Positions 1 through 25,200 of a stretch of DNA of 25,200 nt are shown here, one piece after another. The stretch is from the IMG/VR virus record IMGVR_UViG_3300032277_000071, positions 1 through 25,200 of that record. One strand, 5' to 3'. Numbering within the stretch: the first letter of the stretch is position 1; each line of letters begins with the position of its first letter. A program made the translations under genes and the position numbers. The notes under the pieces were generated by a model. The model searched no databases. It saw only the letters and a list, made by a program, of their open reading frames with translations, and had not been told where the DNA came from. Origin of the DNA: a virus (taxonomy: Duplodnaviria > Caudoviricetes).

Positions 1-1
1 G

Positions 2-385
2 TTAAAAATAGCAGGAAACGTTACAGGAATAGAAGCCTTAGAGGTTTTAGCATCTAAAATTGGTGCTGATGAAAAACTAAGTGAAACAGATAAACAACTT
101 TTATTAGAAGAGTTAAACTTTGATAAAATAGAAATGCAAGAAACCACAAAAAGGTGGGTTTCAGATAACAATACAGATAGTTACTTAACACGCAATATAA
201 GACCCTTAACACTAGCCTTTTTAACCGCTACACTATTTATCTATATTATATTAGATAGTTCTTTAGAGGGTTTTAAAATAGCCTCAGATTGGATTGACTT
301 ACTTAGTTCTTTATTACTTTTGGTTTATGGAGGTTATTTTGGGATGCGTTCTGCAGAGAAGATAACTAAGCACTGGAAAAAATAA
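2..385 (+). CDS. Holin-like membrane protein (3TM/GTA-holin type), 5'-truncated by window edge
   Basis: Frame of ORF 134..385 is open back to base 2 (LKIAGNVTGIEALEVL...). W-x-x-D...RNIRP motif followed by two hydrophobic helices, GGYFGMRS-AEK and a basic C-terminus. Confidence 0.7.
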   Translation, partial: LKIAGNVTGIEALEVLASKIGADEKLSETDKQLLLEELNFDKIEMQETTKRWVSDNNTDSYLTRNIRPLTLAFLTATLFIYIILDSSLEGFKIASDWIDLLSSLLLLVYGGYFGMRSAEKITKHWKK

Positions 386-420
386 ATAGTTTTTTACTTT
401 TTTTTCTAAAATAAAATATA

Positions 421-428
421 TAACTTTG
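421..428 (+). promoter_or_regulatory. Bacteroidota sigma70 -7 element (TAACTTTG) upstream of the ninG-like gene
   Basis: Exact TAnnTTTG match in the 386-552 intergenic gap. Confidence 0.55.
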
Positions 429-552
429 AATTTTTTATTAAAACTAGACATTTAGTTAAATGTTTTGTTGCCCTTAAAGGCATAAAAAACAAATACAAAA
501 TAAATAGATATAAAAAGTTAAATAAAATATAAGACTTAGGGGAACTAATCAA

Positions 553-948
553 ATGGCAAAAAGAACACAGCGCAAAAAATTAGTAGATAAACTAGATAAG
601 ATTTTTAGTGTATATATAAGACGTAGATACGCTAAGAATGATATAGCTGAATGTTTTACTTGTGGCAAAAAAGACCATTGGAAGAAGCTACAAAACGGAC
701 ATTTTCAAAGCCGTAAACACTACTCTACTAGGTGGCACGAAAAAAATTGCCAAGTTCAATGTGCAGGGTGTAATGTGTTTAGGTATGGGGAACAGTATAA
801 ATTTTCTAAGAACTTAGATAATACTTATTATGATGGTTTAGCAGAAGAATTACACATAGAAGCTAATAAAACTGTTAAGCTAGATAATACAGATTTAGAA
901 ATGTTAATAGAAAAATACGAAATGTTAATTAAAGAACTAGATACTTAA
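553..948 (+). CDS. ninG: NinG/Rap-family recombination endonuclease (HNH-like, zinc-binding)
   Basis: LDKIFSVYIRRR, CFTCG, NGHFQSR, TRWHEKNCQVQCAGCN match the NinG pattern. Confidence 0.85.
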   Translation: MAKRTQRKKLVDKLDKIFSVYIRRRYAKNDIAECFTCGKKDHWKKLQNGHFQSRKHYSTRWHEKNCQVQCAGCNVFRYGEQYKFSKNLDNTYYDGLAEELHIEANKTVKLDNTDLEMLIEKYEMLIKELDT

Positions 949-950
949 TG

Positions 951-958
951 TATATTTG
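951..958 (+). promoter_or_regulatory. Bacteroidota -7 promoter element (TATATTTG) driving a putative small RNA
   Basis: Exact TAnnTTTG right after the ninG stop. Only about 70 non-coding nt lie between it and a terminator. Confidence 0.6.
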
Positions 959-962
959 TAAA

Positions 963-1030
963 GTATTGTTTTTGTTTTAATATCGGTTGTAATAACCAGA
1001 AGAAGCCACCTTTAAAAGGGTGGTTTTTTT
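963..1030 (+). ncRNA. Putative antisense small RNA (U-rich 5' seed, small hairpin, terminator hairpin)
   Basis: Bounded by promoter 951-958 and terminator 1003-1030, with no ORF. 963-983 is complementary to leaders at 1086-1104, 2206-2215, 3082-3092, 5772-5788, 6419-6428. The 5' end is inferred. Confidence 0.55.
1003..1030 (+). terminator. Rho-independent terminator
   Basis: GCCACCTT-TAAA-AGGGTGGT stem-loop followed by a T run. Confidence 0.85.
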
Positions 1031-1072
1031 GTTTATAATGTTTTTATATTTTTTTTATTGAATTATTTTTTT

Positions 1073-1080
1073 TATATTTG
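1073..1080 (+). promoter_or_regulatory. Early promoter -7 element (TATATTTG)
   Basis: Exact TAnnTTTG, downstream of a terminator and 27 nt before ATG 1108. Confidence 0.7.
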
Positions 1081-1107
1081 CCATAATATTAATTAAAACA
1101 ATACATT

Positions 1108-1308
1108 ATGAATTTATTTGAAAGATTAAAACCAGAGTACAAAGACAAATTAGAAACAGGTAACACTAAACACCCTGCTTTAGTTGGCTATGCAGTAGAC
1201 CAGTTAGAGATGTACGAATATGTTAGGGATATGCCTTATGGCTTAGTAACAGACTTAAAATTCTTACTAGAGGTAGATAACCCACACGAACTATTTAAAG
1301 AGCTATAA
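1108..1308 (+). CDS. Hypothetical early protein, 66 aa
   Basis: ORF with promoter and A-rich leader; no recognisable motif. Confidence 0.7.
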   Translation: MNLFERLKPEYKDKLETGNTKHPALVGYAVDQLEMYEYVRDMPYGLVTDLKFLLEVDNPHELFKEL

Positions 1309-1309
1309 T

Positions 1310-1444
1310 ATGACTTATTCAGAAGATGTAAACAGGGCAGCATCAGTAGATACAATAGACTTTTTAAACGCTCGTATAGATGCCTTACAGAAACGAGTAG
1401 AATTTTTAGAAGCATTAAACGAAATTAACAACAAAAATAAATAA
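1310..1444 (+). CDS. Small coiled-coil protein, 44 aa (MTYSEDVNRAASVDTIDFLNARIDALQKRVEFLEALNEINNKNK), absent from ORF track
   Basis: Exactly fills the gap between 1308 and 1446 with 1-nt spacers; heptad pattern. Confidence 0.7.
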   Translation: MTYSEDVNRAASVDTIDFLNARIDALQKRVEFLEALNEINNKNK

Positions 1445-1445
1445 T

Positions 1446-1838
1446 ATGAACAAAGAAAAATTAACAGAGTTATACAAAGAGTATAAACTAGAAAAAGAAG
1501 ATGTATTTAAACATCAACACTATTTGATAATTACTAGAAGCGGTATTGATAAAATACAAGCCGTAGCTAAAATTCAAATTACTTATGAAGTAGTAAGGTG
1601 CGAACCAAACTTTGCAGTATTTAAAGCCATAGCACATAAAGGTTCTGCAACTATTGAAACCTTTGGAAGTGCTTTAAAAGGTGACAACTACAAAGACAGT
1701 TCTACAAATAGTTGGTACGTTGCTGAAATGGCAGAGAAACGAGCAATGAGTAGAGCAGTTCTTAAACTTACAGGGTTTTATGAGCAAGGCGTATTCGGAG
1801 AAGATGAAAGCGAAAGTTTTAAAAATAATAATAAATAA
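1446..1838 (+). CDS. Putative ssDNA-annealing protein (Rad52/Sak-like fold)
   Basis: TFGSA...AEMAEKRAMSRAVLKL.G helix resembles annealase motifs; adjacent to SSB-like gene. Confidence 0.45.
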   Translation: MNKEKLTELYKEYKLEKEDVFKHQHYLIITRSGIDKIQAVAKIQITYEVVRCEPNFAVFKAIAHKGSATIETFGSALKGDNYKDSSTNSWYVAEMAEKRAMSRAVLKLTGFYEQGVFGEDESESFKNNNK

Positions 1839-1862
1839 TAACAATTAAAAACAAGTAAAATT

Positions 1863-2162
1863 ATGGGAGCAATTATTAACTACAGTTTAAGAGTAGACAA
1901 ATTACCAAAGGAGAAATTTATCGCTGGAAAGGACAATGCGGTTTATGTAAACCTTACAATGAGTGTAAATGATGAAACACGTTACGGTAATAACGCATCA
2001 ATTATGATTAGCCAAACACAAGAAGAACGAGAGGCTAAGAAACCAAGAACCTACATAGGCAACGGTCAAGTGGTTTGGACTGATGGAAACATTGTAAAAG
2101 CTGAACGTGAAGAAGCTAAAGAAGTGGTTCAAGAAGCTGAAACAAGCGACTTACCATTTTAA
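1863..2162 (+). CDS. Single-stranded DNA-binding protein-like
   Basis: Beta-rich ~80 aa core with acidic tail ending SDLPF, like the SSB C-terminal peptide. Confidence 0.65.
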   Translation: MGAIINYSLRVDKLPKEKFIAGKDNAVYVNLTMSVNDETRYGNNASIMISQTQEEREAKKPRTYIGNGQVVWTDGNIVKAEREEAKEVVQEAETSDLPF

Positions 2163-2168
2163 CTAACT

Positions 2169-2194
2169 AGGGCGGTGTAATAACCGCCTTTTTT
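2169..2194 (+). terminator. Rho-independent terminator
   Basis: GGCGGT-GTAATA-ACCGCC followed by T6. Confidence 0.85.
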
Positions 2195-2196
2195 AT

Positions 2197-2204
2197 TACC
2201 TTTA
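2197..2204 (+). promoter_or_regulatory. Possible -7 promoter element (TACCTTTA, one mismatch)
   Basis: TAnnTTT(A) immediately after the terminator, 17 nt before ATG 2222. Confidence 0.4.
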
Positions 2205-2221
2205 CAAAACAATACAAAACA

Positions 2222-3103
2222 ATGAAAGAGATAACAGAAGAACAGACTACACATAATATGCTTATGGAGTTGATAGCAGAAGAATGCACTATCGACACAT
2301 CAGAGATTATGGAGTACCCTCCAACAGCATTAAGTTTAGGGGAGAAAACTATACAGGCAAAAGGTGGAGATATTACAATGCCTATTCCAATTGGAACTTA
2401 TGGTAATTTCAGCTTCGTACAAGCACCCCCAAAGAGCAAGAAAACGTTTTTTGTTAGTTTACTAGCATCAGTTTATTTAAGTGGTGGTAATAACTTTGGA
2501 GGCAAAATTAAAGGTCATAGAGATGGTAGGTGTTTAATGCACTTTGATACAGAGCAAGGACACTGGCACGCACAACGAGTTTTTAAGCGTGTGCAGGATA
2601 TGAGTAACACTAAAGAGGTGGGTTGTTACCATACTTATGCACTTAGAACAATAGGATATAAAGAACGGTTACAATTTATAGAACACTGTTTAGAGCAAAA
2701 TAAAGGTAAAAACGGTTTAGTTATTATAGATGGTATTGCTGATTTAGTTAGTGACGTTAATAATTTAGAAGAATCAAATTTATGTGTTCAGAAAATAATG
2801 CAACTATCTGCAAAATACGATTGCCACATAGTAACGGTAATACATAGTAATTACGGAAGTGACAAGCCAACTGGACACTTAGGTAGCTTCTTAGAGAAAA
2901 AAACAGAAAACCAAATACAGCTTGAAGTAAATACAGTAAATAAAGAATGGATAACAGTAAGCTGCAAACGTTCCAGAGGTTATGCTTTTGAAACGTTTAG
3001 CTTTAGCATTAATGAGTTCGGATTGCCTTTTGTAGTAGGTGAAATATATGACCCATTAGAATACTTTGTACCTAGAACACTAACAAAAACAACGACACAA
3101 TGA
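2222..3103 (+). CDS. RecA-fold P-loop ATPase, RepA/AAA_25-like putative replicative helicase
   Basis: Variant Walker A APPKSKKT, HFDTEQG, Walker B LVIIDG, VIH...KPTGHLGS motif. Confidence 0.75.
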   Translation: MKEITEEQTTHNMLMELIAEECTIDTSEIMEYPPTALSLGEKTIQAKGGDITMPIPIGTYGNFSFVQAPPKSKKTFFVSLLASVYLSGGNNFGGKIKGHRDGRCLMHFDTEQGHWHAQRVFKRVQDMSNTKEVGCYHTYALRTIGYKERLQFIEHCLEQNKGKNGLVIIDGIADLVSDVNNLEESNLCVQKIMQLSAKYDCHIVTVIHSNYGSDKPTGHLGSFLEKKTENQIQLEVNTVNKEWITVSCKRSRGYAFETFSFSINEFGLPFVVGEIYDPLEYFVPRTLTKTTTQ

Positions 3104-3945
3104 AAACAGTAAACAGTTTAAGCGGTGGTAAAACATCAAGTTATATAGCAGCTAATTACCCAGCAGATTATAATGTATTTTCTTTAGTTAGAACAGATGA
3201 TAAAAAATGTATGTTCCCAGATGCTAAAATAAGACAACAAGTAAGTGATAGGTTAGGCACTGAATTTATAGGTACTTTAGAAGATGATACTATTATCTAC
3301 ACTATGTTAGATTTAGAACAGTTTATAGGTAGTAAAATCGACTGGGTAACTGGTAAGACATTTGATAATACAATTATAAAAACAAAAAAAGGAACTAAAT
3401 ATTTGCCCAATAAAATGGCTAGGTATTGCACAACAGAATTAAAAACAATGCCAATTCTTTATTGGATTTATGACGAAATAAAAGAACCAGTGATTATGCG
3501 TTTTGGGTATCGTGCAAACGAAACAAGACGAGCAATTAAGATGATGGATAAAACAGATAATGAGGGATACACTAAAGTTAAAGCTACTTTTACAACTTTA
3601 AAAGACGGTAGAAACTCTTGGGGTGAGTATAAATATTGTAAACCAGAATTTCCATTAATAAGCGATAATATTTACAAAGATACTATTGAAGAGTTTTGGA
3701 ATGATAAGCCTGTTAGGTTTGCGTATATGAATAACTGTGTAGGTTGCTGGTGGCGTAGTCCTTTGTTATTAAAGAAAATGCACAATAAACACCCAGAAAA
3801 AATGCAATGGTTTTCAGACCAAGAAACAAGTAAAAGCAAGTGGAGAAGTGATGTAAAATATAGTGAAATTTTAAAATGGAAAACACAAACAGAATTATTT
3901 GATGATGACTTTAACGAATGCGACAGTGGATATTGTGGCTTATAA
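3100..3945 (+). CDS. PAPS-reductase-family (PP-loop adenine nucleotide alpha hydrolase) protein
   Basis: N-terminal SLSGGKTS PP-loop, RYCTTELK, FGYRANE, NCVGC, C-terminal CDSGYCG. Confidence 0.8.
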   Translation: MKTVNSLSGGKTSSYIAANYPADYNVFSLVRTDDKKCMFPDAKIRQQVSDRLGTEFIGTLEDDTIIYTMLDLEQFIGSKIDWVTGKTFDNTIIKTKKGTKYLPNKMARYCTTELKTMPILYWIYDEIKEPVIMRFGYRANETRRAIKMMDKTDNEGYTKVKATFTTLKDGRNSWGEYKYCKPEFPLISDNIYKDTIEEFWNDKPVRFAYMNNCVGCWWRSPLLLKKMHNKHPEKMQWFSDQETSKSKWRSDVKYSEILKWKTQTELFDDDFNECDSGYCGL

Positions 3946-3954
3946 AATAAATAA

Positions 3955-4446
3955 ATGACACCAATTTTAGAACTAGCTTATAAAAAGCATAGCGACTGGA
4001 ATAACATAGTAAAGAGTTTCGGCTGCAACCCCTCAATGAGTGAGGACGTTGTGCAGGAGATGTACATACAGCTTGATGCTGATGTAAAAAAAGGTTTAGA
4101 CCTTTACTATAAAGACCAGATTAACCACTATTATTGCTATAAAGTTCTAAGAGGTATTTACACAAATTTATATAAGTCAAGCCTAAGACAAAAGAAAGTT
4201 TATTTAGAAGATATAAACGAACTAAAAGAAATACAAGAAAGCGGTATAGATGAGAAAGAATGGGCAAAGCAGCGAGATAAAATAGATAGTATTTTAAACG
4301 AGATGTACTGGTATGATAAGAAGATATTTGAAATAGTTTCTAAGGGTGTAAGCGTTGCGGAGCTAAGCAGGAACACAAAAATAAGTTATTATTCGCTTTA
4401 CAATACATATACAAACGCAAAGAAACATATAAAAAATAAGTTATGA
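3955..4446 (+). CDS. ECF-like RNA polymerase sigma factor
   Basis: 163 aa. Region-2-like SEDVVQEMYIQL; region-4-like HTH GVSVAELSRNTKISYYSLYNTY. Confidence 0.7.
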   Translation: MTPILELAYKKHSDWNNIVKSFGCNPSMSEDVVQEMYIQLDADVKKGLDLYYKDQINHYYCYKVLRGIYTNLYKSSLRQKKVYLEDINELKEIQESGIDEKEWAKQRDKIDSILNEMYWYDKKIFEIVSKGVSVAELSRNTKISYYSLYNTYTNAKKHIKNKL

Positions 4447-4928
4447 TTAAATTTAACTTCCCTAGTTCATTCTGGTTAATTGCTGAGCAAATTGGATATG
4501 CTAGAGGCGTAATGAATAAAGAAAACAATAAAATTAATAAAAGGTTTGATAGAGGTATTAAAAACAAACAGGTTGATGTTTTAGGAGTTTTAGGTGAGTT
4601 AATAGCAATAGAGTATTTAAGTCAAAAAAACATAGATTTTAATTTAGCAAATCTATTAGATTTTAAATCAAGCAAGAACCCTGATTTTACATTAAAAGGT
4701 AAGAGAATAGATGTTAAAACTAATAAATACACTAAATATTCCCACTTACTTGTAAACGAAGAAGCGCACAAAAAAGGTTTAAATAAAATAGATTTATACT
4801 GGTTTGTTTATATTATAGATAAAAATACTGCTGAGTTTTATTTTATTGATTATAGCGATGTAAGTCAATGGGATTGTAAACTTATGAAATACACAAATGC
4901 ATTTTACATTAAAAGAGAAAACTTATGA
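4443..4928 (+). CDS. PD-(D/E)XK superfamily nuclease
   Basis: GVLGE helix followed by PDFTLKGKRIDVKT. Confidence 0.65.
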   Translation: MIKFNFPSSFWLIAEQIGYARGVMNKENNKINKRFDRGIKNKQVDVLGVLGELIAIEYLSQKNIDFNLANLLDFKSSKNPDFTLKGKRIDVKTNKYTKYSHLLVNEEAHKKGLNKIDLYWFVYIIDKNTAEFYFIDYSDVSQWDCKLMKYTNAFYIKRENL

Positions 4929-5068
4929 GACTAGGAGATTTAGTATACTACATTACTTACTATACAGGGATACATTGGTTAGTAAAAAAGATTAGCAAGG
5001 CACTAGATAAAGATTGCGGTTGCGACCAAAGGCGTGAGGATTGGAACGATATAAATATAGAGCTATGA
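4925..5068 (+). CDS. Small CxC protein, 47 aa (MRLGDLVYYITYYTGIHWLVKKISKALDKDCGCDQRREDWNDINIEL), absent from ORF track
   Basis: ATGA overlaps at both ends (4925-4928 and 5065-5068). Confidence 0.75.
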   Translation: MRLGDLVYYITYYTGIHWLVKKISKALDKDCGCDQRREDWNDINIEL

Positions 5069-5265
5069 GAATAGAAGACCAAGATGCTTGGGTAGACTTT
5101 AAAGCAAATGTAACCACAAAGCTAACAAAAGACCAGTACAGGCTTTTATGCACGTTACACGCTAGGTATTATAATCACAGATATTATGAGCCTTGTAGCT
5201 GTAAACCAAAAATATTAGTAATGTGGATAAAAGATTTAGATAACATATATAACAAAATTAAATGA
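5065..5265 (+). CDS. Small protein with H..YY..H..PCSC motif, 66 aa
   Basis: ATG 5065 overlaps the upstream stop (ATGA) and is preferred over TTG 5041. Confidence 0.7.
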   Translation: MRIEDQDAWVDFKANVTTKLTKDQYRLLCTLHARYYNHRYYEPCSCKPKILVMWIKDLDNIYNKIK

Positions 5266-5732
5266 TAGAGAAAATACATAACTGGGAGAAAGCAGTCGTA
5301 ACGCTTTTAAACCTTGACGGTTGGAACTTAACCCATACAGGTAAAGGGAGTGAAAGCTGGGACGCCACAGGCACAACCCCAAAGGGACAGGAGTGTGTTA
5401 TAGAGATGAAATTTAGAAATAAATACTATGATACTAAAATACTAGAGAAGTTCAAGCACGATAAGTTGATTGAGACAGGTAAAGTAGCTTTATACTTAGT
5501 TAATGACCCTAAAGGTAACTATATGTTCTGGCTAAATAACTTAGAGGGTTTAAAGACTAAAGATATATACTGTCCTGATACTACACTATGGAATAATAAA
5601 AAAGTATTAAAGCCTTGTTATCTGTTAAATGAAACAGATGCAGCAATAATAAACTTAAACGAAGAAGTTAAAAGCGGTGTTTGGGATAGCTATTTTAAGA
5701 CAAAAGAAAAAATAAATAAAAAAAATAGTTAA
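5262..5732 (+). CDS. PD-(D/E)XK superfamily nuclease-like protein
   Basis: E helix, WDA...VIEMKFR catalytic pattern, ILEKFK. Confidence 0.6.
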   Translation: MIEKIHNWEKAVVTLLNLDGWNLTHTGKGSESWDATGTTPKGQECVIEMKFRNKYYDTKILEKFKHDKLIETGKVALYLVNDPKGNYMFWLNNLEGLKTKDIYCPDTTLWNNKKVLKPCYLLNETDAAIINLNEEVKSGVWDSYFKTKEKINKKNS

Positions 5733-5735
5733 TTA

Positions 5736-5768
5736 TTTGTTTATAACTAAAATAAAGTTGTATATTGC
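5736..5768 (+). promoter_or_regulatory. Early promoter: -33 TTTG (5736-5739) and -7 TATATTGC (5761-5768)
   Basis: 21-nt spacing fits the Bacteroidota consensus. The downstream leader resembles that of promoter 1073. Confidence 0.6.
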
Positions 5769-5779
5769 GGTATATTAAT

Positions 5780-5978
5780 AAAACAAACATTATGAATTAT
5801 CCAAAGACGATTAGAGTAGCATATTTTAAAGATGGTGTTGATAAAAGAGACAATTTCAACGAATGGTATGTTATACAAGAAAAAGTAAACAATCAGATTG
5901 AAGAGAATACATTTTATGAAAGCCTTAATCACGAAGCTAACGTTAATATAGATATTTTTTAAAAACAAACATTATGAA
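5780..5978 (+). repeat. 17-bp direct repeat AAAACAAACATTATGAA at 5780-5796 and 5962-5978
   Basis: Identical copies covering the start codons of two consecutive genes. Confidence 0.85.
5792..5962 (+). CDS. Hypothetical protein, 56 aa
   Basis: ATG 5792 lies downstream of the promoter and within the repeated leader. TTG 5765 falls inside the promoter itself. Confidence 0.6.
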   Translation: MNYPKTIRVAYFKDGVDKRDNFNEWYVIQEKVNNQIEENTFYESLNHEANVNIDIF

Positions 5979-6162
5979 AAAGACAAAAACAGGACTACAC
6001 ATTGACGTAAAAGGTAAGCGTATTGAAGTTTACACTAAGAGAGATTTAAAACAAAGAGAGATAGAACTACAAAACAAGCGCGAACTAATTATAACAGCAT
6101 CGCTTATAGTATTAGCATCTTTATTAGTTACTTTAGGTTTTATAATTGGAATATCTAGCTAA
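5974..6162 (+). CDS. Small protein with C-terminal transmembrane helix
   Basis: Basic N-terminus, hydrophobic LIITASLIVLASLLVTLGFIIGI. Confidence 0.7.
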   Translation: MKKTKTGLHIDVKGKRIEVYTKRDLKQREIELQNKRELIITASLIVLASLLVTLGFIIGISS

Positions 6163-6437
6163 TGACTTTACTACAAAAACAGTCGTATAATCTCTGGTTT
6201 AATCACATAGCTGATTTAGTTATGGAATGGAGTAAACAAAAACCTGCAAATACAGATTTAAAAAATATGGTGCAGGGAATGACAGAGATAGGGCAATATG
6301 TAAACGCTTTAACTGTTGAAAACAGCGTACTAACAAAACGTATAGTACTTATACGAGAAGAAAAAAACAAAACGCTTATAGACTTAAATAAGCAAATAGA
6401 AGATTTAGAAAACAAATTAAAACAATACAAAATATGA
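6162..6437 (+). CDS. Hypothetical coiled-coil protein
   Basis: TAATG overlap with upstream gene; C-terminal heptads. Confidence 0.7.
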   Translation: MTLLQKQSYNLWFNHIADLVMEWSKQKPANTDLKNMVQGMTEIGQYVNALTVENSVLTKRIVLIREEKNKTLIDLNKQIEDLENKLKQYKI

Positions 6438-6556
6438 GTTGGTTAGATAGTTATATAGATGAACCAGATACAAAGACAGAGTGTGCCTGTTGTGGTTCTG
6501 AAACAAACGGAGATTATTATTGTTCAGTTGAATGCTTTAATTTAGATTTAGAATGA
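6434..6556 (+). CDS. Zinc-finger-like microprotein, 40 aa (MSWLDSYIDEPDTKTECACCGSETNGDYYCSVECFNLDLE), absent from ORF track
   Basis: ATGA overlaps at both ends; CxxCG...YCSxxC pattern. Confidence 0.75.
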   Translation: MSWLDSYIDEPDTKTECACCGSETNGDYYCSVECFNLDLE

Positions 6557-7266
6557 TACTACTAGTTGATGCAGATAGTTTAATCTTTGCAGCTTGTTAT
6601 AAAAAACGAGAGAACCCAGAAGATGATAAATACTATCGAGATATAGAAGAAGCACAAGCGAAGTTTGATGAGCAATTTATGAGCATAGTAAACAAGCTGG
6701 AAGATATGTATCCAGTTGAAAAAGTACTAACGTTTAGCGGTAGTAAGGGAAACTTTAGAAAGCTAATTACAAGCGATTACAAAGCCAATAGAAAAAAGCA
6801 AGAGTTACCGCCTTTATTAGATGAGATGCACCAATACGTAAAAGACCAATACGACAGCGTTTGGGGTTATGGAATTGAAACTGATGATATGGTTGCTAGA
6901 TATTGGTACGAGCTGTCAAACGAACTAGGACGTAACAATGTTATGATAGTAAGTATAGATAAGGACTACAAACAGTTTCCCTGCCTGATGTACAACTATC
7001 ACTATAAACACAAAGAGGTTTTAGATATAAGCGAGGACGAGGCTTTATATAACTTTTATGAGCAAATGATAATAGGAGATACAGCAGATAATGTAAACTA
7101 CTTTAAAGGTAAAGGTAAAAAGTTTGCAGAAAAATACTTAGCTGATTGCGACACTAAATACCAATACACTAAAAAGATGTACGAATTATTTAAACAAGAA
7201 TACAAAGGTAAGGCACGTCAAAAATATGCAGAGTGCTATCACTTATTAAAACTTAGAACAGAATGA
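6553..7266 (+). CDS. 5'-3' exonuclease / flap endonuclease (T7 gp6, T5 D15, PolI N-terminal-like)
   Basis: LLVDADSL, NFRK..YKANR, ETDD, SIDKD, GDTADNV..KGKGKK (H3TH). Confidence 0.9.
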   Translation: MILLVDADSLIFAACYKKRENPEDDKYYRDIEEAQAKFDEQFMSIVNKLEDMYPVEKVLTFSGSKGNFRKLITSDYKANRKKQELPPLLDEMHQYVKDQYDSVWGYGIETDDMVARYWYELSNELGRNNVMIVSIDKDYKQFPCLMYNYHYKHKEVLDISEDEALYNFYEQMIIGDTADNVNYFKGKGKKFAEKYLADCDTKYQYTKKMYELFKQEYKGKARQKYAECYHLLKLRTE

Positions 7267-7904
7267 AAATATTAAATTTATATGCTTGTTTGGGTGGAAA
7301 CCGTTACAAGTGGGATGAGGTTACAGATGTGGAAGTTACAGCAGTAGAATGGGATGAAGAACTTGCTAAACTATACCAAGAACGTTTTCAAAACGATAAA
7401 GTAATAGTTGCAGACGCACACCAATACTTACTTGACCATTACAAAGAATTTGATTTTATCTGGAGTTCTCCGCCTTGCCCAACTCATAGCAGATTTAATA
7501 TATCGATGAAATCAAAACGTGAAATGAAGTACCCTGATATGAAGCTATATCAAGAAATAATATTTTTAGATAATTTCTTTAACGGTAAATATGTTGTTGA
7601 AAATGTTATCCCATTTTACACTCCATTAATTCCAGCACTAGAAAGAAACAGACATTTGTACTGGACTAACTTTAACTTGCCCAATATTGTAAGTAAACGG
7701 AAAAACCCAGATTTAAGTAGAGCAAAAAATTTAATAAGTGTATTGTCTGAATTTCACGATTATGATTTTAGAAAGTACAAAGGGGAACAAAGAATGAATA
7801 AGATAGCAAGAAACCTTGTTGATTATGAAGCAGGTAAAACAATATTAGAAACCGCAATAGGTATAATAAAAAAACAAAACGTAAACCAAACAGAATTATT
7901 TTAA
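7263..7904 (+). CDS. Short C5-cytosine DNA methyltransferase
   Basis: Motif I variant LNLYACLGG, motif IV SPPC, motif VI VVENV, RNRHLYW. Confidence 0.85.
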   Translation: MKILNLYACLGGNRYKWDEVTDVEVTAVEWDEELAKLYQERFQNDKVIVADAHQYLLDHYKEFDFIWSSPPCPTHSRFNISMKSKREMKYPDMKLYQEIIFLDNFFNGKYVVENVIPFYTPLIPALERNRHLYWTNFNLPNIVSKRKNPDLSRAKNLISVLSEFHDYDFRKYKGEQRMNKIARNLVDYEAGKTILETAIGIIKKQNVNQTELF

Positions 7905-7905
7905 A

Positions 7906-8028
7906 ATGATTAGATTTGTATATGACCTAGACATAGTACTTGAGGCAATGGAGAACCAAGACTATAAAGATGCAGTAGCAATGATTAAAGATATACAAGA
8001 AGATTTGAGAATATTAGCATTATTATGA
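7906..8028 (+). CDS. Small helical protein, 40 aa (MIRFVYDLDIVLEAMENQDYKDAVAMIKDIQEDLRILALL), absent from ORF track
   Basis: Fills the gap; ATGA overlap with 8025. Confidence 0.65.
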   Translation: MIRFVYDLDIVLEAMENQDYKDAVAMIKDIQEDLRILALL

Positions 8029-8495
8029 GTTTAAAAGTTAAAGAAAGTAGATATAGTCAATGTAAATTTGATGGTGATTATTATGAAAATTTATTTAAAG
8101 AGAAGTCTTTATCTGTTGGGTTAGAATATAAAGATGCAAGTAAAGAAGATGACTGGTATAAACATATTGATTGTTATGTGAACGGTTATGGGGTTGATGT
8201 AAAAGGTAATAGGCACTTAGAAACTATATGGCTAGAGATTACTAATGTTAATGGTAATAAAGGGTGGTTAAGGGGTTCAGCTTATTACATTGCTATGTTT
8301 ATTATGGAATTAAATTGTTTTAGTATCTATAAAAGAACAGACCTTTTAGACCACATAAAATTAAATACAAAAGAATACACAGAAACAAAAACAGATTATA
8401 ATAAGTTTTATACTAGGAAAAAATGGGGTAAAAAAGACATATTAGTAAAATATAAATATAATGATATAAAACACTTAGAACTTAAAAAATTATGA
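8025..8495 (+). CDS. PD-(D/E)XK superfamily nuclease-like protein
   Basis: HIDCYVNGYGVDVKG pattern, IWLE...GNKGWL. Confidence 0.6.
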   Translation: MSLKVKESRYSQCKFDGDYYENLFKEKSLSVGLEYKDASKEDDWYKHIDCYVNGYGVDVKGNRHLETIWLEITNVNGNKGWLRGSAYYIAMFIMELNCFSIYKRTDLLDHIKLNTKEYTETKTDYNKFYTRKKWGKKDILVKYKYNDIKHLELKKL

Positions 8496-8722
8496 AACGA
8501 GCAACTTATTTACATTACGAAAACGGTAAAGGCTATGATGTTATAGACTTTATAAAAGATTATGAGCTAAACTTCAATAGGGGAAATATAATTAAGTATA
8601 TCTGCAGGAGCGGTAAAAAAGACGATGAGTTAAAAGACTTAGAAAAAGCAGCAGATTATTTACGCAGAGAAATAGAATACCTAAGAGAGCAGCAGCAACA
8701 ATGGATAGAAAAAAACAAATAG
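8492..8722 (+). CDS. DUF3310-family protein (T7 gp1.7 nucleotide-kinase-like)
   Basis: HY...DVIDFI...FNRGNIIKYICRSGKK...DLEKAADYL. Confidence 0.85.
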   Translation: MKRATYLHYENGKGYDVIDFIKDYELNFNRGNIIKYICRSGKKDDELKDLEKAADYLRREIEYLREQQQQWIEKNK

Positions 8723-9144
8723 AATACTATAAACAAATGGAACAAAAAGAACTAGAACACCAAGAACAAGTGAGAGGGGTTTATGACGAACCTATAAACG
8801 ACAGACACTTAGCGTATTTAAAATGCGTATTGATAAGTCAATTACTACTAGAGGCTAACGATGATTTAAAAGGCAGTAAAGCATTTAAGCAAAACGTAAA
8901 GCTACAAGTAAATAAAACATCAAAGATACTAGAGCGAGTATATCAAGAGGGTTTTAATACAGTGTATCATAACAACCCAGAGATGTGTACAAATGTACTA
9001 AACAAAATAGATAGCTTAATACACAAGGTTAAAACCGCTTCTATTGATGAGCTGGTTATAATTGATGCACTAGTAGATAACTACTTTCAAAACAAAGAAG
9101 AACATAATAAAAACCAAACAGCAGAATTCACTAAATTAGATTAA
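8701..9144 (+). CDS. Hypothetical helical protein
   Basis: 147-aa ORF within the operon; start uncertain. Confidence 0.65.
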   Translation: MDRKKQIEYYKQMEQKELEHQEQVRGVYDEPINDRHLAYLKCVLISQLLLEANDDLKGSKAFKQNVKLQVNKTSKILERVYQEGFNTVYHNNPEMCTNVLNKIDSLIHKVKTASIDELVIIDALVDNYFQNKEEHNKNQTAEFTKLD

Positions 9145-9145
9145 T

Positions 9146-9280
9146 ATGTATATAAATATAGAAATAAAAAAAGCAGAAAGAAAAGACTATTTTAAATTTA
9201 ATATTAACGGAGTTAAACTGGGAGAATGGGAACGGTCAGACCTTAGACACTTAATAGAAGTTATAGATAATAAAATATAG
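9146..9280 (+). CDS. Small protein, 44 aa (MYINIEIKKAERKDYFKFNINGVKLGEWERSDLRHLIEVIDNKI), absent from ORF track
   Basis: Starts 1 nt after the upstream stop and tiles the gap. Confidence 0.7.
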   Translation: MYINIEIKKAERKDYFKFNINGVKLGEWERSDLRHLIEVIDNKI

Positions 9281-9285
9281 ACAAA

Positions 9286-9432
9286 ATGAAAACAGTAAAA
9301 CAAATAATACAATATGCAATAGACAACCCACATACAGAAAGGTACATAGGCTCAGACTGTTGTAATGCAGAACCAAGCCAATTAAACGACAACCTTTGTA
9401 GTGAGTGCTTAGAGCATACAGAATTTAACTAA
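9286..9432 (+). CDS. Zinc-ribbon-like microprotein, 48 aa (…SDCCNA…LCSECLEH…), absent from ORF track
   Basis: Tiles the gap; CC and CxxC-xxH motifs. Confidence 0.7.
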   Translation: MKTVKQIIQYAIDNPHTERYIGSDCCNAEPSQLNDNLCSECLEHTEFN

Positions 9433-9440
9433 AAATAAAT

Positions 9441-9962
9441 ATGAAATTAGAAACAATAAAAGAAGCAGTAAACAAAAAATTCAATTTAGATATCTCTTTA
9501 GATACAAGGCAAAGAAATTACTCTTATGCTAAAAAGGTATTTAGTAAACTAGCCTATGAAAGCGGCGCTACATTTAAAGAAGTGGGAGATATAATAAAAA
9601 AAAGTCACTGTAATATATTGCACCACGTTAATAGTATAAACGTAATAACTCTTGAGGATAAAAAGAAACACGACCAAATAATAAGAGAGCTAAACTTAGT
9701 ATTATCTAAACCGTTCTTTAACTCAGAACAAGACAAAATAAAAAAAGAAATAAAGAAAAAACAAACAAAAAAAACTATAAAAGAAATACAAGACGTTCTA
9801 GACGTTTTAAGTGGCTGGGATATAGAAACAGTAACAGAATTTAAACAAACACGACTAGACCCATTTAACGCATTAATAAAGACTAGAGTAAAGCGTAAGA
9901 CTATAAAGGAAGTAAAAGGTGCTATACTAAACAAGAAAGTTAAAAACCCTGTACTATGCTAA
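9441..9962 (+). CDS. HTH protein resembling the DnaA C-terminal (domain IV) DNA-binding domain
   Basis: IKEAVNKKFNLDI..TRQRNYSYAK...TFKEVGDIIKKSHCNILH parallels the DnaA-IV pattern (SLxxIGxxFGxDHTTVLH). Confidence 0.6.
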   Translation: MKLETIKEAVNKKFNLDISLDTRQRNYSYAKKVFSKLAYESGATFKEVGDIIKKSHCNILHHVNSINVITLEDKKKHDQIIRELNLVLSKPFFNSEQDKIKKEIKKKQTKKTIKEIQDVLDVLSGWDIETVTEFKQTRLDPFNALIKTRVKRKTIKEVKGAILNKKVKNPVLC

Positions 9963-10606
9963 TAACAAACGAGGACAATATGGAACTGATGGCGAGGTAT
10001 GAAGATAACTACTTTGACCTTGCTATTGTAGACCCACCTTATGGGATTGGTTTTGGCGAATTTAACAGAACAAACAAGGATAGTAGTGGCAATAGATACA
10101 AAGCAAATAAATACAAGCAAGGTAACTGGGATAATGCAATACCAACAAATGAATATTTTATAGAATTGCAAAGAGTGAGTAAAAACCAAATTGTTTGGGG
10201 AGGAAACTACTTCCCTTATTTATGGCAAAACGGATGCAAAGGTTTTATTTTTTGGTATAAAGGAAACCCAGTACCAAATTTTGCAGATGGTGAACTTGCA
10301 TACACAAGTTTTAATAAAGTTGCTAAAATGTATAATTATAGATACTATGGAAATTTAGAGGGCAATACAAGTGCTGAACAAAAATATCACCCAACACAAA
10401 AACCCGTTAAACTTTACGAGTGGCTTTTAATGAATTACGCAAAAGAGGGAGATAAAATATTAGATACTCATTTAGGTTCTGGAAGTATAGCAATAGCCTG
10501 TCATAATTTAGGATATGATTTGACCGCTTGTGAATTAGATAAAGACTATTACGATGCAGCTATAAAAAGAATAGACCAACACAAAGCACAAATAAGAATG
10601 TTCTAA
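9956..10606 (+). CDS. N6-adenine/N4-cytosine DNA methyltransferase, beta class
   Basis: DPPY near the N-terminus, HPTQKP, ILDTHLGSGS SAM motif near the C-terminus. Confidence 0.92.
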   Translation: MLITNEDNMELMARYEDNYFDLAIVDPPYGIGFGEFNRTNKDSSGNRYKANKYKQGNWDNAIPTNEYFIELQRVSKNQIVWGGNYFPYLWQNGCKGFIFWYKGNPVPNFADGELAYTSFNKVAKMYNYRYYGNLEGNTSAEQKYHPTQKPVKLYEWLLMNYAKEGDKILDTHLGSGSIAIACHNLGYDLTACELDKDYYDAAIKRIDQHKAQIRMF

Positions 10607-10630
10607 AAAAATATAATTCTGTTTATATAT
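10604..10630 (+). promoter_or_regulatory. Putative late promoter YAAA-N15-TTATATAT (copy 1)
   Basis: TAAA 10604, TTATATAT 10623-10630, before the terminase operon. Confidence 0.6.
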
Positions 10631-10655
10631 TATTGAATAAACAATTTATTTCAAA

Positions 10656-10925
10656 ATGGATAACAGAAAAAATAATGGTGGAGCTAGGCAAGGTGCTGGG
10701 CGTAAACCAAAGGCAATAGAACAAAAACTAATTGAGCGCTTAGATGCTATAATAGACAAAGACGAAGCTATAAGTAAACTAGGGGAGTTAGTGGCTAAAG
10801 GCGATATGAGAGCTGTACAGCTGTATTTAAGCTATCGTTATGGCAAACCTAAGGAAAGTGTAGACATCAACTCTAGTGAGGGCTTAAACATTAATTTTAG
10901 AGATTTAATAAAGTTCGTTGATTAA
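10656..10925 (+). CDS. terS: Putative terminase small subunit
   Basis: GGARQGAGRKPK motif, GKPKE; directly upstream of and overlapping terL. Confidence 0.65.
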   Translation: MDNRKNNGGARQGAGRKPKAIEQKLIERLDAIIDKDEAISKLGELVAKGDMRAVQLYLSYRYGKPKESVDINSSEGLNINFRDLIKFVD

Positions 10926-12126
10926 AGTAAAAAAGAAATATATGCCTATTGTTGATAGCGATAGTAGGTATTTTATTGTGAGTGGTGGGCGTGGTTCTGG
11001 AAAGTCTTTTTCGGTAAACGCCCTTTTAGTGATGCTTACTTACGAACAAGGTCACACGATACTGTTTACGCGTTATACATTAACCTCAGCTTATATATCA
11101 ATTATACCAGAGTTTATAGACAAGCTAGAACAGTTTGGTTCAATAGCAGACTTTCACATAACCAAAGATGAGATACTAAACAAAAAGACTGGTAGTAAAA
11201 TAATATTCAGAGGGATAAAAACCTCAAGCGGTGACCAGACTGCTAACCTTAAATCTCTACAAGGTATTACAACGTGGGTAGTAGATGAAGCAGAAGAACT
11301 AGTCGATGAACAAAAGTTTGATACTATTGATTTATCAGTAAGACAGCAGGGTAAACCAAACAGAATAATATTAATACTAAACCCAACAACAAAAGAACAT
11401 TTTATATATAGACGTTTCTTTGAGGACAGAGGGGTGCAAGAGGGTAGCAATACAACTAAAGAAAATACTACATATATACACACTACTTATAAGGATAACA
11501 TAAAGAACTTATCTAAAAGCTATATAGACCAAATAGAGCAAATGAAGATAAGACGTCCAGAAAAATACAAACAGCAAATGCTAGGTGCGTGGTTAAACAA
11601 AGCAGAGGGGGTTATATTTAATAACTGGAGTGTAGGAGAATTTAAGCATATAGGCAGTAGCGTATGGGGTCAAGATTATGGTTTTGCAGCAGACCCTAGT
11701 ACATTGGTTGAGGTCAATATAGACAGTTCTAACAAACGTATTTATTTAAAAGAATGTTTCTACTTACAAAGACTAACCACATCACAAATAGCACAGCTTA
11801 ATTTAAAACACGCTAGAGAGGGTTTAATTGTTGGAGATAGTGCAGAGCCTAGACTACTTAGCGAGATAAAAGCAAAGGGTTGTAACGTAAGACCAAGTAT
11901 AAAAGGACAGGGAAGCATAACCTATGGTATTAGCTTATTACAAGATTATGATATTATAGTAAGTCCAGATAGCACTAACTTAATTAAAGAACTAAACAAC
12001 TATCGTTGGCTAGAACGTAAGAGCAATACACCAATAGACAAATATAACCACTTAATAGATGCGGTTCGTTATGCAGTAGGGTTTCAATTACAAAACCCAA
12101 ACAGAGGTAAATATACCGTATCTTAG
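10918..12126 (+). CDS. terL: Terminase large subunit (PBSX/SPP1-like)
   Basis: Walker A GGRGSGKS, Walker B VVDEAEE, LNP coupling motif, nuclease GQDYGF and NHLIDAVRY. Confidence 0.95.
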   Translation: MIKVKKKYMPIVDSDSRYFIVSGGRGSGKSFSVNALLVMLTYEQGHTILFTRYTLTSAYISIIPEFIDKLEQFGSIADFHITKDEILNKKTGSKIIFRGIKTSSGDQTANLKSLQGITTWVVDEAEELVDEQKFDTIDLSVRQQGKPNRIILILNPTTKEHFIYRRFFEDRGVQEGSNTTKENTTYIHTTYKDNIKNLSKSYIDQIEQMKIRRPEKYKQQMLGAWLNKAEGVIFNNWSVGEFKHIGSSVWGQDYGFAADPSTLVEVNIDSSNKRIYLKECFYLQRLTTSQIAQLNLKHAREGLIVGDSAEPRLLSEIKAKGCNVRPSIKGQGSITYGISLLQDYDIIVSPDSTNLIKELNNYRWLERKSNTPIDKYNHLIDAVRYAVGFQLQNPNRGKYTVS

Positions 12127-12130
12127 TTAC

Positions 12131-12157
12131 TAAAATAAATTAAAAAAGTTTATATAT
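12131..12157 (+). promoter_or_regulatory. Putative late promoter (copy 2)
   Basis: TAAA 12131, TTATATAT 12150-12157, ATG 4 nt later. Confidence 0.65.
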
Positions 12158-12161
12158 TAAT

Positions 12162-12806
12162 ATGGAAGTAAAGCTAATTATACCTACATCGTTAAATGAA
12201 ATCACTCTAGGACAGTATCAGGAGTTTTCAAAACTAGATATTACAAAGGAGTCAGAGGTGCAGTCTAAGATGATTGAGATATTTTGTAAAGTACCTGTTG
12301 AGGTTGTACGCTCAATGAAAGCAAAAGATATAACAGATATTTGCACTATTATAAACAATATGTTTGATGTAGAGCATCAGATGTTAAATAGGTTTGATTT
12401 AAACGGTGTTAAATACGGTTTTATACCAGACTTAGAAAATATAAGTTTTGGTGAATACGTGGACTTAGATACATTTATGGGGGATAATGATAACCTGCAT
12501 AGAGCTATGAATGTTTTATATAGACCTATTGACTTAAAACAAGGTGTGAGATACACGCTAAAAGAATACGACCCAGATACAAATGAAGAGGCTAAAAACT
12601 ATCCTTTAGATGCTGTATTCGGTGCTATGGTTTTTTTTTACGATTTAGGGAAAGACTTATCGACAGTTATCCTGAACTCTTCGAGCAAACAGAACGAGCA
12701 GAACTTAGCGCAGTATCTGGATTCACTACAAAATGGGGCTGGTACAATTCCATCTATGGAATCGCTAACGGAGATATTACAAAATTTGAAGATATCACTA
12801 AACTAA
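12162..12806 (+). CDS. Probable tail assembly chaperone, in-frame product (gpG-like)
   Basis: Two similar ITLGQY / ISFGEY segments; contains a T9 slippery site at 12631-12639. Confidence 0.55.
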   Translation: MEVKLIIPTSLNEITLGQYQEFSKLDITKESEVQSKMIEIFCKVPVEVVRSMKAKDITDICTIINNMFDVEHQMLNRFDLNGVKYGFIPDLENISFGEYVDLDTFMGDNDNLHRAMNVLYRPIDLKQGVRYTLKEYDPDTNEEAKNYPLDAVFGAMVFFYDLGKDLSTVILNSSSKQNEQNLAQYLDSLQNGAGTIPSMESLTEILQNLKISLN

Positions 12807-12892
12807 ATGTACACGAGTGTTTAACATACTTAACTTACACAAAAGAAAAAAACGAAATAGAAGCAAGAAATATTAAAAATAAATTCAAATGA
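12632..12892 (+). CDS. -1 frameshift extension (gpGT-like): FF-LRFRERLIDSYPELF…KWGWYNSIYGIANGDITKF…KNKFK
   Basis: The -1 frame is open for 84 codons after T TTT TTT, has no ATG, and ends in an ATGA overlap with gene 12889. Confidence 0.75.
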   Translation, partial: FFLRFRERLIDSYPELFEQTERAELSAVSGFTTKWGWYNSIYGIANGDITKFEDITKLNVHECLTYLTYTKEKNEIEARNIKNKFK

Positions 12893-13359
12893 GTTACACA
12901 GGAATAAGAGGATACTATTTATTAACCCAAGCTATTAAAGATGCTTTACTAGGTGATATAAATGTAAACACCGTTACAGAGGGTGATTTATTTGATATTG
13001 ATTTGTCTAAGCAGTCTATATTCCCTTTATCACATTTGATAGTAAATACAGTAACAGCACAGGAAAGTGTTTTAAGGTTTAACGTTTCTATACTAGCAAT
13101 GGATATAGTAGATGAAAGTAAAGAGCCTACATCAGATATATTTATAGGTAACAATAATGAGCAAGATGTACTTAATACACAATTAGCAGTATTAAATAAG
13201 TTAGTGCAGGTTTTAAGGCGTGGAGATTTATATAACGATAAATACCAATTAGATGGTGATGCAAACTGTGAACCTTTTGTAGATAGGTTTGAAAACAAAG
13301 TAGCAGGGTGGACTGCAACTTTTGATGTGTTGGTAAATAACGATATAGAAATATGTTAG
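12889..13359 (+). CDS. Putative tail terminator/completion protein
   Basis: 156 aa, acidic, FPLSH..V motif and alpha/beta pattern; tail-gene context. Confidence 0.45.
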   Translation: MSYTGIRGYYLLTQAIKDALLGDINVNTVTEGDLFDIDLSKQSIFPLSHLIVNTVTAQESVLRFNVSILAMDIVDESKEPTSDIFIGNNNEQDVLNTQLAVLNKLVQVLRRGDLYNDKYQLDGDANCEPFVDRFENKVAGWTATFDVLVNNDIEIC

Positions 13360-13883
13360 CTGATAAATCTATACAGGAGGAATTAAATAAATTTGCAAAG
13401 TATGTTATTCAGCAAAGCAGAAGCAACCTATCTAAAAGCGACAAGAACGACACTAAGAAACTTTATAATAGTTTAGGTTATAATATAGAGCTAACACAAA
13501 AAGGTGCTGAACTAGGCTTTAGTATGGAGCAATACGGAGAGTTTCAAGACAAAGGGGTAAGAGGAAAGTCATCAAGCAGTAAAGCACCTAACAGTCCTTT
13601 TAGGTTTGGTAGTGGCACAGGTAAAAAAGGAGGTTTAACAAACAGTATTAATAAATGGGTTAAGCGTAAAGGAATACAGTTTAGGGATAGAAAATCTGGT
13701 AGGTTTTTAAGTTATCAAAGCACAGCGTTTTTAATTTCAAGAAGTATATACCAAAAAGGAATTAAACCTAGTTTATTTTTTACTAAACCATTTGTAGCAG
13801 CGTTTAAGAGGTTGCCAGATGATTTAATAAAAGCCTACTCAATAGGACTTGATAAAGATTTAATAAAATTAACACAAAGATAA
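13353..13883 (+). CDS. Putative neck/tail-completion protein (HK97 gp10-like)
   Basis: Basic protein; TKKLYNSL, YGEFQDKG, GIKPSLFFTKPF. Confidence 0.55.
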   Translation: MLADKSIQEELNKFAKYVIQQSRSNLSKSDKNDTKKLYNSLGYNIELTQKGAELGFSMEQYGEFQDKGVRGKSSSSKAPNSPFRFGSGTGKKGGLTNSINKWVKRKGIQFRDRKSGRFLSYQSTAFLISRSIYQKGIKPSLFFTKPFVAAFKRLPDDLIKAYSIGLDKDLIKLTQR

Positions 13884-15017
13884 ATGGCAAAGATTAATAC
13901 AAGAAGTCCATATTATGTAAGCACAGGGACAGTTACAAATTTAACAAGTGCAACCTTAGACTTATACATATACACAGGAACACAAGGAGTTGGGGGTGTA
14001 TTTAACAGTAGACCTACTCAGCCTACATACTCCTTACAGTCTTTTGCGGTGCAAGGTGTATCTGTTTTTGAGATTAGCGAATTAGTTAAAGATTATTTTC
14101 AAAACAATTTTGATGGTTTTTATCAAAGTGACAACTACTGGGTTGATTATAGAACAACTAATTTTATTAGTGGTGTAGCTCAAACACCTAGCAGCTTTAC
14201 TGGTTTAACAGGCTTTTACGGTTACGGTTATTTTGACGATGGAGCAAACCCAGAAAACGATTATAGTTTATTACAGTCAAATAAAACGGTAATTAAACTA
14301 GCTGATGAACTTTTAACCTTAGCGGTTGACACTTCTAAAACTTCAAGCGTAGATTTTTATTTTAATAGTCAACTTGTATTTAGTAAGTCAATTTCAAGTA
14401 GCACACAGAATAACCTACAAACAGAATACGTTAAAAATGCTGCCACTACTTTTGAAGATTTTGAGAACAGAGTTATACAAGACGGTGGTACTTTTGAAAG
14501 CAGTAGCTGTTTAACTAGCTTTACTGATAGCTTAATATTTTCTGTTGATACTATTAATGTAAACGGTGTAGATGGAGTTGATTTAATCAAAGTTCAAAAC
14601 ATTGAAGAGTGTAAATACCAACCTTATAAAATAACCTTTATAAATAAGTTCGGTGCACTTCAAAATATATGGTTTTTCAAAAGGTCAAATGAAACGCTTA
14701 CAACTAAAAAAGAAGATTTCAAACGTAATATAATAGTAAACGGTACTTACAATATAAGCAACCATCAAAACAAAGTACTTACTAAAAATGGTAGTGAAAA
14801 ACTAACTTTAAATACAGGGTTTTACCCAGAAGAATACAACGAGGTTTTTAAGCAAATGCAACTTAGTGAGGATTGCTGGATTGATATAAATAATAAAACA
14901 TTACCTATAAATATAACATCATCTGAACTAGCATATAAAACACAGTTAAATGATAAGCTAATTAATTACACTATAAATATTGAGTATGCTTTTGATGTTA
15001 TAAACAATATTAGATAA
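13884..15017 (+). CDS. Virion tail structural protein
   Basis: Beta-rich, FINKFGALQNIWF motif; between neck and large tail genes. Confidence 0.5.
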   Translation: MAKINTRSPYYVSTGTVTNLTSATLDLYIYTGTQGVGGVFNSRPTQPTYSLQSFAVQGVSVFEISELVKDYFQNNFDGFYQSDNYWVDYRTTNFISGVAQTPSSFTGLTGFYGYGYFDDGANPENDYSLLQSNKTVIKLADELLTLAVDTSKTSSVDFYFNSQLVFSKSISSSTQNNLQTEYVKNAATTFEDFENRVIQDGGTFESSSCLTSFTDSLIFSVDTINVNGVDGVDLIKVQNIEECKYQPYKITFINKFGALQNIWFFKRSNETLTTKKEDFKRNIIVNGTYNISNHQNKVLTKNGSEKLTLNTGFYPEEYNEVFKQMQLSEDCWIDINNKTLPINITSSELAYKTQLNDKLINYTINIEYAFDVINNIR

Positions 15018-15018
15018 T

Positions 15019-17589
15019 ATGCAAATAATAGAATTATACATAAAAACTGGAGGGGTTAGTGGTACAGGCGTTGCGTTTGGCACTAATATCTTAATTGATT
15101 ATAGTGTAGATTTTACAGATTTTGATATATCAGTAAATGACTCTATATACTTCCCAGACTTAAATTTAACATCAACTGTAACAGCTATTACATCAACAAA
15201 TATAACTATATCTAGTAATATTCTAACTTCTACTGAAATAACAAATTACGAGATAGGCGGTGTATTTAATAAACTAGATTTATTTAAAGATGAAAGCGTA
15301 AGCATAACAGATAGTATTAAAAACTTAAAAGACCCTAGCAAGATATTTACTGCATTCTCTCAGCAGTTTAGTGTACCTGCTTCTAAAAATAATTCTAAAA
15401 TATTTAAGCATTACGAGAACCCTAATGTAGTTAATAGTTTTGATGCTAGATTTAAGGCTGATGCATTAATAAAATTAAACGGTGCTGATTATAAAAAGGG
15501 TAAATTAAAATTAAACGGTGTTTCTTTAAAAGATAATTCTCCAAATACTTATAAATTAGTTTTCTTTGGTGAAACAGTTGAGCTAAAAGACTTACTAAAC
15601 GATAGAGAATTAAGTTCTTTAGAGTACCCAGACTCTTTAAACTTTGACTATGACTATAATAACCTTAGGAGTAAATTTATAACAGAGCCAGAGAGTCTAG
15701 ATGTTTGTGTACCTTTAATAACTCATAGTAAAAATATGCGTTACTCAAATAGTGGTTATAGAGATGCAGTAACACAAGAATATTTAACACCTTTTGATTT
15801 AAAACCTGCTATAAAAGTCCGTAGAATAATTGAAGCTATACAAAATACTGTACCACAAATACAGTTTAGTAATGAGTTCTTAAACACAACCGACTTTAAT
15901 AATTTATGGTTATGGCTTCACAGAGTTAAGGGTTTTGCTAGTGAGTCAGACGAGGGAGGTGGTCAAACTATTATTACAAATAGGTTTGGTAAACCCACAA
16001 CAGAAGCGAATAACTTTCAATTAACTAGTGGCAACGAGGTTAGACAGGCTTATGTTTTTTTAGAGGTTTATAGTTATTATTATAGAGTACAAAAAAACGT
16101 TAATATGCAGTTTAATATTGTACCTGCAAGTGCTTCTGATGAATTCACCTTAGTCGTTCGTAGAGCATCTGATAATAAGGAATTAGTAAGAACTGATTAT
16201 ACAGGCTCAACAAGTTACACTATAAATGAATTATTTTCTGTATATAATTATGGGACAGGTTTATTTGATGTTTATGTAGATTTAATATCTAATGACACTT
16301 TTAGTATAACATCATTTACAGCCACAGTAACAGGCACAAGAAGAACAGGTAGTACTACTACTGATTTTACAGGAACTTACACAGCACCAAATTTAAGTTT
16401 ATCAAATAAATTTATAGTAGGTAATCAAATGCCTAAAATGAAAGTTATAGACTTCTTAACAAATATATTTAAGATGTTTAACTTAGTAGCTTTTAAAGAT
16501 GGTAACAAAATGAAAGTTTTACCGTTAAGCGACTTTTATAACAGTGGCGTTACTTATGAAATAACCAAGTATGTTGATATTGAAAAATCTACAATAGAAA
16601 AACTACAACAGTTTAAAAATGTAACATTTGATTTTAAAAGTAAAAAAAGTTTTTTAGTAGAAAAAGCAGAAGAAATAAACGGTGTTAAATTTGCACACGA
16701 ACAAGTAGGTAATAACGACTGGGACGGTGGGAACTATAATATAAGTTTAGACTTTGAAAAAATGATGTACGAAAGGTTGAGCAACGAGGACACTTTTTCT
16801 TTAAGTAATATAGGACAGGGTGCTATGTTAGATAAAGACTTTAAGCCTACTATTGGTAAGCCTTTATTATTGTATATAGAAAGGCAAGACAACCCTAACC
16901 AACTTCAAATAAGAAACGCAGCGGGGACAGGGTTAGAAACTATAAACTATTATAATAGACCAAGCCAAGTATATGTAAATACAAGCGGTAACGTTACCAG
17001 TTCTAGTTCTACATTAAATTTCGGTACAGAAATAGATGAGTATTTTAGAGAGGTAAAAGGAACTGATTTATTTAGTAAATATTATATAGATTATATTACA
17101 GATGTATATAATAGACAGGGTAGAGTTTTAAAAATAGACGCTTATTTACCATTATCAATAATATTAAAACTAAAGTTAAACGACACTTTTACAATAGCTA
17201 ATACTTTATATAGAATAAACACTATTAAAACAAATCTATTAACTAATAAAAGTACTTTAGAATTATACACATTATCTGAAAGCGTTTCACAAATAGAAAA
17301 CGGACAGTTTGGCTTTTTACCAAGAGTAGAAAATTTTGTATCAACAGGAACTACATCTAGCTCAATAAGTTTAGAGTGGGACTCTTTACAATCAGAAGCT
17401 AATTTTATAGGGTATGATGTTTTAGTAGATGGTGAACTTAATGTAAATTATGGGACAGCGGTCACAACTGGAGGAGTAACAGGCTTAGATTCTGGAATAA
17501 CTTATAAAATAAGTATAGAGCCTCAATATAGTATTGATGGTGAAGATGCATCAGGAATACCTACAGATTTATTTGAAACAACAGACTAA
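15019..17589 (+). CDS. Large tail-tip/baseplate hub protein with C-terminal fibronectin type III-like domain
   Basis: 856 aa. FSQQFSVPAS..N..IF hub-like motif; C-terminal TSSSISLEWD..GYDV..VTGLDSGITYKISI FN3 pattern. Confidence 0.65.
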   Translation: MQIIELYIKTGGVSGTGVAFGTNILIDYSVDFTDFDISVNDSIYFPDLNLTSTVTAITSTNITISSNILTSTEITNYEIGGVFNKLDLFKDESVSITDSIKNLKDPSKIFTAFSQQFSVPASKNNSKIFKHYENPNVVNSFDARFKADALIKLNGADYKKGKLKLNGVSLKDNSPNTYKLVFFGETVELKDLLNDRELSSLEYPDSLNFDYDYNNLRSKFITEPESLDVCVPLITHSKNMRYSNSGYRDAVTQEYLTPFDLKPAIKVRRIIEAIQNTVPQIQFSNEFLNTTDFNNLWLWLHRVKGFASESDEGGGQTIITNRFGKPTTEANNFQLTSGNEVRQAYVFLEVYSYYYRVQKNVNMQFNIVPASASDEFTLVVRRASDNKELVRTDYTGSTSYTINELFSVYNYGTGLFDVYVDLISNDTFSITSFTATVTGTRRTGSTTTDFTGTYTAPNLSLSNKFIVGNQMPKMKVIDFLTNIFKMFNLVAFKDGNKMKVLPLSDFYNSGVTYEITKYVDIEKSTIEKLQQFKNVTFDFKSKKSFLVEKAEEINGVKFAHEQVGNNDWDGGNYNISLDFEKMMYERLSNEDTFSLSNIGQGAMLDKDFKPTIGKPLLLYIERQDNPNQLQIRNAAGTGLETINYYNRPSQVYVNTSGNVTSSSSTLNFGTEIDEYFREVKGTDLFSKYYIDYITDVYNRQGRVLKIDAYLPLSIILKLKLNDTFTIANTLYRINTIKTNLLTNKSTLELYTLSESVSQIENGQFGFLPRVENFVSTGTTSSSISLEWDSLQSEANFIGYDVLVDGELNVNYGTAVTTGGVTGLDSGITYKISIEPQYSIDGEDASGIPTDLFETTD

Positions 17590-17597
17590 AAAAAGAT

Positions 17598-17738
17598 ATG
17601 ATAAAATTAATATTAGAGAGTTTGAAATACGCAAACGGTGAAACTGAAAATTTACGAATAGCACAAGGTAAATATAAACTACCCACAACTTTAAAAGAGG
17701 GTTATAAAACGTTAAAACAAGAGATAAAATGGCAATAG
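17598..17738 (+). CDS. Small protein, 46 aa (MIKLILESLKYANGETENLRIAQGKYKLPTTLKEGYKTLKQEIKWQ), absent from ORF track
   Basis: Fills the gap and overlaps the tape measure start. Confidence 0.65.
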   Translation: MIKLILESLKYANGETENLRIAQGKYKLPTTLKEGYKTLKQEIKWQ

Positions 17739-19573
17739 AAAAAACAATTAATTTAAACGTTAATAGTAAAGACGCTGTTAAAGGGTTAAATAATTTAGAA
17801 AAAAGTATTGATGGTGTAAATAAAGAAGTCCAAGATACTAGTAAATCGACTCAAGCAATGAGTGGGACTCTTGATAAGGCTACTGGCGGTGCTGTTTCTA
17901 AATTTGCAGCGTTTAAGGGCGCTATAACTAGCGTTACAACTGGGTTTAAATCTTTAAAGGTTGCTATTATAGGTACTGGTATTGGTGCATTATTGATAGC
18001 TATTACATCTTTAGGTCAAGCGTTTACAAGAAGTGAAGAGGGTCAAAATAAATTTGCTAAAATACTAGGCGTTATAGGTAGCGTTACTGGAAACCTTTTA
18101 GACTTATTAGCTGATTTAGGGGAGAACATTATAAGCGTTTTTGAAAACCCTAAGCAGTCAATAACGGACTTTGCTAATTTAATTAAAGATAATATTGTAA
18201 CAAGGTTTGAGGGTTTATTAAACTTAATACCAAACTTAGGTAAAGCAGTTGAGCAACTATTTAAAGGTAATTTTAAAGAAGCAGGTAAGATAGCTGCTGA
18301 TAGTGTTGGTAAGGTTGTTTTAGGTGTTGATAGTGTTACAGATAGTGTTAATACTGCTGTTGAGTCGGTTAAAGAGTTTGGCAAAGAAATAAAAGCAGAT
18401 GGAGAAGCAGCAGCAAAAATTGCCGACCAAAGAGCAAACGCAGAAAAAAAAGCAAGAGATTTAATAGTAGAACGAGCAGAAGCAGAAAGAAAGATAGCTG
18501 AGCTAAGGGAAAAAGCGGTTAATAAAGACAAATTTACTGCACAAGAAAGAATTAAGTTTTTAGAAGAAGCTGGGCGTGTAAGTGATGAACTAGCAACTAA
18601 AGAGGTTGAAGTAGCTAAACTAAGATTAGAAGCAAAGCAAACTGAAAACGCATTAACTAAAAGCAATAAAGATGATTTAAACGAAGCAGCACAATTAGAG
18701 GCTAGTGTTATACAGTTAGAAACGCAAAGGCTTAATTTACAAAAGAGATTAAGTACTGAATTATTGACGTCTAGACGTGAGGAAGCCGCAGCAAATAAGG
18801 CACTTGTTGATGAAGAAAATAAAAGAAACGAAGCAGCAGCAGCAAAAGAAGAAAAACGTTTAACTGATATTGAAAAAATACAGGAAGATTTTAAGCAAAA
18901 ACAAAAAGAAAAAGAAGCTGAAACTGAACTCGAAAAATTAACACTAGAAGAAGAGAAAAAGATATCAGAACTAGAAAAACTAAATGCAAGTGAGGAACAG
19001 AAACTAGAAGTGATTAAATACTATGCAGGTTTAAGGACTGATGTAGAACAAAAAGAAAATGACAAAAAAGCAGAACTAGATAAACTTAGGCAAAAACAAA
19101 CACTAGGTGACGCTGCTAATACGTTTTCTCAAATATCTCAATTAGCAGGTAAAGATAGTAAAATAGGTAAAGCGTTAGCTATTGCAAGTGCAACTATAAG
19201 CGGTGTTGAGGGTGTACAAAACGCTTATTCGACAGCTCAAAAATCTCCCATTACGACATTCTTCCCTGCATATCCAGTAGTACAGGCTGCTTTAGCAGGT
19301 GCAGTAGCAGCTAAAAATATTGCTACAATTAAAAGCGTAAACACTAGCGGTGGCGGTGGCGGTGCTTCTACAGTTCCAGCTGCTCCTACTGGTGGCGGTG
19401 GTGGTGCTCCAACCCCTCCAAGTTTTAATGTAGTAGGTGCAACTGAAACAAGTGTTTTATCTGATGCGGTTGCAAGTCAAACAAACGAGCCAGTAAAGGC
19501 TTATGTAGTTTCAAATGATGTAACAACAGCACAAAGTTTAGATAATAACATTATTGAGGGTGCAACTATATAA
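17729..19573 (+). CDS. Tail tape measure protein
   Basis: 614 aa, Ala/Lys/Glu-rich helical coiled coil with hydrophobic Gly/Ala segments (IIGTGIGALLIAI). Confidence 0.75.
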   Translation: MAIEKTINLNVNSKDAVKGLNNLEKSIDGVNKEVQDTSKSTQAMSGTLDKATGGAVSKFAAFKGAITSVTTGFKSLKVAIIGTGIGALLIAITSLGQAFTRSEEGQNKFAKILGVIGSVTGNLLDLLADLGENIISVFENPKQSITDFANLIKDNIVTRFEGLLNLIPNLGKAVEQLFKGNFKEAGKIAADSVGKVVLGVDSVTDSVNTAVESVKEFGKEIKADGEAAAKIADQRANAEKKARDLIVERAEAERKIAELREKAVNKDKFTAQERIKFLEEAGRVSDELATKEVEVAKLRLEAKQTENALTKSNKDDLNEAAQLEASVIQLETQRLNLQKRLSTELLTSRREEAAANKALVDEENKRNEAAAAKEEKRLTDIEKIQEDFKQKQKEKEAETELEKLTLEEEKKISELEKLNASEEQKLEVIKYYAGLRTDVEQKENDKKAELDKLRQKQTLGDAANTFSQISQLAGKDSKIGKALAIASATISGVEGVQNAYSTAQKSPITTFFPAYPVVQAALAGAVAAKNIATIKSVNTSGGGGGASTVPAAPTGGGGGAPTPPSFNVVGATETSVLSDAVASQTNEPVKAYVVSNDVTTAQSLDNNIIEGATI

Positions 19574-19577
19574 AAAA

Positions 19578-19604
19578 CAAAAATAAATAAATTTAATTAT
19601 ATAT
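19578..19604 (+). promoter_or_regulatory. Putative late promoter (copy 3)
   Basis: CAAA 19578, TTATATAT 19597-19604, ATG 4 nt later. Confidence 0.65.
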
Positions 19605-19608
19605 TATT

Positions 19609-20553
19609 ATGAGAATAGTCGAACTAATATTAGACGAGGAAAGCGAACTAGGGATAGAAGCTATTAGCGTAGTAGAAAGTCCTGCTATTGAAGAAGATTT
19701 TATTGCTTTAAAAAGCCAAGAGTTTAAACTAGCAGAAGTAGATAAAGAGCGTAGAATATTAATGGGTGCTTTATTAATACCAAACAAGCCTATTTACAGA
19801 CGTAATGGAGAAGATGAGTACTACATATATTTTTCAAAAGATACTGTCTTAAAAGCGTCTCAAATGTATTTAATGAACAGTAAACAAAACAACTCAACAC
19901 TAGAGCATAAATACGAGGTTGAGGGTTTAAGTTTAGTGGAAAGCTGGATAGTGGAGGATAAAGTACACGATAAAAGCGTAAAGTTTGGAATGGACTTACC
20001 TTTAGGTTCTTGGGTGGGTAGTGTTAAAGTAAACAATGATACTATCTGGAATGAGTTTGTAAAGACAGGAAAGGTAAAAGGTTTTAGTATCGAGGGTTAT
20101 TTTGCTGATAAAATGGAACGACCAAAAGACCAAACCATAAAAGATGAACTAGCAGCTATTGAAGAAGAAGAAGCAGAGTACTTACTAGCAGAAATAAAAG
20201 CTATTATTAAAAATGATAAGCGTGTAAAGGGTGGTAAAAAAATGGTTTTAGAAAGCTACTCAGACTATCCTAGTTCAGTAAGTAATAACGCTAAAAGAGG
20301 TTTAAAACTTAATGAGGCTGTTAATAATAAATGTGCTACACAAGTAGGTAAAGTAAGAGCACAACAATTAGCACAAGGTAAGCCAATAAGCAAAGAAACC
20401 ATAAAGAGAATGTACTCTTATTTATCAAGAGCAGAAGCGTATTACAAGCCAGAAGATAAAGAAGCCTGTGGTACTATCTCGTTTTTATTATGGGGTGGCA
20501 AATCAGCTAAAACGTGGGCAGAGGCTAAACTTAAACAGTTAGAAAATGATTAA
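19609..20553 (+). CDS. XkdF-like prohead serine protease with additional C-terminal domain
   Basis: AISVVESPAIE, LEH, ESWIV, GSW, VKTGKVKGFSIEG. Confidence 0.8.
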   Translation: MRIVELILDEESELGIEAISVVESPAIEEDFIALKSQEFKLAEVDKERRILMGALLIPNKPIYRRNGEDEYYIYFSKDTVLKASQMYLMNSKQNNSTLEHKYEVEGLSLVESWIVEDKVHDKSVKFGMDLPLGSWVGSVKVNNDTIWNEFVKTGKVKGFSIEGYFADKMERPKDQTIKDELAAIEEEEAEYLLAEIKAIIKNDKRVKGGKKMVLESYSDYPSSVSNNAKRGLKLNEAVNNKCATQVGKVRAQQLAQGKPISKETIKRMYSYLSRAEAYYKPEDKEACGTISFLLWGGKSAKTWAEAKLKQLEND

Positions 20554-20764
20554 GTGGTCTAAGTATTTTACGCCAAGTAAAACAAGTCCTAGAAACGGTC
20601 GTAGAGGTTGTTTATGTAGGGATAGAGATGCTTATTCTATTGAGTGCTGTAATGGTGATATTATAGCGCAGGGTATTGGTTCAACTTCTAAAAACGAAAA
20701 CTTTATACTTTTAGAAAACGGAGATTTTTTACTACAAGAAAATAATTTTAAAATAGAGAGATAA
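20546..20764 (+). CDS. Small Cys-rich protein in head module
   Basis: SPRNGRRGCLC…YSIECCNG..AQGIG, then FILLENGDFLLQEN. Confidence 0.65.
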   Translation: MIKWSKYFTPSKTSPRNGRRGCLCRDRDAYSIECCNGDIIAQGIGSTSKNENFILLENGDFLLQENNFKIER

Positions 20765-21213
20765 TGGCAAACTCAAAAATAAGTGCATTACCAACAGCAA
20801 CAGATTTACAAGGCAGTGAGTTAATTGCAACTGTTCAAAACGGAGATACTAAACAAGCAACCGTATCTAAATTTAAAAATTACTTTGTATCTACTGATAT
20901 AACAGCAGAGGCTGGGGTTGATGTAGATTTAAACCAGTCTATATATGACGATACTTTTATGTTTAAGCTATCGTGGACTGGTGGCAACGGTACGGCAGTT
21001 TACACATTACCAGATGCAGTAGCACACGCAAACAGAAAAATAAGGTTTATATCTGACAGTACTTTTAGTTCATCTGACCATTTCGATATTACACCAGCAG
21101 CTAATCAAAACTTAGACGGTAGTTCAAACCCATACAGAATAAACAAAGATTACGAGGGTATTGCTATCTGGAGTGACGGTATAGAATGGTTCGTAATTCA
21201 GAAAAAAGCATAA
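20764..21213 (+). CDS. Putative virion fibre/decoration protein
   Basis: KISALPTAT…VQNGDTKQ anchor-like N-terminus; TLPDA…WSDGIEWFV beta-domain. Confidence 0.5.
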   Translation: MANSKISALPTATDLQGSELIATVQNGDTKQATVSKFKNYFVSTDITAEAGVDVDLNQSIYDDTFMFKLSWTGGNGTAVYTLPDAVAHANRKIRFISDSTFSSSDHFDITPAANQNLDGSSNPYRINKDYEGIAIWSDGIEWFVIQKKA

Positions 21214-21221
21214 CGAAAATA

Positions 21222-21248
21222 CAAATTAAATTAATCTAAATTATATAT
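21222..21248 (+). promoter_or_regulatory. Putative late promoter (copy 4)
   Basis: CAAA 21222, TTATATAT 21241-21248, ATG 4 nt later. Confidence 0.65.
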
Positions 21249-21252
21249 AAGT

Positions 21253-21870
21253 ATGAAATCAAACAACGTGATTGAAAAAATCAAAGACGTTCTAAACCTT
21301 AACGAAGAGGTTAAGCTAGAACAAGCTAAACTAGATAACGGTACAGTAATTGAAGCTGATGCGTTTGAAAGTGGTGTAGAGGTGTTTATCGTTACAGAAG
21401 ATGAGAAAGTAGCTTTACCTGTTGGAGAGTACGCTCTTGAAGATGGTAAAATACTAGTAGTAGCAGAAGAGGGTGTAATTTCTGAAATCAAAGAAGCTGA
21501 AGCTGAAGAAGAAGCTGAAGAGGTTGAGGAGGTTGAGGCAGCTGAAGAAGAAGAAAAAGAGTCTTTAGGCTATGCTACTAAAGAAGAACTAGCAGAGGTT
21601 AAAGGTATGATTGAAGAAATCAAAGCAATGCTAGAACCAAAAGAAGATTTAAGCGAGGACTTAGGCAACCTTTTAACAGAGGAACTAGCTAAACACGAAA
21701 AAGTAGAGCTAAACGAAGTACCAGAAGAAGTACAAGCTGAACTAAACGAGCCAAGCGCAGAGCCTATCGTATCAAACCCAGAGGGTAACAAAGCTATATC
21801 AAAATTTAGTGTTTCTAAAAACAGAAAAAGCACTACTATTGATAGGGTAATGGCAAGACTAAACAATTAA
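21253..21870 (+). CDS. Capsid scaffolding protein (putative)
   Basis: Very acidic, LPVGEYALEDG motif, basic C-terminus; directly precedes the capsid gene. Confidence 0.65.
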   Translation: MKSNNVIEKIKDVLNLNEEVKLEQAKLDNGTVIEADAFESGVEVFIVTEDEKVALPVGEYALEDGKILVVAEEGVISEIKEAEAEEEAEEVEEVEAAEEEEKESLGYATKEELAEVKGMIEEIKAMLEPKEDLSEDLGNLLTEELAKHEKVELNEVPEEVQAELNEPSAEPIVSNPEGNKAISKFSVSKNRKSTTIDRVMARLNN

Positions 21871-21892
21871 TAACAACTAAAAACTAAATAAA

Positions 21893-22828
21893 ATGAGTGT
21901 ATCATTAACAACAACTTATGCAGGTGAATTTAGTGGCAAATACATTGCTGCTGCTTTACTATCTGCTGACACTTTGGACAAGGGTTTAATTACCGTAATG
22001 CCAAACGTAAAATTTAAATCTGTAATTCAAAAGGCTGCTACTGATGACATCGTAAAAGATGCATCTTGTGACTTCCAAACTGGACAAGGAACGCTAACTT
22101 TAACAGAGGCTATCCTACAACCAGAGGAATTTCAGGTAAACTTAGATATCTGTAAGAAAGATTTACACGATTCTTGGGAAGCTGAGCAAATGGGATACAG
22201 TGCTTTTGATAGCCTAGCTCCAAACTTTGCTGATTTTGTAATCGGACACGTTGCCTCTAAAGTAGCTGATAGAACAGAAAAAAACATCTGGAGTGGTTCT
22301 ACTGCAACAAGTGGACAGTTTGACGGCTTTGCAACTTTATTAGAAGCTGATGGAGATTTACCAGCAGGACAAGATTTAACAGGTGCTGCTATTACTTCTG
22401 CAAATGTAGTAGCTGAACTAGGTGCTGTTGTAGATGCAATTCCTACTGCTGTTTACGGCTCAGAAGATTTAATCATATATGCTGCTTCTGATGTAATTCG
22501 TGCTTATACACGTTCTTTAGGTGGCTTCCAGTCAGGAGGAGTAGGAGCTAACGGTTACGAAAACAAAGGTAATAACCAGTCTTTAGGTTCTTTATTCTTT
22601 GATGGTATTCCAGTAGTAGCTACAAGAGGTGCTGCTGCAGGAACTATTATCGCTGCTGAAAAATCTAACTTATTCTTTGGTACAGGTCTTTTAAATGACT
22701 TAAACGAAGTACGAGTAATTGATATGGCAGAGAATGATGGTTCACAGAATGTACGTGTAGTAATGAGATTTACTGCTGGTGTTCAGTATGCACAGGTAAC
22801 AGATATCGTTTACAGAAAAACTGTATAA
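21893..22828 (+). CDS. Major capsid protein
   Basis: 311 aa following protease and scaffold; biased codon usage; followed by a strong terminator. Confidence 0.8.
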   Translation: MSVSLTTTYAGEFSGKYIAAALLSADTLDKGLITVMPNVKFKSVIQKAATDDIVKDASCDFQTGQGTLTLTEAILQPEEFQVNLDICKKDLHDSWEAEQMGYSAFDSLAPNFADFVIGHVASKVADRTEKNIWSGSTATSGQFDGFATLLEADGDLPAGQDLTGAAITSANVVAELGAVVDAIPTAVYGSEDLIIYAASDVIRAYTRSLGGFQSGGVGANGYENKGNNQSLGSLFFDGIPVVATRGAAAGTIIAAEKSNLFFGTGLLNDLNEVRVIDMAENDGSQNVRVVMRFTAGVQYAQVTDIVYRKTV

Positions 22829-22847
22829 TAATTAACTAATCAAATTT

Positions 22848-22879
22848 AAAAGGGTGGGTAAAATTGCCTACCCTTTTTT
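22848..22879 (+). terminator. Rho-independent terminator
   Basis: AAAAGGGTGGGTA-AAAT-TGCCTACCCTTTTTT. Confidence 0.85.
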
Positions 22880-22899
22880 ATTTAAAAAACTTTAAAAAT

Positions 22900-23427
22900 A
22901 TGGGATGCTCAATAACAAGCGGACGTAAAGTACCTTGTAAATCGGCAGTAGGTGGTATTAAAACTATTTACTTTGCAGATTATGGAACTTTAGGAGATGC
23001 AACAATCGTAGCAGGTGAAATTACAGGGGTTTCTGGAACTCCAGACTGGTTTCAGTTTGACGTAAAAGGTAACAGTTCAATGGAAACTGCTATTACTTCA
23101 AGCAGAGAAAACGGAACTACTTTTTACGATACTACATTAAATATGACTTTGACCTTTCAAGACAAAGCTACACAAGAAGAACTTAAATTAATCGCTCACG
23201 CAAGACCTCACATTGTGGTTGAGGATTACAATTCAAACTTCTTTTTAGTAGGACTTGAAAATGGCGGCGATGTAAACGGTGGAACTATCGTTACAGGTGC
23301 TGCAATGGGAGATTTAACTGGTTACACATTAACGGTAAATGCACAAGAAACTGCACCGCCTTACTTTGTAACACCTGCAGTTATTACTGCTGATGCTTCA
23401 GCGGTTCAAATTGACCCAACGGCATAA
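22900..23427 (+). CDS. Putative major tail tube protein
   Basis: MGCSITSGRKVPCKSAVGGIK…ENGTTFY…TGAAMGDLTGYTLT; Thr/Gly-rich beta protein. Start moved to ATG 22900, downstream of the terminator. Confidence 0.65.
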   Translation: MGCSITSGRKVPCKSAVGGIKTIYFADYGTLGDATIVAGEITGVSGTPDWFQFDVKGNSSMETAITSSRENGTTFYDTTLNMTLTFQDKATQEELKLIAHARPHIVVEDYNSNFFLVGLENGGDVNGGTIVTGAAMGDLTGYTLTVNAQETAPPYFVTPAVITADASAVQIDPTA

Positions 23428-23449
23428 ATAATACTTTTACTTGTAAAAT

Positions 23450-23479
23450 GGGGTTATCTTAACGGATAGCCCTTTTTTT
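23450..23479 (+). terminator. Rho-independent terminator
   Basis: GGGTTATC-TTAACG-GATAGCCC followed by T7. Confidence 0.85.
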
Positions 23480-23493
23480 ATACCTACACAATA

Positions 23494-23520
23494 CAAAATA
23501 TTTGTTTTTTATTTATATAT
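23494..23520 (+). promoter_or_regulatory. Putative late promoter (copy 5)
   Basis: CAAA 23494, TTATATAT 23513-23520, ATG 4 nt later; directly after a terminator. Confidence 0.7.
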
Positions 23521-23524
23521 TAAT

Positions 23525-23875
23525 ATGAAGTTGATAACCACAAGCGGTAATAAAACCTTTAAGATAATTCCTAGAGAATTTACTGTAGGTACATTGAGCC
23601 TAAAATTAACAAGTGAAAGCACAAATAAAACTATTACAGTTAATGCTACTTCTGTTATTGATGGTAATTACATTTCTTTTGATGCTGTTTTTGGTGCTTT
23701 AACTGAAAGTGACTTTTATATATTAGAGGTTAGTTATTCAAATAACATAATTTATAAGGATAAGATTTTTTGCACAGACCAAGCAATTAATCAAAGTAAT
23801 GATGAATATTACAGCGTAAATAAAGACAAGTATATAAGTGAAGAAAGTTCGGATAACGAATTTATAATAATATAA
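23525..23875 (+). CDS. Hypothetical virion protein (possible head closure/adaptor)
   Basis: 116 aa beta-rich ORF directly upstream of the portal gene. Confidence 0.5.
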   Translation: MKLITTSGNKTFKIIPREFTVGTLSLKLTSESTNKTITVNATSVIDGNYISFDAVFGALTESDFYILEVSYSNNIIYKDKIFCTDQAINQSNDEYYSVNKDKYISEESSDNEFIII

Positions 23876-23877
23876 AT

Positions 23878-25200
23878 ATGAACGATTTAAGGATAGTAAA
23901 TTTAAGTACCTACACAACGCCAGATATTGTAGAGAAGTCCAATAAGGAATGGGTTTCTTATGGTGCTGATAACAATTATTTTAAATACTTAATTGACCGT
24001 TACAATGGTAGCCCAACAAATAACGCTATTATAAACGGAATTAGTGAAATGATTTACGGTCGTGGACTAGATGCTTTAAATTCAAATAAAAAGCCTGAAC
24101 AGTACGCTAAAATGCTTTCTTTGTTTCATAAAGATATGGTACGTAAATTATGTTATGACCTTAAACTTATGGGTCAATGCGCTATGCAGGTAATTTATTC
24201 TAAGGATAAAAAAACCATTGCACAAGTTGAACATATACCTGTTGAAAACTTAAGAGCTGAAAAATGTAACGACAAAGGAGAAATAGAAGCATATTACTAT
24301 TCTGACAACTGGGCAAAGGTTAAGAACGTAGGGCACACAACTAGAATACCTGCTTTTGGTTGTAGTACTGAAAATATAGAGATTATATACGTAAAGCCTT
24401 ATAGAGCAGGATATAAATACTATTCTAGTCCTGATTATGCAGGTGGTTTACAATACGCAGAACTAGAGCAGGAGATAAGCAACTATCACTTAAACAATAT
24501 CCTAAACGGTTTAGCACCGTCAATGCTCATCAATTTCAATAACGGAACACCAAACGCAGAAGAACGCCAAGCGTTAGAAAATAGAATATATTCAAAGTTT
24601 AGCGGTTCAAGTAATGCAGGTAAATTTATACTAGCGTTTAACGACAATCCAGAAAGTGCAGCAACTATTGAGCCAATACAATTAAGCGAAGCGCATCAAC
24701 AATATCAATTTCTAAGTGATGAAAGTTCTAAGAAAGTTATGGTATCACACAGGGTTGTTAGTCCTATGCTTTTAGGAATTAAAGATAGTAGCGGTTTAGG
24801 TAATAATGCAGAAGAATTAAAGACTGCTAGTACCTTAATGGATAACACCGTTATAAGACCATTTCAGATGCTTTTAATAGATGCTTTTGATAGCATACTA
24901 GCTTACAATCAAATGAGCCTTAAACTGTACTTTAAAACGCTTCAACCTTTAGAATTTACAGACTTAGAAAACGTAGAAGATGCGGAAACACGAGAAGAAG
25001 AAACAGGGGTTAAACTTAGTCAAGATTTACCTGATGATTTAGGTAGTGATATAGCTGATGAATTAATAGACTTAGGAGAAAGCGAAGAAGAACTGCTTGA
25101 GGGATATGATTTAGTAGATGAAAGCGAAGTCGATTATGAGTTAAATGATGAACTAGACGAAGTTATAACAGACTTAAACACTGAGCCAGAGCAGTCAACA
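23878..25200 (+). CDS. Portal protein, 3'-truncated by window edge, absent from ORF track
   Basis: Open frame from ATG 23878 (MNDLRIVNL…YGADNNYF…SPTNNAII…YHLNNILNGLAPS…FSGSSNAGKF…HRVVSPMLLGI…VIRPFQ), matching the HK97-type portal pattern. Confidence 0.85.
   Translation, partial: MNDLRIVNLSTYTTPDIVEKSNKEWVSYGADNNYFKYLIDRYNGSPTNNAIINGISEMIYGRGLDALNSNKKPEQYAKMLSLFHKDMVRKLCYDLKLMGQCAMQVIYSKDKKTIAQVEHIPVENLRAEKCNDKGEIEAYYYSDNWAKVKNVGHTTRIPAFGCSTENIEIIYVKPYRAGYKYYSSPDYAGGLQYAELEQEISNYHLNNILNGLAPSMLINFNNGTPNAEERQALENRIYSKFSGSSNAGKFILAFNDNPESAATIEPIQLSEAHQQYQFLSDESSKKVMVSHRVVSPMLLGIKDSSGLGNNAEELKTASTLMDNTVIRPFQMLLIDAFDSILAYNQMSLKLYFKTLQPLEFTDLENVEDAETREEETGVKLSQDLPDDLGSDIADELIDLGESEEELLEGYDLVDESEVDYELNDELDEVITDLNTEPEQST

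Follow-up and report, generated by a model that had tools for sequence, protein, structure and literature searches.

A small RNA unit that follows the ninG gene in a family of tailed phages and a set of short tags lying just before the start codons of these phages' early genes are strongly co-varying in sequence, and their complementarity is not a product of chance. The predicted small RNA (sRNA), 68 nt long, more likely than not acts in trans by pairing with the early-gene tags; it would block translation of these genes and in this way serve as a brake in lytic growth.

The window (the whole 25,200-nt stretch of viral DNA that was analysed) covers the greater part of a tailed phage of 30-32 kb whose genes all lie on one strand, in the order holin, ninG, sRNA unit, early block, terminase and structural genes. 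The early block comprises AAA_25 ATPase, PAPS-reductase-like, sigma-like, exonuclease and methylase genes. Two labels given to early genes by the first-pass annotation need amending: the "helicase" at ATG 2222 owes that name to a Pfam AAA_25 match, and the "SSB" at ATG 1863 has no match to any named family. Among cultured phages, Nonlabens phage P12024L has the nearest terminase (55%). This is likely a marine phage with a host among the Flavobacteria, although the host assignment is indirect; a 97% match in one flavobacterial metagenome-assembled genome (MAG) is weak evidence for it. The promoter boxes of the window agree with the Bacteroidota consensus, TAnnTTTG at -12 to -5 (PMC9723704).

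Several other features of these genomes deserve mention in their own right. The window carries C5 and N6/N4 methylases, and relatives carry genes for a TET/JBP oxygenase and a TET-associated glycosyltransferase (L329:2483-3352 and 1108-1848, L333:9703-10446), which suggests DNA hypermodification. The protein encoded at 9441-9962, possibly an initiator or regulator, has homologues in all six whole records, one of them with a weak match to the DnaA C-terminal HTH. The gap between holin and ninG (386-552) contains small hairpins and a TAACTTTG box at 421 that is also present in L004, L022, L102, L033 and L126; AT-rich short repeats lie upstream of ninG in relatives L102, L033, L126, L143 and L059. 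This gap is possibly an origin, a genome end or a second non-coding RNA.

The coordinates of the sRNA unit and of its putative targets are collected in Table 1.

Table 1. The predicted sRNA unit and the early-gene tags in the window
Feature	Positions	Strand	Basis
ninG/Rap endonuclease gene	553..948	+	PHROG 5034, Pfam NinG; predicted sRNA unit lies 3' of its stop throughout the family
-7 box TATATTTG of predicted sRNA promoter, host sigma-A type	951..958	+	box variants in 157 distinct loci; Bacteroidota consensus
Predicted 68-nt sRNA	963..1030	+	start placed at +5 after the box
U/G-rich seed with 969-977 open in the predicted fold	963..983	+	folding, shuffle and window-rank tests
Optional middle hairpin	985..997	+	stem-loops in 26/77 loci
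Intrinsic terminator	999..1030	+	stem 999-1030, fold z -3.82
-7 box of first early promoter	1073..1080	+	sequence check, box analysis
Tag before ATG 1108	1086..1104	+	7+10 bp, -13.1 kcal/mol
Weak 8-base tag before ATG 1446	1430..1437	+	sequence match
Weak 8-base tag before ATG 1863	1847..1854	+	sequence match
Variant box TACCTTTA and 10-base tag before AAA_25 ATPase gene (ATG 2222)	2197..2215	+	behind terminator 2169-2190
11-base tag before PAPS-reductase-like gene (ATG 3100)	3082..3092	+	inside upstream ORF, without box
Variant box TATATTGC and tag before ATG 5792	5761..5788	+	sequence match
Weak 8-base tag before ATG 5974	5961..5968	+	sequence match
10-base tag before ATG 6434	6419..6428	+	inside upstream ORF, without box, -13.1 kcal/mol

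The positions and letters quoted in the first-pass annotation all agree with the sequence, and the layout that it described after ninG, a promoter box followed by about 70 non-coding nt and a terminator, is present, the terminator being real. Its description of 963-983 as unpaired holds for the central part: 969-977 is open at a probability of at least 0.9, but for roughly half of the time 963-968 is base-paired to 978-983. The small hairpin behind this segment was absent from its description. The 5' end is placed at 963, and the length thus at 68 nt, because box and ATG stand exactly 4 nt apart in 19 of the 21 genes that look leaderless and because, in 50 loci of the window's clade, positions +5 to +20 are identical and positions +1 to +4 come in 11 forms. 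Pairing with leaders along the unit climbs from +2 to +5 after the box. The predicted sRNA has a single-stranded 5' seed and a terminator behind a sigma-A promoter (over 77 loci, the first 20 nt have a median probability of 0.72 of being unpaired). It contains no ATG and is non-coding; of 77 loci, one has a minus-strand ORF preceded by the mirrored seed. The window has one such unit. A point against the proposed sRNA is that a TTG at -33 is absent from the window; it is present in 28 of 77 loci. The terminator would end ninG transcripts as well.

The unit is a constant companion of ninG. In all, 319 IMG/VR loci were collected, several of them on a shared contig, and 229, including the window, had ninG with 200 nt after it. 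A box with a terminator 52-89 nt or less beyond it is found after ninG in 227 of these 229; on visual inspection the two loci missed by the unit finder share this layout, with a variant of the box. The 227 collapse to 157 distinct loci. Applied to both strands of six whole records, the unit finder returned 11 matches, 1-3 per genome, six of which are the ninG-following unit. The terminator occurs as 72 distinct sequences in 77 loci with its pairing maintained, and the middle hairpin as 22 stem-loop sequences in 26 of these 77, likewise with pairing maintained and often with AAC in the loop. In the close relatives L082-L087 and L089 the matched ninG frame ends about 50 nt short of the usual place, which may reflect a different ninG allele or a frameshift; the sRNA unit is intact there.

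Within the window, AAAACAATAC occurs on the plus strand solely at 1095, 2206 and 6419, and its reverse complement solely at 963; this exact search bears out the first-pass claim that the three exact copies all stand just before an ATG. Among the 224 ten-mers with at least three plus-strand copies, only AAAACAATAC and its one-base shift always end 0-10 nt ahead of a gene start. Of the 25 early leaders, 6 match the seed by at least 9 bases (shuffled mean, 1.74), a number that 9 of 2000 dinucleotide-shuffled seeds reach; the seed windows also rank first among 8393 plus-strand 22-mers (step 3). The tag duplexes are short and AU-rich, at -6 to -13 kcal/mol, and three late leaders of the window score -10.2 to -10.5 kcal/mol with the seed. 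Two further elements of the first-pass annotation survive in part. The promoters that it placed at 2197 and 5761 do have boxes, but these are variants of the consensus; the 8-base tags at 1430, 1847 and 5961 lie where it put them but are weak alone, since matches of 8 bases also occur in 3 of 17 late leaders. In relatives the match between the leader of the AAA_25 ATPase gene and the seed of the same genome extends to as many as 17 bases, L182 having such a 17-base match; in L137 a different seed matches eight leaders, one of them by 15 bases. A generic host leader does not account for the tag: just 3 of 30 copies of the ten-mer in a flavobacterial MAG have an ATG within 2-8 nt, one of these apparently on the phage contig itself.

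Seed and tags change together, in the test that the first-pass annotation had asked for. The comparison set comprises 140 loci with at least 8 early leaders and 38 seed types, with long seeds trimmed to 24 nt. Early leaders match the seed of their own genome better than foreign seeds, with z=8.4 by longest match and 7.1 by energy over the 38 types; the signal remains at z=7.9 when the first gene is left out and at 7.2 (longest match) and 5.5 (energy) for leaders more than 1 kb away. Late leaders, as a control, give z of -0.9 and -0.8 (33 types), and windows inside genes give 2.3 and 1.6, so this control is not fully flat. Foreign seeds also average 7.4, against 8.7 for the own seed, and the own seed ranks first in 9 of 38 types, some ranking 29-33, partly because many types are related and because seeds were trimmed to 24 nt. 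Internal mismatches are G-U compatible in 27 of 88 cases with own seeds versus 15.1 of 64.3 with foreign ones. A leader motif found blind has its mirror image in the own unit for 16 of 29 types, against 3.5 expected; 9 types yielded no motif, and in the window itself the blind motif missed by one base.

Common descent is accounted for by a tree of six genes from 77 loci, on which pairs sharing no common branch were contrasted by swapping seeds. For early leaders, 21 of 24 such pairs favour the own seed and 2 go against it (p 7e-5); for distal leaders, the contrast by length is 20 for and 2 against in 23 pairs, and that by energy is 16 versus 7, which is not significant (p 0.09). The in-gene and late controls are even. 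The swap contrast was used in place of yes/no motif traits because, among four of the nine such traits placed on the tree, one was without concordance (3.2 versus 2.1 pairs) and three had one independent pair each. The seed is complementary to several unlinked translation-initiation regions and co-varies with them. In L242 the first early leader fits the L223/L224 seed type more closely than that of its own unit, a possible sign of recombination or of co-evolution that has fallen behind.

Tags mark a class of genes. First genes behind host-type boxes are tagged in 109 of 244 cases (12% for foreign seeds), translationally coupled genes in 62 of 1254, genes with the late motif in 1 of 18, and leaderless genes in none of 21. 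Genes more than 9 kb downstream are as enriched as early genes, which would make them a failed late control at first sight; in the genomes inspected, however, they include small-gene cassettes near terL, at least one of them behind a host-type box. Seed-tagged cassettes of this kind lie between terL and the structural genes in L328:16899-17565 (G020) and in G001, the latter behind a host-type box; it therefore seems to be the type of promoter, and not location, that defines the tagged class. In many loci of the second large clade the ATPase gene is leaderless and untagged. Late genes, in the window (12162, 19609, 21253, 23525) and in relatives, are preceded by an A-rich block, about 13 nt, TTATATA, 4-5 nt and the ATG. 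This upstream motif is probably a late promoter for a phage sigma factor, its leaders being very short, and the weakly sigma-like gene at 3955-4446 is a candidate for its late-promoter factor.

The proposed mechanism is readily stated. Host polymerase would transcribe the sRNA from 963, and ninG transcripts ending at the same terminator would possibly top it up. Acting in trans, the sRNA would pair with the tags, which lie 1-15 bases ahead of the starts of early genes driven by host promoters. Translation initiation in Flavobacterium depends on adenines at -3, -6, -12 and -13 (PMC6847099), and it is these adenines that the duplex would mask. Translationally coupled downstream genes would be lost along with the first gene of the operon; late genes, with their other upstream motif and no tag, would escape. 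Accumulating over time, the sRNA would act as a timer that caps the early and replication proteins, although its delayed action is an assumption, since its promoter and the early promoters are of the same type.

Three roles were put forward in the first-pass annotation: carrier state, superinfection immunity and early shut-off. Early shut-off is favoured among them because neither integrase (PF00589) nor HTH_3 repressor (PF01381) was found in any of 21 relatives at least 92% complete, in a search by these two families, which serine recombinases, plasmid prophages and other repressor folds would escape; the other two roles are without direct support. A Pfam scan of 113 proteins from two complete records found no repressor family, and a genome scan found no evident prophage, only 6 short MAG contigs of 1-8 kb from unrelated taxa. 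For these reasons a lytic-cycle brake would be the best role, ahead of lysogenic immunity. The main rival, rather unlikely, keeps the same RNA and the same repression and makes its principal job the exclusion of later phages with the same tag, or an unintegrated carrier state. The 38 seed types in one phage family recall the heteroimmunity of P1 and P7 through c4 (PMC12197685), no HTH_3 repressor was found in the 21 relatives, and a host-type promoter would remain on in a carrier cell. The missing integrase and the meagre yield of the genome scan weigh against it, as do the six whole records, in which no immunity region is seen and nearly all genes lie on one strand; moreover, seed drift requires no selection for escape. 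Kin exclusion could also coexist with a lytic brake.

The tag might instead be recognised as DNA by a phage protein, such as the DnaA-C-like product of 9441-9962, in which case the copy at 963 would be an inverted extra site. The presence of homologues of this protein in all six whole records would suit such a reading, as would the enrichment of tags behind promoters (118 of 262 tags, versus 330 of 1602 genes). The signal, however, is bound to the mRNA strand and to the start codon: z is 10.3 for the mRNA strand between -25 and +3, 0.0-0.5 further upstream of -25, 3.9 just inside genes (+3 to +31) and 2.7 on the opposite strand, this last value being what a DNA site has in its favour. A DNA operator fits poorly with that strand preference, with the 144 of 262 tags that have no box within 55 nt and with the sliding of tag registers in 33 of 60 genomes. 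The inverted copy, besides, starts at the predicted start site of an otherwise empty promoter-terminator unit. The operator is accordingly judged improbable.

Still less probable is an activating sRNA, whose pairing with the tag would recruit ribosomes and replace the Shine-Dalgarno pairing that Bacteroidota ribosomes lack. Tags do sit at roughly the Shine-Dalgarno distance and pick out genes that require a new initiation event, and the conserved AAC loop could bind a partner. Seed matches mostly end 2-6 nt before the ATG, but many reach or enter it and would cover the adenines that promote initiation; the middle hairpin is absent from 51 of 77 loci, and FopS and GibS, as described, repress (PMC11697453).

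The first-pass annotation also offered pairing solely in cis, between 963-983 and 1086-1104 of read-through transcripts, which would silence the first early gene when late transcription continues. The fold of 960-1130 does contain this helix, and the first-gene swap contrast is positive. A strong terminator separates the two segments, though, and co-variation persists without the first gene; because leaders more than 1 kb off, behind another terminator and promoter, also co-vary, cis pairing alone is disfavoured and very unlikely. Complementarity arising by chance between A-rich leaders and the U-rich flank of a terminator, for which the low complexity of the sequence and the high average of foreign seeds might speak, is scarcely credible, being largely refuted by the shuffles, the own-versus-foreign and blind-motif tests, the tree-independent pairs, the flat late controls and the rarity of ATG-proximal ten-mers in the MAG.

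The predicted trans-acting repressor sRNA has counterparts in known systems. No Rfam model, the C4-type models included, matches the window at gathering score, and a search relaxed to E=10 gave GibS at 16 of 115 bits and BTnc231 at 19.3 of 80.4, with no FopS or C4 among 17 weak, terminator-driven matches. By analogy, the predicted sRNA is one that works like FopS and P1 c4 while matching no Rfam family. The CI RNA of phage P4, akin to c4, is a phage-encoded RNA that acts on its own mRNA. FopS and GibS of Bacteroides have a host sigma-A promoter, a single-stranded 5' seed and an intrinsic terminator, and their pairing partners are the initiation regions with which several operons begin; in vitro, FopS-10 blocks translation, and one phage is reported to have a FopS copy (PMC11697453). 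RbpB binding and translational repression are further marks of this kind of RNA. The predicted phage sRNA resembles them in promoter, seed and terminator and in its likely targeting of operon-first genes. They are described, in contrast, as host RNAs for host glycan genes, with 12-15 paralogues and one conserved seed, whereas the phage has one copy, directed at its own early class, with a seed that diverges along with its targets into 38 types. The c4 RNA of P1 and P7 is likewise phage-encoded and self-controlling, acting on its own mRNA near the ribosome-binding site, and changes in its sequence make control phage-specific (PMC12197685). It differs, in that account, in addressing one antirepressor transcript within the protein-repressor circuit of a temperate phage through loop-borne sites; the phage sRNA would address many leaders through a seed at its 5' end, and neither an integrase nor an HTH_3 repressor was found with it. 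Other phage-encoded trans sRNAs are lambda PreS, which acts on host dnaN, VP882 VpdS, which acts through Hfq (PMC12197685), and sRNA1/2 of PAK_P3, whose targets are unproven (PMC4933390); they include late-accumulating RNAs in a virulent phage, and none is described in these sources as addressing a whole early class through co-evolving tags. A literature search, mostly of open papers, found no description of a ninG-linked sRNA element.

A unit of the same shape, box, seed and terminator, lies right after the holin gene in the cultured Nonlabens phages P12024L (L150:9826-9895) and P12024S (L340, about 10174). In P12024L, 3 of 58 leaders match the seed by at least 9 bases, a count equalled by 214 of 1000 shuffles, and 2 match by at least 11 bases, equalled by 24 of 1000; the three best matches all lie behind host-type boxes. 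This unit is a candidate only, because the matches are weak against shuffles. Lillamyvirus has two box-terminator units with one 9-base match each, which are not convincing.

How early genes are shut off in phages without a repressor or a polymerase of their own, and how lytic phages exclude their kin, are open questions. If the present proposal is true, a single RNA with lineage-specific tags would answer both, simply and testably, and would exemplify antisense control adapted to initiation free of Shine-Dalgarno pairing. The cultured phages P12024L and P12024S, with their unit of the same shape, make a first test practical, and the many natural seed-tag pairs are possible orthogonal expression switches for Bacteroidota. 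The broadest version of the proposal is possible, if tentative: that in lytic Bacteroidota phages an RNA address code, in which one sRNA reads the private tag that each lineage bears on its early genes, takes the place of a protein repressor; such a code would time early shut-off, silence superinfecting kin that bear the same tag, and diversify by mutual escape.
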